From IMG/VR virus record IMGVR_UViG_3300020371_000002: 64,000 bases of DNA; one strand, written 5' to 3'. The first letter of the stretch is position 1; each line of letters opens with the position of its first letter. The notes under the pieces are model-generated. The model did no database searches, was not told where the DNA came from, and saw nothing but the letters and a program-made list of their open reading frames with translations. Source of the stretch: a virus (Duplodnaviria; Caudoviricetes). The position numbers were made by a program, and so were the translations under genes. Shown here piece after piece: positions 1 through 64,000 of the stretch.

Positions 1-321
1 AATACCAAGACTATCCAAATTAGGGAATGCAAAGGGATGCCAAATATCTTCACCTTCGCCTTTCCAATTTTCAAAAAGAATACCACCTTTAAAAGTAGAT
101 GTTACCTCACGAAACCATTCTCGGAGTGGAAATCCACAATCATCCATGAATGCTTTAAAACTAAGGATGGTTGCTTCACCAACTCCAACAGGATTACCAC
201 CATCAGTTTTATCGATAAGACTAATAGTAGTATCCTTGGTAATATTATTTAAAAGTAAAGCGGCAGTCATCCATGCGGAAGTGCCACCTCCCACAATGGT
301 AATTCTTTTTGCATCTCTCAT
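1..321 (-). CDS. Flavin-dependent halogenase (tryptophan halogenase, PrnA-like), N-terminal 107 aa; runs off the window edge
   Basis: Hand translation from the ATG at 321: MRDAKRITIVGGGTSAWMTAA...VGVGEAT...TFKGGILFENW...WHPF. This shows the Rossmann GGGxxG FAD motif, the GEAT motif and the catalytic-Lys K-x-G-I-x-F-x-x-W motif of PrnA-type halogenases. The ATG overlaps the upstream stop (ATGA). It is absent from the ORF track because there is no stop in the window. Confidence 0.85.
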   Translation of the reverse strand, partial: MRDAKRITIVGGGTSAWMTAALLLNNITKDTTISLIDKTDGGNPVGVGEATILSFKAFMDDCGFPLREWFREVTSTFKGGILFENWKGEGEDIWHPFAFPNLDSLGI

Positions 322-2168
322 TGATTAGGGACCTCAATCATTAACTTATACTCGGGAAGATATAGATATTCAATATCACTTTCTACAAGAGTTCGAACAG
401 CATCGTGCAAATCTTCTACTAATGGTTCTCCTCCAAGATTGAAAGAGGTATTAAAGATGATTGGGCATCCAGTTTTGTTATAGAACTCAGTAATTAGTTC
501 GTGGTAATGTTTGTTTTGATCTTCAGTAACGGTCTGAATTCTACATGTATCATCAACGTGAATGATGGCAGGAATCTTTTCTTTAATTCCTTCCTGACAC
601 TTGACTGCATACATCATGAAAGGAGTTTCATCCATTCCACGAAGATCGAACCATTCATGAACATGTTCTTTTAGAATAGAACCAGCAAAAGGTCTGAAGT
701 ATTCACGACGTTTTACCGTATTTACAAAGTCCTTTCCATCGGGATCACGAGGGTCATAGACAAGAGAACGATTACCTAATGCACGAGGACCCGCTTCGGA
801 CTTACCCTGCCAGACTGCGACAATATTTTTATCAGTAATTAACTCAACAACATCTGCATCATTAGCTTCAAATACTCTATTCGCACCTGCCTGATCCGCA
901 ATATCGACAATTTCACTACGAGTGTGATTATATTCAAATCCAGTATAAAGGTCGTGAAGAGGACCTTTGATTCTAGTATCGGTTGGATTTAATCTATGAT
1001 GCATCAACATTGCAGCACCAAGTGCAGTACCTGCATCATTACTTACAGGTTCAACAAACAGATTGATACCTTCACCTTCCAATTGTTCAAGATACCAATA
1101 GTTTGCAACACAATTCAATGCATATCCACCCGACAGAACTACGTTCTTCTTACCACTAATCTTTACAGCATATCGAATCAAATCAAGAACCATTGCTTGA
1201 GATTGCGTCTGAATTGCATACGCAAAATCTCTACGATTATCAAGTTCTGTTAGATCATATTGTTTGTTCTGTGCTTTCTCATAGAGTTCGTAATCCGTTC
1301 TAAGGAATGGAAATCTACCCTCATTGACGAACGCGCCGTTGGGGTAATTTGGAGAAATCACATCTCTATTAGTGGTCTTCCAATCAGAAGTACCATTAAC
1401 GTCACCATAGATTGCAGGAATCTTATCATTGGGTTTTCCATATGGGAAAAGACCCATGGTCTTACCAGCCTCAATGGGTTGGAAACCACAGTAAGAAGTT
1501 GCAGCCTCATATGCCTTAACAATACCTGCACTATCATCAAGAACTAACTCGTAAGTAGAACCAGGTTCCCCTTCTTCAGTAGCATCAAACTCAGGGAACC
1601 TATGAGAAATGTATGGTCCTCTACCACCCAAATGTTTATAGAGTGTCTTGAATTCGTGAGGATAACCACAATCAAAGATTGATTCTAATTCCCACACAGT
1701 TTCATTACGACCATTCATATTCATAGGAATGAATGTTCCTGCACCATCAACAATAAGTGCAACAGCATCTTCAAAACCAGAACGGTAGAAGGCACATGCC
1801 GCATGAAGTTTATGGTGGTTTCTACTCAGGTCAATAACCTGGGGATGACCTGGGTGCAGTTCTGCCTTTCTATCGATGAGACCTAATTTTCGGGCAAGAC
1901 CTGTATAAACATCATCCCCAGTGAAATCAATATGTCCAGCAGCACCTGTATGCCCTGGTGTTTCTCTGAGAGGTTGAGTATGTGCAATGACTAGGTAATC
2001 TAATCGATCCGTATACTCTTTAATTTTCATCATGGCAGCAAATGGGCCGCCATCGTATTTCTGTCTAGATAGTCTCTCTTCCTCTACAGAAAAGATAACT
2101 TCCCCATCTTTGAGGAGACAAATACCGCCATTGTGGCCTCTAGTGAGACCTGCAATCCATTGTGCCAT
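318..2168 (-). CDS. O-carbamoyltransferase, NodU/CmcH/TobZ family
   Basis: N-terminal Kae1-like domain (EEERLSRQK, HHKLHA, IVDGAG, GKTMGL, GGYALNCVAN, DAGTALGAA) and C-terminal YrdC-like domain (GPRALGNRS, KRREYFRPFA, NTSFN). Confidence 0.92.
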   Translation of the reverse strand: MAQWIAGLTRGHNGGICLLKDGEVIFSVEEERLSRQKYDGGPFAAMMKIKEYTDRLDYLVIAHTQPLRETPGHTGAAGHIDFTGDDVYTGLARKLGLIDRKAELHPGHPQVIDLSRNHHKLHAACAFYRSGFEDAVALIVDGAGTFIPMNMNGRNETVWELESIFDCGYPHEFKTLYKHLGGRGPYISHRFPEFDATEEGEPGSTYELVLDDSAGIVKAYEAATSYCGFQPIEAGKTMGLFPYGKPNDKIPAIYGDVNGTSDWKTTNRDVISPNYPNGAFVNEGRFPFLRTDYELYEKAQNKQYDLTELDNRRDFAYAIQTQSQAMVLDLIRYAVKISGKKNVVLSGGYALNCVANYWYLEQLEGEGINLFVEPVSNDAGTALGAAMLMHHRLNPTDTRIKGPLHDLYTGFEYNHTRSEIVDIADQAGANRVFEANDADVVELITDKNIVAVWQGKSEAGPRALGNRSLVYDPRDPDGKDFVNTVKRREYFRPFAGSILKEHVHEWFDLRGMDETPFMMYAVKCQEGIKEKIPAIIHVDDTCRIQTVTEDQNKHYHELITEFYNKTGCPIIFNTSFNLGGEPLVEDLHDAVRTLVESDIEYLYLPEYKLMIEVPNQ

Positions 2169-2181
2169 AACAAACTCCTAA

Positions 2182-3312
2182 TTACTTCGAAGACTTGAGA
2201 AGGTTCTCAACTTCGGATTTAAACCCCTTATTTGGTTTTACTGCTGTAGATGGAATTTTCAACTTGGTGGGTTCCATGGTTGAAAACTGTAAATTATTCT
2301 GAACAGGTGTAGGTGCAGCACACTGTTGACCTTCATTCTGTGTCAGTTGTTCTAAACTTGGACCAGTATACTTAACTGATTTGCCAAGTCTCTTTCTCGC
2401 AGAAGTAATAACTTCTCTTACTTGTGCATCAGACATTTCACATGCCTGATCATTATATCTAGTACGTTCTTCATCCATCGTAATTCTGATTGGATCGTAC
2501 TTTCTTCTACCTTCACCAACATCAACAATATCAAAATCCTTGAAGTCTGGATACGAAATGTTAATTGGGAATGTAGAACCAATAACAACAGTTGCTGTTT
2601 TCTTTAATGCTTTTGCGATGTGTTGTCCTACACTATCACAACCAATAAAATGATCAGCACCATCAATAACTCCAGCCCAAATTCGAATGTCTTCGATTTG
2701 TGGACGAGCGACTTTGTGTTTTGCCTTTTCTTCATTTTCTTCAACTGGGAAGTGAATTTCACTCATGATAGCAACAGCATAATCTTTTTTAAGATCATTG
2801 ATGATATCAACTGTATTGACCATGTTCATACTTCGTGAACCAGGATCAACAACAAAATCCCCCACACTGGTAACTCCTCTACCAAAAGGTTGAATAATAA
2901 CAACCTTTTCTTTACCAGTTCCTGCTTTAATTTCTGTAAGAATATTTTGTGCCGTTACAACTTCCATCTTCGAAAGATGGATACTTGGATCTTGCAGTTC
3001 TCTGGGTTCATCAAGCTCATTGATAATGATATCAAAAGCCTGTGCAAGATTACATTTTTGATTATAGTAGTGCCAACATCTGTAGGGTTCTGGACTTACG
3101 AGATCCCTATGAATCAAATGTTCTTCGAATAAATTTTTGTGCCAGGAATCATAACACTTGTTATGAAGAACTGGGTGTCCTTTATAAAAATCTGTGCCCG
3201 CCTCACAAACGATAACAAAATCGTCGTGGGTTTCGGCGTATTTTTCCAATGCTGGGATAGAAGACAGGACTCTTCCTGCTCCACCATTAATAAAGAATGC
3301 TTTAGGTCTCAT
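2182..3312 (-). CDS. GT-B glycosyltransferase, family 9 (heptosyltransferase)-like
   Basis: N-terminal GGAGR resembles the GT9 G-x-G-D motif; VVIIQPFG; C-terminal ADHFIGCDSVGQHIAKAL...VVIGST resembles GT9 ADxxIGNDSGPMHLAAA. Confidence 0.7.
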   Translation of the reverse strand: MRPKAFFINGGAGRVLSSIPALEKYAETHDDFVIVCEAGTDFYKGHPVLHNKCYDSWHKNLFEEHLIHRDLVSPEPYRCWHYYNQKCNLAQAFDIIINELDEPRELQDPSIHLSKMEVVTAQNILTEIKAGTGKEKVVIIQPFGRGVTSVGDFVVDPGSRSMNMVNTVDIINDLKKDYAVAIMSEIHFPVEENEEKAKHKVARPQIEDIRIWAGVIDGADHFIGCDSVGQHIAKALKKTATVVIGSTFPINISYPDFKDFDIVDVGEGRRKYDPIRITMDEERTRYNDQACEMSDAQVREVITSARKRLGKSVKYTGPSLEQLTQNEGQQCAAPTPVQNNLQFSTMEPTKLKIPSTAVKPNKGFKSEVENLLKSSK

Positions 3313-3333
3313 GTCAAAGATTCAATTTGAAAG

Positions 3334-3340
3334 TATTTAG
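3334..3340 (-). promoter_or_regulatory. T4-type late promoter variant CTAAATA upstream of the GT9-like gene
   Basis: Plus-strand tatttag, about 20 nt upstream of the start codon. Confidence 0.6.
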
Positions 3341-3364
3341 GGGTCTTTTCAGACCCCCTTTTTT
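3340..3364. terminator. Stem-loop GGGGTCT/AGACCCC; orientation ambiguous
   Basis: 7-bp stem. The loop reads GAAA on the minus strand, but the T-run lies on the plus-strand 3' side. Confidence 0.45.
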
Positions 3365-3372
3365 ATACTATA

Positions 3373-4242
3373 TCAAAGACCAGGATTCTGATCTTCTGTT
3401 GGTTTTGCACGTTCCATTTGTGCCAAACCTTCTGCAACTGCACGAGCTTCCTTCTCTTTCTTACGAGCTTTAGCTGAGGCAGTCATAGTCTCGTATCTAG
3501 AAGATTCCGAGTCAGGATGGACAGGTGCCATCATAGCAGCGACTGCGGGAGGAATGCCCTGCTCTGTAACCAGAGTAGGCCAATCTCTCAACTTCTGTCT
3601 ATAAGATGTCCAAGTTTCTACCATTGCAGTAGGCATATCGGAAGAAATTTGACCGTCACTGTTGGTCAACATGGTGTTTCTGGTTTCTCTAATATCTTCT
3701 ACACCGAACCAGTCATCATTTGCTTCACCAAGAATAACTTCATTAACGCTCATCATTCTTGCGGTTGGAACACCATCAACAACTCTTACTGAGTCCATAT
3801 CCCAGATAAACTTGGGAAGGATGGGAAGACTGTATTGGAATCTCTCATATCCTTCCAGTGCAGGAGATTGTGGGTGGTTTGCAACAGATCCTGCTGCATC
3901 TCCAGTCTGAGGATTAAGAGTTTCGTTGTCTGGAAGAACTGGACCAGAGAACTCTTGAGATTCGTTGACGATAGGTCCTCTCAGTTGACAGATCAGAGGA
4001 TACTCTGTGCAGTCAACTTCGAAAAATTCTGTGCAATCTGCAGGAAGAGGACGGCCATCAGCCTTATCATCTTCTGTCAGTGGACCATACTTTTCATATC
4101 CATCGGCACCAATTTGAAGATAGATCTTATCGGGTCCGTGATATGTATACTTACGGGACTTAAGTTGTGCCCTATTGTGATCTACCATGTACTCGTCGGG
4201 GAGTGGTAGATCAAATTCTACTTTAATAATTTGTGTTGCCAT
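3373..4242 (-). CDS. Protein with a C-terminal phage tail fibre assembly chaperone-like domain
   Basis: DIRETRNTMLTNSDGQISSDMP...WTSYRQKLRDWP matches the R-x-x-RN-x-LL-x-x-SD...W-x-x-YRQ-x-LRD-x-P chaperone pattern. Confidence 0.7.
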   Translation of the reverse strand: MATQIIKVEFDLPLPDEYMVDHNRAQLKSRKYTYHGPDKIYLQIGADGYEKYGPLTEDDKADGRPLPADCTEFFEVDCTEYPLICQLRGPIVNESQEFSGPVLPDNETLNPQTGDAAGSVANHPQSPALEGYERFQYSLPILPKFIWDMDSVRVVDGVPTARMMSVNEVILGEANDDWFGVEDIRETRNTMLTNSDGQISSDMPTAMVETWTSYRQKLRDWPTLVTEQGIPPAVAAMMAPVHPDSESSRYETMTASAKARKKEKEARAVAEGLAQMERAKPTEDQNPGL

Positions 4243-4278
4243 AACGGTTTCTTTGTGCGAGTAAACATCTCTCGATAT

Positions 4279-4286
4279 TATTTATA
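4279..4286 (-). promoter_or_regulatory. T4 late promoter TATAAATA
   Basis: Exact consensus on the minus strand upstream of 3373..4242. Confidence 0.75.
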
Positions 4287-4297
4287 AATTTTTCCAT

Positions 4298-4324
4298 AAA
4301 AAAAGGGGTGGTTTTACCCACCCC
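4298..4324 (-). terminator. Rho-independent terminator after the Cys-rich cassette
   Basis: GGGGTGG/CCACCCC stem followed by a U-run in the minus orientation. Confidence 0.8.
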
Positions 4325-4346
4325 AACAAATAAATTTTTGAAATTC

Positions 4347-5129
4347 TTAGACGTAAGTAATCTTAACGATACCAGTACCACCCGTTCCACCAGTTCCATT
4401 GTCCCAGTTACCGCAATATGTGGTCATACCACCTTGTCCGCCATTTGCGAATGGAACAGTCCAACAACCGCATCTGTTCCAGCATTCGTGTAACTGATAT
4501 TGGACTTCACCACCGATAAATGGAGCAGAGAATGGTTGAGAACCTGTACACTGACAATGGCAGTGATATGCGTGAGAACCAAATTCACCAGCGTGTGCTC
4601 CCATCATGAAGTCAGAACCTTGATCATTAGGTCCTTTACAACATGTAAATACTGAGTTACATGCAGTGTTCCAAGAAGTGTTTGCCTCACCTCTGTGACC
4701 ACCAGTTGCACAGAAATTACTCAAGTTGTATCCATTAACGTAAGAAGCACATCCGTAACACCCTACGCACTCATAAGAACAACAGGGATAAACACCTGCG
4801 GCACAAATGGTATACTGACAACCAGGAGCAGTAGTAATAGTTTTATTTGCATAATATCCACCACCAGCACCTCTGTAGTGATGACAACGGTTCCAGGAAC
4901 AATGCCCGTGTCCGTTTCCACCCGATCCCCAAAGTTCAAATGTGACTCGTCTTACACCGTTGGGTACGGTCCAAAGACAGCAGCATCCACCAGAAGCAGA
5001 CGACATACTTCCGTAGACCCACTGAATATTCCAAGTATTCAGAGCATTAGAGTTGATTTTTGCATCGGTGATTACACCATCGGGAAGTGCTGCACCATCA
5101 ACCTTTTTGTAATCTGTATAATTTGCCAT
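4347..5129 (-). CDS. Cys/Gly-rich protein, paralogue 3 (putative virion or fibre-associated)
   Basis: 260 aa, about 23 Cys by hand count; GCCCLWTVP, WGSGGNG, GGGxY, YPCC, CHC, C-terminal GIVKITY. Confidence 0.75.
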   Translation of the reverse strand: MANYTDYKKVDGAALPDGVITDAKINSNALNTWNIQWVYGSMSSASGGCCCLWTVPNGVRRVTFELWGSGGNGHGHCSWNRCHHYRGAGGGYYANKTITTAPGCQYTICAAGVYPCCSYECVGCYGCASYVNGYNLSNFCATGGHRGEANTSWNTACNSVFTCCKGPNDQGSDFMMGAHAGEFGSHAYHCHCQCTGSQPFSAPFIGGEVQYQLHECWNRCGCWTVPFANGGQGGMTTYCGNWDNGTGGTGGTGIVKITYV

Positions 5130-5152
5130 GGGTGTAAGAATCCTACGTTAAG

Positions 5153-5160
5153 TATTTATC
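5153..5160 (-). promoter_or_regulatory. Late promoter variant GATAAATA
   Basis: Plus-strand tatttatc, overlapping the paralogue 2 stop and upstream of paralogue 3. Confidence 0.55.
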
Positions 5161-5956
5161 AAAAATAAGTGATTTTTACGATACCAGGTCCACCTGTGTT
5201 ACCGTATCCACTATCCCAGTTACCGCAATAACTAGATTGAGCGCCTTGTCCGCCACTAGTATAAGGGACGGTCCAGCAAGCGTGTTTCACCCAACAAACG
5301 TTAACTGCTTGAACTACGTTTGCTCCAACAACAGGGGCTTGAGCTGGTTTTGTTTGCTGTTTGGTGCAGTGGCAGAATCCTGCACCGAACCACCATTCAA
5401 CAGAACCGAATCTACCAGAGTGTCCATTAATACCGAAGTCTCCTCCGTTTGCACCTCTCTGCAAGCAACATTCAAATGTAGAGTAACATGTTTCTGCCCA
5501 TGAGGTGTTTGCACAACCTCTGTCACCACCAATAGCACAGAAACCACTCAGGTTATATCCATTAATATATGATGCACAACCTCTACATCCAGTACAACCC
5601 TGAACGCAGCATGGGAATACTCCACCTGCACATACTGTATACTGACAACCAGCAGTGGTAGTAATCATCTTGGAATTATATTGTCCACCACCTGCACCTT
5701 TAAAGTGCTGGCAACGGTTCCAAGCGCAAGATCCGTGTCCGTTTCCTCCAGAACCCCAAATCTCGAAAAAGATTTTATTTACACCAGAAGGAACTGTCCA
5801 AAGACAGCAACAACCTGATGATAAACTATTGGGTGAACCGTAAACCCATTTAATACCGTAATTCTTTCTCGCACCAGGAACGATCATGTTATCGGTGACG
5901 AATCCGTCTCCGATTTGTTCGGTAGTTACTTTCTTATAACTTGAATACTGTGCCAT
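5159..5956 (-). CDS. Cys/Gly-rich protein, paralogue 2
   Basis: 265 aa, about 22 Cys; same motif order as its neighbours. Confidence 0.75.
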   Translation of the reverse strand: MAQYSSYKKVTTEQIGDGFVTDNMIVPGARKNYGIKWVYGSPNSLSSGCCCLWTVPSGVNKIFFEIWGSGGNGHGSCAWNRCQHFKGAGGGQYNSKMITTTAGCQYTVCAGGVFPCCVQGCTGCRGCASYINGYNLSGFCAIGGDRGCANTSWAETCYSTFECCLQRGANGGDFGINGHSGRFGSVEWWFGAGFCHCTKQQTKPAQAPVVGANVVQAVNVCWVKHACWTVPYTSGGQGAQSSYCGNWDSGYGNTGGPGIVKITYF

Positions 5957-5977
5957 TTTCTTTAAGTTCCCCTGATA

Positions 5978-6760
5978 TTAAACGTAAGTGATCTTGACAA
6001 CGCCAGTACCACCGACCTGACCAGTTCCATTGTCCCAGTTACCACAATATGTAGTCATACCGTTACCACCACCCTGTGCATAAGGTACTGTCCAACATGC
6101 ACAACGTTCCCAACACTCAGCAAGGTGACCACCAATAGTTCCACTCGAAAGGAATGGAGCAGTTCCAGAACACCAAGTGTGTCTGTAACAGTGACATCTA
6201 TGAGGTGCAGTTCCAGCAGGTCTCATATTGGACATGCCGAAGTCCGAACCATTTAGAGTTTGAGATACACAACAGTTCCAATCGGAGTTACACATTGTAC
6301 TCCATGCAGTGTTAGCGCATCCTCTGTTACCACCGTGAGCACAGAATCCACTTAAGTTTGGACCATTGACGTAAGAGGCACATCCTCTACATCCAGTACA
6401 CTCATAAGAACAACAGGGATAAACACCTCCCGCACATACTGTGTATTGACTTCCTGCAGTAACAGAAATAGTCTTAGTAGCATAAAAACCACCGCCACCA
6501 CCGAAGTAGTGATGACAACGGTTCCAGGAACAAAATCCACTACCGTTTCCTCCAGCACCCCATACATCAAAGGTTGCTTTCTTCACCCCAGCAGGTACTG
6601 TCCATAAACAACAGCACCCACCAGAGATACCACCAAGACTTCCACTTACCCAAAGTACGTTATACTTTGGACCCGATCCTGGAGCAAACGCTGAATCAGG
6701 AATCGAGTTGGGTATAATTTGGTCTGCGGTTAATTTCTTGTAACTTCCGTAAGAGGCCAT
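5978..6760 (-). CDS. Cys/Gly-rich protein, paralogue 1
   Basis: 260 aa, about 23 Cys; same motif order as its neighbours. Confidence 0.75.
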   Translation of the reverse strand: MASYGSYKKLTADQIIPNSIPDSAFAPGSGPKYNVLWVSGSLGGISGGCCCLWTVPAGVKKATFDVWGAGGNGSGFCSWNRCHHYFGGGGGFYATKTISVTAGSQYTVCAGGVYPCCSYECTGCRGCASYVNGPNLSGFCAHGGNRGCANTAWSTMCNSDWNCCVSQTLNGSDFGMSNMRPAGTAPHRCHCYRHTWCSGTAPFLSSGTIGGHLAECWERCACWTVPYAQGGGNGMTTYCGNWDNGTGQVGGTGVVKITYV

Positions 6761-6794
6761 TTTGTTTCTACATTAGGTGGATTATAAAACAGAC

Positions 6795-6824
6795 AGAAAA
6801 GAAAGAGGGGGAAGAATCCCCCTC
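6795..6824 (-). terminator. Terminator-like hairpin after the fibre gene
   Basis: GAGGGGGA/TCCCCCTC stem followed by TTTCTTTTCT in the minus orientation. Confidence 0.7.
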
Positions 6825-6831
6825 CCCAGAA

Positions 6832-9800
6832 TCAGATGGAGAACAGTCTCCAACCGTATGTATCACCTTGGAAGGTGAGTTCGAATGACGCACCCTCTAC
6901 AGAAACTGTCAAGTCAGAGGAGTCACCCATGATTGTCTTGCCGTTACGGGCGACAACCAGGTTGTTTGTATCAAATGTCTTAGCGGCATCGAAGAATCGG
7001 ATCGTATCACCGATCGAAGGAGATGCAGGCAAGGTCATTTGAATCTGACCTGTAGTTGTGTTGACGAAGTACACATGACCCGCAAGTGCGTTACCAGAAG
7101 TAGACTGAGTAACGTACTGCAGTTTACCAGGCTGTGTCCATGCAGTTCCATCGTAGTATTCAAGAGCACCCAGAGTTGTGTTGAATCTGAATGCACCAAT
7201 TACGAAGGAAGGATCAACACCAGATGGTCTTTGTGCGGTAGTACCTACTGGAGGAACCATCGCGCCAACACCCATCTTACCGCGAGTAACAAATCCGCGA
7301 ACCGCGAATTCAGTTGGGCAAGCGGTGTTGGAATCACCAGACATGAATTCATCAGAGGAGAATTCGTTAATTGCCTCACCGACCTGACCACCGATAGCAC
7401 CCAGTCTCAGTTCTGTCAAACCAGACAGGTTGAACGCGGAGGCGTCCAGTGTTGCACGACCAGTCAACTGGTCAACGGAGAAGAACTGACCAACTCTGAA
7501 GTTACCACCTTGGTCGGTAGATACGAAGAATACCTTACCAGGACCAAATGTGTTGGTCTCATTACCCTGAATGATTTGAGTTTCGTCAACATCAGGATAG
7601 TTAGTTTCAGTCTTATTACCAGTACCAACACTCAAGAAGTCGTGACCTGTCAGGCGGACCTGAGAGAACCTAGTTCTAACACTGATGGTAGAACCTGCGC
7701 CCGTGATGTTACGGGTGTCAGGCGTACCCTGACCCTTCTCTGGAGAGATTGTCAGAGTAGCACGGTTATAGTAGGTGTGTGCAAGACCAACAGTGTCAGT
7801 GTAAGTTACCGCAGCAGCGACGTTAGTAACTGTGTTGACAATGTAGAACAGAGAGTCTCCACCGTAAGTAGTAGAGAATCCAATTGCGTCACCTACGAGA
7901 GGAACTTGATCGTATCCATCGATCTCAAGGATTGTACCCTTCTGACCAGAGATGGAAGATGTTGCAGCAGCAACAGTGAAGGAACCACCGTAAGACGCGC
8001 CCGAATCGAATTGGTATGCGTATACAAGTTCACCATCGATGAATGGAGATGTACCAATTGCAACGTTACCGTTAGAAGGAGCTGCAGTCTGACCGTATCC
8101 AGGATGATACTTGAAGTAGAACTTATCAGCAGACTTCTGATCATTGATCAACCATGCCTGAGCGCCAGAGGATTGACCCGAAAGGGTGTTACCAACTGCG
8201 ACAGTACCCGTAACAGTTGTTCCGAGAATGGTCATCAAGTCACCGAACAGTCTTGCTGTTCTTGCAGTTTCTTCAGAGGAGAAACCAGAAGAGATAACAC
8301 CGTAGTCACCGTAAGAGTTGTTACCACCAACAGCACGAATTCTCGCACCGCCACCAGAGTAGTAACCCCACTTAGCGTAGTAGGAGAAGCAGGAGACGAT
8401 CTCAGCGATTGCACTCTTATCAAGGAGGAATCCAGCACCATCAGAGTTAACCTGCGTGAAGGCGTCGAAGACCATCGATTTTGCACCTTCGCTGTGGACA
8501 CCACCGTCAATGAAGACTCCAACACCACCACCACCGAAGCGGCCGTAATCAGTTGCAGGATCAGAGAAGGTTGTGCAGTCCTTAACGTAAGGAGACTTGT
8601 TGTTGATTGGGGAGTTGGGGTTCAGTGCGAAGAACACACCAGCTGCAGTTGTACCAATACCAGTTCTGAGGTTGGTATTGTCCATCTCCAGAGGAGCATT
8701 AGGATCGTAATGGAAACCTTCCATTCCCTTGAATGCCAGTGCCTGAACGGTAGTACCATCAGACAACTTGAACATTGTCGATCTGTTGTTTGGAGTGGTT
8801 CCGTCGTCGGAGTAACCAGCCGCTGGCAGAACCTGAGTACCTCTCAGTGTGTGTCCAACAATCGAAGTGAATGGTGGAACAACAATTGGGAGTTGCTCAT
8901 AGAACTGAGAAGCAGAGAGTCTCAGGATAGCAGGTGTCAGGTCAGTTAACAGACCACCCTGGACATAAGTGTGGTTGATTGTCGAAACACCAACGTTAGT
9001 TCTGAAAGTATCAGCATCAGGAACTTCAAGAACTTCGAAGTAGGACTTAGAAGCCTTATCAGGATAAACGGTAGTTGTAAGACCAACGAATGCAGTACCA
9101 GACTGGACGTAGAGGTAATCAGTTGCAGATTGACCAACGTTCAGAATGACGGAGTTAGCATCGGGGATACCCTGTACAGGGAACTGATACTGACCAGGAG
9201 TGTGGACAGATGGGAAGTTACCTGTGATAGTTGTGTTGCTGGATGCAACGCCGATGTTAACGGTAATAGTTGTTGTAGTCGTTGCAATGATGTTGATCGC
9301 AGTATCATAGTAAGGATCACTGTTACGAGGATATGTGTGGTCGGTGATATAACCGTCCATTGCACAACGGAAGGTCAAACTATCGTTACCGAGTTTGATC
9401 GCTGTGTTTTGTGCGAGTTGGTGAGCACCGATATCCATGACCAGTTCACCAGTAAGGTGATCATAGGTTGCAGCATTTACATCATACTCAACGAGTGGTG
9501 ATGCACCAACGTTAACAGTAAATGTATTCTGAGAGATGGACGAAATGGTAAGAGTTGCACCATTAGCAGGGTCAGTCGCACGAGGATACGTCTTGTTCGC
9601 TGTGTTGTTGTCCATCGAACAGGTGAACGTCATGGAATCTTGATCCAGAGTGATTGTATCACTGATGGACAGTCCATGGTTACCTACGGTGAAGATGATA
9701 TCACCAGATCCAGGAGTGTATTGTGCGTTTGTTGGAGTCAGTTCAGTACCAGCAAGCGAACCGCTAGTTACGTTAATTGCGCCAGTGTCAGCAGCGATGA

Positions 9801-11259
9801 AGGTGTGAGTGTAGTTACCACCTGTCTTAACTGCACCAGATGTTGCAGACTGGAATTGGTGAGCGAATCTTGCATCTCCAGTGTATTGAACTTGAAGATT
9901 TCTAATTCTAACGGTAGCACCGATTCCAACTTCAGGAGCAACACCAAGTCCAATAGCAGTAATTGTTGCAAGACCAACAGTCTTGTTGTACTGCATACCC
10001 AGTACGTTGAAGACATTACCACCAGAGAGACATTCAAACTCAACGCCTTCTAACTGAACAAACGTACCAGTGTTTCTCAGACCATGACCAGGAGCAGTAA
10101 CGGTAGCAACACCAGTTGCAGCAGTGTAGTCGAATCCAGTAATTACAGTTTGTGGACGTGCAGCCTCACAAGCCCTCTTAATTGTTGCGAACGCCAGGTT
10201 AGGTGCAAGACCGTTGTTGCTGTTATGTCCAGACTCAGAGTCAACATAGTAGACTCGGGTTTGAGCACCAACAATCTCGTATCCAGGCATTCCGTTGTCC
10301 TGAACAGCAAGAGCATATCCAGTAGAACCAATACCAATTCTGAAAGGACCAGAGTTATAGGTAAGGATATCACCCTTACTTACCAGAACAGCAGAGCTGT
10401 CTCCAGCAGCAAGAGTTTCCCAATAAGTACCGAGACCTGCAGTAGGAATAACGCCTCTATGGGAGTTACCAACAGAAACATAGGAGTTGGAACCATATCT
10501 TACGACATGACCAGGGTGGTATGCATAAGTTGTAGAGAAGTTACCAACAAAGTTGAAACCTTTAACCAGGAGATCCCAAACAGAGTTACCAATACCAACG
10601 CCCTGCGTATTACCTGCAGAAAGTGGAGCAACGTTAGTAGTGATACCCAACTTGTGACGGAAGATATCTCCACCGTACTGTACAAGTTGACCTCTATAAT
10701 ATGTCGATTCGGAGTAAGTTTGTGCAGCTCCTGCAATACCATCTGCAAGGATCTGCCACTTCTTACCAGCAATATCTGTACCGATAGCAACGTTCTCTGG
10801 AGGAGAGAATCCTGCAAGAGAAGTCGTCAGTGCAACGTAAGAAGAACCGTTAAAGTTAACAACGTCTCCTGATTGATACTCGGAGTTTTGTAACCATTCT
10901 CCTTCTGCCTTAAAGCCTGCGACGTATTCTGTGACCTTTGTCAGGTCAATAAACGTTCCTGCGGAAGTGTGTGCCGTAGTAACTCTATACTGGACGTTAC
11001 CGAATTTAACAACGTCATTAACTTTGTAGTAAACGCCCGCTGCCCAATCGCCTTTCGAAGAAATACCTTCGATGTGAACACTCCACTTTGAGAGATCCGT
11101 AGCGTAGAAGTCTGCGGTACTCGCGGTAGAAGTGTGGTTGGCGATAGCAACATAAGAGTTACCACCAAACTTGATGAGGTCATCAATCAGGTAGGATTTG
11201 GATGGCTGCCATTCGCCAGTCCAGTTGAATTTTACTCTTCCAAGTCTAAACTCAGCCAT
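6832..11259 (-). CDS. Tail fibre / tailspike-like protein, 1475 aa
   Basis: N-terminal W-x-x-x-x-x-Y-x-x-x-D-x-V-x-x-x-G-x-x-Y repeats (CBM5/12-like); VYYVDSESG...AFATIKRA followed by a beta-helix-like region; His/Cys repeat modules; C-terminal TLPASPSIGD...RNG..I.G domain typical of T4-like fibres. Confidence 0.8.
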   Translation of the reverse strand: MAEFRLGRVKFNWTGEWQPSKSYLIDDLIKFGGNSYVAIANHTSTASTADFYATDLSKWSVHIEGISSKGDWAAGVYYKVNDVVKFGNVQYRVTTAHTSAGTFIDLTKVTEYVAGFKAEGEWLQNSEYQSGDVVNFNGSSYVALTTSLAGFSPPENVAIGTDIAGKKWQILADGIAGAAQTYSESTYYRGQLVQYGGDIFRHKLGITTNVAPLSAGNTQGVGIGNSVWDLLVKGFNFVGNFSTTYAYHPGHVVRYGSNSYVSVGNSHRGVIPTAGLGTYWETLAAGDSSAVLVSKGDILTYNSGPFRIGIGSTGYALAVQDNGMPGYEIVGAQTRVYYVDSESGHNSNNGLAPNLAFATIKRACEAARPQTVITGFDYTAATGVATVTAPGHGLRNTGTFVQLEGVEFECLSGGNVFNVLGMQYNKTVGLATITAIGLGVAPEVGIGATVRIRNLQVQYTGDARFAHQFQSATSGAVKTGGNYTHTFIAADTGAINVTSGSLAGTELTPTNAQYTPGSGDIIFTVGNHGLSISDTITLDQDSMTFTCSMDNNTANKTYPRATDPANGATLTISSISQNTFTVNVGASPLVEYDVNAATYDHLTGELVMDIGAHQLAQNTAIKLGNDSLTFRCAMDGYITDHTYPRNSDPYYDTAINIIATTTTTITVNIGVASSNTTITGNFPSVHTPGQYQFPVQGIPDANSVILNVGQSATDYLYVQSGTAFVGLTTTVYPDKASKSYFEVLEVPDADTFRTNVGVSTINHTYVQGGLLTDLTPAILRLSASQFYEQLPIVVPPFTSIVGHTLRGTQVLPAAGYSDDGTTPNNRSTMFKLSDGTTVQALAFKGMEGFHYDPNAPLEMDNTNLRTGIGTTAAGVFFALNPNSPINNKSPYVKDCTTFSDPATDYGRFGGGGVGVFIDGGVHSEGAKSMVFDAFTQVNSDGAGFLLDKSAIAEIVSCFSYYAKWGYYSGGGARIRAVGGNNSYGDYGVISSGFSSEETARTARLFGDLMTILGTTVTGTVAVGNTLSGQSSGAQAWLINDQKSADKFYFKYHPGYGQTAAPSNGNVAIGTSPFIDGELVYAYQFDSGASYGGSFTVAAATSSISGQKGTILEIDGYDQVPLVGDAIGFSTTYGGDSLFYIVNTVTNVAAAVTYTDTVGLAHTYYNRATLTISPEKGQGTPDTRNITGAGSTISVRTRFSQVRLTGHDFLSVGTGNKTETNYPDVDETQIIQGNETNTFGPGKVFFVSTDQGGNFRVGQFFSVDQLTGRATLDASAFNLSGLTELRLGAIGGQVGEAINEFSSDEFMSGDSNTACPTEFAVRGFVTRGKMGVGAMVPPVGTTAQRPSGVDPSFVIGAFRFNTTLGALEYYDGTAWTQPGKLQYVTQSTSGNALAGHVYFVNTTTGQIQMTLPASPSIGDTIRFFDAAKTFDTNNLVVARNGKTIMGDSSDLTVSVEGASFELTFQGDTYGWRLFSI

Positions 11260-11277
11260 TGTCTCTCCTGGTAATTA

Positions 11278-11682
11278 TTATTTGGGTCCGATAGAGTTGT
11301 AATCATAATCTGGTCCGTTGAACCTAATAACGAAAAAACCGTCATCATCTATGTAATAATATAAGTTTCTTCGATCGAAACGGATCTGTTGGTATTTATC
11401 ATTCGGATCATCTAACGCTTTTTTCTCAGTAGCGATATCGTTACGGATGACTGAGGTCTTACCAACTCCGACATCATACGTTCCGTAATCAATACCATCA
11501 CCAAATTCAGGAACACCAGTTCCGTCATTACGGTAGAATTCACCTAGTTCTGTAGAAGCAGCACTAACCTTTGAGAAATACAGCATATTTTCTGCATCTC
11601 TTCTCAGAGCATAAACGAAAAAACCAGAGGATTCTGATGGTAAAAACTCACCAGAAATTGAATTAGATAGGGTTAATGCCAT
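11278..11682 (-). CDS. Hypothetical protein in the fibre module
   Basis: Clean 134-aa ORF tightly packed between fibre-related genes. Confidence 0.65.
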   Translation of the reverse strand: MALTLSNSISGEFLPSESSGFFVYALRRDAENMLYFSKVSAASTELGEFYRNDGTGVPEFGDGIDYGTYDVGVGKTSVIRNDIATEKKALDDPNDKYQQIRFDRRNLYYYIDDDGFFVIRFNGPDYDYNSIGPK

Positions 11683-11684
11683 GT

Positions 11685-12143
11685 TTAACTTCCTCTATTG
11701 TTGAAGATTTTCCAAAGTGATCCAGTCCAAATCAAACTTACAGATGCACCAGAAACATCCAAAATCAATGGAGACGTTTCTCTCACTAGATGACCATTCT
11801 CAAATTGGTGAATCGAGGTCAACGATACTGGATTAATACTCCAAAAGTTAGTGAAATCTTCTACCCATACCCAGTCACCAACCGCACGAGGGGTTGGCAT
11901 CGCTAAAGAATATCCACCAGGAGCATCTTTTGAATCAACCGTATACTTTTGGTTAGTCGTCATAGAATAAGGACCATTGACGAACGTCCATCTGGACTTC
12001 GCCAATTCAAAACCACCTGGAGTTACACCGTCGTGAACAACAGCAACGTTTTTGTCTGTGTCAACAGTTACTTCTGCAAGGGCACCAGTGAAGTTAAAGT
12101 GTTCAGCCGTGGTGCCTTTTCTTAGTTGTACCTGCTTTGTCAT
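11685..12143 (-). CDS. Small fibre adaptor-like protein (Mtd-N/hyaluronidase-N-like N-terminus)
   Basis: VQLRKGTTAEHFNFTGALAEVTVDTDKNVAVVHDGVTPGG is a common fibre N-terminal motif. The C-terminal half resembles the C-terminal domain of the 1475-aa fibre. Confidence 0.65.
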   Translation of the reverse strand: MTKQVQLRKGTTAEHFNFTGALAEVTVDTDKNVAVVHDGVTPGGFELAKSRWTFVNGPYSMTTNQKYTVDSKDAPGGYSLAMPTPRAVGDWVWVEDFTNFWSINPVSLTSIHQFENGHLVRETSPLILDVSGASVSLIWTGSLWKIFNNRGS

Positions 12144-12179
12144 GATTCAAATCTCATGAAACGGACTTTGCTTCTGTTT

Positions 12180-12187
12180 TATTTATA
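12180..12187 (-). promoter_or_regulatory. T4 late promoter TATAAATA
   Basis: Exact consensus upstream of 11685..12143. Confidence 0.75.
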
Positions 12188-12205
12188 CTTTTAAAAATAA
12201 TTGAA

Positions 12206-15200
12206 TTAAATGATAACAACGAATGTGCGACCTTCTTCAAATTGTACACGTTCGATGATTGTTGGTGTGAACGTCTCGATTGTGATATTTCCGATACCGA
12301 CGTAGGTAGATCTTGCATATGCCTCGTCTCCCGATCCGATACCGAAGAGGGATCCAGTCGCCTGTACTGGTGGGAAAAGACGGCGAATTCCGAGACCGCC
12401 AGTGATCTTGAATAGACCAGAACCATCTGGAGATGGAGTGTAATCGACAAATGGATGAACAAGAGTCGTGGAAGAAAGCTGAAGTTTTCCTGAAGTTCCA
12501 GGATCCTTGTCGTCTCCGTAATATCCGAATACTTGGATTTTTCTGGTATCGCCAATACCAGAAATTGTTGCCTGACCAGATGTACCAGGATCCTTGTCGT
12601 CTCCATAGTAACCATATACAGAGTTGAGAGCAGTTTCTCCGTCCCCAACAATCCTGAAGAGTTGTGTCTGTTCGCCAGCGCCCGAGGTAAACGATACGTC
12701 TGCAGAACCAGATAGTGTTGCAGTACCACCAATGATAATTGCGGTGATTCTGTAAACAGCAGTAGATTCTCCAGTGAAGTTGAATAGACCTGTACCTTCG
12801 ACTGCTGGAGTAAAGTCGATGTTTGGATGGGTAAGTTCCCCAACAATCGAAATTGTTCCAGATGTGCCTGGATCTCTGTCGTCTCCGTAGTATCCAAAGA
12901 CCTGAATTGGTCTGTTTGCAGATTCGCCACCAATGCTGACAAGAACTGTGAAAGTGGAGACAACAGGTGTGATGGATTCTGCACCACTCGCGAAGGCGAA
13001 GAGAGAACCAGATGCAACATGAGCTCTTGTTCTGGTTGTATGTGCCTCTCCAGATGCGTAAACAGTACCAAAGTATTCGTTGGTAATAAGGAGAGTTTCC
13101 TGAGCATCTCCAGAAAGTGTGAGGGTAACAACATTCTCTGGAGTTTGTGCGGAGTATGCCTCTGCAGCACCATAAGGACCAGATACGAACAGTGTACCTG
13201 CTCCAACTGGACGAACCAGAGTGCTTTCTGCAGCTCCACCGATTGTGTAGAGAGAACCAGAACCATCGTAAGCATTGGTTTTTCTGAAATCGAGAGTTCC
13301 AGAGAATGTACCAATACCAGCCTGAACTGCAGCTCTGGTAACTTCGCGGTAGAGAGTTTGATCGGTCTCTGTAGAGATCGTGATCGTACCAGATGTGCCT
13401 GGATCTCTGTCGTCTCCATAGTATCCAAAGACACTGATTGGTCTGTTTGGTGCAGTTCCAGTAAAGTCGAAGAGTCCAGGGCCCGCTTCGATAGTTGCAG
13501 GAATGAAGCGTTCCTTCGCACCAAACTCGACACCATTGAGGTCACCAATTCCAGTGTCATCATCGATAACACCATTGGCCTCAGTACCAATACCAAGAAT
13601 GTAGATTGTACCATCGGTAAGGATAGGAGCGTTGGTACGACCGATTGCCTTACCTTCGATGAAGATAGTACCAGATGCAGGATAATCAGGAATGAATCTG
13701 GTAGTGACGATACCTGGGCCTGTACCATCTTCGTTGAGTCCACCACCACTGGATAATGTAAATCCAGTCTCGATACCGATGTTTCTGTCGATACCGTAGT
13801 GTGGAGTGTAATCGATATCTGGGTGAACCAGTTCTCCAGACAGTCTGAGGACTGCTTTGTCTGCAACCTCTGAGTATGCTGCACTGAAGTTGGAGTAAGA
13901 TCCGTATGGTGTAAAGAGAGAAGTGCCTTCTGGAGGATTCGAGATGAGTTTCTCGGTGGCAATACCAACCAGACTGATAGTGCCAGATCCAACTTCTTCG
14001 AATCTGACTCTTTCGACCAGTTCTCCAGTGATGGTAGCAAGAGTACCGATACCAACATCGACTTTGGTAAGACTCTCCGTTCCAGCACCACTTGTGAGAA
14101 TAGTAACTGTTCTTTCTGGAGACTGCCAAACAACCGCCTCGTCGCCAGATCCAGAAAGTGGCAGAAGAGGAACATCCGCACGTTCGAATACTGTGATAGA
14201 TTCGGTGGCACTGGAGATATCGAAGAGAACCGTACCCGAACCTGGGAACGATGGAATCCACATCGTCTTGGCACGAGGCACTGCATCGATGATTCTTGCA
14301 GGTGGCTCGAATGGAATCTTCGGTGGATCTTGAGTATCTTCGTTGATCCAACCATAATCGAAGTATCCAGCATCGATACCTCTTTGATCGATGAATCCTG
14401 TATTGTATGGATACAGTTCCTGATCGTAAGATGGACCACCAACGGTGTTTGCGTTCTCTTCGATCTCACCCCAATCTTCACTAACAACAGTGCTACTGAA
14501 GTTAACGTTGTACTGATTGGTTTTATCAAATGTTGGTAGGACTCCAGCACCACCAACTGCCTCATCATATGTTCTACCAATTTGATCACTATTATCAAAG
14601 GTAAGTGTTCCTTCAGAGTAATCTTCAACGCTGGAACTTTGAATACCTTTGTATTGAAGATCGAATCCGAAACTTGGATCTGTACCAAAGATCTGTCCGA
14701 AGTTTTCGTTTTCTTGACCGTACTTGATCGAAGATCTGTTGTAGTGTTCGGTATTCTTCTCGATACTGGAACCAGTAATTCCGAAGAGACCGAAGGTAGT
14801 ACCAACATCAATAATTCTGAGGTAGGTCTGACCTTCTTCTCTACCCTGACTGATAGTGATCGTACCAGATCCCTTAGGTGCAGGAACAGGATTGGCCTTA
14901 GCAGAACCACTGATGAATTTCGTACCTGCAGCAGGAGGATTGACAGCAGTAGTTTCACTGATACCACCAATTGTGAAGAGACTACCAGATCCAATTTCTC
15001 CTGCAGGTGTGATAGATTCTGCACCAGATCCTTGAATAGTGAAGGATCCTTCAAGACCGAATACTGTATGTTGTGGTGCCTGACTGAACCAGTTGTAACC
15101 AAAGATATTGATGCCAGCCTTGTAAGTGGCAATACCAGTAATACCAGAAGATTCGTAGTCGTATGCTCTTGGAGCATCTGCAAAGTCGGAGAGGAAGTAT

Positions 15201-16795
15201 GTTCCAATACCGAGATAAGAAGATCTGGAGTATGCTTCCGTGGATTCCCCAAGAATCTCGACGGCCTTGAATCCAGGAATAATGTACTTGTAATCCTCTG
15301 CCCTGAAGGCAACCAGACGTACAAATCCATAGTCGATATCTTCTGGAATTGGAGTCTGAGTGATCGAACCGTAATCAACAGGAGTAACAATTCCATCTCT
15401 TTGAAGAGGCGATCTCCAATGAGGAGTGAAGTCCTCAATGATCGTACCACTAACAACGAAGAGTTCTGCACCATCGTAATCGGATACGAATGCGACATCG
15501 GATGCAGCACCACTGAGGGTATATGTTGGACCCGTTGTTGGTGGGAAGTGAGTAAGTTTGAGTCCTTCTGCAAATCCTGTGAAGAACAGTTCTGCACGAC
15601 TGATTCTTTCGCGAGCGATAGATTCTGTAGCCGCACTTCCCTTGACAATGAGACCTGTACCTTCGATACCCTTCGGTGTGAAGGATTCTTCTGCAGATCC
15701 ATTGAAGGTAAATTGACCTTCTTCTCCAAATACTGTGTGTTGTGGTGCCTGACCAAGACCAAGTTGACCTTGTGCAGTGATCGTACCAGATCCTTCCCAT
15801 GCAAAGGTGTTTCTCTCGGAGAGTCCCGACTGTTTGACCAGTTGAGCAGTTTCTCCAACATAATCTCTGATAAATTTGTCGTATGCCTTGTTCTGTGCAT
15901 TAACAGAAGTTGCCTTGGTGGACAACTTACCGTAACGAACATCAGCAACGATCTGACCCCAATCTTCATAAGATGCTGGAGTCTGAGAAATCTCACCAAA
16001 TGCTTCTGCTGTTACCTGATCGGCATCAGCAAACGAATTTACATTCGTATCTGTAGAGTCAAAGGTGACGCCATCTGCATCAGAGAAGCCTGCACCTTGT
16101 CGTACAGCAACTGTACCGAAGTCAAATTCTTCGAAACCGCCAGTGTAGAAGGAGTAGTCATACGTTCTACTCTCATCCAGTGTACCGTTAAGGGTTTCCT
16201 CATTAGGACGAACTTCAATGTATTCGTCAGGATACTCCTGTGAGGTTCCCCCTGAAACGGTGAGTGTAATTCTTGATTCGAACGGATATATGTTGAATTC
16301 CGCCGTTGCCGCCTCTTCCGAGACAGTGAGCGTTCCAGATCCGACTTCTGTAAATGTATTGCTTGTAACCGCCTCTCCAGAGAGGGTTGGAGATGGTCCT
16401 GCGGCACCCAAGTCTGGGATAACCAGTCTTTCCAGACCGCCACCAATCTCGAAGAGGGTGCCAGACCCCTGCCAAGGCGCCTGAGTGCGTGATACCTTTC
16501 CTGCACCCTGTATGACGTATGTATCCACTGGGACTGCAGGTACAAACGTTGCGGCTTCTTCTCCTCCGCTCTGAATGTCCGCGATAGAACCAAATGGATA
16601 TACTACACCAGTATAAACAATTAATCCATAATCATTGGGATTAAAACCTAATGCGTCTTCCTCTTCGATAGCCGCATCTGAAATATTGCCAAAGTCCTCC
16701 AAGTTCCCCGCCGACCCCGTAATCTCTCCGTAGGTATCGGTGAAGAAGTAGTTTATTCTTGCCGAGTCGTAGGTAAAAACCTTTGGGGCAGACAT
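12206..16795 (-). CDS. Large acidic Gly/Thr/Ser-rich structural protein with internal repeats, 1529 aa
   Basis: Long ORF in the late module; repeated GSG-x-L-F units, four FGYYGDD(R/K)DPGTSG copies, three HP-x-x-D-(Y/F)-TP copies and two QAPQHTVFG copies. Confidence 0.75.
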   Translation of the reverse strand: MSAPKVFTYDSARINYFFTDTYGEITGSAGNLEDFGNISDAAIEEEDALGFNPNDYGLIVYTGVVYPFGSIADIQSGGEEAATFVPAVPVDTYVIQGAGKVSRTQAPWQGSGTLFEIGGGLERLVIPDLGAAGPSPTLSGEAVTSNTFTEVGSGTLTVSEEAATAEFNIYPFESRITLTVSGGTSQEYPDEYIEVRPNEETLNGTLDESRTYDYSFYTGGFEEFDFGTVAVRQGAGFSDADGVTFDSTDTNVNSFADADQVTAEAFGEISQTPASYEDWGQIVADVRYGKLSTKATSVNAQNKAYDKFIRDYVGETAQLVKQSGLSERNTFAWEGSGTITAQGQLGLGQAPQHTVFGEEGQFTFNGSAEESFTPKGIEGTGLIVKGSAATESIARERISRAELFFTGFAEGLKLTHFPPTTGPTYTLSGAASDVAFVSDYDGAELFVVSGTIIEDFTPHWRSPLQRDGIVTPVDYGSITQTPIPEDIDYGFVRLVAFRAEDYKYIIPGFKAVEILGESTEAYSRSSYLGIGTYFLSDFADAPRAYDYESSGITGIATYKAGINIFGYNWFSQAPQHTVFGLEGSFTIQGSGAESITPAGEIGSGSLFTIGGISETTAVNPPAAGTKFISGSAKANPVPAPKGSGTITISQGREEGQTYLRIIDVGTTFGLFGITGSSIEKNTEHYNRSSIKYGQENENFGQIFGTDPSFGFDLQYKGIQSSSVEDYSEGTLTFDNSDQIGRTYDEAVGGAGVLPTFDKTNQYNVNFSSTVVSEDWGEIEENANTVGGPSYDQELYPYNTGFIDQRGIDAGYFDYGWINEDTQDPPKIPFEPPARIIDAVPRAKTMWIPSFPGSGTVLFDISSATESITVFERADVPLLPLSGSGDEAVVWQSPERTVTILTSGAGTESLTKVDVGIGTLATITGELVERVRFEEVGSGTISLVGIATEKLISNPPEGTSLFTPYGSYSNFSAAYSEVADKAVLRLSGELVHPDIDYTPHYGIDRNIGIETGFTLSSGGGLNEDGTGPGIVTTRFIPDYPASGTIFIEGKAIGRTNAPILTDGTIYILGIGTEANGVIDDDTGIGDLNGVEFGAKERFIPATIEAGPGLFDFTGTAPNRPISVFGYYGDDRDPGTSGTITISTETDQTLYREVTRAAVQAGIGTFSGTLDFRKTNAYDGSGSLYTIGGAAESTLVRPVGAGTLFVSGPYGAAEAYSAQTPENVVTLTLSGDAQETLLITNEYFGTVYASGEAHTTRTRAHVASGSLFAFASGAESITPVVSTFTVLVSIGGESANRPIQVFGYYGDDRDPGTSGTISIVGELTHPNIDFTPAVEGTGLFNFTGESTAVYRITAIIIGGTATLSGSADVSFTSGAGEQTQLFRIVGDGETALNSVYGYYGDDKDPGTSGQATISGIGDTRKIQVFGYYGDDKDPGTSGKLQLSSTTLVHPFVDYTPSPDGSGLFKITGGLGIRRLFPPVQATGSLFGIGSGDEAYARSTYVGIGNITIETFTPTIIERVQFEEGRTFVVII
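12493..13445 (-). repeat. Four coding repeats encoding (V)FGYYGDD(R/K)DPGTSG
   Basis: 12858-12900 and 13389-13431 are 43 bp with one synonymous mismatch; two further copies lie at about 12495-12540 and 12580-12620. Confidence 0.85.
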
Positions 16796-16813
16796 ACTAA
16801 ACCTTCATTTGAT

Positions 16814-16850
16814 AAAAAAGGGGAGATACTTCTCTCGAAGCACCTCCCTT
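16814..16850 (-). terminator. Terminator-like hairpin
   Basis: AAGGGGAG...CTCCCTT imperfect stem followed by a U-run in the minus orientation. Confidence 0.6.
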
Positions 16851-16880
16851 ACATAACAAAGATCTAATTATATGTATTAA

Positions 16881-17888
16881 TCAGTCAAGTGCAACGTTCA
16901 GGGTGATCTTAATTTGGTCACCGTTGTTCTGAATGTTGTATGGACCGTTTGTAAATCTCTCAGCGTACATGATGCTGGAGTACAAGGTCGCAGTATTCAG
17001 ACCTGCAACACCATTTGCGGTTGCAGTCAGGGAAGGTGTAGTTACAAACTCGTCTGCGTTAGGTACATCGAATACCGTGTAAACGTTAGATTCAAGAGTT
17101 GTGTTACCTGCACCAGCAGCGACATACAGAATGTCACCTGCTCTAAGACCGTGGTTTGTGGCGGTAATCTTACCGAAACTAAATGTGATCGATGGATCAG
17201 TCTGAGGCTGAATGTTGTCGATAAGTGCCTTATCTAAGTAAACAACGTTCAGAGCTCTGTCAAGTCCAATGATTCTAGTTCCTGTTTGAATACCAGGGTT
17301 ACCTGCAACATACTGACCCAAGGTGAGATCATTCATCGTGATGTTGGCATCTACATTGAAGTAGAAGTTACCAACAACTCCGATACATGGATCGACGTTT
17401 GTACCCTTCGAGACAGTTGTTCCGATACCAACACCAGCAGCATGTTCAACACCCTGTAATGCGACAGGCATGTTGTTTGCTCTGGTCACATAATATCCGT
17501 AGATATTACCAGCAGGACCAGTAAAGGTGAAGGTTTGTTCTGGATAGGTTGCGGTTGTACCACTACCAACGTTCTTAATTACCCAACGAGAACCATTCAG
17601 CAGAATACCATACTGCTGAGTGTAATTCTGATCTGTTCTGTTATCCACGCAATTGGGATAACCTGTATTTGCTGTCGTTCCATAACCATTGGTGTTACCA
17701 TCAATGTATGGCTCGAAATATGCTGTGGTAGACGGTACGTCACCTTCCGCTGGGGTGGTATTACTCGTAAACAGTTTGAGTACGAGGTTTCTTGGTGAAG
17801 TATCCTCTAGGTCTTGCACGAAGTTATTCTGAGCAATCAGATAACGGAGAGACTCAATTTCACCAATATTGGGAACTAGTAATGCCAT
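16881..17888 (-). CDS. Putative virion structural protein, 335 aa
   Basis: Late promoter upstream; beta-rich composition; C-terminal GPYNIQNNGDQIKITLNVALD. Confidence 0.7.
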   Translation of the reverse strand: MALLVPNIGEIESLRYLIAQNNFVQDLEDTSPRNLVLKLFTSNTTPAEGDVPSTTAYFEPYIDGNTNGYGTTANTGYPNCVDNRTDQNYTQQYGILLNGSRWVIKNVGSGTTATYPEQTFTFTGPAGNIYGYYVTRANNMPVALQGVEHAAGVGIGTTVSKGTNVDPCIGVVGNFYFNVDANITMNDLTLGQYVAGNPGIQTGTRIIGLDRALNVVYLDKALIDNIQPQTDPSITFSFGKITATNHGLRAGDILYVAAGAGNTTLESNVYTVFDVPNADEFVTTPSLTATANGVAGLNTATLYSSIMYAERFTNGPYNIQNNGDQIKITLNVALD

Positions 17889-17931
17889 CGAAACAACTCC
17901 TCGTAGGGGTTAGACTTTTAAGAACTAATGT

Positions 17932-17939
17932 TATTTATA
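17932..17939 (-). promoter_or_regulatory. T4 late promoter TATAAATA
   Basis: Exact consensus upstream of 16881..17888. Confidence 0.75.
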
Positions 17940-18612
17940 ATTTTAATTTTAGAGAGATTAGGAATCTTCTAATTCCTGAGACTCCGAACACCTCAAATGT
18001 AAGGATATCACCAGCAACAATTGTCTTATCCCAATTATTTAGTACATCGTCAAAGTATTTGTTTACTCCAGACAGAATTACTCTCGATCCACCTGTGATA
18101 CTAGTGAATGTGGGATAATTTGTATAGTTAGACTTAGAAATCTCAAAAGCTACGTTTCCAGTCTGATCAGACAGAACTGTAATGGATTCGATAACTCCAC
18201 TGACATCTAATGTTACTTTACCTTTGTTGCCCGCAAGCATGTCTGAACTACCACTATCAATTACATAATTGATTGTTCTGGTAAGGTCAGCAGTTGTTGC
18301 AAGTGCAATAACAAAAACGTCATCCGTTTGCAATGGTGCTTGGCTGAAAATGATGTTACTACCTGCAAGAGTAAAATCTTGTGCAGGATTAAGTACACCA
18401 CCATTCTTAACCACTATGAGTTGTTGATCATTAATTGCAGTATACGGAGTGCCATTATCCGTAAGTGCAAAAGTAACTCCAATTCCATTGAATTGACCAC
18501 TAAAGTCATCAATTACAATATTGCCATATTGTATGGCTTTAGTTGGAATTTCGTAATCAACTCCAACCCTATATTCACCTGGGGTATTTACTGATACAAG
18601 ATAATTTGTCAT
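17935..18612 (-). CDS. Putative structural protein, 225 aa
   Basis: Contains a DDFSGQFNG..TFAL...NGGVLNP..DFT..GS.I.F..AP module also seen in the 2492-aa protein. Confidence 0.7.
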   Translation of the reverse strand: MTNYLVSVNTPGEYRVGVDYEIPTKAIQYGNIVIDDFSGQFNGIGVTFALTDNGTPYTAINDQQLIVVKNGGVLNPAQDFTLAGSNIIFSQAPLQTDDVFVIALATTADLTRTINYVIDSGSSDMLAGNKGKVTLDVSGVIESITVLSDQTGNVAFEISKSNYTNYPTFTSITGGSRVILSGVNKYFDDVLNNWDKTIVAGDILTFEVFGVSGIRRFLISLKLKL

Positions 18613-18944
18613 CAGGAAACTCCAGGAACAACAAGAACATTACCCTGAATGGGTTTTGTTTTATATGCATTTGGGGAAGTCAAAACAAGATCATATACAT
18701 ATCTTCCACCCTCAATTGCAGATGTAGCCGTGGACGCAAAGGAAACTTTGCACTGTCCTGCTAATCTGTTTGGAAACGAAATAACAAATGGGTAGTATTT
18801 TGTAGCCCCAGGATGTTTACGCATCTTGGCTTCTGCAGTATATCCAGTAAGATTTAATGCAGATGCGTTCTGGTTTTGAATTGTGAACGTGGCTTCAAAA
18901 TCTACGCCCTGGTCAACCACCAAATTAATAACTCTTGCTGCCAT
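18612..18944 (-). CDS. Small virion structural protein (Ig-like / BppU-N-like)
   Basis: NLVVDQGVDF...NLTGYTAEAKMRK...GRYVYDLVL...QGNVLVVPGVS pattern. A late promoter variant GATAAATA lies at 18969-18976. Confidence 0.65.
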   Translation of the reverse strand: MAARVINLVVDQGVDFEATFTIQNQNASALNLTGYTAEAKMRKHPGATKYYPFVISFPNRLAGQCKVSFASTATSAIEGGRYVYDLVLTSPNAYKTKPIQGNVLVVPGVS

Positions 18945-18967
18945 TATCCATCAGGGTCGGATTTGAA

Positions 18968-19174
18968 CTATTTATCCAATTTTTCTAATATCAACTTCAT
19001 CATATCTTTCAATTCACCAACTTCTTCTTTGAGATTGGTGATTTCCTGTCTATCAGTCAACGCTTTATTCTTCATTCTAATGTATTCGTCATATGCCTTG
19101 TCAGAGTTATTCAGAATCGCATTTGACTCTGAGTCTCTGACAAGTCCCGCATGATCTTTTACCTTAATGTGCAT
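18968..19174 (-). CDS. Small coiled-coil hypothetical protein
   Basis: 68 aa, LVRD..SNAILN, C-terminal heptad pattern; abuts the VrlC-like gene. Confidence 0.65.
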   Translation of the reverse strand: MHIKVKDHAGLVRDSESNAILNNSDKAYDEYIRMKNKALTDRQEITNLKEEVGELKDMMKLILEKLDK

Positions 19175-19175
19175 A

Positions 19176-22100
19176 TCAAATAGAAGCGATGGCTCTCAAG
19201 TCACGAATCTTAGGAACATAAGCGTAATTAGTTCCTGTCATAACAATCTTGATCTGGAATCCAGTGAAAGGAGGAAGGTCCCTTGCATTGAACTCATACT
19301 CACGATAGTCATTCAATCCATTAGAAGCAGTAATTCTTCTATCTGGTAGACCACTATTTTTTGCAATGTCAACTGTTACGCCATTTCCATCAAGATTATC
19401 ATAACCAGGGAAGAGTTCAAACAACTGATACTCAGGAGGAGTATCAGGTCTAAAGATCCTATAAAGAACTCTAATATCATTAGTAGAGTGTCTGTAAGCA
19501 TCAAACATAACCTTAAGACCATCAGCAGCCTTTTCAAGATTAATTGGTTTGGAGAGATAAATCGCTGCGGATGGATCCGAATCAAGAGAATTGACTCTCA
19601 AATCAGTTGAATAATTATCAATCTTACTATTAATTCTATCCATCGTAGTGATCACGTTCACTCGATCCAAGTCAATCATTGGACTTACTTTATTGTCTGC
19701 AGTCGAGAGTGTGAACTCCATTGTGAAGGACTTTCTGCCAGGGAAGTCTTCAAGTCTAGAGAGTTCATTAACTTTAGATGCAATAATTCTTGGAGTTGTG
19801 AAAGGATTATTACTATTAAGAGAAATGGGTTCAAATCCTTGGTCTACAAACGATTGAGCATCACCATCAGGACTGTTGCCTGTAAATGTTCTGACTCTTG
19901 CAGATGCACCTGTTCCTTCTGGTTGAAGAATAGAAACATTTGTTCTCAAAGAGTTGAAAGGAACATTTTGCGTTGCTCTAGGTACATTTTGTGAACCAAC
20001 AATCGAATGCTGAGTATCATAAGATCCAGCAGATTTGGTTTCATTGAAGTACAACTCGGGAAGTGTACCAGAACCAGCAGCACGATTAGTACCTCTACTA
20101 GAAACACCAACTCTAACCCAGTAATGGTCAATATCTAAAGGATAATTTGCAATGTCTGTGGATTCGAAACTGTGTTGGCAATTAATTCTTCGAAGAGATA
20201 CACCATTCAATTCATACTTAAACAGAATATCATTTGGATTGTAATCTCCAGACTTGGTATCATCAATTGCTCTTGAAATTCCAGTGATTGTGGAATTTGT
20301 AGTAGAAACACCAGTATACTTAATAATTTCTTGTCCAAGTTTTACATAACCAGGGTTATTAGCGTCAACTGGATAATTTTCAAATGCGGTAAAGATACCA
20401 ACTGAAGTTACGGCGATATCATCAGTAGAGGCAGAATCAAATGCAGCTGTAATCTTTTCTGGTTTTACATCACTTTCAATACCAAAGAGTTCGACTCTAT
20501 CCAATCCAGAGTACATACCATGGTTAGCATGTTTTACTCGGAAGTGTAAACCATCATTGAGGGTACTTGCAAACTGTACCGTAGCACCGTTCAAAATACT
20601 AGATCCACCAGCACCAACGTAGAAAAGGTTGGAAGAAGCATCAACTTTAGGAGAACCTTGAATATTATCAAGAACCAGTGTATTAAATGCAGTGATGATA
20701 CCTGCATTATTGGGAATGGTCAAAAGTAAACCTTTACCAAATCCACCCGTATCGGAGGAATTTACAGTTAAGACATCACCTGCTGCATATCCAGTACCAC
20801 CGATGGAAACCGTTGCGGCCACTGCAACTCCACCATTAACATGAATCTTTGCCTTTGCACCAGATCCTTGACCAGTTTTGGCAATCAAAGGAACATTAGT
20901 ATAAACAATCGATCCACTAGTAAATCCTGCGCCAACAGAACTCAATACGAGATCACTACCAATACCAACAGAACCCAGTACCTTAGAAAGTTTGGCATTG
21001 AAGTCTTTATTATTTTGTTGTTTGATAGTAATTCCTGGTTGTAAAGCAGTAGTTTCATTGGAAGAGAGACTCTTAGCCATACCAACTACGACATTTCTTG
21101 CAACCATATCAATTGGGTTTCTCCTCAATGCTGCAATCTGTCTATTACCAATATCCAGATCTGGATTATAGAATCTTACATTAGCCTGTGCAGCATTAAA
21201 TTCTGCTCTATACAGAGTGAACTTAAGGTCTTCAAACTGAGATGGATCCCATGTAGCACCGTTTTGTGATTTAAAGAGAGAACCGAGAAGTGGTTGTTGA
21301 GAAACAATAATCTTCTCAGAATCTGGTTTATTCACCGTTGTTACATCTTCTTCACCCATTCTGGAGATGAATACTGTATATTCATTAGATGCTGACAGAA
21401 GAACCAGAGCAAACTCTCCACCACCCTCACAATAAACTGGAGATGGGAACTCAAAGGTTGTTGCCTTTGTGCCATCTTCAGAAAGAACAACTTGATCTGG
21501 ATCAAGAATACACTCACCGAAAGGAAGAATTGTTTGTGTTGGCAAACCAGTTTCCAGTGTTCTTACTTGAAGCGTAACTGGGAGACTCTTAGTATCTTTA
21601 GTTCTGAAGAACACATCACACTTAGTAAGGAAAACACCGTTAACATCTGGAACCTCGAAAGATTCTGCAAGAGGGTCAACCCATCTTGTCTGTTGTGTGG
21701 TTCTCTGACTGAATGTTGTATCAGCAACTAATCTGGTATCGGTTTCAGTAGTTGTTCTGGAATCAGAACGAGGAATTCTCTGGACATCAGCATTTCTCAT
21801 TCTCAAAGTAGATTCCTCTACATTTTGCAGAGTACCCTGAGAGGTGAAGTTCGCTTCTGCGGAACTGTCAGTGAAACCAGAAATAGTTTCATTAGTAGAA
21901 CTCGAAGTAAGAGTAAAGGTTTTTGTACCAGTATCAAACGTTGGAGTAGCAGGTGTAATTGGATCTGGAACAAACAAAGATCCAATCAATACGCCAGCCT
22001 GATCAGTGATCAATCGTACATCTTTAACAGTCGCAATAGCACCACTAGACTGACCAACCAGTTTCATTCCTTTAGCAAGATATCCAAAATATCCTGATGC

Positions 22101-25100
22101 CGACTGGAGTTCTAAAGATGCAGTATCAACGTTTAGAGCGGTTGCAGTAGAAGAATATGTTGCAGATAATCCGTCAGCAGGAGAATATGGGTTAATCTTA
22201 TAAGTTTCGGTTGGAACATTATATGGACCATACTTGTGATTTTGTTGTGCAAGTCTAAATCTAATACTTGCAGATCCTAGAGATCCAGATACAACTTCAC
22301 CAGTACCAAAAGTACCACTGACCATTTCAATTTCAATCAATTTAGGTACAGTGTACTTATTCATATCAACGTTATCGAAGAATGAATAAAGTCTGGTATT
22401 AGGCTTCAATCTTCTAGTAATAAATTCAATATTTCTAGATCTCATTGTAGCAATGACATCTGTAGAAACTACTTTGTCACCCAAACTTGTAGAATCGAAT
22501 CTTTCACCAACTCTAAATTGAATACCTTCTCTACTTTGATTTCTAGTTGTAGTAGTTGTTTGATTTCTAAACGTAGTAGTTCTACTATCAATTGTAGTTG
22601 TTGTGGTAATAGGAATACCACGACCACGAGGAATACCAGGGCCACGGGTGAATTGACCTCTTACAGAGGTACTTCTGGATCCAGTTTGTCTAGTAATGGA
22701 TTCAATAGCAGGACCCTGAGTTGTACTCTGTCCAGTCCAAGTAGTTTCCCAAGCACCCCAATCAATAGGAGACATGCCTGTGTTACTATCTGCTCCAGTG
22801 ATCGCCATCGATGCACTGTAACTACCTTCAATATCATAAGTTCTTGCACTTCTTCTGGTTTCAATCCAAGTATCAGTTGCTGGATTGAGTTCAATTTGTC
22901 CAATCCAGTTTACAACGTGGAATGGATTAACGTTCTCAATTCTTGTTGCAAACTTGTTTTCAATGTAATTAATATGTTCGTAATTCAAACATACAACATC
23001 GCCCTTTCTAATGACATTGTTGTCTCCAAGATCAGTTACGAATCTATAGTCTGCGGATGGATTAGAGGAAGTTGCAGCACCAACAACAACCTCAGAACCA
23101 AGTAATAGGTCAAGAGAAGTTGTATAGTGAGAAGGTCTCAATCTACCCTCTACAGTGTCGATACTTGCCTTAAACTGAACGTTCTGAATATCTCCACCAA
23201 GAACAGACTTAAAGTTGTCTACAAAGAATCCAGACTTAAATCTATTCAAATTGGTCTGAGGATCTCTCAGTTCCATATTTGCAGTATCACTTTCAAGAAG
23301 AGAAAGTGCGGTATAATACTCAACATTCTTCAGTCTCTTTTCAATTCCAGCGATATCCTTCATTCGATATCGTTTATGGGATTGTAAACGAGTTCTTACT
23401 TCATCAGCGTAGTAAATGTATGGGGGAAGAACAATGGTTGCAATCTCCAGAGCATTATCCAAAGTATTAGGAATCTTTGGTGTAAGTGCAGGAACACCTT
23501 TCTGTAAACTAAAGACACCTTCCTTAGTTAAGTAAAGTTTGTCAATTCTACCGACGTAGTAATCATATGAAAGATTTGTGGACTTATCTTTAGCAATGAT
23601 ATGGGTCGAAGATGATGTAAGAGGATCAAAAGTTCTTGCCTCAAACTCAAATGGTGACAAGTTATTTGGACTATATGGAGTTACTCTAGGTCTAAAGTCA
23701 ATAATATCAGATGCAGCCAAACCAGAAACGAATGGTAAGTCATAAGTATATCTGTCGGCATCATAAGAATTGACTACAACAAAATCGCCTGGATCAGATC
23801 CATCAATATAATAATTATTATAAACGACCTTAAGTCTCTTCGTAGGAGCAGAAGCAGATGCTTTTCTTACTAGAGCAGAATAACCAACATACTCTCTTAA
23901 CTGAGCTGGATCAAGTTCAAAGTTATCTTTAATATCCCTGTCGCCTGGTACAACACCTGCAATATTTGCGGAAATATTGGACTCTTTAAACTTGATTAAC
24001 TCATTTGTTGAGAATGGGTTTTCGTTCAGAGGAACATACTCAATTTCATTAGATCCATTGGAACTAACAAATGCTGCAGCAGCACCAGAATCTTGACCAA
24101 TGATTGTCTCACCACGAATGGCATTAAGAACATTTGAATTGAGATTAACCAGAGTCAATTTCGGAAGAGCTGGATCTTGATTCGTTGAAGATTCAAATAC
24201 ACCAATGACATTTGCAACATCAGGAATTCCAAGAGAAATTCTTCTGTCTTGGACTCTAGTGCCATAATTTGCATTGTAAGTAAGTCCATCATCAAGTTTT
24301 TCAACACCACTACCAGATCCATCCTTTGAAGATCCAGAGATTACAGTGATACTAGATCTCTGGAATACTTTTTTCTTAGGTCTAAGATTTATTTTCTTCC
24401 AAGTAACAGTAAGTTTTGCAGCACCATTGGTACTGATATTACTAAGAGAAACTGTTCTACCAGAGACAACTAATTTTTGATCAGTTAATGGTTCAATAGT
24501 TCCATTATCAAAAGCAAGACTGTAATCTTCTTCATCAAATGGTTCCAAAGTAACATTAGGATCTGTCTCTAGAACTTCACTAAATGCACCGCCAGATACT
24601 GTTACAGCATAAGACTTTCGGAATACCAATGATGAACTACTTAAGTCAACATTAGCTACATTTTCTCTTGTAAGATCTGAGAACAGGTATGCATCACCAT
24701 CATTCTTAACTTCAAGAGAAACATTAAAGAAGTCATTAGTCGTAATTTGACTGGATGGCAACGTTCCATCACAAATATCAGTTACATTTGTTGTTGCTTC
24801 AATTACAACATTTTTACTTGCGGTATTAACTGTAGAAACTCTGTTATACGTTGGAACACTATTTCCCGTCTTCGTATATTGAACAATATCTCCAGTCTTG
24901 ATACCAACTGCAAACGATGCATTTGCAGATGTTACCGTACTAACACCACCAGAAGCAGCACTAATTGTATATTGTGTACCAGCAGGTGCGAGAAGTTTAC
25001 CAATATCAAGAATAGGATCTGCAGTAAAAGGAACTCCCGAATTACCTACGATCTGATGAACATCATCAAATCTATAGTCATTTACTTTATCAACAGTTCT

Positions 25101-26687
25101 ATTAATTACTTCCCCATTAACTTTAATTTCTTCACCTACTTGGAACTGACCAGAGACTTGATACAAAATCATTTGATTTGTATCACTCATTGATTGATAT
25201 AAGTAACCAGAAGAATTACTACTTTGTCCTTCGATAAAAGCAGGTCTGGGAAGGATTGTTGTAGTATTCAGATTTAAGTATGTGAATGTTTGAACATCAT
25301 AGAGAGATGCTTCAAATTTTGTAGTTGCATCCTCATACTGAGCATTCTTTAGTTTTAAATCATATACTCTAGCAACACCAATTTTATTTCCTGATGCAGT
25401 TCCAGGTGTTGCTGTTCTTTTGTCATAAAGATGAACCATAGAAGTGGTTCCAAAACCAACTGGAGTCTGTCCGTAAACATTATTCAGTTCAATTTGCCTA
25501 CCAAGAGTGAAAGATAGAGACTCGTTGTTCTGTTTTTCAGTTGATCTACTTTTTGGAAGATCAATATTAGTAGTATTAATAGTTTCTACTTCATAACCTC
25601 TAACATAAGCCTTTCCTGGACTTACGGAAAGAGTGAGAAGATCCTCAGATGGAATAGCTCCACCTTTAGTTTTTTGATTCTCAAAATAAGTACCGTTATT
25701 ACCTTGTCTATCATTGAGAGACTCTCTGGTAGAAAGGGTAAATGGTTTTACATAATAATCTCCAGACTCGTCATATGTTCTCCTTGCCAACTCATCTCTG
25801 ATGAGATTATAGTTTGAGTCTTTTACAAATTTAGAGAGAATTCCATCTTCTACTCTTAAAAGTTCCACAAAGTTCTCATCATCAAAGTCATCAAGAGACT
25901 TTTTAATCAGAGTAGTTGAAATTTTAAATCTATCTGCACCAGGTGCAGCAAAGTTAGAGAATCCCCTTGCGTTGTCGAAGAGATCCGAATTACTCTGAGA
26001 TGCTGTTACTAATTCTTCAGTAATTAATAAACCAACTCTATAACTAGGTTTGTTAGTATACTGATCAAGAATAACAGTTTGTGATGCTACGTTTACAAAG
26101 AAACCACGAATAAAATATACACCATCAGCAACCCTGGCTGCAGAACCAGTTCTAGTGGAGTTTGAGATTGCAGCTGTAGCGAAAGTAGAACCTGCTCTGA
26201 TATTTGAAAGACCAAACGTAACTTCATCAAGTACGATTAAGTTTTCACCATCAGCAAAAGTCTGTCTTGCAAAATCAGTTTCACTAGAACTCTGATACTT
26301 AACGTACAGAGTATAGTTGCCTAGATCAGACGTTGAGTTGGTAATGAAGGTTTCTACCTTTGCAGTAACTCCACTATCCTCACCCTTGATTGTTTTACCA
26401 ACAATCTCAGTAAGATATAGACTGACGGGAAGACCCAAGTGAGTCTCATCAATCATTACAGCAGAAAAGTCAGAATCATATGCGATCTGACCTGGGATTA
26501 CTACTGATCCTTCTTTGAAAAAGTGTTTACCAAACTTCTCAACTTGATTCTGAAGAATCGATTGTAGAGTTGTTAATTCTCTCGCCTGAATAGGGAGTCC
26601 TGGTTTGAATAATACCTTTTGATAATTCTTAGACTCACTAAAATCGTCGAAGTATGGAGACGCATTGAGGTTAGTATTTTGTGGCAT
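19176..26687 (-). CDS. VrlC-like / DUF4815-domain large virion structural protein, 2503 aa
   Basis: N-terminus MPQNTNLNASPYFDDF...KVLFKPG..QARELTTLQSILQNQ; APGADRFKI; LARRTYDESGDY; FKSGFFVDNF; PLAESF; C-terminal VPKIRDLRAIA. Confidence 0.85.
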   Translation of the reverse strand: MPQNTNLNASPYFDDFSESKNYQKVLFKPGLPIQARELTTLQSILQNQVEKFGKHFFKEGSVVIPGQIAYDSDFSAVMIDETHLGLPVSLYLTEIVGKTIKGEDSGVTAKVETFITNSTSDLGNYTLYVKYQSSSETDFARQTFADGENLIVLDEVTFGLSNIRAGSTFATAAISNSTRTGSAARVADGVYFIRGFFVNVASQTVILDQYTNKPSYRVGLLITEELVTASQSNSDLFDNARGFSNFAAPGADRFKISTTLIKKSLDDFDDENFVELLRVEDGILSKFVKDSNYNLIRDELARRTYDESGDYYVKPFTLSTRESLNDRQGNNGTYFENQKTKGGAIPSEDLLTLSVSPGKAYVRGYEVETINTTNIDLPKSRSTEKQNNESLSFTLGRQIELNNVYGQTPVGFGTTSMVHLYDKRTATPGTASGNKIGVARVYDLKLKNAQYEDATTKFEASLYDVQTFTYLNLNTTTILPRPAFIEGQSSNSSGYLYQSMSDTNQMILYQVSGQFQVGEEIKVNGEVINRTVDKVNDYRFDDVHQIVGNSGVPFTADPILDIGKLLAPAGTQYTISAASGGVSTVTSANASFAVGIKTGDIVQYTKTGNSVPTYNRVSTVNTASKNVVIEATTNVTDICDGTLPSSQITTNDFFNVSLEVKNDGDAYLFSDLTRENVANVDLSSSSLVFRKSYAVTVSGGAFSEVLETDPNVTLEPFDEEDYSLAFDNGTIEPLTDQKLVVSGRTVSLSNISTNGAAKLTVTWKKINLRPKKKVFQRSSITVISGSSKDGSGSGVEKLDDGLTYNANYGTRVQDRRISLGIPDVANVIGVFESSTNQDPALPKLTLVNLNSNVLNAIRGETIIGQDSGAAAAFVSSNGSNEIEYVPLNENPFSTNELIKFKESNISANIAGVVPGDRDIKDNFELDPAQLREYVGYSALVRKASASAPTKRLKVVYNNYYIDGSDPGDFVVVNSYDADRYTYDLPFVSGLAASDIIDFRPRVTPYSPNNLSPFEFEARTFDPLTSSSTHIIAKDKSTNLSYDYYVGRIDKLYLTKEGVFSLQKGVPALTPKIPNTLDNALEIATIVLPPYIYYADEVRTRLQSHKRYRMKDIAGIEKRLKNVEYYTALSLLESDTANMELRDPQTNLNRFKSGFFVDNFKSVLGGDIQNVQFKASIDTVEGRLRPSHYTTSLDLLLGSEVVVGAATSSNPSADYRFVTDLGDNNVIRKGDVVCLNYEHINYIENKFATRIENVNPFHVVNWIGQIELNPATDTWIETRRSARTYDIEGSYSASMAITGADSNTGMSPIDWGAWETTWTGQSTTQGPAIESITRQTGSRSTSVRGQFTRGPGIPRGRGIPITTTTTIDSRTTTFRNQTTTTTRNQSREGIQFRVGERFDSTSLGDKVVSTDVIATMRSRNIEFITRRLKPNTRLYSFFDNVDMNKYTVPKLIEIEMVSGTFGTGEVVSGSLGSASIRFRLAQQNHKYGPYNVPTETYKINPYSPADGLSATYSSTATALNVDTASLELQSASGYFGYLAKGMKLVGQSSGAIATVKDVRLITDQAGVLIGSLFVPDPITPATPTFDTGTKTFTLTSSSTNETISGFTDSSAEANFTSQGTLQNVEESTLRMRNADVQRIPRSDSRTTTETDTRLVADTTFSQRTTQQTRWVDPLAESFEVPDVNGVFLTKCDVFFRTKDTKSLPVTLQVRTLETGLPTQTILPFGECILDPDQVVLSEDGTKATTFEFPSPVYCEGGGEFALVLLSASNEYTVFISRMGEEDVTTVNKPDSEKIIVSQQPLLGSLFKSQNGATWDPSQFEDLKFTLYRAEFNAAQANVRFYNPDLDIGNRQIAALRRNPIDMVARNVVVGMAKSLSSNETTALQPGITIKQQNNKDFNAKLSKVLGSVGIGSDLVLSSVGAGFTSGSIVYTNVPLIAKTGQGSGAKAKIHVNGGVAVAATVSIGGTGYAAGDVLTVNSSDTGGFGKGLLLTIPNNAGIITAFNTLVLDNIQGSPKVDASSNLFYVGAGGSSILNGATVQFASTLNDGLHFRVKHANHGMYSGLDRVELFGIESDVKPEKITAAFDSASTDDIAVTSVGIFTAFENYPVDANNPGYVKLGQEIIKYTGVSTTNSTITGISRAIDDTKSGDYNPNDILFKYELNGVSLRRINCQHSFESTDIANYPLDIDHYWVRVGVSSRGTNRAAGSGTLPELYFNETKSAGSYDTQHSIVGSQNVPRATQNVPFNSLRTNVSILQPEGTGASARVRTFTGNSPDGDAQSFVDQGFEPISLNSNNPFTTPRIIASKVNELSRLEDFPGRKSFTMEFTLSTADNKVSPMIDLDRVNVITTMDRINSKIDNYSTDLRVNSLDSDPSAAIYLSKPINLEKAADGLKVMFDAYRHSTNDIRVLYRIFRPDTPPEYQLFELFPGYDNLDGNGVTVDIAKNSGLPDRRITASNGLNDYREYEFNARDLPPFTGFQIKIVMTGTNYAYVPKIRDLRAIASI

Positions 26688-26693
26688 TGTTCT

Positions 26694-28289
26694 TTAGAAC
26701 TCCAGTACGATTTTAATGTCTTCCTTCTGACTAGATGATCGGGGAATCGCAGTCCTGTTATCAATATAGATTAACTCACCAGACTTTTTATTATATTCTG
26801 CAGAAGCAATACCAGAGACGAAGTTAATGCCTAACTGGTATGTCGTATTATTTATTGACGTAGTAATACCGTTAAAATCGGTATTCAATTCTAAAACAGG
26901 TCCTGTAACAGAAGAACCGTTAATAGTAACACCGTATCCCGCATCAGGTGTTGCAGTAAATGGAATAATCTTAAATCCAGAATCACTCTTAGCAAGACCA
27001 ACTGGTTGATAGTATTTAAGAACCGCAGTAACAGGATCCCATGCTGCCACCATACCAATTGCAGTAGAACCAACACCAACAGTCTGAGTGATGGTGGAGT
27101 CCACTGCATATTTTGTTTCAGTGGAAACACCAGCTAACTTTAATGCCTGTAGTCCACTAACAACCGATGTATCTAGGAGTTCTTTATTACTTCCGAATAC
27201 CATCGGATTTTTAAGAACTCCGATTCTAGCAAAGTCATTTCCCTCGATAACGTCTGGATTAGTTTCCTGAGTTTCAAATCTAGAATATAAAAGAACTCGA
27301 TATGCACCCAATTCTCTGTAAACATCATATCCATGTCCACCCTTAGGTGGGATGATTACGTCAAATTGAGCTCTAGCAGTAGTACCAATACCCGTATTAG
27401 TCAGGTTTTCAATAGGACCACCAGACTCACTGCCAGGAGCGCCAGGGAAGAACTGAATGTTTCCGTGGGTATATCCCTGACCACCATCAGTAACAAAGAC
27501 TTCAGATACCTTACCGAAGGAGTCAATGGTAATGGTTGCTTTACCACCCGTACCATCACCAAGGATGGGAACATTAGCAAAAGAAGTAGAGATGGGTTGA
27601 TAACTCGTTCCCCTGTCACCAATAACTACAATCTCAATTTTGCCGTCAATGGCATTATTTTTAGTGGAAACTGTCTCACCTTGAACACCCCAGTCTTCTG
27701 GAACTGGAATGTATTCGATAGAATCAAACTTTACAATCTCAGATGGTTTAATAGTATAGAGATACTTCCAAACATAACCATCACCAGAAGTACCAGCAGC
27801 TCTTGGTTCTAAGTCAATAAATTGTGGTTGGTCATAGGAAGGACGACCTTTAGGATTCTCTGGGTCTGATCCGTTTTGCAAACAAACATATACTCGAAGA
27901 TCCTCATTAATTACATAAAAATTTGCTTCATATAAGTTTGCCTGAGAAGTTGTAGGTGTCAGATTGTAAATGTTATAGTCATGTCTATACATTTCATAGG
28001 TCGAACCAGCGACCCAATTAACCTTTCTAACAAGTCTACGAACATCTTTATCCGTAACTTTTTTGAGTGCAATAATTGACTCTTTGATCTCATTCTCTTC
28101 TCTGAATCCATCTAGAGGAGAAGGTGTATTAGTATTCCAATCACTAGTACCACCACCCTCGGGATTTGTCGAGTTGGGCAGCCCAATAAAAGAATAATAC
28201 TTATTTACTGTAGAGCCAACGCCAACAAAACTTTTCACAAAAGTCTCTGCGTTGAGAATTCTAAATTGATCCGAAATGATGGCAGGCAT
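26694..28289 (-). CDS. gp8: Baseplate wedge subunit gp8
   Basis: MPAIISDQFRILNA...; NW..G.TYEMYRHDY; VYVCLQN; DGYVWKYLY; ELIYIDNR..I.R...QKEDIKIVLEF. Confidence 0.85.
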   Translation of the reverse strand: MPAIISDQFRILNAETFVKSFVGVGSTVNKYYSFIGLPNSTNPEGGGTSDWNTNTPSPLDGFREENEIKESIIALKKVTDKDVRRLVRKVNWVAGSTYEMYRHDYNIYNLTPTTSQANLYEANFYVINEDLRVYVCLQNGSDPENPKGRPSYDQPQFIDLEPRAAGTSGDGYVWKYLYTIKPSEIVKFDSIEYIPVPEDWGVQGETVSTKNNAIDGKIEIVVIGDRGTSYQPISTSFANVPILGDGTGGKATITIDSFGKVSEVFVTDGGQGYTHGNIQFFPGAPGSESGGPIENLTNTGIGTTARAQFDVIIPPKGGHGYDVYRELGAYRVLLYSRFETQETNPDVIEGNDFARIGVLKNPMVFGSNKELLDTSVVSGLQALKLAGVSTETKYAVDSTITQTVGVGSTAIGMVAAWDPVTAVLKYYQPVGLAKSDSGFKIIPFTATPDAGYGVTINGSSVTGPVLELNTDFNGITTSINNTTYQLGINFVSGIASAEYNKKSGELIYIDNRTAIPRSSSQKEDIKIVLEF

Positions 28290-28313
28290 TTTAACCGAGC
28301 TGATTTTTTTCTT

Positions 28314-28321
28314 TATTTATA
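28314..28321 (-). promoter_or_regulatory. T4 late promoter TATAAATA
   Basis: Exact consensus upstream of gp8. Confidence 0.75.
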
Positions 28322-28324
28322 GGG

Positions 28325-31300
28325 TTAAGTGAGAGGTCTTGTCCTGAAGATTTGCGCTGCAGTCGAAAGACCCACTAATCCAGCGTCAGGATTGACGATG
28401 AAGTTCTTAGGTTGTCCAGCAATTCTATTCTGGAAATCATAAATTCTACCCCATGAGTATTTACCATAGTAATCACTAATAGCAGTAGTTCCAATACCAA
28501 CTTGAATTTGACTGTTACTATTTGGACCAGGCAGGAAGGAACACGTTACTGTTACAATACCACTTACAACATCAGGAGAAGTAACTTTATCTACCTGGAA
28601 CAATCCATTCAATTTTTCACCAGCGGAAATAATACCAACTTTATTTGTTGGATAATTGTTATAACCACCGACATGTGTGCTGATTCCCGTTAGAGCATGA
28701 CCAACTGTTACGGGACTATCATAAATGATGAAATAGTCACCAATCTGCAGTTGAGAATTATTAATTCCAAATGTATTCAATGAGGAGAATCCATAACCAA
28801 GGTTAGTATTATCATTAAACTCAGACTTAAGATAGAACTCAAGTTTTGGAGGAACACTAAATCCAATACCAGTGACAAAGGTATTCATGCCAACAATACT
28901 ACCGAAGTCACCTTCAGTTTTATATGAGAACACTGTTTCTTTCTTGGGAATATCAGTTCCGACAATAACTGGAGGATTAGTGCCTCGATCATATCCAAAT
29001 CCACCATTAGTAATAACTGCGGTTGTAATTCCTCCATTAGTAACTGCACATGTAGCAGTTGCTCTGTTAATAATGGGTTCTGCATAATATGCAGTTCCAG
29101 AACCACCGACCACAATTAATCTACCATCCAGTCCAAAGTTAGAGAATACTAAATCTCCAACTGGTTGACTTTGACCACTGTCTCTGTAGTTCCAGTTTGC
29201 CAAATCCAATGAATAATAAATTTCACCTACAGTCGTAATACCGACATAAATTCCATCTCTATATCTAAGTTTTTCAAAGTCAAACGTTGCAGCTGCGGTT
29301 GTTCCTGCGGGGAGATTGTCACTGAATGGGAACCAGAAGTTTTTATCAGTAGAAGTAACAATAGTACCATTATCACCAACTGCAATAAATCTATCACCAT
29401 CATATAAAACATCTCTGAGATTTCTATTGGTATTACTTGTTTTCAGGTTCCAAATTCTACCTTTATTGGAAGAAATGATCGCACCACCATTACCAACTGC
29501 CACATACTCATTCTGAGCATAAACAATTCCATGGAGTGTTTCTAAAGTTCCAGAGTATTGACTATACAGAGTAGTAGTTCCAATACCAACACCCGTAAAT
29601 ACAGATCCACCAAAACCGATGGCAACCCAAGAACCTGCGGTATCATCCCAAATAACATCATTAAATTCTCTAGCAAATGTAGTTGGATAATCTACACTCA
29701 AACCAATAGAAGGGATTTGTCTTTGTTCTAAAAGATTAAACTCAGTAAATGGACCAATTGTATCACCATAAGAAACTGCTCTTGCAGCAGATGCATATTC
29801 ACCAACTATAGCAACTTGATAATTTGGACTATATGTTGAATCAATTGCAGTAGCTACAGCATTTAATGTAGTTGTTCCACCAAAACCAACAACTCCTCTT
29901 TCCCAGAAGAATCCACTGAGAGTATTGATATATCTACTACTGGTTCCAACTGCAATAATTGGTTCACTCTGCGTAATTTCTCTGAGATCCGCAGAAGCAA
30001 TATCGCCAGTGATAACATCAAACTTCCAATCCTTCATTGGATCCTTTCTCGTGACTTTAGATCCAGAGATAGAAATCGGTGGATTGGTGACATTTAAGTA
30101 ACCAGATCCAGAAGAAGCAATACTCAATGCAGAGATACTGGAAGATGTAGATACTGTACTTTCGATAATTGCAGGTTCAATTGATCTCTCTTCAAAGATT
30201 TGAATATGACGATCAGATTCTGCCAGAAGATCAACTTCGGAGAATACAGGGAAAGCATTCTGTACCCAAATCTGATCATCGGTTTCTCCAACGTTCTTAA
30301 TAATTCTAGTTGTTGGGGTAACCTTACTCTTATAATTCAGTCTATCTTTAGAGTAGTAAACACCTGAAATAATCTTATCCGCCTTCTGTTTTTCCCAAGA
30401 GAGAGGCCTTTCCGCATTTTGATCTGTCGAAATGCCAAGACTATCATATGTAAAGGTTTCAAGAACGTCAGAAGCAACAATTCTCTTTGTGGTTCTTGGG
30501 AACTGATCTCTATCAAGAACATCTAATTTATTCTCTTTAATCTGAATGACATCACCAGATTGAATTGTGGGAATTGGTTCAATTTCTTCAACGTCAATAG
30601 AAGACCCTCTATAGTAGAACACAGAACACTTGGATCCAGGCTTAGGTGCTTCCGTGAATATAACTCTACTACCTTTCCAAGTATAGGCCTCACCTGGTGT
30701 TTGGAGAATATCATTGACGTAGATAAAGATATTGTTAGTAACATCCATATCACTACCCTGAGCAGTCTTAAGACTAAGAATCTCAGTTACACCCGCCTTA
30801 GTAACAGATAAGGTGAATTTAGTTCTACTTCCATTGAAATATTGTGCAATATCATCAAACAAGACGAACTGGCCAGGATAGAATCCAAAGAACTTATCAT
30901 TTCCAATTTCAATAACTTCAAGTTGGAAATCGGTGTGAACTCCAACTGTAGGATCAGTAACGATACCAGCAACTGTAAGACCATCTTCTACCTTATAACC
31001 AACTCCCTCTTCAGTAATATCAAATTCACCAATATTTCCATCAACATTGACTCTTACATTTACAGTGGCACTTTGTCCAATACCTGTAGTAGTAAGTCCA
31101 GTTGCATTTGGATTATAGACTAATGGAAGGGAGAAATAACCTGGTGGTTCAACAACTTCAACGTTAATTGGTCTTTCAATTGTTCCGCCTCTAGAATAAT
31201 ACCAAGGAACAGTTGTTACACCCGACTGAACTCGAATATTGGCATTATCAATCTTCTCAAGTACATGTTGACCATCACCAAATTGTACAGACTCCATTCC

Positions 31301-34300
31301 TGCAGCTTGTACATAAGGAACAGGATATCTAAATGCACGTTGTACTGTACCACCTCTATTATAGTTGTGTGCAACAGTAGATGGACCAACTTGAATAGAG
31401 AATGATGTTGCACTACCTACCTTCTTAACAAATGCACCATTTGCAGCAACATCTCTCCCACTTGCAGAATTGTTTTGTACTCTAGGTGCTAAAATTGCAC
31501 CTTGAATAGTTCCACCACCAACAAAGTTTGAAGGTGTAGTAGAAGGACCAACATTGATCTCAACCTCAGTATTACTATTGATCTTAGAAATCTGAGCAGA
31601 GTTCCAATATGGATCACCACCCTGAGGATATCTGTGTTCAGTAGCATTACCATCCTTTGTACAAGTGAATACAAGAGACTCTGGTAAAAGTTTTACAGGA
31701 TTTCCATAGATCAAACCATGACCAGTTCCAATAGTCAGATCCATTAAACCTGTTGTTGGAGAATATGTTGCTCCAGTAACGTTATGGGAAACTGATGTAG
31801 TTGGTCCAACATTAACCGTAAATGTATTTGTGGTTGTAGCGGAAATCGATACACGACCTGCAACTGCAGCAGGATCTGTTGATCTTGGATAAGTGTGTTC
31901 TGTTTGATGATCATCCATACCACAGGTAAAGACAAATCCATCAGTAGCAAGCCTAATTGATGTGCCAGATCTTAAACCATGTGGTTTATCAGTAGTAACT
32001 GTCATTATTCCAGTTGCTGCATTATAGTCAGCACCAACTGCTTGTGAGAACGTGTGAGTAGAAACTCCAACGTTTACAATAAATTCATTATCACTAGTTG
32101 CTGCAATACCGATACGGGTATTTGAAATTGGATCTGTTGATCTAGGATAAGTATGCTGAGTTGCATGATTATCCATATCACAAGTAAATGTGAATGAGTT
32201 ATCGGTGAACCTGACAGATCTGGTGATATCCAAACCATGATTAGGAGCAACAACTGTCAACTGACCCGTTACTGGGTTATAAACTGCATTTGTTGGTTGA
32301 ATGTATGTTGTTGTGGTAACACCAACTTCAATTTCAAAAGTATCTAATGTTGTAGCCCCAATAGAAACACCTACACCAGAAATGGGATCTGTTGATCTTG
32401 GATATGTGTGTTGTGTTGCATTATCATCCTGACTACATGTGAATACGAAAGAGTTATCCGTAATTCTGATATGTGATCCTGTGAATAGTCCATGTCCTGG
32501 CGAGGTAATCGTCATGATACCTACAACAGGATCATAAACCGCATTAGTTGCTGTCTTATAGGATATTGGATTAGCACCAACATTAATCTCAAATGAGTTC
32601 TGACTTGTACCAGCAATTGCAACACTTGTGCCATCAACAGGATCACCCGCTCTAGGATAGGTATGAGTGCTATTGTGATCATCAAGTCCACAAGTAAATG
32701 TAAACGAATCTCTAGTAATCTTAATGTGTTGACCTTCCTCTAATCCATGATTAGGGAAAGTTACATTTAAGATACCAGTCTGTGCATCATATGTTGCATC
32801 AGTTGGTTGTAGATAAACAATCGTGGAGACACCAACTTGAACTTCAATCTGAGTTGTAGAAGGAACACCAACTACAGGAACATCAAGTTGTCCCTGGCCG
32901 ATTGGGTCAGTTGATCTTGGGTAGGCATGTTCAGTAGCATTATTATCAAGAGTACAAGTAAAGATCAGTGAAGAGGTCTTGATACCAATGGTACTTGCAG
33001 TGGTAAGTCCATGTGGATTTGCAAATCCAAGAACTAAAATTCCAGTATTAGGATTATAAGTTGCACTGTTAGGAGTTATGAATGGTCCACTATACCAAGA
33101 GTTGCCAGTACAAACAGCAGCAGAGTTTTCTGCACCAGGCACAAATGTATGATCATATCCACCACCAGTGATGATTGCAGTAGAACCAGCACTTACAAAG
33201 GTGTGTAGATAATCAGCACCAGTGATGATTGCAGTAGCACCAGCACTTACAAAAGTATGAGGATATTCACCACCTAAGATGACTGCGGTTGCTCCTGCAC
33301 TTACAAAAGTATGTGAGTATTCGCCTCCTTTAATGATTGCAGTTGAAGCAGCACTAACGAAACTATGTGGATAATCACCACCAGAAACTACCGCACCAGT
33401 TGTTGCAGATGCAAAAGTGTGTGCATATGATTCGTTATATGGAGAAATACCGACATCCAATCGGATTGAAGTATCCGTTGTATTTCCAATAGAAATAGCA
33501 GCGTTATATGCGTCGTCTCTGTGTCTTGGATAATAATGAATAGATGCACCATTATCAATGTCACAAGTAAATCCAAGTCCAGTCAATACAACTGTTCCAG
33601 CCTTACCACCTACGGAATATCCATGAGGAGCTGCAGTGGTAATTGTCATGATACCACTTACATTATCATACTCAGCAGTTGAGATGCCCAATGAAGGAGA
33701 ATAATCACAAGTAAATGCAATTCCACTAAGAACAACAAAATCCCTTTCGGAAAGATTATGATTCTTTCTTGTTGTTACAGTAGCAACACCAGTAACATTA
33801 TCATATGTAATATTAGAAAACTTAAGTGGTTTAAGTTGTTTGGTGGTCATTGCAACACCAGATGCAACGACAAATTCATCAGTGTCTACACCATGTCCAG
33901 CAAATCCTTGGAATGTACCAGAAAGCATTTTATGGGTGTGTATTCCAAGAGTAGAAATACCAAGTTTTACACTAAAATCAATATTATTGTTTACAGTAAT
34001 TTCATAGTAAGCTCTTTCATCTAATGGATATGTCTTATCGCCATAGGGTGTACTGAATCCAATTCCTGTGAGTTTTACGACATCTCCACTATTCATCCCA
34101 TGAAGATTCTGACCCTGAATCGTCGCAATACCTGTAGATGGTGTGTAATAAACATTTGCAATTGTAGTAACAATGCCAGTTGGATCACCATGTGCATTAA
34201 TTGTCGTTACACCAGTGGAGGATTCATAATCAACGTATGCAATCTTCTTAGGAGTAAAGTAATTTGCACCTGGATCAGTAATAGTAAATCCAGTAATAAT

Positions 34301-35803
34301 ACCAGCTTGTGCAAGACTTACTGTACCACCAGTAACGTAGTTGTGTGCCAAACTATTAACACCAACAAATCCAGTAAACGTGTCAGTGGTAACGTCTAAA
34401 ATATCAAAACCTACAAGGTTTCTTCCTTCAAGAATATTAGTATCAATACCAGCTCTTACTGTTCCACCTGTAGAATATGTGTAAGTGGTGGTGCCAAGTC
34501 CCGCATTGACTTCAAATGTTTGTGTGTTTGCAATAGAAACGATTGGATAACCATCTTCTCTAAAAAGAGTTGGGAATCCTTGACCATCAATAACAGTAAT
34601 CGCTTCTAATACTACATGTCTATGGGAATTAGTATCTGTTCCAATCCAGTGACCTTCATCACAAGTAATTGTAGCAATACCCGTTGTAAACGTGTATGAA
34701 AAAGTAGAAATAGTTCTTGGTGGTAAACTTTGTACAACAGTTACACCACAACCACTGACTCTAACTCTATCACCTTCTTCAAATCCATGAGGAGCAGACG
34801 TTGTGAACGTCATGATGCCCAATGAGTGATTATAAGTTGCAGTTGAAATATTAAAGGAAGCAGTCGTATTGACACCAAGATGTGCGGTTGCTAATGCACC
34901 ACCACCCTCTGCACTTCGTATAATGACCTGTGGCGGTTCTCTATACCCCTGCCCTGGTCCCGTAAGTTGAATTGTACTTACTTCACCACTGGAGTTAATA
35001 CCGACCTTGGCAGCGCCTTTTAGGGGGTAGTAGAATCCAGCACCAGTTTGCAAACCTACTCTTTGGATTCTACCTGCTCTTGGAACACCACTAAGGAAAT
35101 TAATATCATTAGATACTGGATCAACAATCTCAAAATCCAATCCTGGAGTTTGAATTACATTATTAATAAGAATAAATGGATTATTACTAATGTCAGTACC
35201 ATCATTGACATTATTGTAGAGTGCAGTAACAATTCCTAAGTTTTCACTGAGTGCAAATTGAGTTCCTGCAACACCAGTAAAGTCGAGAGAAATATCATCA
35301 AGAATTAAATTATAGTCACTAGGTTCATATGGATTCAATTTTCTGGAGAACATTCTTCCAGCAAATGTAGATCCAGTTTTTAATCCTACAGGACCTTGTT
35401 TTCCATAAGGAGGTGCAGTGAAAAAGATCTCATCATCAACAATGTTGAAATCTCCAGTAAAAATAGAAGAAACTCCTGCAGTATGAGCGGCTGCAACAGT
35501 TCCAAATACACCTCTATCAATAAATGCCTGACCAGAAGTAGTTGTAGAGAATACTGGGTAGTATCCAGCACCAGCCCTGAAGACAACAATCTCAGTAATA
35601 CTACCAATACCAGTATTATCAATGAGTGGATAAAAAACACCTTCTACTGTGGGTGTTTCTGTTCCTTCTACAGTAACTTTTGGGGGATCTGTACTAGCAT
35701 ATCCCGATCCTCCCTCAACTACTTCAATCTTCTCAATACCATAGGAGGAATTAAAAAACGGTTTTAGTATCGCACCGCCGCCAGGAGTAATTCTCGTTGA
35801 CAT
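28325..35803 (-). CDS. Large repeat-rich baseplate-associated structural protein, 2492 aa
   Basis: GSGY/GxGY hinge motifs, about 8 His/Cys modules, a 15-aa His tandem repeat and a BNR/WD-like propeller region (YVAVGNGGAI, FIAVGDNGTI) near the C-terminus. Confidence 0.75.
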   Translation of the reverse strand: MSTRITPGGGAILKPFFNSSYGIEKIEVVEGGSGYASTDPPKVTVEGTETPTVEGVFYPLIDNTGIGSITEIVVFRAGAGYYPVFSTTTSGQAFIDRGVFGTVAAAHTAGVSSIFTGDFNIVDDEIFFTAPPYGKQGPVGLKTGSTFAGRMFSRKLNPYEPSDYNLILDDISLDFTGVAGTQFALSENLGIVTALYNNVNDGTDISNNPFILINNVIQTPGLDFEIVDPVSNDINFLSGVPRAGRIQRVGLQTGAGFYYPLKGAAKVGINSSGEVSTIQLTGPGQGYREPPQVIIRSAEGGGALATAHLGVNTTASFNISTATYNHSLGIMTFTTSAPHGFEEGDRVRVSGCGVTVVQSLPPRTISTFSYTFTTGIATITCDEGHWIGTDTNSHRHVVLEAITVIDGQGFPTLFREDGYPIVSIANTQTFEVNAGLGTTTYTYSTGGTVRAGIDTNILEGRNLVGFDILDVTTDTFTGFVGVNSLAHNYVTGGTVSLAQAGIITGFTITDPGANYFTPKKIAYVDYESSTGVTTINAHGDPTGIVTTIANVYYTPSTGIATIQGQNLHGMNSGDVVKLTGIGFSTPYGDKTYPLDERAYYEITVNNNIDFSVKLGISTLGIHTHKMLSGTFQGFAGHGVDTDEFVVASGVAMTTKQLKPLKFSNITYDNVTGVATVTTRKNHNLSERDFVVLSGIAFTCDYSPSLGISTAEYDNVSGIMTITTAAPHGYSVGGKAGTVVLTGLGFTCDIDNGASIHYYPRHRDDAYNAAISIGNTTDTSIRLDVGISPYNESYAHTFASATTGAVVSGGDYPHSFVSAASTAIIKGGEYSHTFVSAGATAVILGGEYPHTFVSAGATAIITGADYLHTFVSAGSTAIITGGGYDHTFVPGAENSAAVCTGNSWYSGPFITPNSATYNPNTGILVLGFANPHGLTTASTIGIKTSSLIFTCTLDNNATEHAYPRSTDPIGQGQLDVPVVGVPSTTQIEVQVGVSTIVYLQPTDATYDAQTGILNVTFPNHGLEEGQHIKITRDSFTFTCGLDDHNSTHTYPRAGDPVDGTSVAIAGTSQNSFEINVGANPISYKTATNAVYDPVVGIMTITSPGHGLFTGSHIRITDNSFVFTCSQDDNATQHTYPRSTDPISGVGVSIGATTLDTFEIEVGVTTTTYIQPTNAVYNPVTGQLTVVAPNHGLDITRSVRFTDNSFTFTCDMDNHATQHTYPRSTDPISNTRIGIAATSDNEFIVNVGVSTHTFSQAVGADYNAATGIMTVTTDKPHGLRSGTSIRLATDGFVFTCGMDDHQTEHTYPRSTDPAAVAGRVSISATTTNTFTVNVGPTTSVSHNVTGATYSPTTGLMDLTIGTGHGLIYGNPVKLLPESLVFTCTKDGNATEHRYPQGGDPYWNSAQISKINSNTEVEINVGPSTTPSNFVGGGTIQGAILAPRVQNNSASGRDVAANGAFVKKVGSATSFSIQVGPSTVAHNYNRGGTVQRAFRYPVPYVQAAGMESVQFGDGQHVLEKIDNANIRVQSGVTTVPWYYSRGGTIERPINVEVVEPPGYFSLPLVYNPNATGLTTTGIGQSATVNVRVNVDGNIGEFDITEEGVGYKVEDGLTVAGIVTDPTVGVHTDFQLEVIEIGNDKFFGFYPGQFVLFDDIAQYFNGSRTKFTLSVTKAGVTEILSLKTAQGSDMDVTNNIFIYVNDILQTPGEAYTWKGSRVIFTEAPKPGSKCSVFYYRGSSIDVEEIEPIPTIQSGDVIQIKENKLDVLDRDQFPRTTKRIVASDVLETFTYDSLGISTDQNAERPLSWEKQKADKIISGVYYSKDRLNYKSKVTPTTRIIKNVGETDDQIWVQNAFPVFSEVDLLAESDRHIQIFEERSIEPAIIESTVSTSSSISALSIASSGSGYLNVTNPPISISGSKVTRKDPMKDWKFDVITGDIASADLREITQSEPIIAVGTSSRYINTLSGFFWERGVVGFGGTTTLNAVATAIDSTYSPNYQVAIVGEYASAARAVSYGDTIGPFTEFNLLEQRQIPSIGLSVDYPTTFAREFNDVIWDDTAGSWVAIGFGGSVFTGVGIGTTTLYSQYSGTLETLHGIVYAQNEYVAVGNGGAIISSNKGRIWNLKTSNTNRNLRDVLYDGDRFIAVGDNGTIVTSTDKNFWFPFSDNLPAGTTAAATFDFEKLRYRDGIYVGITTVGEIYYSLDLANWNYRDSGQSQPVGDLVFSNFGLDGRLIVVGGSGTAYYAEPIINRATATCAVTNGGITTAVITNGGFGYDRGTNPPVIVGTDIPKKETVFSYKTEGDFGSIVGMNTFVTGIGFSVPPKLEFYLKSEFNDNTNLGYGFSSLNTFGINNSQLQIGDYFIIYDSPVTVGHALTGISTHVGGYNNYPTNKVGIISAGEKLNGLFQVDKVTSPDVVSGIVTVTCSFLPGPNSNSQIQVGIGTTAISDYYGKYSWGRIYDFQNRIAGQPKNFIVNPDAGLVGLSTAAQIFRTRPLT
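33140..33430 (-). repeat. Coding tandem repeat, 45-bp period, about 6 units (Y-x-H-T-F-V-S-A-G-A-T-A-I-I-T-G)
   Basis: HTFASATTGAVVSGGDYP HSFVSAASTAIIKGGEYS HTFVSAGATAVILGGEYP HTFVSAGATAIITGADYL HTFVSAGSTAIITGGGYD HTFV. Confidence 0.9.
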
Positions 35804-35813
35804 TTATTCCTCC

Positions 35814-36833
35814 TTATGAAATATTCAGAGAACTACTGCAATAGACCCTAGTTAATCCTGTTCCGTCTCTAACGATGCTAAATGATAAAATATCTTCTTG
35901 GTTTGTAGAAGGAGGTGGATTGCCACCGACCCATCTAATGCCACCAGCAACAGCATTACCGTTCACCTTACAAGCATCACCATAAGTGGACTGTTGTCCA
36001 GCATTATTAATAAACGTTACTGTTGTTGCTTTACTATTCAAAGTTGGTACGTTAATAAACGACCATGTACTTACGGATGTAGTTAATCCACCCAGCAATA
36101 CTGTTCCTTGACCAACATCAACTGTTAAAGTTCCCCCAATCGCAGTCAATGTTGTATTGAAATTATTAACCACCTTTTCAGTGATAGAACCATTCAGGTG
36201 ACTCATACCCGTGTGAGTAGTTACACCAATGATTTCCGTATCACCATTTACAACCAATCTGGAAGTAGGTGCAGTTGAAGCGACACCTACCTTACCATCT
36301 GAAGTAACAACAAATGCACTCTCATCTGTTCCAACTTCATCTGAAACCTGTAAACCATGTCCACTAGCCTTAGGGACTGCATGGATAGCAGGCCTTTCTA
36401 GAGAATATGAGGTTACTTGAAGTTGAGATGTTGGAAGAGATGTACCAATGCCAACAAAACCATTCTGGATTCTGAAAATTGTCTTTGCGAATCCAACTGC
36501 AATTGTGGTATCTACAGGAGTTCCAGACTCCTGAATTTTCATACCCTCAGTAAAGTTAGCAAACTGAGAAGTAATAACACCAGTAGTATTAATACTAATG
36601 TCTCCCGTAACTGACTTTGCAGTTCCAGCAAGAGCCGAAGTGGATGCAATACCACAATTGGTAGAATATCCAGCAGTAGATGCAAAGGAAACGAAACTTA
36701 CTAAATTCGTACCATCACCGAACTTATCATAAATGTCATCAAAGTTCGAATTAATTTTTAAAGTCGCATTAAGTAAAGTATCTCCTGTGCCATCATTCGG
36801 GGCTGACCCTGTATTAATACCCTGTTTAGCCAT
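35814..36833 (-). CDS. Protein with a T4 gp9/gp10-type N-terminal motif, 339 aa
   Basis: MAKQGINTGSAPNDGTGDTLLNATLKINSNFDDIY resembles the T4 gp10 N-terminus (DDGTGD.LR.GG.KIN.NF..Y). GIGT fibre-like motifs follow. Confidence 0.65.
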   Translation of the reverse strand: MAKQGINTGSAPNDGTGDTLLNATLKINSNFDDIYDKFGDGTNLVSFVSFASTAGYSTNCGIASTSALAGTAKSVTGDISINTTGVITSQFANFTEGMKIQESGTPVDTTIAVGFAKTIFRIQNGFVGIGTSLPTSQLQVTSYSLERPAIHAVPKASGHGLQVSDEVGTDESAFVVTSDGKVGVASTAPTSRLVVNGDTEIIGVTTHTGMSHLNGSITEKVVNNFNTTLTAIGGTLTVDVGQGTVLLGGLTTSVSTWSFINVPTLNSKATTVTFINNAGQQSTYGDACKVNGNAVAGGIRWVGGNPPPSTNQEDILSFSIVRDGTGLTRVYCSSSLNIS

Positions 36834-36854
36834 TATTCAAAGGAACTTTTCTGT

Positions 36855-36862
36855 TATTTATA
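36855..36862 (-). promoter_or_regulatory. T4 late promoter TATAAATA
   Basis: Exact consensus between the gp7 stop and the next start. Confidence 0.75.
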
Positions 36863-36863
36863 G

Positions 36864-39800
36864 TTAATATGGAGGGTTGTCATCTGCAGTGACGAACGAG
36901 TTAGAAACTCGAATCACTGAAGAGTTCATCCTGTTTACATCGTAGTAGAAATTTTGATCTACAACACTATTTACCTCAGCACTTCTGGAAGATACAAATG
37001 TACCGTCTCCAATAAAGTTAATTCTGATATATTCATCATCTAAACGAATAATATCTCCAATGGAAACCGATCCAATACCAGAAGTAATCGTTACCTGCTG
37101 AGAACTTGCATTGATTCCTGAACCAGTAGTGACAGATAGTTTCTTGTTACGAAGAGGACTCTGTACAATACCATCAACAAGGATCAGAGCATTTTCATTT
37201 GGATTTTCATATCTCAATGTATGTATTCCAGTTCCAAGAGACTTCATGTCAAAGATGACAGAAGTTGATAATCCAGAGAATCTAAATTTAACATCATCAA
37301 GTTTTTGAATGAATACTTCATCTGGCATTACATTCGAACCCAACTCAGTTGGAGAAAGGAATAAGTTATCTGTAGGTGTAGAACCACCGATATAAGTTCC
37401 TGCAATAGAAATTGTGTTGGTTGCCGCATATCCAGAACCTCCACTCAGAACTCTAACTGCACTAACATCCAAATTAACATCTCTTTCTACTTCAAAGATT
37501 GCACCAGATCCAGCACCATCATTAGTTCCTTCTAAGTTGGTATAAACTGTTTGGATGCCAACTCTTGTACCAGAAATCTTAGTAACGGGGAATGTCAAAT
37601 CATTTGCTGGACTTGCACCACCAAGATGAGTACCTGCAATACTTACATTATCACCAACATAATACCCAGAACCACCTTCTCTCAATACTACATTAGTAGA
37701 AATTGGTTGACCTGTTCCAGTGTCATATGTAATCATAACTGTAAATGATGCACCAGTACCCCTGGTGGAAATGCCTGGGAAACCAGTTCCAAATCCAAAC
37801 ATTTTAGCACCTACAATTGGATTAGCAACTGTAGAAACACCTGTTACTGGTCCACCAACTTCAAAGTTAATTCCATTTTCAAACATGGAACTTCCACCAG
37901 CACCAGACACTCCCATAAGGATATGTCTTTCACTAGTAGTGTAAGAAGTTGTAGCAACACCAATTGGAGTTCCACCACCCCTATCAATGATTACTTTCTG
38001 ACCACTCTGGAAGTTGTGGTTTTGAATAGAAATTGAATTATTAGTAAGATCAACTACTGCAGAACTTGAAGAATCAAATTGTTTCTTGAATAGAGGGACA
38101 CCTCCCGTTCTAAGTGGGAAATTGGTCTTACCAATCAAATTGCCCGATCTATCCAGACTTCCATCGAATCCGTCACTGATATCATCAATCTTAAGAACTT
38201 TATTAGTCTTGTTTAAGATATAACTCTTAAGTGGTCTACCTTCTGGGAAGAAGACTCTTTGAACGGCACCATCTTCTAATGGATCATCTTCAGTAACCAT
38301 TGCAAAGTTACTCTTAGATCCCAAATAAGCCTCATTATCAATATTAATTAAAAGATCAAGTTTTGGTTCTACAGTTTTAACTTTCATGTTTGTGGACTTA
38401 GCGAGTCCAACAGAAACATAGTTATTTGCAATTGCATCCTTCTTAGGATCACCCACAATCTCCAAATCAGAGAATTCTCGGAATCCCGATGGGTGAACAA
38501 TAGATCTTACAGATTCTCTCCATTTGGAGTAAGAAATCTTACTCTTAATGGAGTATGAGAACTTCTGATAATAGAAGTTATCAGAAACTCTCTGCAGATA
38601 ATCATTGAGAATACCGACAGATTGATCAACTTCGCCAACTTTTTCTCTAGAAAGTCCAAGTGAAGTTCTAATATTAAATCTGTTTACATCCTCAACTTTA
38701 CCAGCGAGTTTAGATCTTTCACCATAAAGGGTATCACCAACTCTAAGTTCACCTTGACTATTAGTTAGTCTCAATTGATTAAGTTCTACATCCCAACCAT
38801 TTTCAACAACGACTGCTTCAAACTTATCGGAAGTAACTTTCTCACCAGAGAAGAATTTAGCATCATCAACAAGTCTCATTTGGAACTTGGCGAGATCCTT
38901 AGCATTGTGAATATAACCTAAGGTAAAATCATCGTCATAACTACCAAGTGTTCCTGTTGCAATACCAGCAAGACTGTAAGTAACTCTAAAGTTTATTTCA
39001 TCAACTGCAGTAACATCAAATTGTCTATAACCATAGTTTTCCGAGTTAAAGTTTAACTCCCCAGCTGCACGAGAAGCTGGTTTTAATCTGCAACCTTCAA
39101 CATAAACTTTATCACCAACTTTGAATGGGAAGTCGATATTAGTAGATCCATAACCAGTTGTAATTGGTTTATAGAACTGTTGATCAAGTAAAAGTTCTAC
39201 TGTTACATCAGAACCACTATGAGTTATTTGGTCAATATCATATCCATTAGTATTTCTAGTGGGAACGATAGTTAAAGGAGCATCAAATTCAAATGCATTA
39301 GTAAGAACTTCAACTCCGACAACAGAACCACCTTGAACTACTGCCTGAAGATCAATATTATCATTACCAATGACTTTTAATTTTGGTGCTTGGTGATAGT
39401 TCACACCACCATCCGTAACCAAAACATCTCTAATTCTAGCAATACCACTGATATCACAGACAGTAGGTACACTTAAGAATGGCAAGAGTGTAGGATCCGT
39501 TGGATAATCAAATCCATCCTTGATTCTCTCAGTAGTTTCAATCTTACCAATCTTATCAGAATTAATCTTAATTACTGCATCTCTGCCCTGTAAGGTATCA
39601 AAACCAATAACTCTTGGAAGTTTATTATATCCTTTGCCTTCAAAATTAATCTTTGTTCTAGCAATAGGACCAAGTGCGTCCAAAGAATCTGTTTCATAGA
39701 AAACAGTCGTCAATCCAGATGTGGTTGTAAACAGTTCAGCACTAGTTGGTTGTTTTGTGAGATTGAATGAGAAGTTTTTATCGTCAGAAACGAGAACTTC

Positions 39801-42800
39801 ATGTGTATCTTCAAGAAGACTAGATTCAACTGTAATCGAATTGAATCCTCTAACCGTATTATCAACAGAGAGTTGATTCTTTCTTTGATCTGTAGGAACA
39901 ATAGGAGTTAGTGTATAGAATGATTTTTTAGGGAATCCAGCAAGAGTTCTAATTTGAACATTTGCACCAACTTGGCCAGGAATACCATCACGAATCAAAT
40001 TGAATGATCCAGAAGTACCGTTAACATCAAGTTTCTTTCTAAACTGAAGGTCCTCAAAAATGTCCAGTCTCATATCAGCAAGACCAGCATCAGAAACATC
40101 AATTTTCAGAATGTTACCTTTACTTACAGTAATTGGTGGATTAACTTTTGCCAGATCATATGCACCCGCAGCAACAGAAGTAATTGCAACTCCAACACCA
40201 TTCTTCACATCGGCAAGATCTTTACAGAGTTTAATTCTTTGAGAACTTTCTCTGAGAACGAAATAAACTTCATTATTGTTAAGTTCATTAACTGTGTTGC
40301 CATTATTATAATAAACAACTTTATCACCAGACTTAAATGATAAATCAGTAAATTCAAAACTACTATCAGAAGCATCGAAAGTTGTACTGGACCAAGAAAC
40401 TTTATTGGTAGTAATTTTTCTCAGTACAGGATCATATAGAATTTTTACACTTTCCTCTACAAACGGAACCGCTTGAATAGAAATTTTATCACCACTACTC
40501 AAACCATGAGAAGAACCAGTAGAAACTTGACCTCGGAAAGTTTGAACTGTACCAGTTACAAGTTGATTTGTTGTTGTAAACGAATGTGCCAATCCAATTG
40601 GATCAGCAATCGTATACCAATAAACAGCATCACCTACTGTTGGGAATCCTACTGTAGAAATACCAAGATAATCTGGACCAAAGTTAATAGCATAAACATC
40701 TCCACCATCTACAAGGTTCTCAGTACCAATACCACTGGTAGATCCCGCAGAAGTTTTGACCCAAGTTAATGATGTTCCGCCAACACCAACACGGTAATTA
40801 ATCTTCTGTCCCGTAGTAAATGGATGATTCTTAATATAAATCGATCTCTCAGGAATAACTCTGGTGAACTTAGTTTCAGTAGTAACTGTTCCAATTCCAG
40901 TAGATGTCAAATAGTGAATAGAACCTGTGCTTCCCACACCAACTGCGTATGTTGGATCAAAGAACAATGTTCTATTATCAAAACCAAGGAAATTAGAACC
41001 CTTTTCAATATCATAAGTGAATCTAGTAGGTTTCAGTTCAACTGAAGAACCAGATTTATGAGTTTCAGCAAGTCCTACTTGTCTATTAACTCCCAACCTA
41101 GAGAATTCACTATCAATAGAAGTGACTCTCATAAGTTCTGTACCAATGCCAATGATATCGTTAACTTCAAATCCACCAACATCGGTAACGGGAACGAAAG
41201 TAGAAATACCAGTTGCACTCAATTGATCTAAGAACTGAGTAAGAGCAACTTTTCTGTTTACAACTGATACTCTATAAGCACCTTCAATGTCCGAAAGAAC
41301 TGCTGTAGACACTCCACTAGTAATAATGGTTTCTCCATTAACTAATTCATGAGGATCACTCGTTCTTCCATGAATAATGTTATTGACAGGTCGGAGAACT
41401 ACATTAGTGAAAGTCGAAACACCTACGGAAATTTCCGAAACATTTTTACCAAGAACATGTGATACAACAATATTGGTTCCTGTTCCATTTGTTCCAGCAT
41501 TGTCAAGATTCAATCTATCTCCAACTCTATAATCTTCACCTGGTGAGAAGATAGTAGTAGAAGTAATACCAGAAGTTTGAATTTGAGTGACTTTAAATTC
41601 CTGTTTAAACGAAGAATCTACCTTATCAATCAAATCATAAATTGAATTCTCAACATTGGTATAGTATGGACCAATATTTCTAGTAATTTTAAGTTCAGCA
41701 AGATTTTTATCTTGATTAAAGTCTGCAGCGAAATTCTCTACAATTGGAGTGTCTTTAAAGTATCTTCCAATAGTATATGGATATTTGGGTTCAGCAACGC
41801 CACTAGAATCAACGTCAATTGCATAAAAATATGCATATGTTCCATCGGGGAACTGTGGTGTTACACAATACCTGCCACCGAACTCGTCAAGGTCGCCAGA
41901 CCCGTTGTATTCGTAATCATCAGTAAAGTATCCAGGAGTATACCCAGGAGGTCTTAGGCCTACCTTAGGCGCGGTATTAAGGATATAACTACTCCTAAGT
42001 CTCTGTACAGGTCCACCAGTAGCTCCAGAGAATCCATAAGGTCCGTAAATTGGATTACCATCATAGGCATATCCAAGGATAGGAGAGTGTTGTGGATTAT
42101 TAGTAAGTTCCAGGTTACCAGAATCAATATTGTCGCCAACCTGGAATCTCAGTCTATTTGCAGGATAGATGTTAATAAACTGTAGACCAAGTTCCCTGTT
42201 GGTATTTGGTTTCGTCAATGCAGCGTCAAGAGTATTAATTAAGTTTCTACTCTTAACTTCCTGATTAATTTTCCACTCATGAACATTAGCAATAAACTTG
42301 GCATCTCTACCACGATTCTGTAGAACCATAGTAGTATTTGCTGGGTTATAATTAACCCCACCATCAGTGATTCTTACACCAGTAATACTGCCATTTGTTT
42401 CATCAATAATTGGACTGATATTTGCAAAGTCACCGTCACCATAAACAACAATATCAGAATCTTTTCTATAACCTCTACCAGAAGCAAGAATTTGAACGTC
42501 AACGATTGACCCCTCAACCAGAATAGGTTTGAGTAGTGCTTCAAACGTAACAGTTGCAATACCTACATTTGGTCTTCTATGGAAGTTTAGAATATTTGTA
42601 CAACCATAACCTGCACCACCTTGTTCCAGATATACACTTTCAATACTTCCAAGGACAAGGGGTTCCAGTGTTGGATTTGTAATTGCAGTTGAACCAATAC
42701 CAGAAAGAGTCTCTACCTTAATTTCAATAGGTGGATACTTAATTGTATGAGTGCCTGCACCTACACCAGAAATCCTAGCAAACTTACCTGCTTTAAAATC

Positions 42801-45800
42801 ACTATCATCTCTAGTTGTACCAATACCAGCATCAGTTAACTTAAATCTTGCACTATCAAGTCTAGTTACAAAATATTCAGTTGTAGTTGATAGACCTTGT
42901 GCAGCAGTTGATGAGAATTCATATCTTACAATTTCACCAGTTCTAAATGCATGGTTAGGTGCATAGAAGTAATCATCAGATGTACTAATACCAGTTTGAA
43001 TATCACCCTCAGTTGGTCTAGCAGGAACTCTGATTCTTTTGTTAGAGTATCCTTCACCAGGGTTCTTAACGTAAATCCTAGTAATAGTGTTTTTACCTTT
43101 CAGAGTTTTGAAAGAATGGAAACCATTACTTACCGATCCGATATTTACCGTATTAATACCAGAAACAGCATCAGATCTGCTAGAGTGTAAGGAGATAGTT
43201 TTGTTATCAACAGGTCTCGCAAAGTACGAAGATTTATCTACAATACCACCAACAGCAACGTTATTATTGGATTCATAAATGACTTCTTCACCAAGTTCAA
43301 AGTTGTGCGGATCTGGAAAATCAATAGTATCGGAAGCAACATTAACTCCATTACCATCAGCTTTAAAAGAGGATACAATTCTTCCTTTAACAAAGTTGGA
43401 TTCGAGAACTGCACCTACACCATTACCACCCGATACAGTAATCTTTGGTTTTTCTTGATAACCAATACCAGGACTGATTAACTTAACTTCTTTAAATGAT
43501 CCAGTAACATTTGCAAATGCAATAGCTCCACTACCAGCTTGATCTTGAATAACTAGTGGAGGTCCATTAATTACATCAAAATCTTTACCAGCATTAGTTA
43601 CTTCAATAGAATCAATTTGACCGAAGAAAATTTCCTCATCAAAAACTGATGCTGGATACAATTCAACACCATTAACAAGAATACCTACAGCTTTGTTATC
43701 TGTTTTTCTCTGAGAGGGATCATCGAAGAAATTTTCCTGTTTATAGTATGGGAACTTTCTTAATAATTTCTGGTTCTTTGCATTCTGATCTTCCCAACCA
43801 CTCTTATAAACATATTGACCTGGAAGATCTCTAGAAACATCAATATACTGTCCAGCAAATACGTCAGACGCACTATAAGAAAGTTGGAAGTCAAAGTCAT
43901 TGATATTAGTTACAAAATAAACACCAGTAGCTAATCCACTGTTGTAACTATTGTTCCAATAAATCTTATCTCCAGTAACAAAGTTATGTCTAAACGGTGT
44001 GGTTGGACTTAATGGGTCTACCGATTTAATAACATTTGTAGTTCCACCAGTTGTGCCTGCTTGTGGTGGATCGGTTTTAATGAATACTTTATTGTCAGTA
44101 GCAAAGATTGGATAGTTTGGAACACCACCAGATGTAACGTAGAAACTTTGTTCATCATTATCAAGATAACTATTCTGAATACCTACAGGTACGTTTTCTA
44201 AACCTGGGAAGTAATTGGCATTGTGAGATGCCTTAACGATGATCTTCTCAACTCTATCAATGTTGGAAGGAACAACACCACTGGTCTGAACAATAATCTT
44301 GTTAGAGGATCTATCAGTTTCTGTACCAGTTGAATATTCAATATCCTTAATCTGAGCTCTTACCTTTTCATTCCTAGAATTAATCAAAAATAGTTCTTCG
44401 TCAATAAAGAACACGACAGAATCAAACAGTTCAACTCTAAATGTGTTAATGTTTTGCTGTGTGAGATTCTTAATGACGTGTTTCGTCGGAATATTATAAA
44501 TCCAAGGTTCAAACTTAGGATCATCACCAAGATCAAATCCAAAAGATGAAAGATTTAAAGTATCATCAATTCGAATATTAGATGTATCTGTAAAGTCAAC
44601 ATTATTGATAACATTAACGAATCTGAACTGAACTAGAGAAGTCTGTCCCAATCCAGCGTAGGCATACGCCAATTTGTCCTCAGAAACGTCTGCACCGAAC
44701 AAAAGGTTAGTTGTGATACCTGTGACACCTAAAAACTGATTACTAGTCTTATCGGCGTACTCAACAGTGATGAAATCTGAAATTGGTGTTGGTTTCAGAA
44801 GCAAACTACCAGTTCTACCAAATCCAATTGTAGAATCAACCAGAATATTATCAGCACCAGCAGTAACAGCTTCTAAAACTTTAGTTTTACCTGGAACTGA
44901 GAAAGTACCACTGAAAGAACCCGAATCAAGGGAAATTTCATAAAAATCTTTGTCATTAATAGGTCGGTATTCAATATTATAGATTGAAGCGCTAACAGTA
45001 CCGACTCCAACAATGTCTTGGTTTAAAAAATTACCTTTAGTCTCAATAGCGTCTCCGCCAAAGAGTTTTTCGACCAAAACATTACGAGTTTTGAAATAAT
45101 TGTTTGAAGAGGGGACTAAAGTGTATTCGGAAGGTTTAATAATCTCAATATCTTCACCATAAAGCAATTTGAACATTACTTTATAGGAAGTATCCGTTCC
45201 TTTAGCACTATAAAAGTCTTTTGCTCTTGTTAGAATAGTAGAAAGGTTTACACCTTCCGTAAAAGATCTATTTTCGAATCCTGGCAAGAATTCAGACTTA
45301 AATTTAGTAAAAAACTCTTGTAAAAAGAGATTACTTAAATTAAAGACGTATTTTGGATCAGTAACACTACCAACAGTGTGGTCATCAGCATCAGTGAGAG
45401 AAAATTGTAAAAATTCCGATTGAATGTCTTGTTGGATTTGGTCAATTCCAGAAAATCCTCTAAAACACTCCTCAAAAGAGTTGAGAATGATTGCAATAGG
45501 AATTTGTCCACCTACGCCAAGTGATTTTTGACTTGCATAGATGAATTTATCACCAACCGCACCAACAGTAGTGCCTGCAGGGAAATATGTACCTGCAGAA
45601 ATAGACATACCAACTTCAATATTGCTGGTATCTTCCATTTCGATAATATTCGACTGATTTGCGAAATTACCGACTCGTGTAGCAACTACTTTGTTCTCAA
45701 TTCTCTTTTTATAGACAATAATCTCATTATCAATCTTCAGGAGACCAAATTTATCAGGCCAACCTGCAGTAGATAGTACCTTAATAGATGTTTGACCAGA

Positions 45801-46043
45801 AGTGATCGTTTCCGTAAGTGCAGTATAGGGAATTAACGACTCCCTATTAAAAGCTGGGATCTGTCTATACTTTGGAAGGTTTACGGCAAGGTCTACCGTA
45901 CCAGATTGGTGTTCTACCGACGCATAATAACTTTCCAGAAACTCTTTGAAGAAAGGAGACTCTTCATTGAGAAATTCTGGAATCTGAGACTCAACAATAT
46001 TGCTAAATTTGACTCTCTTGATCTCGGATTTAGATTGACTCAT
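36864..46043 (-). CDS. gp7: Baseplate wedge initiator gp7, 3059 aa
   Basis: Follows gp6; IVESQIPEF...F..FLESYY; KDFY.AKGT..SYKVMFKLLYG; HSPILGYAYDGNPIYGPYG; YQKFSYSIKS...W...V...VHPSGF. Confidence 0.8.
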   Translation of the reverse strand: MSQSKSEIKRVKFSNIVESQIPEFLNEESPFFKEFLESYYASVEHQSGTVDLAVNLPKYRQIPAFNRESLIPYTALTETITSGQTSIKVLSTAGWPDKFGLLKIDNEIIVYKKRIENKVVATRVGNFANQSNIIEMEDTSNIEVGMSISAGTYFPAGTTVGAVGDKFIYASQKSLGVGGQIPIAIILNSFEECFRGFSGIDQIQQDIQSEFLQFSLTDADDHTVGSVTDPKYVFNLSNLFLQEFFTKFKSEFLPGFENRSFTEGVNLSTILTRAKDFYSAKGTDTSYKVMFKLLYGEDIEIIKPSEYTLVPSSNNYFKTRNVLVEKLFGGDAIETKGNFLNQDIVGVGTVSASIYNIEYRPINDKDFYEISLDSGSFSGTFSVPGKTKVLEAVTAGADNILVDSTIGFGRTGSLLLKPTPISDFITVEYADKTSNQFLGVTGITTNLLFGADVSEDKLAYAYAGLGQTSLVQFRFVNVINNVDFTDTSNIRIDDTLNLSSFGFDLGDDPKFEPWIYNIPTKHVIKNLTQQNINTFRVELFDSVVFFIDEELFLINSRNEKVRAQIKDIEYSTGTETDRSSNKIIVQTSGVVPSNIDRVEKIIVKASHNANYFPGLENVPVGIQNSYLDNDEQSFYVTSGGVPNYPIFATDNKVFIKTDPPQAGTTGGTTNVIKSVDPLSPTTPFRHNFVTGDKIYWNNSYNSGLATGVYFVTNINDFDFQLSYSASDVFAGQYIDVSRDLPGQYVYKSGWEDQNAKNQKLLRKFPYYKQENFFDDPSQRKTDNKAVGILVNGVELYPASVFDEEIFFGQIDSIEVTNAGKDFDVINGPPLVIQDQAGSGAIAFANVTGSFKEVKLISPGIGYQEKPKITVSGGNGVGAVLESNFVKGRIVSSFKADGNGVNVASDTIDFPDPHNFELGEEVIYESNNNVAVGGIVDKSSYFARPVDNKTISLHSSRSDAVSGINTVNIGSVSNGFHSFKTLKGKNTITRIYVKNPGEGYSNKRIRVPARPTEGDIQTGISTSDDYFYAPNHAFRTGEIVRYEFSSTAAQGLSTTTEYFVTRLDSARFKLTDAGIGTTRDDSDFKAGKFARISGVGAGTHTIKYPPIEIKVETLSGIGSTAITNPTLEPLVLGSIESVYLEQGGAGYGCTNILNFHRRPNVGIATVTFEALLKPILVEGSIVDVQILASGRGYRKDSDIVVYGDGDFANISPIIDETNGSITGVRITDGGVNYNPANTTMVLQNRGRDAKFIANVHEWKINQEVKSRNLINTLDAALTKPNTNRELGLQFINIYPANRLRFQVGDNIDSGNLELTNNPQHSPILGYAYDGNPIYGPYGFSGATGGPVQRLRSSYILNTAPKVGLRPPGYTPGYFTDDYEYNGSGDLDEFGGRYCVTPQFPDGTYAYFYAIDVDSSGVAEPKYPYTIGRYFKDTPIVENFAADFNQDKNLAELKITRNIGPYYTNVENSIYDLIDKVDSSFKQEFKVTQIQTSGITSTTIFSPGEDYRVGDRLNLDNAGTNGTGTNIVVSHVLGKNVSEISVGVSTFTNVVLRPVNNIIHGRTSDPHELVNGETIITSGVSTAVLSDIEGAYRVSVVNRKVALTQFLDQLSATGISTFVPVTDVGGFEVNDIIGIGTELMRVTSIDSEFSRLGVNRQVGLAETHKSGSSVELKPTRFTYDIEKGSNFLGFDNRTLFFDPTYAVGVGSTGSIHYLTSTGIGTVTTETKFTRVIPERSIYIKNHPFTTGQKINYRVGVGGTSLTWVKTSAGSTSGIGTENLVDGGDVYAINFGPDYLGISTVGFPTVGDAVYWYTIADPIGLAHSFTTTNQLVTGTVQTFRGQVSTGSSHGLSSGDKISIQAVPFVEESVKILYDPVLRKITTNKVSWSSTTFDASDSSFEFTDLSFKSGDKVVYYNNGNTVNELNNNEVYFVLRESSQRIKLCKDLADVKNGVGVAITSVAAGAYDLAKVNPPITVSKGNILKIDVSDAGLADMRLDIFEDLQFRKKLDVNGTSGSFNLIRDGIPGQVGANVQIRTLAGFPKKSFYTLTPIVPTDQRKNQLSVDNTVRGFNSITVESSLLEDTHEVLVSDDKNFSFNLTKQPTSAELFTTTSGLTTVFYETDSLDALGPIARTKINFEGKGYNKLPRVIGFDTLQGRDAVIKINSDKIGKIETTERIKDGFDYPTDPTLLPFLSVPTVCDISGIARIRDVLVTDGGVNYHQAPKLKVIGNDNIDLQAVVQGGSVVGVEVLTNAFEFDAPLTIVPTRNTNGYDIDQITHSGSDVTVELLLDQQFYKPITTGYGSTNIDFPFKVGDKVYVEGCRLKPASRAAGELNFNSENYGYRQFDVTAVDEINFRVTYSLAGIATGTLGSYDDDFTLGYIHNAKDLAKFQMRLVDDAKFFSGEKVTSDKFEAVVVENGWDVELNQLRLTNSQGELRVGDTLYGERSKLAGKVEDVNRFNIRTSLGLSREKVGEVDQSVGILNDYLQRVSDNFYYQKFSYSIKSKISYSKWRESVRSIVHPSGFREFSDLEIVGDPKKDAIANNYVSVGLAKSTNMKVKTVEPKLDLLINIDNEAYLGSKSNFAMVTEDDPLEDGAVQRVFFPEGRPLKSYILNKTNKVLKIDDISDGFDGSLDRSGNLIGKTNFPLRTGGVPLFKKQFDSSSSAVVDLTNNSISIQNHNFQSGQKVIIDRGGGTPIGVATTSYTTSERHILMGVSGAGGSSMFENGINFEVGGPVTGVSTVANPIVGAKMFGFGTGFPGISTRGTGASFTVMITYDTGTGQPISTNVVLREGGSGYYVGDNVSIAGTHLGGASPANDLTFPVTKISGTRVGIQTVYTNLEGTNDGAGSGAIFEVERDVNLDVSAVRVLSGGSGYAATNTISIAGTYIGGSTPTDNLFLSPTELGSNVMPDEVFIQKLDDVKFRFSGLSTSVIFDMKSLGTGIHTLRYENPNENALILVDGIVQSPLRNKKLSVTTGSGINASSQQVTITSGIGSVSIGDIIRLDDEYIRINFIGDGTFVSSRSAEVNSVVDQNFYYDVNRMNSSVIRVSNSFVTADDNPPY

Positions 46044-47912
46044 TTATCTGGTATACGATCCGTTTAAGAAGCTGGAAGTTGTAATGTATTGTGTAGCAGA
46101 AGTGTTTTCACCAGAGGTAACAACGTCCTGAATGGTGCTGACTCTACTATTTCCAATATCAACCTGTAAATACAGGTCTTTAAGTGCAATGATATCGTTA
46201 GATTCTGGAACTGCTTCGATTTGAACGAATCCAGAAGCTAAATCAGTACCCGTTATATTTACCACATCTAAAAGAACCTCTCCTTCGTCGTACTTCACAA
46301 TGCCTGCATTGTTTTTGACGATGATTGGAGTGTTATTTTCCAGTTTAAAGAATACTAGTCTTCCTCTAGTCAAAGTTTGTGGAACATCACCAATGTAAAT
46401 GGTTCCAGAAACACCATCAATGTTAAATCCAGAAGATTTGATGCTGTAACCAGTTCTCTTTTGATGGAACTTGTTACCAAAACACAATTCGTAAGTTGCA
46501 AACGTGTTTAATTCAGGAATCAGATCTCTCCTAATACGAACTTTAGTAATATTGGATGTAACCCCCTTATCACTATCATCAATCAATCCAACAACCTTAG
46601 AATATTTAAATCTCCCACCAAAACTGTTAATGTCAGCAGATTTAGCATATGCATTAAGAGTGTTAATCACCTTTGTTCTCAATCCAACAGGATCAGCAAC
46701 AACGTTTGCGTTATAGTAAACAGAAGAATCAACTTCAACATAGAGATATTGAAGATCAACCAATTCTGGTTTGATTCCAGCAATGGAATACTGTTTTAAC
46801 TGTCTCAAAATACCATCTTTTGTAATTTGAGAAAGATAACTACCATTTTTAGGTTTTACTGAAATAAAAACCTTTCCAAATTCAGGAGGATCCAATTCTT
46901 CCCCGCCATATGCGGTCACAGTCTCCACGTTTGAGTAGATTAGGGGAATGATACTCTTATAATCATTAGCAGTGACTGCACGGTACTGGGCTGCGTACAC
47001 ACGAGGCGCCAGATACTTGATAGAGTCAATAGATTCTACAAAATCTCCCCCATTAGAACTGTCATTAGTGGTAATAAGAGAAACACCACTAGTAATTGTT
47101 GCTCCCTGATCGTCTTTTAAGACTCCAGCGAAGGAGAAGTTAGCTGAACCATTACCATCTCTACCATTTGTAACAATATAACTTACATCAATTGTAGAAT
47201 TAGCGGGTGGTTTCTTGCCAAGGATGTTATCACCGAAGAGAATTTCGTATTTTTCGTCTTCAATCTCTTGAACAAGGAATAATTTGGAGGTTGCATCCAC
47301 ATTTAGGATGTTTGAATACTTCTGATAGGTTTCAGAAGTAGTAGAATTCACTCTAACTCGGATAGACTCGACATCAACGTTCGAGTTAGGTACAATATAA
47401 CGCTGATTTGGTAAAGAGTAGTCAACTCCGAATGATTTGGTGAGGTAGATTCCTTCATAAACACTAATTTGATCAAAAATTGCGAGGTTTTGGTCGTTTA
47501 CAGCGACAACAAAGTCCTCGGGAATGGAAAAAACGTAACTTCCACTCTGAACGTTACCCAAAACAACCGTTCCAGCCTTCAATGTAACAGTTCTAGTTTC
47601 ATTTGTACCCAAATCTACCGTAAAACTGATAACAGCTTCTGCAGATCTAGAGGATCTTGGGACATAACCAATGTTTCTTGCAAGTGAAACGACATTTTCA
47701 CGCAAAGTAGCGCTGTCAAGGAACACTTCATTGACTGCCATGTTAGTATTGTAGGCAGTAATGTAAGTATTATACGCAAGAATGTCAATCAGGACCGAAA
47801 AGTTTGATCCATCGAAGTCAAAATCGGAAAAATCCGTGTTAGTTCGAAGGAAATCCTTTACTTGATCCCTAATTCCATTAAAATCTAGGTTTGTAAATTG
47901 ATTAAACGCCAT
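46044..47912 (-). CDS. gp6: Baseplate wedge subunit gp6
   Basis: LDFNGIRDQVKDFLR...DFDFDGSNFSVLIDILAYNT...FLDSATLRENVVSLARNIGYVPRS; RAVTANDY; FGKVFISVKP. Confidence 0.95.
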   Translation of the reverse strand: MAFNQFTNLDFNGIRDQVKDFLRTNTDFSDFDFDGSNFSVLIDILAYNTYITAYNTNMAVNEVFLDSATLRENVVSLARNIGYVPRSSRSAEAVISFTVDLGTNETRTVTLKAGTVVLGNVQSGSYVFSIPEDFVVAVNDQNLAIFDQISVYEGIYLTKSFGVDYSLPNQRYIVPNSNVDVESIRVRVNSTTSETYQKYSNILNVDATSKLFLVQEIEDEKYEILFGDNILGKKPPANSTIDVSYIVTNGRDGNGSANFSFAGVLKDDQGATITSGVSLITTNDSSNGGDFVESIDSIKYLAPRVYAAQYRAVTANDYKSIIPLIYSNVETVTAYGGEELDPPEFGKVFISVKPKNGSYLSQITKDGILRQLKQYSIAGIKPELVDLQYLYVEVDSSVYYNANVVADPVGLRTKVINTLNAYAKSADINSFGGRFKYSKVVGLIDDSDKGVTSNITKVRIRRDLIPELNTFATYELCFGNKFHQKRTGYSIKSSGFNIDGVSGTIYIGDVPQTLTRGRLVFFKLENNTPIIVKNNAGIVKYDEGEVLLDVVNITGTDLASGFVQIEAVPESNDIIALKDLYLQVDIGNSRVSTIQDVVTSGENTSATQYITTSSFLNGSYTR

Positions 47913-48358
47913 TATACTCTAGTTGGCTGGAGGAGGAACTCGATATTTTGAGTGGGAAAGGGTAAACCCACTATGTCATAACGTATATTTACTAACATTT
48001 CATTAGAATCCATAGGATATGACACCAAAACTTCACTAGTTTCAATCCTAGGTTCGTAGTTTTCAAGTAAAACCCTTATTTCTGTCTCAACTGACGCAGC
48101 AATTTCAGGTGTTTGGTTCTCAAACATCTGATTTTCTACGTTTGCACCCAAAATTGGTTGGAAAAAACGTTCGCCCATACGAGTACGAACAAGGTTTACC
48201 ACTGCTCTCTTGATCGCATCCTCATTTTTTAACGGCATAATGTCGTTAGTGACTGGATGGCGACGAAAAGTTAAGCTTATATCCTTAAATGTCCTCGAAA
48301 TTGTAGATCTACCAGCAGTAGTTGTTATTCTCCTACTAGCATCGTAGTCGTTGGGCAT
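47912..48358 (-). CDS. gp25: Baseplate wedge subunit gp25
   Basis: FKDISLTF..HPVTND...NEDAIKRAVVNLV.T..GERFFQP..G...LENYEPRI (GPW/gp25 family). Confidence 0.92.
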   Translation of the reverse strand: MPNDYDASRRITTTAGRSTISRTFKDISLTFRRHPVTNDIMPLKNEDAIKRAVVNLVRTRMGERFFQPILGANVENQMFENQTPEIAASVETEIRVLLENYEPRIETSEVLVSYPMDSNEMLVNIRYDIVGLPFPTQNIEFLLQPTRV

Positions 48359-48372
48359 GGAAATTTCCCTGT

Positions 48373-48621
48373 TTAATTACTATCTATAAGGGTTTTGTTC
48401 CATTTTTGACCGTAAATGGGTTCAGTACCATATTCCCAGTCATCATAATCCTCATCATTACGAATTCTTTCGTGAAATTCGTTCTGTTTTTTAAATTTTT
48501 CACCATCGTGAGCAATTTCACGAATCTGGTTTAGGTATCTGTCCGATTTTGGGTCAGTTATAAGCGTCATTCCCGAATTAATAAACTCTTCGCTCATATC
48601 TGGAACTGGATGAACAGACAT
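48373..48621 (-). CDS. Hypothetical protein, 82 aa
   Basis: ORF with a GGAG Shine-Dalgarno; late promoter variant CTAAATA at 48679-48685. Confidence 0.65.
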   Translation of the reverse strand: MSVHPVPDMSEEFINSGMTLITDPKSDRYLNQIREIAHDGEKFKKQNEFHERIRNDEDYDDWEYGTEPIYGQKWNKTLIDSN

Positions 48622-48677
48622 AATTGCCTCCTAGAGCTCTGCGGACAGAACTTTTATGGAGGTTTCTATCTCCAGTT

Positions 48678-49193
48678 CTATTTAGAGTCGAATTTCCAAT
48701 GGTTATTTGGTTGTTCCCACCAAAAATGCAAGTCTTCTACTGCATCGTTATAGTATAATGTTACAAAGTCACTCTTAAACTTACTTCCAAGGTTCTCACA
48801 AAGAGCAACTGTATAGTATTTGTTACTGGAAACCAGCTCCATTTGCTGTGTAATCCATGTATAGTTACCGCCCCTGATAACTCCAGCTTCAATCAGGACG
48901 AAATTATCCCATTTACGAGCCCAGTCAATGTACTTTTCCGCGAAATCGACCTTGTAGTCCAGACTATCTTCATCGGGGAAGGGTACATTTACCGATTCAA
49001 TATGAAAAATCTCCCCATCCATGGATAATGAATGAGAGAGATGTTGTGTAACAACCGCAGAATAGTCAGGAGACACCATCAAGAAGCATGTTTTTGATGG
49101 ATGAATGTCGATATCGGACATTTTGATTCGATATGACATCTCTTGGATCAGAGCCATCTCCTGATCCTGCGATATGAATTTAAGTTTTTTCAC
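48678..49193 (-). CDS. Hypothetical protein, possibly a degenerate phosphoribosyltransferase fold
   Basis: FVLIEAGVIRGGNY resembles the PRT loop (hhhhDD.h..G.T). GTG start. Confidence 0.5.
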   Translation of the reverse strand: MKKLKFISQDQEMALIQEMSYRIKMSDIDIHPSKTCFLMVSPDYSAVVTQHLSHSLSMDGEIFHIESVNVPFPDEDSLDYKVDFAEKYIDWARKWDNFVLIEAGVIRGGNYTWITQQMELVSSNKYYTVALCENLGSKFKSDFVTLYYNDAVEDLHFWWEQPNNHWKFDSK

Positions 49194-49196
49194 TAC

Positions 49197-49343
49197 TCAA
49201 CCAGCAGCAAGTGGTGAATGTACAGATGGTTCTGCTTTCGCTGCCTCTCTACGACCACCACCTACGACATAATTAAACTGCATTGCGTCTTCTTTAGCTG
49301 CAGGTTCTGCATTTGGAGACATTCTAGGATCTGAATCAGCCAT
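49197..49343 (-). CDS. Small hypothetical protein, 48 aa (not in ORF track)
   Basis: Hand translation MADSDPRMSPNAEPAAKEDAMQFNYVVGGGRREAAKAEPSVHSPLAAG; start overlaps the upstream stop. Confidence 0.55.
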   Translation of the reverse strand: MADSDPRMSPNAEPAAKEDAMQFNYVVGGGRREAAKAEPSVHSPLAAG

Positions 49344-49489
49344 TACTTTCCTTGACCTCGGTAACGTTTGCGTTTTGCGTTTGCGGAACTAGCAGAATAT
49401 TTAGAATTCTTGCCATTTCCCTGCCTCGTCTTCTTGGGAGTCGATTCAACAAAGGATTGACCTGAACGAGAGATCTTCTTAACAGCCAT
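49343..49489 (-). CDS. Small highly basic protein, 48 aa (not in ORF track)
   Basis: MAVKKISRSGQSFVESTPKKTRQGNGKNSKYSASSANAKRKRYRGQGK; CTAAATA late promoter at 49490-49496 directly upstream. Confidence 0.65.
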   Translation of the reverse strand: MAVKKISRSGQSFVESTPKKTRQGNGKNSKYSASSANAKRKRYRGQGK

Positions 49490-49570
49490 TATTTAGTCCT
49501 TAGAATTTGTTTTCGCGATTTTTTTGGGTTGACGACGCGGTTGAAACGCGCCGCCGCAGAATATAAGAGA

Positions 49571-50347
49571 TCAGATGACTCGGGTCTTTTCGTGACCAAC
49601 ACGAATCAGAGGATCACACCAGATCTCATAACCAGCCTCTTTGGCATCCAGACAGAAGGAGACATCCTCTCCACACATGTCTTGAACTTCACCAGAATCA
49701 AAGACCTGCATCTTAGGTGCAAACCAAGGATATTCCATCTTAGGATCTTCAAACACACCGTGCTTAATCAGAGTCCAACCGAAACCAGTGTAGTCAACTG
49801 TGAATGCCTTACGACGACGTGAGATGGATTCTCCAGTCTCGTGGTTCATGACACCACCATTCTTTGCGAAGTCATCTTCTTCCAACCAGTGAGCAACCGA
49901 GGTAGTCTTTCCGTCCTCAGTCATATACCAGCCACATGCAATATCCTTATCCATTGCAACGAGACGGTAGAACTTCTCTGAATCGAAAACAATGTCGGAG
50001 TCAATCCACAGTTGGTAATCATACTTGAGTTTACCATCCCAAGGAAGTTGATTAGGACCTCGAAGTACATTGGCACCCAGCACCTTACAACGTGCAAAGT
50101 TAACCATCGAGGAGTAGTCTTGTGAAATTTGAATACTTGCACCACGTTGTACAAGATCAAAACAGAGTTGTACGAAACTCTTCAAAAATTGATATGAGAC
50201 TCCTCGACCAGGAAGACAGAAGACAATTGCTTTACCTTTGACCATCTCTTGTGCAGCTTCGAGATTAAAGGCGTCTTCTACTTTCTTTGGTTTGGGAGCG
50301 TTTGCTTTAACGGTAAATCCTTTAGCCATAGTGTTGAATAGTGACAA
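49571..50347 (-). CDS. GT-A fold (GT2-like) glycosyltransferase-like protein; likely start at MAKG (50329)
   Basis: NFAR...YQLWIDSDIVF (DxD motif), GFGWTLIK..VF, GEDVSFC, GH.K. CTAAATA late promoter at 50398-50404. Confidence 0.65.
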   Translation of the reverse strand: MSLFNTMAKGFTVKANAPKPKKVEDAFNLEAAQEMVKGKAIVFCLPGRGVSYQFLKSFVQLCFDLVQRGASIQISQDYSSMVNFARCKVLGANVLRGPNQLPWDGKLKYDYQLWIDSDIVFDSEKFYRLVAMDKDIACGWYMTEDGKTTSVAHWLEEDDFAKNGGVMNHETGESISRRRKAFTVDYTGFGWTLIKHGVFEDPKMEYPWFAPKMQVFDSGEVQDMCGEDVSFCLDAKEAGYEIWCDPLIRVGHEKTRVI

Positions 50348-50400
50348 TGATATTTTACCACGGTAATTCAGTCATTGCAACAACCGTGATGTTGAGTTAT

Positions 50401-50568
50401 TTAGCCTTGTTCGCAGGGGACGATTTTGATCTTTTCCTTACAGAGATCATCATCCCTATACCAATCAAAATACTCCTTGACAAACGTCATCTTGTGATCA
50501 AGATCTTCTTTTCGACAAGCTTCTATGATCTTATGCTTGCCGATATAAACATCATAAGTTGAACTCAT
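50401..50568 (-). CDS. Small hypothetical protein, 55 aa (not in ORF track)
   Basis: Hand translation MSSTYDVYIGKHKIIEACRKEDLDHKMTFVKEYFDWYRDDDLCKEKIKIVPCEQG. Confidence 0.5.
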   Translation of the reverse strand: MSSTYDVYIGKHKIIEACRKEDLDHKMTFVKEYFDWYRDDDLCKEKIKIVPCEQG

Positions 50569-50749
50569 CTTGAATCTTACCTAATAGATCTTCCAATTCC
50601 TGTTTTAAACAATGGTTCAAAAGAAATGTTTCATCATTTTCGATACGATACTGAATGGCTTCAACTAGGAGTTCAATTTCATATTGATCTACATCTAGTG
50701 ACATATTCGTATTACATGTTCTTCAAATATACTTATAAGAATAATAGTT

Positions 50750-50950
50750 TTAATAACTACATTCTTCATAGGACTTTAACTTAGTTTCTTCAAGGAAACG
50801 TATAGGCAGTATATCCAGATTCCAGAAGTCCTCCTCAGGAATCTTGCTTAGTGTCTCTTCCAACTCAGAGGAACTTAAACATGATGCAATTACATCGTAA
50901 CCTTTGTTGCTTCTCTTATAGAGGTGGAATTTGATCTCATGCATAAACAC
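50750..50950 (-). CDS. Hypothetical protein
   Basis: ORF downstream of a sigma70-type promoter. Confidence 0.5.
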   Translation of the reverse strand: MFMHEIKFHLYKRSNKGYDVIASCLSSSELEETLSKIPEEDFWNLDILPIRFLEETKLKSYEECSY

Positions 50951-50973
50951 TTTTTGGAATGTTCACATTATCT

Positions 50974-51002
50974 ATAATACCACTAAGGTTCGCAGAGATC
51001 AA
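50974..51002 (-). promoter_or_regulatory. Sigma70-type promoter TTGATC-17-TATTAT
   Basis: Canonical spacing with an extended -10 (TG-n). Confidence 0.65.
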
Positions 51003-51156
51003 GTATGTTACCTTCTGACATTAATCTATGTCTCTTACCTGTTACTCTTGCCCTATTACTAGCTGTCCTATATGCAGATGCTACATGGTGCATAGTCTGA
51101 TAGTGTTTCCAATAACCGAATTGGTCTTGGTATTCTATATCGACCTTTTGGCTCAT
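50983..51156 (-). CDS. Small hypothetical protein, 57 aa (not in ORF track)
   Basis: MSQKVDIEYQDQFGYWKHYQTMHHVASAYRTASNRARVTGKRHRLMSEGNILDLCEP. Confidence 0.6.
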   Translation of the reverse strand: MSQKVDIEYQDQFGYWKHYQTMHHVASAYRTASNRARVTGKRHRLMSEGNILDLCEP

Positions 51157-51302
51157 TTTTATACCTGAAAAATTTTTTTAATTCACTTATAATCACTCTC
51201 GCGTTTTTGGTCCGTTGTAGGTTAGGTTCCCTGTACGCTTTTAATATCGCTCAGGGATCGCTACACATAAGGACACAAAATACCTGCTCATTCGCTGCTC
51301 TT

Positions 51303-51331
51303 ATTATCGCATAGTTTGGGGAGAATGGCAA
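51303..51331 (-). promoter_or_regulatory. Sigma70-type promoter TTGCCA-17-GATAAT
   Basis: Canonical spacing with an extended -10; followed by a leader of about 140 nt. Confidence 0.55.
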
Positions 51332-51351
51332 CACCCTCCCCAGAGACTGCC

Positions 51352-51543
51352 TCAGATCAGTGTAGCGTGCTTGTCGTTAATCTTGCCACGATTCGTGTTA
51401 GTCCTGATGCCCTTAGTTTGTGTAAGCACGAGCATAGACTTCCGAGGTTTTGCTGCTTTCAGCACGGTGTACTTAACTTTACCCTGAGCATCAGCAATTG
51501 CCAAGTCAAGTTTAGAAGAGGTTGCGAGAGTGGTGAGATCCAT
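51352..51543 (-). CDS. Small basic hypothetical protein
   Basis: 63-aa ORF in the early array. Confidence 0.55.
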   Translation of the reverse strand: MDLTTLATSSKLDLAIADAQGKVKYTVLKAAKPRKSMLVLTQTKGIRTNTNRGKINDKHATLI

Positions 51544-51589
51544 GATGAAAAAAGTGAGTTCAGAGAGTGTTAACGAAAGGGAGGCAATC

Positions 51590-51913
51590 TTAGTTCAGAC
51601 GCATACCACTAAAGAAAGGAATTGAAGTGCCATCCTGAAGACGAACGTTCCAAACATATGCCTTCTGATATACACGTTCACCTGGCAGACCATTATACTC
51701 AAGGATCGCATTTAGACGACTCTTAGTTGTATTGGACTGCCACCCACCATCATACAATTCGATGAATCCCTCACCGATTGTAGCAATGTGGTTTCCGTGG
51801 AGATATACACGAGAGACCTCAGACTGCTCATCGAAAGTAACAGCGGTATTGGCAGACTGCCAGTTGATGCTGTTAGCGATTGCAGTGTTCATTTGTTGCT
51901 CGATCTTTCTCAT
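51590..51913 (-). CDS. Cyanophage early hypothetical protein, 107 aa
   Basis: MRKIEQQM..AI.....W...NT.V...VYLHGNHIA...GGWQSNTTKSRLNAIL; AAGGA Shine-Dalgarno; promoter element E1 upstream. Confidence 0.7.
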   Translation of the reverse strand: MRKIEQQMNTAIANSINWQSANTAVTFDEQSEVSRVYLHGNHIATIGEGFIELYDGGWQSNTTKSRLNAILEYNGLPGERVYQKAYVWNVRLQDGTSIPFFSGMRLN

Positions 51914-51940
51914 GATTGTCCTTTGTTTGTTGTTATCCTA

Positions 51941-51998
51941 ATTATAGGGCATGAGAGGACCTCTGGCGGGTAATAGTGGACACCTTAGAGATTGGCAC
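51941..51998 (-). promoter_or_regulatory. Early promoter element E1
   Basis: Plus-strand GTGGACA-N10-TGGCAC at 51976-51998; -10 TATAAT 29 nt away. Confidence 0.75.
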
Positions 51999-52053
51999 AT
52001 AACTGCTCTGAATTCTCTAAGCATTCGATGGTTTTCTGAAACTCCACAGAGTC

Positions 52054-52082
52054 ATTATACATTGCCCCACTAAGTATGGCAA
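52054..52082 (-). promoter_or_regulatory. Sigma70-type promoter TTGCCA-17-TATAAT
   Basis: Canonical spacing with an extended -10. Confidence 0.65.
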
Positions 52083-52138
52083 ACCTCTGAGGCACTTCGA
52101 GACATTTAGAGTCCTTATATGTGGTTTTGGGAATGTGC

Positions 52139-52167
52139 TTGACTTTTCAGAGATTTCATGGTAGACT
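52139..52167 (+). promoter_or_regulatory. Plus-strand sigma70-type promoter TTGACT-17-TAGACT (antisense to the early array)
   Basis: Near-consensus hexamers, 17-nt spacer and TG-n extension. Confidence 0.6.
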
Positions 52168-52329
52168 GAACGCCAAGATGACTATAAAATCTCCCCTTTA
52201 TTATAAGAACTCACGAAAGAGATAGAGCACGCAACTATGTTTTTTTAACCATTTATTTAATAGCATAAAAAATACTGCCCAGTAACTGAGCAGCATATTC
52301 TGAGATACTTCCGAGGGTATTTGAGCACC

Positions 52330-52515
52330 TCAGAGCACTCCTGATTTCTCCTCTTGAATGATGCTTACTGTATCTCTTAGAATGAGCAAGTTCTCATACA
52401 TAATGCCCTTATCAGGATTGCTCACAGTAGTGTACGGTTTGAGTGCTTGAAGCGTGAGCATTTTAATTAGAGTGAGTTGCTCATCAGTGAAATTAGTTTG
52501 GTATGTTCTAGGCAT
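52330..52515 (-). CDS. Small hypothetical protein
   Basis: 61-aa ORF overlapping the upstream stop. Confidence 0.5.
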   Translation of the reverse strand: MPRTYQTNFTDEQLTLIKMLTLQALKPYTTVSNPDKGIMYENLLILRDTVSIIQEEKSGVL

Positions 52516-52687
52516 TGAATTGTCCTAGGTTTTCAACATAAACGCTCTTCACTCTCTCCTTATCTCTCAGTTCTAAAAGTTCTTTCCAATTCCATTCACT
52601 CGGACGCACACAGTTTGTATCATCTACTGTGAAATCTAGAGTAACACGATAGCGGGTGAATGTACGCTTTTTCGTTTTGAGAGACAT
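52508..52687 (-). CDS. Small hypothetical protein, 59 aa (not in ORF track)
   Basis: MSLKTKKRTFTRYRVTLDFTVDDTNCVRPSEWNWKELLELRDKERVKSVYVENLGQFNA. Confidence 0.55.
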   Translation of the reverse strand: MSLKTKKRTFTRYRVTLDFTVDDTNCVRPSEWNWKELLELRDKERVKSVYVENLGQFNA

Positions 52688-52968
52688 GAGCAGAATAGCG
52701 ATGGGTTAGTGATACACTATTTTAGTGTTTATTGGTCTTATTGTCAATGGCATAACCATAGTAAATTAGCACTTCCTTATATAGATCCTCACTATATTTG
52801 TACATCCGTTCGGCGTAGTTGTTGTGCTTCTGGTGGTTCGAAGTTGCAATGGTGTTGCTCATAATAAATCAGAGTTTCTTGAAGTGTTAAAATTTTGGGC
52901 GCGGCGTCAGTCTCACAAACAATGTAAGATCTTTCACGAGTGTGTACATCTGAAGCAAGGCGAATCAT

Positions 52969-53262
52969 TTACTTAGAATACAATGTGCCAACGTTTGATT
53001 GTATAAAGTCCTTGGTATCTTGTACCGTGGGAAATGTTCTTAATCGGGTCATGATTTGAACGGTTTCGCCATCTTCCAACTTCTGAGGCGTGTACTTATA
53101 AAGAATAAATCCTTCGCCGTCGATGTTAGTAATGATTTGACCAAAGAGCAACCCATTAAAAAAGATCCACTCCTTATGCCACACTTTCTCGTCGGGATCC
53201 ATCTTGTAAGTGACATTGAACTCAGGGCGAGTTGTGCTTACTTGGGGATTGTAGATAACCAT
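52969..53262 (-). CDS. Hypothetical protein, 97 aa
   Basis: ORF in the early array. Confidence 0.6.
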   Translation of the reverse strand: MVIYNPQVSTTRPEFNVTYKMDPDEKVWHKEWIFFNGLLFGQIITNIDGEGFILYKYTPQKLEDGETVQIMTRLRTFPTVQDTKDFIQSNVGTLYSK

Positions 53263-53268
53263 AATGAA

Positions 53269-53481
53269 TTAAGCAGTGAGTTGATAGATTGTAGCGATTT
53301 TAGATTGAATAGACGAAACACGATCAGCAACAGGAATGCCACCAATTAATTCATCCTCTGGGGCATTAATATCATCATACTCAATATACTCATCCAGTGC
53401 GGCACTAATTGTATCCCACTCGGCATCTGTAAAGAGTTGTTTGTAGATTGCGGCGGAAGTTGCTTGAGAATCGAGAGACAT
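53269..53481 (-). CDS. Small acidic hypothetical protein
   Basis: 70-aa ORF with the motif FTDAEWDTISAAL. Confidence 0.6.
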   Translation of the reverse strand: MSLDSQATSAAIYKQLFTDAEWDTISAALDEYIEYDDINAPEDELIGGIPVADRVSSIQSKIATIYQLTA

Positions 53482-53517
53482 AATAAAGTGAAGTAAGTGT
53501 GAACGAAAAAAGGACGA

Positions 53518-53670
53518 TTAGGAAACTTTGATGATGCGATAGCAGTGAGTATCGCTCCACATTTGATTGTAAGTTGCCATCAAGTTCAGGCATTTCATCA
53601 AGTTCATCGGTTGATAAACTGTGTTTTCCCAGTTGCTAACTTTGTGAAATTTGATCTGAAGTTGATACAT
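53518..53670 (-). CDS. Small hypothetical protein; start reassigned to MYQLQ (50 aa)
   Basis: The ORF-track start lies inside promoter element E2; the first ATG after the promoter is at 53670. Confidence 0.5.
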   Translation of the reverse strand: MYQLQIKFHKVSNWENTVYQPMNLMKCLNLMATYNQMWSDTHCYRIIKVS

Positions 53671-53700
53671 TTGAAAAGTGCGATTCGTTTGATTAATACT

Positions 53701-53758
53701 AGTATTGCAGATCTGGCACGGTTTGGCGGATTTAGTGGACACCTTGACGATTGTCCAC
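53701..53758 (-). promoter_or_regulatory. Early promoter element E2
   Basis: Perfect GTGGACA-N10-TGTCCAC at 53735-53758; -10-like AATACT. Confidence 0.75.
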
Positions 53759-53772
53759 CTTGATTTCTCTGC

Positions 53773-54102
53773 TCAACTCTTGTACACTTTCAAAAGTTCA
53801 AGCACACAATAGTAAGCATCATTGAACGAATCGAAAGAATCAACGCCAGATGTTACACTAGTAAATTCAGCACCACTCTCATGATATGTGATGGAATGCT
53901 TACGGCAAACAGTGAATTGATCGACCCATTTAGTATCACTCTCATCACGAATAGCGGTGTGATTGATGTGAATGTTAGGATTCACTTTCGAGCGATAAAT
54001 GGAGCGAGTGTTCAGATGATTTGCTGTGAATTCATCACCATAATAGTTTTCAAATTTGATGCCTTGAGAGAATTGAGAAGCGATAACGTTTGTTTTGTTC
54101 AT
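53773..54102 (-). CDS. Hypothetical protein; start reassigned to MNKTN (109 aa)
   Basis: First ATG downstream of element E3. Confidence 0.5.
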   Translation of the reverse strand: MNKTNVIASQFSQGIKFENYYGDEFTANHLNTRSIYRSKVNPNIHINHTAIRDESDTKWVDQFTVCRKHSITYHESGAEFTSVTSGVDSFDSFNDAYYCVLELLKVYKS

Positions 54103-54108
54103 ATAGGT

Positions 54109-54166
54109 ATGATTGCACAAAAATTACCGCTTTGGCACTTTCCACAGACACTAGTCCCGCTGGCAC
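54109..54166 (-). promoter_or_regulatory. Early promoter element E3 (degenerate)
   Basis: ACAGACA-N10-TGGCAC at 54144-54166; -10-like AATCAT. Confidence 0.55.
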
Positions 54167-54175
54167 ACTACATGT

Positions 54176-54421
54176 TCATGCGGTTACATTGTTAGTTTGT
54201 TCGAGCAATCGTTCCCACTCTTTAACATCTCCACAATAATGGTTAATTACTTCTTCCTCTAGTTCGAGATCATTACACTTTGTGTAATAATCGTAGAGTT
54301 GGTCATAAGCAATCTGGAGCAATGTGTCCATGTCCATGTTATCCACGATTTCATTGGCAAACTTATCACAGATTGCTTCAAATTGCGGATAAGGTAGGCG
54401 ATGTGCGGCAGATTCAGTCAT
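54176..54421 (-). CDS. Small acidic hypothetical protein; likely start MTESAA (81 aa)
   Basis: The ATG at 54421 overlaps the upstream stop. Confidence 0.55.
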   Translation of the reverse strand: MTESAAHRLPYPQFEAICDKFANEIVDNMDMDTLLQIAYDQLYDYYTKCNDLELEEEVINHYCGDVKEWERLLEQTNNVTA

Positions 54422-54734
54422 CGGAGCAAGTTTCGAGTTTGGCGTAGATTGAGTCAATTTCGGGAGGCAATTTGTTCTCGGGAACATCAGTTAAGGCACT
54501 ATCCAAATAATAAAGAATCGTGCTAACTTCGCCTTCCGTGAATGTAATTACATGTTCACGGTTAAGTTCATCTTCCGTGGGCAATCCGTCATCAATAAAT
54601 TCTAACCCTTCGGATTCAGATTCATACCAAAATTTATCCCACTCTTTTGGATCGTTTGTAACATCCTCGGTCATTGGTTTGTAGCAAGTGAGTTTTTTAA
54701 GTTGGTCTTTTAAGTCAGAAAAAATGTCATCCAT
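54414..54734 (-). CDS. Acidic hypothetical protein
   Basis: 106-aa ORF coupled to the upstream gene. Confidence 0.55.
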   Translation of the reverse strand: MDDIFSDLKDQLKKLTCYKPMTEDVTNDPKEWDKFWYESESEGLEFIDDGLPTEDELNREHVITFTEGEVSTILYYLDSALTDVPENKLPPEIDSIYAKLETCSDD

Positions 54735-54922
54735 CAGAAAGGATTGCTCCAGTTGTATGCTTGATAGTCAGTTACATCGCCTTCTTTGTTGAGCATGTCC
54801 ACGAAATTGTTCCATGCTTCACGTTTAGCGATCTTGTCGTATTTGAGTGACTTATCGGACATAACTGCCACTTTCCAGTTGTAACGAAACTGGTCGAGAA
54901 CTTGTGCTTTAGTGTGACGCAT
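54734..54922 (-). CDS. Cyanophage early hypothetical protein, 62 aa
   Basis: TKAQVLDQFRYNW...D.IAKREAWNNFVD.L.K.G...W.NPF; downstream of element E4. Confidence 0.7.
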   Translation of the reverse strand: MRHTKAQVLDQFRYNWKVAVMSDKSLKYDKIAKREAWNNFVDMLNKEGDVTDYQAYNWSNPF

Positions 54923-54948
54923 GTGAAGTGATTTGCTTAACTTTTAAT

Positions 54949-55005
54949 ATAATAACCCATAACCAGTGCAATGGGGAAAATAGTGGACAGCGCGTAAACT
55001 GTCAC
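54949..55005 (-). promoter_or_regulatory. Early promoter element E4
   Basis: GTGGACA-N10-TGTCAC at 54983-55005; -10 TATTAT. Confidence 0.75.
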
Positions 55006-55019
55006 AGTGGGGATTGCCA

Positions 55020-55295
55020 TTAAATCATACATTGTTCAAGAATTGATAGACGAAGAGGCATAGCAGTGTAGGGCGATGTGTCCTCAATGTTGACTACTTC
55101 GCCGATTCTTTTACTGTTGATGGGAGCATGATACTGTTGTTTCTTGGTGTTATAGAATCCCCAGATACAACGAGATTCATCACCATTATTGTAATTAAAC
55201 CGACCATTATATACAGTCCAGATTGCAATAACATTAGTTTTTTGTTGAATGAACTCATAGTGATAACCCTCTGGCGGTTGATGATAAAATTCCAT
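55020..55295 (-). CDS. Cyanophage hypothetical protein, 91 aa
   Basis: HQPPEGYHY...IWGFYN.KK..YHAPINS...TSPYTAM. Confidence 0.65.
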   Translation of the reverse strand: MEFYHQPPEGYHYEFIQQKTNVIAIWTVYNGRFNYNNGDESRCIWGFYNTKKQQYHAPINSKRIGEVVNIEDTSPYTAMPLRLSILEQCMI

Positions 55296-55313
55296 ATAAG
55301 AATTTACATAGTA

Positions 55314-55730
55314 TTAACGAATGTAGAGATAACTGCCTGCCCAGTCAGCACGAGCAAGACATGTTTCTCTGCTGCTCTCATCGAGTAAATTATATCGCAC
55401 TCCGTTTACTTGTGGTTTAGACCATGATGCTGCTTTCCATACGTCACCATTGTTCTTATCAATGAAGCAATGTACACTTCTTTGATTGTAATCTTGGTGG
55501 ATTACTTTCAAGAACCGACGACCAACTTTAATATAAAATTTGTTCTCATGTTCGTCACTCTCTTGAATTTCTTTAATCTTTCGGATGTGATAAACTTCAT
55601 CATCTTGCTGACTAATAATGGCACGTTGATGCCATTTAATGCCATCTTGTTTTAGATCCTCTTGAAGCGCAACGCACAGTGCATTGGCATACTTAACGAT
55701 GAGATCTGTTTGAGAAAGTGTAGCGGTCAT
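55314..55730 (-). CDS. Phage hypothetical protein, 138 aa
   Basis: GRRFLKVI...SVHCFIDK.NGDVWKAASW.KP...VRYNL; ends WAGSYLY. Confidence 0.65.
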   Translation of the reverse strand: MTATLSQTDLIVKYANALCVALQEDLKQDGIKWHQRAIISQQDDEVYHIRKIKEIQESDEHENKFYIKVGRRFLKVIHQDYNQRSVHCFIDKNNGDVWKAASWSKPQVNGVRYNLLDESSRETCLARADWAGSYLYIR

Positions 55731-55732
55731 GA

Positions 55733-55921
55733 TTATTTTGTGGGGAAGTTTTTGAGTACGGCGTCACATAGGTTTTTTTCTAATTCATATAGATCATCAT
55801 AACTTTCAAATCTGAATGAATCAATGATGCTACCAATGTCTTCCATGAGTTGTTCACGAGCAGTCAGCAGATCCAGATTAGTGTTCATTTTGGAATAGGT
55901 GAAAGTTGATATGAAAGACAT
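55733..55921 (-). CDS. Small hypothetical protein
   Basis: REQLMEDI...LCDAV..NFP. Confidence 0.55.
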   Translation of the reverse strand: MSFISTFTYSKMNTNLDLLTAREQLMEDIGSIIDSFRFESYDDLYELEKNLCDAVLKNFPTK

Positions 55922-55924
55922 AAA

Positions 55925-56176
55925 TCAACAGGCACATGCCATTGCAGAGTTGAACAGTTGTGGAATCATAGATTCGTCGGTTACTTGATAACCATAACCA
56001 TGAGTACGAGAATCAAACTCATACTTAAAATCTTTTTTGTTGATGTAACGCTTGGATTGCGTTTTGCCCATGAAAGTGACAACCTTGAGCATCAAGCGAT
56101 TGTGAATCTGACCCGTGTGAAATTTGACGGGATAGAAATCAACAACCATGTTGCCGTCTTTAGAAGTGAGTTGCAT
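55925..56176 (-). CDS. Cyanophage early hypothetical protein, 83 aa
   Basis: MQLTSKDGNMVVDFYPVK...; downstream of element E5. Confidence 0.65.
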   Translation of the reverse strand: MQLTSKDGNMVVDFYPVKFHTGQIHNRLMLKVVTFMGKTQSKRYINKKDFKYEFDSRTHGYGYQVTDESMIPQLFNSAMACAC

Positions 56177-56199
56177 GATGAAATCCCTTTGACTCTTTA

Positions 56200-56257
56200 A
56201 TAATACACCCTGGCGCGTCTCCTGGCGCCTCTGGTGGACTGTTTAGGAAGTGTCCTA
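56200..56257 (-). promoter_or_regulatory. Early promoter element E5
   Basis: GTGGACT-N10-TGTCCT at 56234-56256; -10 TATTAT. Confidence 0.7.
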
Positions 56258-56464
56258 CACTCCCTTGACAGAACTACTAAGATATGTTTCCTTGGCAGCA
56301 CAGATGTTATCAAATAGATTGTCAAATGTTTGTGTGTCTAATCTATCATGATAGTAATTTGTGTTGTAAGCATGAATCATTAGATCATAGAGTGCTTGAT
56401 ACTGACTCTTTGAAACTTCGATGTTTAATCCTTTTTTGTTTGATCCGTAGATGCCTGAAGTCAT
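56255..56464 (-). CDS. Small hypothetical protein
   Basis: 69-aa ORF downstream of element E6. Confidence 0.55.
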   Translation of the reverse strand: MTSGIYGSNKKGLNIEVSKSQYQALYDLMIHAYNTNYYHDRLDTQTFDNLFDNICAAKETYLSSSVKGV

Positions 56465-56489
56465 GTTTCTTATGTGTGTTGTTATTATT

Positions 56490-56547
56490 ATAATAGGAAA
56501 TAATGAGACTAATTACAACTCACAGTGTACACTTTAGAAATTGGCAT
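56490..56547 (-). promoter_or_regulatory. Early promoter element E6
   Basis: GTGTACA-N10-TGGCAT at 56525-56547; -10 TATTAT. Confidence 0.65.
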
Positions 56548-56803
56548 ACTTTGGCAAACATAATTGTTTCTCGTTTGTATAGTGTTTATCAACCAAAGTT
56601 TTAACCTCTTTGTAAGCACCAACGATGGCATCCTTGCCATAATAGTCATGCTCGATCGTATCATATCCAGTGCATGATGATCCCCACTCTGTAACATCGC
56701 TATCAATGCGATTATATAATCCTTTCAAAGTGTATTCAATTAACCCTAACTCTCTTCGAGTTAATGTAATTGTAAATTCTCTGTTGTTTGATGTATCAAG
56801 CAT
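56534..56803 (-). CDS. Hypothetical protein
   Basis: 89-aa ORF with a GGAGG Shine-Dalgarno. Confidence 0.55.
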   Translation of the reverse strand: MLDTSNNREFTITLTRRELGLIEYTLKGLYNRIDSDVTEWGSSCTGYDTIEHDYYGKDAIVGAYKEVKTLVDKHYTNEKQLCLPKYANF

Positions 56804-56966
56804 TTAATTCCTCCATCATTGCATCAACTTCAGCAGCACAAAAACCACAGCGCCAACCCTCGATGTCATCAGCATAAACTGAATATCTGTTGACGAATCT
56901 GCCACTACCAAAATGACAAGGTTCGCCACAGTCTACACAAATTTGTGATTCAAATAAACTTTTCAT
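56796..56966 (-). CDS. Small CxxC...CxxC zinc-finger-like protein, 56 aa (not in ORF track)
   Basis: MKSLFESQICVDCGEPCHFGSGRFVNRYSVYADDIEGWRCGFCAAEVDAMMEELNA. Confidence 0.6.
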   Translation of the reverse strand: MKSLFESQICVDCGEPCHFGSGRFVNRYSVYADDIEGWRCGFCAAEVDAMMEELNA

Positions 56967-57190
56967 TAAACTGCTCCGTATAATGTGTTCATGATGTCTC
57001 TGACTCTTTCTCTATCTAATGAGTCACCATTGCCCCAGTTGTAGTAATCATCATCACGGTGGGCGATGTCATCAAGGTAATAAAGAATGGCGAAAGAGAT
57101 CTGCTCTTTGCTTCTGTTATTCTCAGGATAGATGCCTCCTTTACCGTAGAAACTGAAGACATAATCAATGAACTCTTGAAAGTTGTGCAT
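56966..57190 (-). CDS. Cyanophage hypothetical protein, 74 aa
   Basis: FIDYVFSFYGKGGIYP...GDSLDRERVRDIM; downstream of element E7. Confidence 0.65.
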   Translation of the reverse strand: MHNFQEFIDYVFSFYGKGGIYPENNRSKEQISFAILYYLDDIAHRDDDYYNWGNGDSLDRERVRDIMNTLYGAV

Positions 57191-57213
57191 AATGTATGTG
57201 TGTCTATATGTTA

Positions 57214-57271
57214 ATTGTATATGCTATGAGTAGCAAATAGGACAATAGTATGACGGTTTTTTGATTGTCAC
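57214..57271 (-). promoter_or_regulatory. Early promoter element E7
   Basis: ATGACG-N10-TGTCAC at 57250-57271; -10 TACAAT. Confidence 0.6.
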
Positions 57272-57489
57272 TCAGCATAATTCACTCCGTCAAATACTCT
57301 TAACTCTGTGGTATAGTTGACTAATTGCTCAAATCCATCTTCTGAGATTTTAATCTCTTTGAGCAACTCAGGCGAGGCACATTCGTTGAGATATGTGATA
57401 ATGTACTCAAGTTGTTCGAGTGCTTCAATGCTGAAACCGTGCTTTGCTTCGATCTCTGTAATGTCAGGAAATTCGTTAATCATTGGCAC
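57268..57489 (-). CDS. Small acidic hypothetical protein
   Basis: 73-aa ORF. Confidence 0.5.
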   Translation of the reverse strand: MPMINEFPDITEIEAKHGFSIEALEQLEYIITYLNECASPELLKEIKISEDGFEQLVNYTTELRVFDGVNYAE

Positions 57490-57638
57490 ATGTCCTCGAA
57501 CTGTTCTTTAGCGATAAAAGCACAATGCTCTTCGAGTGCTTCTTGTGTCATTAACTCGGCATAACCTGATTTAATCATGTTTGCCATTTCCTCTTCATAG
57601 AGGTCTTCTAGAATTGATTCATGATGTAAGGTGCTCAT
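57480..57638 (-). CDS. Small hypothetical protein, 52 aa (not in ORF track)
   Basis: MSTLHHESILEDLYEEEM...; GGAG Shine-Dalgarno; downstream of element E8. Confidence 0.6.
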   Translation of the reverse strand: MSTLHHESILEDLYEEEMANMIKSGYAELMTQEALEEHCAFIAKEQFEDMCQ

Positions 57639-57662
57639 GATTGCTCCGTGTTTGATATATTA

Positions 57663-57720
57663 ATAATATCAAATATGGGCATCTATGTGTACAATAGTGT
57701 GCCACTTATCTGATTGGCAC
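57663..57720 (-). promoter_or_regulatory. Early promoter element E8
   Basis: Perfect GTGCCA-N10-TGGCAC at 57699-57720; -10 TATTAT. Confidence 0.75.
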
Positions 57721-57743
57721 TATAATGCATTTTTTCGATAATT

Positions 57744-57905
57744 CTATTCGCCCTTAACTACCAGGCGTAGGTTAGTCACATCCCAGTCAGCATAATTGAA
57801 TAGAATCCAATTAACAGCATCCAATGCATTTGCTCTGTTTTCAATAGTGATGAATTTGTATTCATGTTCACTATTTTTCTTTTGTAGAATTGCTTTGAAA
57901 TTCAT
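57744..57905 (-). CDS. Small hypothetical protein, 53 aa (not in ORF track)
   Basis: MNFKAILQKKNSEHEYKFITIENRANALDAVNWILFNYADWDVTNLRLVVKGE; start coupled to the upstream stop. Confidence 0.45.
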   Translation of the reverse strand: MNFKAILQKKNSEHEYKFITIENRANALDAVNWILFNYADWDVTNLRLVVKGE

Positions 57906-58072
57906 CACCAGATCTCCGTAAAACGTTTGTGTGTTGTTTTAGTCATTCTGCCTTCATTGAGCATGTTGTCACACACTTTGCAGAAGACTTGAAACTTTTC
58001 TTCGCGAGTGAGAGTATCAGCATTCTCACAACTTTTCATGATGCGAAGCAGATATGCTTTGGAAGTAATCAT
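57905..58072 (-). CDS. Small hypothetical protein, 55 aa (not in ORF track)
   Basis: MITSKAYLLRIMKSCENADTLTREEKFQVFCKVCDNMLNEGRMTKTTHKRFTEIW. Confidence 0.6.
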   Translation of the reverse strand: MITSKAYLLRIMKSCENADTLTREEKFQVFCKVCDNMLNEGRMTKTTHKRFTEIW

Positions 58073-58266
58073 TTGAGTTGAATGTCGTAGTCAATAGATT
58101 TGATACACCAACCTGAAGCACATGTGATCTCCTCGATGAGATCATCTTCATCATCTGCTTCCCAACAACCTAGGGCAAGATCCCTTGCTTCGATCTCATC
58201 ATCAAAGGAAATTGTCCCTTGTGAATCTTCAAAGTCAAATTCTATTTCGGTTACATTGAATTGCAT
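58069..58266 (-). CDS. Small acidic hypothetical protein; likely start MQFNVTEIEFDF
   Basis: W.ADDEDDLIEEIT..SGWCIKSIDY. Confidence 0.6.
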   Translation of the reverse strand: MQFNVTEIEFDFEDSQGTISFDDEIEARDLALGCWEADDEDDLIEEITCASGWCIKSIDYDIQLK

Positions 58267-58270
58267 AGGT

Positions 58271-58441
58271 TTAAGCGAGTTCGATAAGTCCTTGGGAAGC
58301 AAGAGCATTCAAAGTTCTGCCATAGTGACCCTGCAACCATTTCCAGGCGCCAGTATCATAAATGTCCTGAAACAGTTGAAGAAATTCTTCCTCTGTAATG
58401 TTATCTGATTCATACTTAAGAAGCAGATCGGTGTTAGGCAT
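58271..58441 (-). CDS. Small hypothetical protein; start reassigned to MPNTD (56 aa)
   Basis: LFQ...DTG.W.WLQGHYGRT...L...GLI; first ATG after element E9. Confidence 0.55.
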   Translation of the reverse strand: MPNTDLLLKYESDNITEEEFLQLFQDIYDTGAWKWLQGHYGRTLNALASQGLIELA

Positions 58442-58772
58442 GAACTGTTTGATTTCTTTGACTCTTATAGTATTGCACATGTTCCCCATCCTTGGTAGGT
58501 TCAGTGGACACTACAGGAACTGGCATAGGATCATCTTGACTGGCACGTTTTGTAACATATGTTAAATCTTTCCAGTCAGATGTGAAACAACATAGTAAGC
58601 AATGCACCATGCAATGCTTATCATTCTTTGCATATTCACAATGTGGTTTAGGTTTAACACCAATTTCAATGGTAATATAATCTTCACACTTAAAATACAC
58701 CCATCCTTTATGTACTAATCCCATTGGCGTATTCCATACGACGTAATCATTTACCTCGGGATCATAGGGCAT
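58434..58772 (-). CDS. Cyanophage hypothetical protein, 112 aa
   Basis: PEVNDYVVW...GWVYFKCEDYITIEIGVKPK. Confidence 0.6.
   Translation of the reverse strand: MPYDPEVNDYVVWNTPMGLVHKGWVYFKCEDYITIEIGVKPKPHCEYAKNDKHCMVHCLLCCFTSDWKDLTYVTKRASQDDPMPVPVVSTEPTKDGEHVQYYKSQRNQTVHA
58469..58526 (-). promoter_or_regulatory. Early promoter element E9
   Basis: GTGGACA-N10-TGGCAT at 58504-58526; -10-like AATACT. Embedded in the 3' end of the upstream ORF. Confidence 0.7.
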
Positions 58773-59702
58773 TTACTTACTCCAGTTCTTAGTGGCGTTG
58801 AAGTTATTATAGGAGAAAATCTCCCTTTTTACCAATTTATATGTGCCATATTTGTTAGTCATGACATAACCCTCGTGTTGGCAGGGTTTCTCACCAATGT
58901 AACAGTCAACATCTTCATAATCTGTAACTCCATCCATGAGCAACTCTTTGATTTCGATGATAAGTTTATAGAGGTGGAAGAGATTAGCATCGAGTCCAGT
59001 CTCTTGAGAGAGTGCAGCAGGATCGATCTCTTTACCAGAGCGAATATACTTATTGATGACTGTTTTTACATGAGTGCCAATCTTTTGGTCGGGAAACTTA
59101 GTGAAACGAATAAGAACTCGTGCCATGCCAATGAGCAAACCGATCTTATTCTTTCTAGTCTTGATCTTTGCCTTAGTATCAAGAAATCGAACGGTGTCGG
59201 ACTCAATAACTGTGTCATCCTCATCGAATGACATAAACTTGGCATTCATAGTTTTCATAGTGTTGCCAAAATACTCGGTGTGAGCAGCAAACACAATGTC
59301 CTGAGTAGGAGCAAACAGAAACTTATATGTTATGGTGTTTGGTGTGTACTCATCGTAACCACCATAACCAATAAAATCACCCTGAAAAACACCCTCTTTG
59401 CGTGGTAGTTTATCCAGGCACATATGAAGTATGGAAGCAACAGCAGGTGTGGTGCCGTGGTTGTCTTCTATATCTCTGTGTGTGTAATTGATCTTTACTT
59501 TAACTTTATTGAATACACTCTTAGTTCCAACAAAAAACCTACCACATTCAGGGTTAATGCCCCATACAATAGCAGGTGCTCCATCATATTTGACTGTCAG
59601 TGTGCTGTTTCTATCACCAAACCACTTCAAAACCTCAATAGCACCAGTTTTGCCGTGATTAAGTATAGAATCCTCGGGGTGCTCAAGATGGGTGTTTTTC
59701 AT
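58773..59702 (-). CDS. Conserved T4-like phage protein (DUF6267-like); start reassigned to MKNTHLEH (309 aa)
   Basis: NTHLEHPED...VKYDGAPAIVWG....GRFFVGTKSVFNK...QGDFIG..YTPNTITY...HEGYV...KLV.RE.FS..NF. Confidence 0.7.
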   Translation of the reverse strand: MKNTHLEHPEDSILNHGKTGAIEVLKWFGDRNSTLTVKYDGAPAIVWGINPECGRFFVGTKSVFNKVKVKINYTHRDIEDNHGTTPAVASILHMCLDKLPRKEGVFQGDFIGYGGYDEYTPNTITYKFLFAPTQDIVFAAHTEYFGNTMKTMNAKFMSFDEDDTVIESDTVRFLDTKAKIKTRKNKIGLLIGMARVLIRFTKFPDQKIGTHVKTVINKYIRSGKEIDPAALSQETGLDANLFHLYKLIIEIKELLMDGVTDYEDVDCYIGEKPCQHEGYVMTNKYGTYKLVKREIFSYNNFNATKNWSK

Positions 59703-59708
59703 AGTTAT

Positions 59709-59766
59709 ATAATAAACTATGAAAACCCACAAATCAAGCGGTTTGTGACGGTTTTTATATAGTCAC
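59709..59766 (-). promoter_or_regulatory. Early promoter element E10
   Basis: GTGACG-N10-AGTCAC at 59745-59766; TTGATT-17-TATTAT. Confidence 0.65.
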
Positions 59767-59810
59767 ACCCCCTGGCGGGGCGGAATCGCGTTTTCTGGCG
59801 GTTTTTATAT

Positions 59811-59835
59811 AAAAAAAGACCCGCCGAGGCGGGTC
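59811..59835 (-). terminator. Rho-independent terminator
   Basis: GACCCGCC/GGCGGGTC stem followed by seven U residues in the minus orientation. Confidence 0.85.
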
Positions 59836-60043
59836 AGGTGAGCGTCCTAGGTTTGTTGGGCATGTCCAGATATGCTTGATGAACTAATTCACCAAATTCT
59901 GTGCAGCATTTGCTCCACTTCTTTCTTAATATCTTACATTCTTCGGTGTTTCTAGTCTCTGGATTTGAAAATAACTCAAACCACTCGTACCATATTGCAG
60001 CACATTCATCTGACTTGACATTTAGATGCGGTTCCTTGTACAT
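59834..60043 (-). CDS. Cyanophage hypothetical protein
   Basis: MYKEPHLN.KSDECA..W.EW...RKKW..CC. Confidence 0.6.
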   Translation of the reverse strand: MYKEPHLNVKSDECAAIWYEWFELFSNPETRNTEECKILRKKWSKCCTEFGELVHQAYLDMPNKPRTLT

Positions 60044-60254
60044 TCGGAACCTCAGTGAGTTGTGTGCTCTTGACTACATTACTATTTACACCATTCCAGT
60101 GCCTTATAACACCAGACACAATGAAAGTATTTGTTACCATGTATGATATGAATATAACAGTGCGAACTACCGCAACATGATTATCATACCGTGAAGTTCT
60201 TCGATCGCTAAAACTTCCAAGTGCGTATTTCCATACGCGCCATATATGTGTCAT
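60006..60254 (-). CDS. Small membrane protein
   Basis: WRVWKYALGSFSD..T..YD..VA.VRT.IF.SY.VTN.FIVSGVIRHW; hydrophobic segment. Confidence 0.65.
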   Translation of the reverse strand: MTHIWRVWKYALGSFSDRRTSRYDNHVAVVRTVIFISYMVTNTFIVSGVIRHWNGVNSNVVKSTQLTEVPNVQGTASKCQVR

Positions 60255-60385
60255 CCGTGTGCATTTTTAAGTGTTGTGATTAAGTGCATATTGCCATGTA
60301 TGTACCCTGCCACAATAATGGCAATGGTTGTCAATATCACCACAACAAATGATATAACCAAACATGTAGGATTATCTTCATTCAT
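60251..60385 (-). CDS. Small single-TM protein, 44 aa (not in ORF track)
   Basis: MNEDNPTCLVISFVVVILTTIAIIVAGYIHGNMHLITTLKNAHG. Confidence 0.5.
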   Translation of the reverse strand: MNEDNPTCLVISFVVVILTTIAIIVAGYIHGNMHLITTLKNAHG

Positions 60386-60653
60386 ATATCAATTTGGAAA
60401 ATGATATGCATAACAGAAATCCTAACATTACCACAACATCCCATGATTTAGTTCTTACAAAATATGGAATTGAAATGAGATCAGCAATAAAATGTGCGAT
60501 GACACCGAGTAATACATTAACATGCAATACGATGAAGTAGGCAACAATAACCATGATGCTGCCTACTATTCTCATTATAACGTCAATTCTTGTTTTTGTG
60601 AGCGTACTCAATGACAATTTTTTTGTGGTAACTATGCTTGTCGGAACATTCAT
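60378..60653 (-). CDS. Small multi-TM membrane protein
   Basis: Three hydrophobic segments; SIPYF.RTK.WDVV.ML.F. Confidence 0.6.
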   Translation of the reverse strand: MNVPTSIVTTKKLSLSTLTKTRIDVIMRIVGSIMVIVAYFIVLHVNVLLGVIAHFIADLISIPYFVRTKSWDVVVMLGFLLCISFSKLIYE

Positions 60654-60709
60654 AATACTTAAGTTTGCCTTTCAAATTGTCCGCAATAATGCGGAGCAGT
60701 TGCATTACA

Positions 60710-60877
60710 TCACTGGTCATTGTTCTCAATGATACGATCAGCAACATCATTCAAAGTGTTGGACATTTGCCTATATCCAGATCCAACATATACTTGACCA
60801 GCAACAACAGTCACTGTACAAATACCCCAGAAAATATAATACCACTGGGATTTAATTTGGTGTTGTAAGTTCATCAT
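60710..60877 (-). CDS. Small single-TM protein, 55 aa (not in ORF track)
   Basis: MMNLQHQIKSQWYYIFWGICTVTVVAGQVYVGSGYRQMS... Confidence 0.55.
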   Translation of the reverse strand: MMNLQHQIKSQWYYIFWGICTVTVVAGQVYVGSGYRQMSNTLNDVADRIIENNDQ

Positions 60878-61050
60878 TTCATCAGCATTGTTGCCTTCAC
60901 AGTTTCTTGTAATTTCATGTAGAGTTTGACTTGAACACGGAGCATCTCTTTCAGAGTTGCCATGTCATCACATTCTTCAATTTCTCTTGATAATTTCTCA
61001 TACTCAAACATCTTAGATGTTGTCTGCAGCGAGATGTCGTCCGATTTCAT
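60874..61050 (-). CDS. Helical hairpin protein, NblA-like candidate, 58 aa (not in ORF track)
   Basis: MKSDDISLQTTSKMFEYEKLSREIEECDDMATLKEMLRVQVKLYMKLQETVKATMLMK; GGAG Shine-Dalgarno. Family assignment by eye only. Confidence 0.45.
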   Translation of the reverse strand: MKSDDISLQTTSKMFEYEKLSREIEECDDMATLKEMLRVQVKLYMKLQETVKATMLMK

Positions 61051-61057
61051 AATACTC

Positions 61058-61222
61058 CTACATTGTGAGTTTGTATCTTATGTATTCAAGTTTTTCAACA
61101 ATTCGATCGTGTTTAACTGATGGGTGATTGTTTTGCTCTCTTGCCTTATTCCATCCATCAACTCTTTTCATGCAGTTCAGAACATAGTCTAATTCTTCCA
61201 GCGAAAAGTCATTGAGATTCAT
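61058..61222 (-). CDS. Small hypothetical protein, 54 aa (not in ORF track)
   Basis: MNLNDFSLEELDYVLNCMKRVDGWNK... Confidence 0.45.
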   Translation of the reverse strand: MNLNDFSLEELDYVLNCMKRVDGWNKAREQNNHPSVKHDRIVEKLEYIRYKLTM

Positions 61223-61518
61223 ACAGTTTTTTCTTGTCTAAAGTGTGCATCTAGATGCTCTTCTAGTTCTTCAAGAGCATTGAGTTTGGCGGATCCTTCA
61301 GGATCAGAGTTTAACATTTCACTGTAATAATACAGTGCATCCGCTAAGAGCGAACGTTGATCTTCTGTAATTTTACATTCAAGTTGATACATTTTGCTGT
61401 ACTGATTGATCTGCAATAGGGACATTAAATGCAACGATGGTCCTAGGAATGTTAGAGTTCGTTGGCGGGCATTCATGATAGATTGTGGAGGGGAAAATAA
61501 TAATGTCACCCTCTTCAA
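61219..61518 (-). CDS. Small hypothetical protein (true start probably MYQLECK near 61390)
   Basis: The N-terminal part overlaps the oxygenase gene. Confidence 0.45.
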   Translation of the reverse strand: MKRVTLLFSPPQSIMNARQRTLTFLGPSLHLMSLLQINQYSKMYQLECKITEDQRSLLADALYYYSEMLNSDPEGSAKLNALEELEEHLDAHFRQEKTV

Positions 61519-61960
61519 CTTCAGGATGCAAGTGTGTTACAGTGCCAAAGAATGGATCAGGCATAGGCGTCCAAAACCTTGTGCTGGGATGTTTCTCTTT
61601 ATCATAATCGAGATAAAGTATGCAAGAGAAATTACCAAACCCATGATTATGTAGGGGATGATGATCTGCACCTGTGTACATTTGTGTCCACATTTGCCAC
61701 TCACTTGGTTGTTCAACCAGCACACCCGCACTGTCAAAAAATCCAACGAGTTCATCTTGAATGACCTCGATGAATTTATACATGTACGGTGGTTTATTAT
61801 TATACTGGAAAAAGTCAGAATAGCAAATGTCGATACGATCCTGATCTGGTTTTAAGTCAACCAGTTCCTTAATTATCTCTTTCTTTTGTTCCCAATTAGA
61901 TAGGGATAGTCTCCAGAAAGAGATGCTAAAGAAAGGTATCTGTTCAACTTTGATACTCAT
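61379..61960 (-). CDS. 2OG-Fe(II) oxygenase-like protein
   Basis: W...Y......HPLHNHG...SCILYL; EGDIIIFPSTIYHE...RTIVAFN (HxH...H...R jelly-roll signature). Confidence 0.85.
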   Translation of the reverse strand: MSIKVEQIPFFSISFWRLSLSNWEQKKEIIKELVDLKPDQDRIDICYSDFFQYNNKPPYMYKFIEVIQDELVGFFDSAGVLVEQPSEWQMWTQMYTGADHHPLHNHGFGNFSCILYLDYDKEKHPSTRFWTPMPDPFFGTVTHLHPEVEEGDIIIFPSTIYHECPPTNSNIPRTIVAFNVPIADQSVQQNVST

Positions 61961-62121
61961 GACTTTTTCTTTCCTCTTCTTCTAGTAGCAGGTTTTTTAG
62001 GGTCTTTACTCCTTGGGTGACGTTTAAGATCTTTCTTTAAGTCCCTAAGGAACTTGAGATGCTTCTGTATTGATGTGTAAGGAGCAAGTGAATCAAATTC
62101 TTTAGGGACTTTCCAAGTCAT
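61957..62121 (-). CDS. Small basic protein, 54 aa (not in ORF track)
   Basis: MTWKVPKEFDSLAPYTSIQKHLKFLRDLKKDLKRHPRSKDPKKPATRRRGKKKS; both ends coupled to neighbouring genes. Confidence 0.5.
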   Translation of the reverse strand: MTWKVPKEFDSLAPYTSIQKHLKFLRDLKKDLKRHPRSKDPKKPATRRRGKKKS

Positions 62122-62525
62122 TCTTCTAGACCACCTTCAGGAATATCAACGAGGACACAATTATCGTTAGTGTCATAACAGAACCATTCACCTTCATTGA
62201 AGATGTAGGCATACTCACCCCATGAATCTTTAGTACACTGGAAATACTCCGTGATAGACTCATGATGTTGTGGTTCTACACCACTATCACCACGCTCAGC
62301 ATAATAGAGTGGGCGATTGGTCTCAATATCGTTGCGATCCCAGTCAGTATCTGACCAGGCACAAGAAATATCTCCACCATCAATTAGATCGGTTACTTTC
62401 TCCTTCGTATTGAACTTTGAGTTGAGTACCTTACCCAACCAAGCAGGATAACCATCCCAATGATGATAAACAGATACAATAGATTCATCTTTGAGTTGAA
62501 TACCGATGCGTGAACGTGTTGCCAT
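62118..62525 (-). CDS. Conserved phage hypothetical protein (HWDGYP family)
   Basis: MATRSRIG...SVYHHWDGYP..LG..L...GGDIS...EYAYIF...W. Confidence 0.75.
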   Translation of the reverse strand: MATRSRIGIQLKDESIVSVYHHWDGYPAWLGKVLNSKFNTKEKVTDLIDGGDISCAWSDTDWDRNDIETNRPLYYAERGDSGVEPQHHESITEYFQCTKDSWGEYAYIFNEGEWFCYDTNDNCVLVDIPEGGLEE

Positions 62526-62635
62526 GATGAAGAAAGAAGAATAAAAGGGTAGAGGGGAGGTCTCGCGGCAGGAGACACAATTACATAGACCCTCTGTGTG
62601 TTGTGTGTGAGGCGTCAGAGATCTCTGACTCTTTA

Positions 62636-62692
62636 ATAATACACCCTGGCGCGCCTTGTGGCACTCTTAGTGGACAGTTCAGTCACCGTCCT
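62636..62692 (-). promoter_or_regulatory. Early promoter element E11
   Basis: GTGGACA-N10-CGTCCT at 62670-62692; -10 TATTAT; shares 28 identical bp with E5. Confidence 0.7.
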
Positions 62693-62948
62693 CAAAGTAA
62701 TCTCCTTGGGTAGAAAACTCCAGTTCGGCGATCTCTTGGTTGCTGAGTCCAGTAATATCACCCAAGAATAGAATTTCACTATCCCATCCATCCTCAGTAT
62801 CGCCAATCAGGAACATTTCCTGTGCGATTGCTTTGGCGTCATCATATTTATCGTTGTCAATGAGTTCAGTCAACCGTCGTGAAATAACGTTGTCGATGAC
62901 ATCCAGGCAACGATCACGGTTGTATTCGATGGTTTCTTGTTCGTTCAT
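62679..62948 (-). CDS. Acidic hypothetical protein
   Basis: 89-aa ORF. Confidence 0.55.
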   Translation of the reverse strand: MNEQETIEYNRDRCLDVIDNVISRRLTELIDNDKYDDAKAIAQEMFLIGDTEDGWDSEILFLGDITGLSNQEIAELEFSTQGDYFEDGD

Positions 62949-63130
62949 TAGAGTGTCTCCTTTAGAGATGAGTAGATAACATCGCAGATTGCCAACTGAT
63001 CTTGAATTAAGTCAGCATTCTTTTTCAGTCTGGTTTGTAACAACGCAAGTTTGACCTCTGCTTGGATCAAAGTGCGTAAGAGATCGAGTGACTCTTCTTT
63101 TAATAGTGATTGCTTAAAATCAATACTCAC
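62948..63130 (-). CDS. Small coiled-coil hypothetical protein
   Basis: 60-aa ORF coupled at both ends. Confidence 0.5.
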   Translation of the reverse strand: MSIDFKQSLLKEESLDLLRTLIQAEVKLALLQTRLKKNADLIQDQLAICDVIYSSLKETL

Positions 63131-63339
63131 TTCTCAACTTTCCAATCAGTGTTACCTTTAACAGGCACCCAGAAGAAGTAATTGTGATTAAGTGATTCTA
63201 GGAATACCCACTCTTGTCCCTCGTGATTCCTCTCTCCTTGAACAAAGCAAGTATGAAAGAGATCCATTTCATTAGCGAAACGGTTCTTTGCCTTCCTTGA
63301 CAACGGAGTGACGAACAGTTTTTTAGTCTTAGTTGCCAT
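63127..63339 (-). CDS. Cyanophage hypothetical protein, 70 aa
   Basis: VTPLSRKAKNRFANEMDL.H.C.V...FL.S.N..YFFWV....N.DWK. Confidence 0.7.
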   Translation of the reverse strand: MATKTKKLFVTPLSRKAKNRFANEMDLFHTCFVQGERNHEGQEWVFLESLNHNYFFWVPVKGNTDWKVEK

Positions 63340-63359
63340 GTGTCTTGTTCAGAACGTAG

Positions 63360-63617
63360 TTACTGTAACATGTCAGCGAGTGCGTTGGAGGCACCTTGTG
63401 ACAGTTCTTCTTTTGTCTTAATTCGTTTCATCTTTCGCATACAAATCTCAAAGGATGATCCAGTGGCAATAAATTCACCATCATGAATACATACCCATTT
63501 CTTATTGCCTGCAAATGGCATTACAACCCAATGCCCATCTGATGAAACATAATCTCTAACAGGTACGGGATCCAGTAGAGTTGAATTGTGGTTGTAGTAT
63601 TTGGTTTTTTTACTCAT
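63360..63617 (-). CDS. Cyanophage hypothetical protein, 85 aa
   Basis: STLLDP...DYVS.DG.W.V.P. Confidence 0.6.
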   Translation of the reverse strand: MSKKTKYYNHNSTLLDPVPVRDYVSSDGHWVVMPFAGNKKWVCIHDGEFIATGSSFEICMRKMKRIKTKEELSQGASNALADMLQ

Positions 63618-64000
63618 CGAGTGATCTCAGAGATTGCTGCCTCCCCTTTGTTGAAGATAACATCTACAACTGCCTGTACTTTACGGGCAGTGCTGATACC
63701 CACATTATCATATGTTGGGATAGTTACAAGTCCATAAGTCTTGGATTCACCACCCAAACGAATAACTCGACCTACAGTTTGTGAGATGCCAACATAATCC
63801 ATGTTACGGAGAAAGATGACTGACTGTAATCCATTGACATTGATACCCTCGGAGAGAATACTGTGGTGAAGTACAACAAACTTCTTAGTTTGATCCTTAC
63901 CCCAGGCATTCAGAGTATTGAAGAACTCCTCACGGGTAACTTTATTGCCATCAATAAGAGCGCCAGTCTTGGAAGTGATAACCAACCAACTGTAACCCTC
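63614..64000 (-). CDS. Superfamily II (DEAD/SNF/ResIII-like) helicase, C-terminal fragment; 5' end outside the window
   Basis: Motif V ILSEGINV and motif VI QTVGRVIR; the frame is open to position 64000. Confidence 0.8.
   Translation of the reverse strand, partial: EGYSWLVITSKTGALIDGNKVTREEFFNTLNAWGKDQTKKFVVLHHSILSEGINVNGLQSVIFLRNMDYVGISQTVGRVIRLGGESKTYGLVTIPTYDNVGISTARKVQAVVDVIFNKGEAAISEITR

Follow-up and report, generated by a model that had tools for sequence, protein, structure and literature searches.

A ten-gene operon of a marine cyanomyovirus that may make, transfer and carbamoylate heptose

As cyanophage 'LPS genes', the T4-GC 302-308 set has been in the literature since 2005-2010 (Sullivan et al. 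2005/2010; PMC3037559). In Pseudomonas, WapO makes 7-O-carbamoyl-heptose in the LPS core (PMC8005017), and cyanobacterial LPS contains neither heptose nor Kdo (PMC4390846). The phage enzyme known to heptosylate 5hmC is T4 beta-GT-like and has a positively charged DNA groove (bioRxiv 10.1101/2023.12.21.572611). In cyanomyoviruses, the late-promoter consensus is NATAAATA and hypervariable stretches are described in the structural module, in the g15-g18 region (PMC2984593).

The operon analysed here is carried by a T4-like marine cyanomyovirus of the family Kyanoviridae and is the T4-GC 302-308 'LPS cluster' of S-SSM7, S-CAM1 and P-SSM2. Both share the gene order GC302, carbamoyltransferase GC303, nucleotidyltransferase, kinase, 'phosphoheptose isomerase' and cupin, together with the opposite-strand epimerase and the place between fibre and neck genes. 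Identities to the cluster members are 47-61% for the glycosyltransferase (GT, 376 aa, of predicted GT9 fold) and 44-70% for the carbamoyltransferase (CT, 616 aa). A halogenase is inserted after CT in S-SSM7 and in the present lineage, where, unlike in S-SSM7, two DUF6445 genes are also found at this place. GC306 is an HAD phosphatase and not an isomerase, and GC307 is a cupin and not a nucleotidyltransferase. The cassette itself was thus already known, and what is sharper here is a testable heptose-carbamoyl hypothesis.

Organization and conservation of the operon

The features of the locus within the window (the whole stretch of 64,000 nucleotides that was analysed) are as follows, in the direction of transcription.

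6832..11259, minus strand: fibre-like protein, 1475 aa, whose S-SSM7 orthologue is annotated 'phage tail fiber-like protein'
4347..6760, minus strand: three Cys/Gly-rich Gly_rich_2 paralogues of 260-265 aa with nine invariant Trp, candidate acceptors
3373..4242, minus strand: Phage_tail_APC (tail assembly chaperone) domain protein of 289 aa, immediately upstream of GT
3340..3357, minus strand: GC-rich hairpin, GGGGTCTGAAAAGACCCC on the coding strand, 3' of the chaperone-like gene and directly before CTAAATA
3334..3340, minus strand: CTAAATA (octamer CCTAAATA), a motif resembling T4-type late promoters, 22 nt ahead of the GT ATG
2182..3312, minus strand: GT, 376 aa, T4-GC 302 orthologue
2169..2181, minus strand: 13-nt spacer between GT and CT, TTAGGAGTTTGTT on the coding strand, containing an AGGAG ribosome-binding site
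318..2168, minus strand: CT, NodU/TobZ-family O-carbamoyltransferase, 616 aa, in the GT-linked orthogroup of T4-GC 303
1..321, minus strand: first 107 codons of a flavin-dependent halogenase, the remainder lying past the window edge

The original prediction described three tailoring genes behind a CTAAATA motif, separated by a 13-nt gap with AGGAG and by an ATGA overlap, and placed directly after fibre, Cys-rich and chaperone genes. All of this was recovered on the minus strand, behind the hairpin and the motif, with the CT stop and the halogenase ATG sharing ATGA at positions 318-321. By contrast, the three genes do not form a unit of their own: they are the head of a ten-gene operon, and the seven downstream genes that define its chemistry had been missed. 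These lie beyond the window, were annotated via a related record, and encode two DUF6445 proteins, a split HldE (PfkB kinase, rfaE domain I, 2.2e-39; nucleotidyltransferase, domain II, 8.3e-32), a small phosphatase of the HAD type, a cupin whose neighbouring Atlas clusters contain mannose-6-P or lyxose isomerase families, and a 2OG oxygenase. A strong terminator is found directly 3' of the tenth gene, and an SDR epimerase gene (7e-24) is convergent with the operon.

The octamer CCTAAATA was compared with the T4-type late promoter consensus used by gp55/gp33, TATAAATA, and with its cyanomyovirus version, from which it differs by one mismatch. Since the T-run of the hairpin is on the opposite strand, the coding strand carries a stem-loop preceded by an A-tract. 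This arrangement of hairpin and motif is retained in the closest relatives (loci L005-L009 and L059). In the window, the exact heptamer shows no enrichment (6 copies against 11.4 expected). Each of the six is on the coding strand, towards which the TAAATA core is biased 30:3, and intergenic copies of the core are located 22-44 nt before start codons. Among 60 distinct regions upstream of orthologous GT genes, 37 have TAAATA within 70 nt, 19 of them of the CTAAATA type and 13 with GATAAATA. These motifs suggest that the operon is transcribed late.

GT and CT are adjacent at 64/64 metagenomic loci and in 11/11 phage types, with orthogroups matching one-to-one, heptose genes occur within 10 kb of the pair at 35 of the 47 loci (74%) and a halogenase accompanies it at 29 of the 47 (62%), counts that are not independent because the 100 loci form one clade. 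The halogenase is absent from S-CAM1 and S-CAM3, is located 60 kb off in P-SSM2 and is common in cyanophages devoid of the GT-CT pair. The neighbourhood check thus reduced the conserved trio of GT, CT and halogenase that had been predicted to a pair: the halogenase is an accessory insert and the GT-CT-heptose set is the stable core. The order of the module recurs in three other genera, every time between fibre and neck genes. A Phage_tail_APC homologue precedes GT at 55 of the 64 loci and Gly_rich_2 proteins do so at 52. In S-CAM1 and P-SSM2, the cassette is preceded by genes for analogous proteins with 10% Cys, and Cys/Gly-rich proteins are found upstream in 4/4 lineages examined (S-SSM7, S-CAM1, P-SSM2 and the present phage); they are also present in cyanophages without GT. 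The island that follows the Gly_rich_2 genes holds halogenases in Syn9 and carbamoyltransferases in P-RSM4, S-CAM8 and S-SSM5. In the present phage it contains the GT, CT and heptose genes.

It is very unlikely that these genes are cargo without a coordinated role, accumulated at an insertion hot-spot with an accidental link to the fibre and including some decaying 'stuffer' DNA. The 'stuffer' idea was raised in Sullivan 2010, hyperplastic structural-module regions are documented (PMC2984593), and the fibre-side islands also hold the unrelated genes denV, ferrochelatase and TPR genes. Against it, all ten frames are intact, their junctions are coupled and their catalytic motifs are conserved, the pathway is biochemically complete, and the GT and CT orthologues, 52-89% identical over about 100 loci, have thousands of metagenomic relatives.

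The three enzymes at the head of the operon

Orthologues of GT are annotated 'hypothetical protein' in 24/24 phage records. In the AlphaFold model (pLDDT 90.7), residues 1-312 adopt a GT-B fold and residues 313-376 form a basic, low-confidence tail. This tail has an amphipathic KGF...LLKxxK end, and its variable CC motif does not in itself indicate an iron finger. The best 30 Foldseek matches were all GT9 heptosyltransferases, with TibC on top. VIA Z scores were 23.2 for 3tov, 21.1 for WaaF, 19.6 for TibC and 18.7 for WaaC, and did not exceed 11.9 for other GT-B folds; hhalign over the donor domain gave E values of 7e-5 for WaaF and 3e-4 for WaaC. GT matched no Pfam family, including PF01075, and reached 20 bits against the NCBIfam heptosyltransferase III model (cut-off 170). 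The PF01075 matches of its distant relatives were recorded as weak. Hence the label 'GT9-like' was borne out by structure and not by Pfam, and the model predicts that GT is a GT9-fold enzyme.

The donor motif D226-S-V-G-Q-H231 and R160 of GT align with D261-Thr-Gly-x-x-H266 and K192 of WaaC. Neither D226 nor H231 varies over 54 sequences, at least 90% of which conserve R160. The beta1-alpha1 loop reads G10-G11-x-G13-R14, with a near-invariant Arg where WaaC has its catalytic Asp13, an equivalence based on where the residue is placed in the loop and on a local alignment that is not significant. The N-terminal Gly-Asp motif that includes this catalytic base in WaaC was not found in the GT family, and replacement of the Asp by Arg14 suggests that the chemistry or the acceptor of GT may differ. 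Both GT domains are acidic, the N-terminal (acceptor) domain having a median pI of about 6; WaaC and WaaF have a basic N-domain. The family was seen only in phage-like contigs, is absent from bacterial genomes and looks phage-only.

CT consists of a Kae1-like N-domain and a YrdC-like C-domain, both above Pfam thresholds (Carbam_trans_N, PF02543, 1.6e-28, 100 bits; Carbam_trans_C, PF16861, 5.6e-59, 199 bits). Its PDB matches are 7xb6 (4.7e-52), GdmN, the novobiocin carbamoyltransferase and TobZ (6e-43). The metal motif HHxxH..D is present as HHKLH..DG and aligns with that of 7xb6; all 19 orthologues retain H118, H119, H122 and D141. Because CT is invariably adjacent to GT and has a precedent in WapO, it probably O-carbamoylates a sugar.

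The 107 halogenase codons present in the window match Trp_halogenase at 8.5e-23, and the 505-aa protein of a near-identical record (G001) does so at 4.4e-88. The motifs GGGTSAW (GxGxxG), GWIWKIP (WxWxIP), K78 (PrnA K79) and the Glu of FIEPLESTG are present. As in PrnA, RebH and the cyanophage enzyme VirX1 (PDB 6qgm), all motifs of flavin-dependent halogenases are intact; compared with phage halogenases of the Syn9/Syn10 type, the protein is only about 30% identical. PrnA is the best PDB match (8e-63; VirX1, 9e-45), and the alignment with it ends at residue 411/505, leaving the C-terminal substrate module, which binds tryptophan in PrnA/RebH-type enzymes, unaligned.

A small-molecule cluster, in which a host metabolite or peptide would be glycosylated, carbamoylated, hydroxylated and halogenated to give, for instance, a toxin, a signal or an agent that acts against grazers or competing phages, is unlikely. 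The closest solved relatives of CT (GdmN, the novobiocin enzyme and TobZ) and of the halogenase (PrnA and RebH) are natural-product enzymes, several oxygenases are encoded within the operon, and the entry for reference 114 in PMC10452541 credits VirX1 with diverse small-molecule substrates. No scaffold-forming enzyme is encoded in the operon, however, and its stable core is the GT-CT-heptose set, the halogenase and oxygenases being variable. Also against this reading, we know of no GT9 enzyme in a small-molecule pathway.

Proposed pathway and its acceptor

Beyond the gene identities, folds, motifs, operon limits, synteny and co-occurrence observed here, we tentatively propose that the ten-gene late-type operon makes, transfers and carbamoylates heptose, most likely on a virion protein. 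Sedoheptulose-7-phosphate would be converted to a nucleotide-activated heptose by the cupin, acting as an isomerase that may replace GmhA, the PfkB kinase, the small HAD phosphatase, the HldE-domain-II nucleotidyltransferase and the convergent SDR epimerase. GT would then move the heptose onto its acceptor, the adjacent NodU/TobZ-type CT would O-carbamoylate the transferred sugar, and the inserted halogenase and Fe/2OG-type oxygenases would add modifications that are not universal, in the present lineage. The order of these steps is putative. GT9 heptosyltransferases use ADP-L-glycero-D-manno-heptose, and the presence of an NDP-heptose pathway within the operon makes heptose the logical donor for GT as well, in agreement with the heptose-like sugars that the original prediction named for GT9 enzymes. 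Its broader proposal, sugar tailoring under a late-type promoter within the fibre/neck module, agrees with gene content and location. The lack of heptose and Kdo in cyanobacterial LPS implies that the phage has to supply the sugar and that the classical GT9 acceptor is missing.

The acceptor is the most conjectural part of the pathway. Candidates are the fibre itself and the fibre-associated Cys/Gly-rich proteins whose genes lie immediately upstream, all of which would be synthesized at the same time. The conserved late-type motif, the upstream Cys/Gly-rich proteins, the tail-side position of distant GT relatives, the restriction of the GT family to phage-like contigs and the acidic GT N-domain all suggest a virion target. 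In Aeromonas phage HJ05, a distant GT family member is found between tail fibre and sheath genes, alone, no pathway gene being present in the 17 kb examined, so that the host may supply the heptose there. Other distant relatives are located between gp15 and gp16 or beside a Collar-domain protein with heptose genes. Two observations count against a virion target: further distant relatives occur within a replication module or next to GT25 and UDP-glucose dehydrogenase genes in sugar clusters, and Cys/Gly-rich proteins are also encoded by cyanophages without GT. The position of the operon is weak evidence for a fibre target, given the known hypervariable stretches of the structural module and the unrelated cargo of the islands.

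The carbamoyl-heptose might instead be added to host LPS, to a lipid-linked glycan or to another surface glycan, for superinfection exclusion, for protection against grazing or to block re-adsorption of progeny to debris. We consider this remodelling of the host envelope possible, if somewhat doubtful. GT9s are LPS enzymes, and the fold comparison counts against a virion target in that GT is slightly nearer to LPS-type GT9s (3tov and WaaF), its best structural matches, than to TibC. The literature reads these as 'LPS genes' (Sullivan 2005/2010; Clokie 2010), many more LPS-type genes are present in S-SSM7 and P-SSM2, the GT25 and UDP-glucose dehydrogenase neighbours of some distant relatives fit, and the basic C-terminal tail of GT could anchor in a membrane. 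Nevertheless, the canonical acceptor is absent from cyanobacterial LPS, GT has an acidic acceptor domain without the catalytic Asp, bacterial genomes contain no member of its family, and a late-type promoter in the structural module leaves little time for envelope turnover.

Transfer of heptose and then carbamoyl to a modified base of the phage DNA is extremely improbable. Phage clusters with an HAD/kinase, a cytidylyltransferase and a GT-B enzyme do decorate 5hmC with one or two heptoses (bioRxiv 10.1101/2023.12.21.572611). Nonetheless, the 149-kb record (69% complete) showed neither a C5-methyltransferase nor a TET-like gene, both GT domains are acidic, and GT resembles GT9 and not T4 beta-GT, in line with the earlier view that DNA is not the target. 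To our knowledge, cyanomyoviruses also lack a dCMP hydroxymethylase.

If a virion protein is the acceptor, a wider and rather unlikely reading would be that abundant marine cyanomyoviruses modify their own receptor-binding apparatus and that the variable island following Gly_rich_2 in Kyanoviridae is a toolkit for post-translational modification of the virion. A GT9 clade that is phage-only and Asp-less would then O-heptosylate Cys/Gly-rich fibre-tip proteins, and the added sugar would be carbamoylated. In some lineages the neighbouring flavin halogenase and Fe/2OG enzymes would in addition halogenate Trp or hydroxylate side chains. Such a toolkit could tune host range or give resistance to proteases or grazers.

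Comparison with known heptosyltransferase systems

WaaC and WaaF share with the phage GT the GT9 fold, the donor D-x-G-x-x-H motif and a basic residue equivalent to Lys192. As here, the Pseudomonas system of WaaC/WaaF and WapO (PMC8005017) has a NodU-family carbamoyltransferase in one locus, with the ADP-heptose pathway alongside. Unlike WaaC and WaaF, GT has no PF01075 match, carries Arg for the N-terminal catalytic Asp and has an acidic acceptor domain; its hosts have no Kdo/heptose core, and the genes are phage-only and located behind a late-type promoter. The 5hmC-heptose clusters (bioRxiv 10.1101/2023.12.21.572611) likewise combine phage heptose activation with a GT-B transferase, but depend on a T4 beta-GT-like enzyme and on 5hmC made by MT/TET enzymes, neither of which is present here. 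The bacterial autotransporter heptosyltransferases TibC and AAH, a group marked by an iron-finger Cys motif, a dodecameric assembly and a protein Ser as acceptor, share the GT9-type fold with GT (Z 19.6 over 266 aligned residues); the alignment covers TibC residues 92-393 only, the N-terminal extension of TibC being absent from GT. These enzymes use ADP-heptose to modify a protein substrate whose gene is adjacent.

Organisation and limits of the operon

The entire window is transcribed from the minus strand and corresponds to the structural region of a T4-like cyanomyovirus. The original prediction placed a glycosyltransferase (GT), a carbamoyltransferase (CT) and a halogenase behind a CTAAATA motif, directly after the fibre, Cys-rich and chaperone genes, and these genes, their junctions, the motif and the neighbours were all recovered from the open reading frames, the spacer sequence and Pfam searches. 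GT and CT are separated by 13 nt carrying AGGAG, the CT and halogenase genes overlap by ATGA, and upstream of a GC-rich hairpin lie, in order, a 289-aa tail-assembly-chaperone-domain protein (here called chaperone-like), three Gly_rich_2 paralogues and a 1475-aa fibre-like protein. The three genes do not form the whole operon, since seven more genes follow on the same strand in G001, a near-identical IMG/VR record that is 100% identical to window bases 1-3400 and was used to read the operon beyond the window edge. Some coordinates are those of L004, a stretch that extends before the window start.

Features of the operon and its immediate surroundings
3357..3340: GC-rich hairpin, abutting CTAAATA
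3340..3334: CTAAATA, 22 nt before the GT ATG
3312..2182, minus: gene 1, GT, 376 aa, no Pfam match
2168..318, minus: gene 2, CT, 616 aa, Pfam Carbam_trans_N and Carbam_trans_C
from 321, running off the window, minus: gene 3, halogenase fragment, Pfam Trp_halogenase
G001, same strand: gene 3 in full, halogenase, 505 aa
G001, same strand: genes 4 and 5, two DUF6445 proteins
G001, same strand: gene 6, CTP_transf_like protein (rfaE domain II, 8e-32)
G001, same strand: gene 7, PfkB kinase (rfaE domain I, 2e-39)
L004:10148-10483 (3888-4223 bases before the window start), same strand: gene 8, apparent HAD-type phosphatase, 111 aa
L004:9802-10179 (4192-4569 bases before the window start), same strand: gene 9, apparent cupin, 125 aa
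G001, same strand: gene 10, 2OG-Fe(II) oxygenase
L004:8412-9257, plus: SDR epimerase, converging on the operon

A terminator with a 12-bp stem and a T7 tail lies directly 3' of the tenth gene. For the epimerase, the probable start codon is the ATG at L004 8452 (MILLTGYKGFIGSH, a Rossmann GxxGxxG start) rather than the upstream TTG that the ORF finder chose. The epimerase gene diverges from a 274-aa gene located beyond it on the opposite strand of the same stretch, which has its own CATAAATA and is followed in G001 by the neck gp13/14, gp15 and terminase genes. The two DUF6445 proteins gave no match in the PDB.

Over the whole window, 30 copies of the late-promoter core TAAATA lie on the coding (minus) strand versus 3 on the other, and the intergenic copies, mostly TATAAATA, are found 22-44 nt before the start codons of structural genes. 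Of 60 distinct regions upstream of GT, 37 carry the core no more than 70 nt from the GT start, also when the upstream gene is different. CTAAATA as a word is not enriched in the window, and its support lies in strand bias, position and conservation only. The hairpin at 3340-3357, which separates the chaperone-like gene from GT, carries a T-run on the non-coding strand and, on the coding strand, follows an A-tract, unlike the other inter-gene terminators of the window (4324..4305 and 6827..6802), which have the usual orientation. Short pieces of GT, CT and halogenase also turned up as contigs in marine RNA libraries (two runs, from the same sample) and in a single "viral" RNA library; these contigs carry no strand, end or timing information and could reflect DNA carry-over.

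A GT9-fold transferase and its genetic partners

Although Pfam gave no match for GT, its proposed relationship to the GT9 family was confirmed at the level of the predicted fold. The AlphaFold model built from 54 diverse sequences (pLDDT 90.7) retrieved only GT9 heptosyltransferases among the top 30 Foldseek hits in the PDB (TibC, 3tov, WaaC and WaaF), with VIA-align Z scores of 23.2 for 3tov, 21.1 for WaaF, 19.6 for TibC and 18.7 for WaaC compared to at most 11.9 for any other GT-B fold. Searches of the PDB by sequence gave no hits with the single GT sequence and no significant hit with the profile (best E about 0.3). Profile comparison of the donor domain matched WaaF (E 7e-5) and WaaC (E 3e-4), aligning R160 with Lys192 and D226..H231 with D261..H266. 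The model thus identifies GT as a GT9-fold enzyme. By contrast, where WaaC has G-D13, the N-terminal loop of GT has GGAGR14; this Arg is near-invariant and, judged by loop position and an insignificant local alignment, would stand in place of the catalytic Asp of WaaC. The two Rossmann domains are acidic, with median pI values near 6 and 5, and precede a variable, basic C-terminal tail of 25-80 residues with short conserved CC and KGF/LLKxxK motifs (residues 313-376 at window 2182-2373, low-confidence in the model), which could serve as a docking peptide or as an amphipathic helix that binds membranes. The tail is absent from the four distant relatives examined (304-314 aa, no adjacent CT).

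An exhaustive search yielded 382 cluster representatives of the GT family, and its more than 4,000 metagenomic relatives, mostly unannotated with a few labelled ADP-heptose:LPS heptosyltransferase, imply that the target of GT is ecologically widespread. A search of 185,579 species genomes recovered the family solely from contigs of MAGs whose taxonomic labels contradict one another; these contigs are probably mis-binned phage DNA. These contigs (L114-L128) are mostly short and carry labels including Actinomycetota, Methanobacteriota, Flavobacteriales, Neomarinimicrobiota and Woesearchaeota.

GT is present in 11 types of cultured phages and the best CT match lies immediately downstream in each, whereas carbamoyltransferases with less than 40% identity also occur in cultured phages that have no GT. 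We surveyed about 100 IMG/VR loci, which belong to one clade so that the counts are not independent. CT was located within 2.1 kb downstream of GT in 64/64 loci and adjacent to it (less than 200 nt) in 54 of these; the chaperone-like protein and the Gly-rich paralogues were upstream in 55/64 and 52/64, respectively. Heptose genes were within 10 kb of GT in 35/47 loci and the halogenase in 29/47. S-CAM1 and S-CAM3 have no halogenase, P-SSM2 has it at a distance of 60 kb, and it is common in phages devoid of the GT-CT pair; therefore, the predicted co-occurring trio did not hold, and the stable nucleus is GT and CT, usually accompanied by heptose genes, with the halogenase and the DUF6445 genes as lineage-specific inserts. 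No halogenase was found at loci lacking Gly-rich paralogues (0/6, versus 22/30 with them; Fisher p = 0.0015), an association not counted as functional evidence because the loci are phylogenetically related. CT and the halogenase are separated in the S-SSM7 cassette (L003, 103587-108997) by denV and a second carbamoyltransferase-like gene ("Nol"), so the operon does take up unrelated genes.

The closest PDB matches of CT are 7xb6, GdmN, the novobiocin enzyme and TobZ, and CT keeps the HHxxH..D site. Prediction of a GT-CT complex from paired 19-row alignments gave a median score of 0.07 against a mark of 0.32, which is evidence neither way. The halogenase retains GxGxxG, Lys78, WxWxIP and the Glu of EPLESTG and matches PrnA (8e-63) more closely than cyanophage VirX1 (9e-45); its last 90 residues do not align.

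The public labels of two further genes appear to be wrong: T4-GC 306, annotated as phosphoheptose isomerase, would be the 111-aa HAD-type phosphatase, and T4-GC 307, annotated as nucleotidyltransferase/cysteine dioxygenase, a cupin near sugar-isomerase-family clusters. Their feature-based Atlas neighbours, taken as leads only, are HAD phosphatases for the former and the mannose-6-P and lyxose isomerase families for the latter. The operon contains no SIS-type GmhA; cupin, phosphatase, kinase, nucleotidyltransferase and epimerase would together complete a route from sedoheptulose-7-P to NDP-heptose that bypasses it.

Candidate acceptors

We tentatively favour a virion protein as the acceptor, at somewhat less than even confidence. 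In all four lineages examined, the cassette follows a putative late-type promoter within the fibre/neck module, and Cys/Gly-rich proteins (about 10% Cys) are encoded just upstream in S-CAM1 and P-SSM2 as well. These analogues were recognised by composition and Pfam, being too diverged for BLAST, and BLAST revealed no single conserved acceptor gene: the Gly-rich and chaperone-like proteins of the window match only the S-SSM7 lineage among cultured phages. Among distant GT relatives (29-31% identity), one in Aeromonas phage HJ05 is flanked by the tail fibre and sheath genes, one in a T4-like contig lies between gp15 and gp16, and another neighbours a Collar-domain protein together with SIS/HAD/epimerase genes. 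Against a virion target, other distant relatives belong to a replication module or to sugar clusters with GT25 and UDP-glucose dehydrogenase, and Gly_rich_2 proteins also occur in phages that have no GT. Moreover, hypervariable stretches within the structural module are documented (PMC2984593), and fibre-side islands also house denV, ferrochelatase and TPR genes; that the cassette is accidental cargo is nevertheless very unlikely.

In many Kyanoviridae, the Gly_rich_2 proteins encoded next to the tail fibres (window 4347-6760), with roughly 10% Cys, are followed by tailoring enzymes, whatever the enzyme set: GT, CT and heptose genes in this phage, and the following in cyanomyoviruses that have no GT:

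Syn9, NC_008296.2 30343-36070: gp38-39 (Gly_rich_2), then two halogenases and several 2OG oxygenases
P-RSM4, NC_015283.1 33541-36897: Gly_rich_2, then convergent carbamoyltransferase and 2OG oxygenase
S-CAM8, NC_021530.1 30348-33707: Gly_rich_2, then convergent carbamoyltransferase and 2OG oxygenase
S-SSM5, NC_015289.1 31400-34759: Gly_rich_2, then convergent carbamoyltransferase and 2OG oxygenase

This pattern fits either a virion-modification (protein tailoring) toolkit or an insertion hot-spot.

An envelope glycan of the host is a possible, though somewhat less likely, acceptor, and a small molecule appears improbable. The classical LPS core is unlikely to play this role, as cyanobacterial LPS is devoid of Kdo and heptose (PMC4390846) and the acceptor half of GT is atypical. 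Modification of DNA, which the original prediction disfavoured, is unlikely in the extreme: neither a C5-methyltransferase nor TET was found in the 149-kb record (69% complete), the known heptose-5hmC systems rely on another type of enzyme (bioRxiv 10.1101/2023.12.21.572611) and the GT protein is acidic.

Relationship to described cyanophage cassettes

The cassette corresponds to the "LPS gene cluster" noted in P-SSM2 in 2005 and in S-SSM7 and S-SM2 in 2010, the function of which was left open (PMC3037559, PMC2984593), "stuffer DNA" being among the suggestions (PMC3037559); the same papers list the carbamoyltransferase and prnA as sporadic host-like genes. The literature searched yielded no description of GC302 as a GT9 fold with an Asp-to-Arg change, of its one-to-one coupling with a carbamoyltransferase orthogroup, of GC306 as a phosphatase and GC307 as a cupin, or of the operon limits. 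The order GC302-303-304-305-306-307, with the epimerase opposite and between fibre and neck genes, is shared by S-SSM7, S-CAM1 and P-SSM2, which represent three genera. The cassette is thus real, coherent and already catalogued, and its sequence suggests a phage system that heptosylates through a GT9-like enzyme and carbamoylates.

T4-like cyanophages rank with the most abundant ocean viruses, and the "LPS genes" label has been in use for twenty years with no function attached. It is now made concretely testable by the GT9-fold first gene and its lock to CT, by an apparently complete heptose pathway brought into hosts with heptose-free LPS, and by the absence of the classical acceptor and, apparently, of the catalytic Asp. 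Were the host envelope the target, the cassette would constitute a direct phage mechanism for rewriting cyanobacterial surfaces. Were it a virion protein, phage glycosylation based on heptose would be seen for the first time, and orphan viral halogenases such as VirX1 would gain a natural context.

Follow-up and report, generated by a model that had tools for sequence, protein, structure and literature searches.

A repeated two-armed promoter element before small genes of a T4-like cyanophage and its likeness to a host regulatory half-site

Doron et al. 2016 are said to have described a novel regulatory element that controls the early genes of Syn9 and P-TIM40, and this element is reportedly conserved among T4-like cyanophages. 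The T4-type phages RB49 and phi1 reportedly carry the promoter-early stem-loops (PeSLs) attributed to Arbiol et al. 2010, which in T4-type coliphages are said to have been proposed to promote recombination. Among activator sites, NtcA recognizes GTA-N8-TAC centred at -41.5 and CRP recognizes TGTGA-N6-TCACA, with the sites of both factors centred at -41.5 or -61.5. At the middle promoters of T4, the MotA box has its centre at -30 and depends on the phage proteins MotA and AsiA, both of which are missing from cyanophages (PMC5780444). Another described site is CGRE1 of the Yfr2 small-RNA promoters, which is bound by PMM1637/PlmA, measures 21-22 nt with GTTG flanks, and has its near edge at -55 or -20 (PMC6191309, Lambrecht et al. 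2018). The yfr5 promoter keeps one CGRE1 half only, and it was not shifted by PMM1637 in EMSA (PMC6191309).

The window analysed here is the whole 64,000-nucleotide stretch of viral DNA, and its sequence matches identify the source as a T4-like cyanomyovirus, a virus of marine Synechococcus. A megablast search with the window matched Synechococcus myoviruses exclusively, at about 85% identity to known isolates and over short stretches only. The product of the gene behind the first promoter copy (E1) matches the Pfam family Kyano_Gp96, and genes nearby match cyanophage PHROGs. Giant structural ORFs occupy 1-50 kb of the window, and all 11 copies of the element lie upstream of ORF starts in a setting of small non-structural genes. 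These observations support the view that the copies are promoters heading a cluster of small ORFs of unknown function. A genome near-identical to the window (G001) differs from it by two indels and served for comparison.

The original prediction had placed eleven copies of an inverted repeat before ORF starts, and all eleven places do exist on the minus strand, with an ATG at every coordinate it gave. Its half-site formula held in part. When the copies were scored by mismatch count against GTG-N(1-2)-CA-N10-TG-N(1-2)-CAC, six fitted well, four of them perfectly and two with one mismatch, whereas five carried two or three mismatches. The perfect copies are E1, E2, E4 and E8. The E1 promoter (51941..51998, minus strand, as are all features listed below) has its dyad GTGCCA-N10-TGTCCAC at 51998-51976, followed by a 29-nt spacer whose -35 slot holds CCGCCA, the -10 box TATAAT (51946-51941), and an ATG at 51913; it is conserved in G001. 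In E2 (53701..53758), GTGGACA-N10-TGTCCAC at 53758-53735 precedes a 28-nt spacer containing CCGCCA and GTGCCAG boxes, the -10 box AATACT (53706-53701), and an ATG at 53670, with 14/14 template matches. E4 (54949..55005) combines GTGACA-N10-TGTCCAC at 55005-54983 with a 28-nt spacer, the -10 box TATTAT (54954-54949), and an ATG at 54922. E8 (57663..57720) carries GTGCCA-N10-TGGCAC at 57720-57699, GATATT or TATTAT as its -10 box (57670-57663), and an ATG at 57638; at position 57649 of its leader, G001 has two additional ORFs (570 bp).

Two further promoters depart from the formula by one mismatch. E6 (56490..56547) reads ATGCCA-N10-TGTACAC at 56547-56525, with TTGTAA in the -35 slot, the -10 box TATTAT (56495-56490), and an ATG at 56464. 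E9 (58469..58526) reads ATGCCA-N10-TGTCCAC at 58526-58504, with the -10 box AATACT (58474-58469), the leader TATAAGAGTCAAAG that is common to Syn9 cassettes, and an ATG at 58441.

The weak copies with two mismatches are E3, E7, E10 and E11, and E5 has three. E3 (54109..54166) has GTGCCA-N10-TGTCTG at 54166-54145, GTGCCA in the -35 slot, and AATCAT or TGCAAT as its -10 box; since its ATG (54102) lies 6 nt past that box, its transcript would have little or no leader. E7 (57214..57271) has GTGACA-N10-CGTCAT at 57271-57250, the -10 box TACAAT (57219-57214), and an ATG at 57190, and in G001 a T replaces the C to give TGTCAT, leaving one mismatch and standing one step nearer the consensus. E10 (59709..59766) has GTGACT-N10-CGTCAC at 59766-59745, which can also be written GTGAC-N12-GTCAC, above a core promoter TTGATT-17-TATTAT (59737-59709) and an ATG at 59702, again 6 nt past the -10 box. 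This copy comes after an intrinsic terminator found by the terminator scan (59818..59835), in which a T run follows a GC-rich stem of 7 bp; it closes the transcription unit upstream of E10. In E11 (62636..62693) the upstream arm is weak (GAGGACG-N10-TGTCCAC at 62693-62670), GTGCCA fills the -35 slot, the -10 box is TATTAT (62641-62636), and a leader of about 110 nt runs to an ATG at 62525. E5 (56200..56257) has the weak dyad TAGGACA-N10-AGTCCAC at 56257-56234, two GCGCCAG boxes in its spacer, the -10 box TATTAT (56205-56200), the leader AAGAGTCAAAGGG, and an ATG at 56176. The same scan found a terminator-like hairpin with a T run at 52272..52296, after the ORF at 52330-52515; it lies upstream of E1 and of an ORF-poor stretch.

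The distance from dyad to -10 box is 28-30 nt in all eleven copies, as had been claimed. Seven-letter arms stand 28-29 nt and six-letter arms 28-30 nt from the box, which puts the inner edge of the arm 34-36 nt from it. The reported nnGCCA in the -35 slot was recovered in E1, E2, E3, E5 and E11, and E4 and E9 have xxxCCA there; in most cases the slot holds C-rich letters (ccGCCA or CCCCCA) instead of TTGACA. A centre near -52 also holds (-52.5), provided that transcription starts 7 nt past the -10 box. The arms (GTGMCA and TGKCCAC), the 10-nt gap and the centre at about -52.5 rule out a CRP or NtcA site, in agreement with the original prediction. In layout, the copies do resemble both the T4 middle promoters, with their MotA/AsiA sigma appropriation, and the class II NtcA promoters of cyanobacteria: each has a -10 box, a poor or missing -35 element and, at a set distance farther upstream, the site of a factor. 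The site in the window differs from these in being 22-24 bp long and centred at about -52.5.

Statistical support was assessed by shuffling the window 60 times with a first-order Markov model (30 times for the test allowing two mismatches). Perfect dyads occur at 4 sites (8 over both strands) versus 0.83 expected, and a perfect dyad with a -10 box at 28-30 nt occurs 4 times versus 0.03; these four all lie on the gene strand and span 51.9-57.7 kb. With up to one mismatch there are 7 dyads with a -10 box, 6 of them on the gene strand, versus 1.27 expected. The repeated two-armed site marking promoters is real. With up to two mismatches the count is 28 versus 16.4 expected, so that the copies with two or three mismatches are not significant by dyad alone, and the five weak copies can be counted as members only tentatively and through their context. 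That context includes the core promoter that E5 and E11 have in common, identical over 29 nt, and the version of E7 in G001, which stands nearer the consensus.

The same cassette occurs in Syn9, a phage of a different genus, with the same arms, the 28-30-nt spacing, the -10 box and the leader AAGAGTCAAAGG. Perfect Syn9 dyads with a -10 box stand before gp55, gp61, gp68 and gp73 and at 52997, while imperfect cassettes precede gp75 (one mismatch) and gp63 (an 11-nt gap), all of them on the gene strand. A scan of IMG/VR with the pattern GTGNCA-N10-TGTCCACTA found at least 118 stretches, and among the matches listed a -10 box lies at 28-30 nt in 64 of 88 (73%), compared with about 7% by chance. 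Columns left free by the pattern are also conserved at the 84 unique sites among the matches listed, with position 4 being A or C in 82, position 8 being T in 79, and position 16 being C or G in every one. The consensus of these 84 environmental sites, T-GTG-M-CA-S-T ... A-A-S-TGTCCAC, describes two 9-bp half-sites that face each other with 4 bp between them, and the matches listed come from phages of both Synechococcus and Prochlorococcus types. The cassette is common to many T4-like cyanophages and abundant in cyanophage genomes and metagenomes. The original prediction had pointed to a comparable early-gene motif reported in T4-like cyanophages, and the presence of the cassette before six named Syn9 genes and in many IMG/VR contigs bears this out.

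Given its presence in Syn9, the element most likely corresponds to the early-gene control element attributed above to Doron et al. 2016. Both belong to the same virus group, and identical cassettes precede small genes of Syn9; what differs is the phage itself, given its limited identity to known isolates noted above. The promoter type has very probably already been reported for Syn9, and the window would then represent another phage carrying a known element. Among the other papers searched, none quotes the motif.

We take the copies to be instances of a promoter cassette with which T4-like cyanophages head sets of small, early-type genes, and put the probability of this reading at roughly 0.8. 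Each cassette consists of the two-armed site of 22-24 bp, a spacer of 28-30 nt whose GC-rich and AT-rich patches alternate with a period of about one helical turn, the -10 box and, in some copies, the shared leader. The -10 box would be read by the RNA polymerase of the host, carrying the primary sigma factor. Given the poor -35 slot, the polymerase would need a DNA-binding protein, presumably one present already at DNA entry, that occupies the two-armed site centred at about -52.5 and recruits or stabilizes it. On this reading the site would be an activating one and the genes early, with the whole promoter set firing together at the start of infection.

Which protein might read the site is suggested by a comparison with host promoters. 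In marine Synechococcus and Prochlorococcus, the Yfr2 promoters (Rfam RF01701) contain CAACTGGCAC-N-GTGCCAGTTG, which fits the published description of CGRE1. The 9-bp phage half-site GTGMCAGTT is the same as the host CGRE1 half-site; among the IMG/VR matches listed, the phage columns left free agree with it at positions 4, 7, 8 and 9, and the base beside GTG is A or T in host and phage sites alike. The register is also shared, in that five distal host promoters (L103, L254, L258, L269 and L280) have GTGNCA at 45-47 nt from the -10 box, the distance found for the upstream arm, and that arm only, of the phage site. The arrangement differs, with AACTGGCAC-N1-GTGCCAGTT back to back in the host and GTGCCAGTT-N4-AACTGKCCAC, the halves swapped, in the phage, whose downstream arm often has one extra base. 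The phage GTGMCA arm has no second half upstream of it; among the matches listed, positions -5 to -1 are unconserved. With its halves swapped and 4 bp apart, the phage site is ruled out as a back-to-back CGRE1-type palindrome of 21-22 bp. The host GntR-type regulator PlmA may still be the best candidate reader, testable but imperfect, and we hold this as a tentative proposal. Against it, one rigid dimer cannot bind the host and phage arrangements alike, and the failure of PMM1637 to shift the half-site promoter of yfr5 (PMC6191309) also speaks against it.

Next in standing, though rather unlikely, is a reader encoded by the phage: either an activator that the virion delivers and that enters together with the DNA, or the product of an early or middle gene that binds the site and shuts early promoters off when middle transcription starts. 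The motif search across phages and hosts proposed with the original prediction, which recovered the cassette in the phages, did not find the phage arrangement enriched in hosts. Three complete host genomes held 4-6 matches per genome versus 2-4 for the control, none of them at promoters, and a stricter form of the arrangement gave 6 matches in 101 host genomes versus 8 for the reversed control. Such absence from host promoters would suit a phage reader, as would the phage-specific look of a site conserved across Synechococcus- and Prochlorococcus-type phages, and Syn9 gp230 is annotated as a small 'transcriptional regulator'. However, a half-site equal to that of host CGRE1 at nine positions and in the same register is difficult to account for unless a host protein reads it, and early genes have to fire ahead of any phage protein synthesis. 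To our knowledge, no packaged DNA-binding protein has been described in these phages, which also counts against this explanation. A site centred at -52.5 without overlap of the core promoter is, moreover, unlike most repressor sites.

Far less probable is a structural role for the inverted repeat at the nucleic-acid level: as a stem-loop or cruciform, it would terminate or process transcripts that read through, or else promote recombination in the manner of PeSLs. Like PeSLs, the element is repeated, joined to presumed early promoters and placed at the head of small gene cassettes. Of the two indels that separate G001 from the window, one has an edge in a cassette leader, that of E8. Near E1, E4, E5, E8 and E9, different cassettes are joined in the contigs of related phages, a weak sign given their short flanks. 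The terminator scan also flagged the E4 dyad, as a weak hairpin whose tail is T-rich. Yet the letters are conserved rather than their pairing: among the IMG/VR matches listed, positions 7 and 16 form 31 Watson-Crick pairs versus 37 expected, positions 8 and 15 pair at chance frequency or below, and the fixed TGTCCAC arm offers no pairing partner to the A or C at position 4. Stems are just 5-7 bp with loops of 4-10 nt, and most copies lack a T run. The missing covariation of the arms argues for a protein site and not a hairpin, and because the arms are not kept complementary, the element is ruled out as a PeSL, from which it also differs in its unrelated sequence and different host group.

Ordinary sigma-70 promoters whose upstream repeat merely reflects shared ancestry of duplicated cassettes are equally improbable: the 29-nt core that E5 and E11 share identically does suggest duplication, and E6 (TTGTAA) and E10 (TTGATT) have acceptable -35 boxes, but inter-arm spacers and flanks are unrelated among the copies while the arms and the -10 distance are kept, and their persistence across Syn9 and the 84 unique environmental sites among the matches listed indicates selection on the site rather than recent duplication.

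Returning to the promoter cassette and its candidate host reader, it is conceivable, at odds well short of even, that PlmA, the only GntR-type regulator of the host, is borrowed by T4-like cyanophages to launch their infection programme. No link between PlmA and cyanophages was found in the literature searched. With PlmA as the reader, the phage early promoters would present two outward-facing CGRE1 halves in the host register. Through PII-PipX and Yfr2, PlmA has ties to the cell's nitrogen and light status, and its borrowing, if true, would mean that early phage transcription is tuned by, or made independent of, the metabolic state of the host.

Eleven minus-strand candidate promoters (E1–E11), lying between 51941 and 62693 and each 5′ of an ORF start, share one order of parts: an upstream arm, exactly 10 nt, a downstream arm in inverted orientation, a spacer of 28–30 nt, a −10 box and an ATG. 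The upstream arm reads GTG(A/C)CA or GTGGACA, the downstream arm is TGTCCAC (TGGCAC or TGTACAC in some copies), and the −10 box occurs as TATTAT, TATAAT, TACAAT or AATACT. The ATG follows 6–30 nt past the −10 box, with the exception of E11, where it is about 110 nt away. Counted from a transcription start 7 nt past the −10 box, the dyad would extend from about −64 to −41 with its centre at −52.5, in line with the original prediction of a centre near −52; the GCCA noticed in the −35 slot is likewise present, as xxGCCA, in E1, E2, E3, E5 and E11.

The copies were scored by their mismatches to GTG-N1-2-CA-N10-TG-N1-2-CAC. E1, E2, E4 and E8 match perfectly, one mismatch is seen in E6 and E9, two in E3, E7, E10 and E11, and three in E5. 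Perfect dyads with a −10 box at 28–30 nt number 4 versus 0.03 expected from Markov shuffles of the window, and at one mismatch or fewer there are 7 (6 on the gene strand) versus 1.27. At two or fewer, background matches are common (28 versus 16.4 expected), so it is their context that supports the five weak copies: all of them fall within short gaps 5′ of ORFs, E5 and E11 have the same 29-nt core promoter, and E7 comes nearer the consensus in the near-identical record G001. A rigid 7-N10-7 template gave a modest enrichment (8 sites with at least 11 of 14 matches versus 3.0 expected), and an iterative weight matrix lacking the −10 constraint was dropped when it drifted into coding-sequence noise. 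The repeated element first proposed from eleven copies is real and non-random in six solid ones, the other five being weak by the same scoring and shuffles, and these dyads form a genuine promoter family that had been correctly spotted. As perfect palindromes, one for each arm type, E2 (53758–53735) and E8 (57720–57699) are clean test substrates. CRP and NtcA, already thought not to match, are rejected on sequence and on geometry, their spacing being wrong, and an UP element is rejected because the dyad is not AT-rich and its spacing is wrong.

The long ORFs of the window are all on the minus strand, with giant structural genes (up to 3059 aa) filling 1–50 kb and a run of small ORFs at 51.9–62.7 kb. 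A megablast of the region matched only the Synechococcus myoviruses S-SCSM2R, S-RIM50 and S-H25, in short stretches at 83–87% identity. The gene behind E1 encodes a product matching Pfam Kyano_Gp96, and further products have their matches among cyanophage PHROGs of unknown function, DUF6267, DUF7717 and a 2OG-Fe(II) oxygenase; scanning the window for Rfam families and tRNAs gave no matches. The nearest record, G001, is a 148.7-kb IMG/VR fragment (69% complete, without psbA) with 98.6–99% identity over the whole length of the window. There, E7 is one step nearer the consensus, and one more perfect copy, GTGGTCA-N10-TGGCAC followed 30 nt on by TATTAT, occurs at 17456–17434, far from the main cluster, so that the regulon reaches beyond the range first assigned to it.

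A similar early-gene motif has reportedly been described in T4-like cyanophages, and the same cassette was found both in IMG/VR contigs and in Syn9, a T4-like cyanophage of another genus. In Syn9 it lies 5′ of the small genes gp55, gp61, gp63, gp68, gp73 and gp75, with the same arms and the same 28–30 nt to the −10 box; the perfect copies with a −10 box are all on the gene strand, and several share the leader TATAAGAGTCAAAGG with E5, E9 and E11. The novel regulatory element described by Doron et al. in 2016 reportedly governs early genes in Syn9 and in P-TIM40 and is said to be conserved among T4-like cyanophages. The window cassette is most likely that element, an equation that rests on finding the cassette in Syn9 itself; no paper found in a literature search quotes the motif sequence. 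This kind of promoter has thus very probably been described already for T4-like cyanophages, and the window adds nothing new in kind.

Scanning IMG/VR with GTGNCA-N10-TGTCCACTA returned at least 118 stretches, from which 88 matches in 80 loci were examined. Among the matches listed, 64 of 88 (73%) have a −10 box at 28–30 nt, where about 7% would be expected from the shuffle ratio. Column conservation was read at the positions left free by the search pattern, in 84 unique sites of the scan: T precedes GTG in 61, arm position 4 is A or C in 82, position 7 is G or C, position 8 is T in 79, and the mirror A-A-(C/G) precedes TGTCCAC. This makes each half-site 9 bp in length and gives the full site as T-GTGMCAST-N4/5-AASTGTCCAC.

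This half-site has a counterpart in the host. Marine Synechococcus genomes were obtained by a psbA search and their Yfr2 small-RNA genes located with Rfam RF01701, initially in three complete genomes and afterwards in 31 from the family. The Yfr2 promoters carry CAACTGGCAC-N-GTGCCAGTTG, or a GTGACA variant, a sequence that fits the published CGRE1, an element of 21–22 nt with GTTG flanks 13–14 nt apart and a near edge at about −55, or −20 in some promoters (Lambrecht et al. 2018, PMC6191309). The 9-bp half-site GTG(A/C)CAGTT is identical in host and phage sites, and so is its register: GTGNCA lies 45–47 nt from the −10 box in the distal-type host promoters (L103, L254, L258, L269 and L280), as does the upstream arm in the phage, with a mode of 46. 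However, the host halves stand back to back around a 1-nt centre, whereas the phage halves face each other across 4 bp, and the phage downstream arm often has one extra base. In hosts the phage arrangement is not used: it gave 4–6 matches per genome versus 2–4 for a reversed control in the three complete genomes, none of them in promoter context; its stricter 9-bp form gave 6 matches versus 8 for the control in 101 host genomes.

CGRE1 pulled down, and was shifted by, the GntR-type regulator PMM1637/PlmA, and the yfr5 promoter, which keeps only one CGRE1 half, was not shifted (PMC6191309). We put the probability that PlmA reads the phage dyad at roughly 0.3: the shared half-site and register make it a testable candidate, yet the swapped order, the yfr5 result and the lack of host use make it an imperfect one. 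No paper linking PlmA to cyanophages was found in the searchable literature. That the dyad is read instead by a phage protein, either an activator that comes with the phage or a repressor that acts later, is an unlikely alternative.

Among the Yfr2 promoters examined, about half carry CGRE1 over the −35 region and not at −55, GTGCCA lying 10–13 nt from the −10 box in six of them (L100, L101, L102, L104, L263 and L273); a single factor would then act from two very different positions. In one picocyanobacterial genome (G037, C1:114042–114063), a site resembling that of the phage reads GTGCCACTTATACAACTGGCAC, then AGTAAATCCC, and has an A/T-rich box some 29 nt further on; it could be a phage-type host promoter or a phage remnant.

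A hairpin function would need the arms to covary, and they do not. Among the 84 listed sites, positions 7 and 16 (each G or C) pair in 31, where independence would give 37, positions 8 and 15 pair at chance level, and the A or C at position 4 is in no case complementary to the fixed downstream arm. What is conserved is letters and not pairing, which points to a sequence-specific protein reading the dyad. A structural or recombinational role like that of PeSL, the promoter-early stem-loop of T4-type coliphages, is accordingly very improbable, even though, of the two indels that distinguish G001 from the window, one starts inside the E8 leader, so that cassettes may still mark exchange points. 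That indel, about 15 nt past the E8 −10 box at window position 57649, adds two ORFs to G001 (about 133 and 55 aa; 570 bp, 107847–108416), and the first gene driven by this promoter therefore differs between the two phages; a marine RNA-run contig has the G001 form. The other, 55734–55914, is present in the window only, holds a 62-aa ORF (55733..55921) and has neither edge at a cassette. Joints in relatives' RNA-run contigs had flanks under 30 nt and were not used as evidence. Plain duplication of σ70 promoters, although E5 and E11 have identical core promoters over 29 nt, is likewise very improbable.

In the 84 listed IMG/VR sites (L135–L252), the 28-nt spacer has GC-rich patches at −36..−32, −27..−22 and −16..−13 with AT-rich sequence between, a phasing of about one helical turn. 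The patches appear in E2, E5 and E11 as two direct GYGCCAG boxes 11–12 bp apart, and in Syn9 gp61 and gp75 as three phased TCTGCC or TTGCCC repeats. Some copies have other peculiarities. E3 (ATG 54102) and E10 (ATG 59702) have the start codon just 6 nt past the −10 box, so that, should these boxes be used, the transcripts would have little or no leader. Between a terminator and E10 stand two copies of the direct repeat TATATAAAAACCG, 50 nt apart (59811–59799 and 59761–59749), and the second of them occupies the E10 dyad spacer. The leader of E11, unusually long at about 110 nt before ATG 62525, is headed by a perfect 16-bp palindrome, GTCAGAGATCTCTGAC (62629–62614), which begins at the predicted +1. 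Finally, the ORF-poor 330 bp at 51999–52329 contain a good σ70-type promoter (TTGCCA-17-TATAAT, 52082–52054) and a terminator (52296–52272), and parts are skipped in contigs of related phages; this stretch may encode a small RNA, and Rfam gave no match for it.

These results establish the anatomy, statistics and conservation of the cassettes and their host-like half-site, while early timing, activation and the identity of the binding protein are inferred, and the mechanism that we favour is as follows. Host RNA polymerase holoenzyme would use the −10 box, and a pre-existing protein on the two-armed site near −52.5 would compensate for the poor, C-rich −35 slot by recruiting or stabilizing polymerase. 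With such a protein on all cassettes, these would fire together at the onset of infection.

T4-like cyanophages kill a considerable fraction of the main primary producers in the ocean, and the cassette bears on how they turn on their earliest genes while lacking MotA, AsiA and Alt. The window sharpens a testable idea, that the phage site combines two halves of a host operator, kept in the register of the host and swapped in order. If PlmA reads this site, the nitrogen and light signalling of the host would feed into early transcription of the phage.
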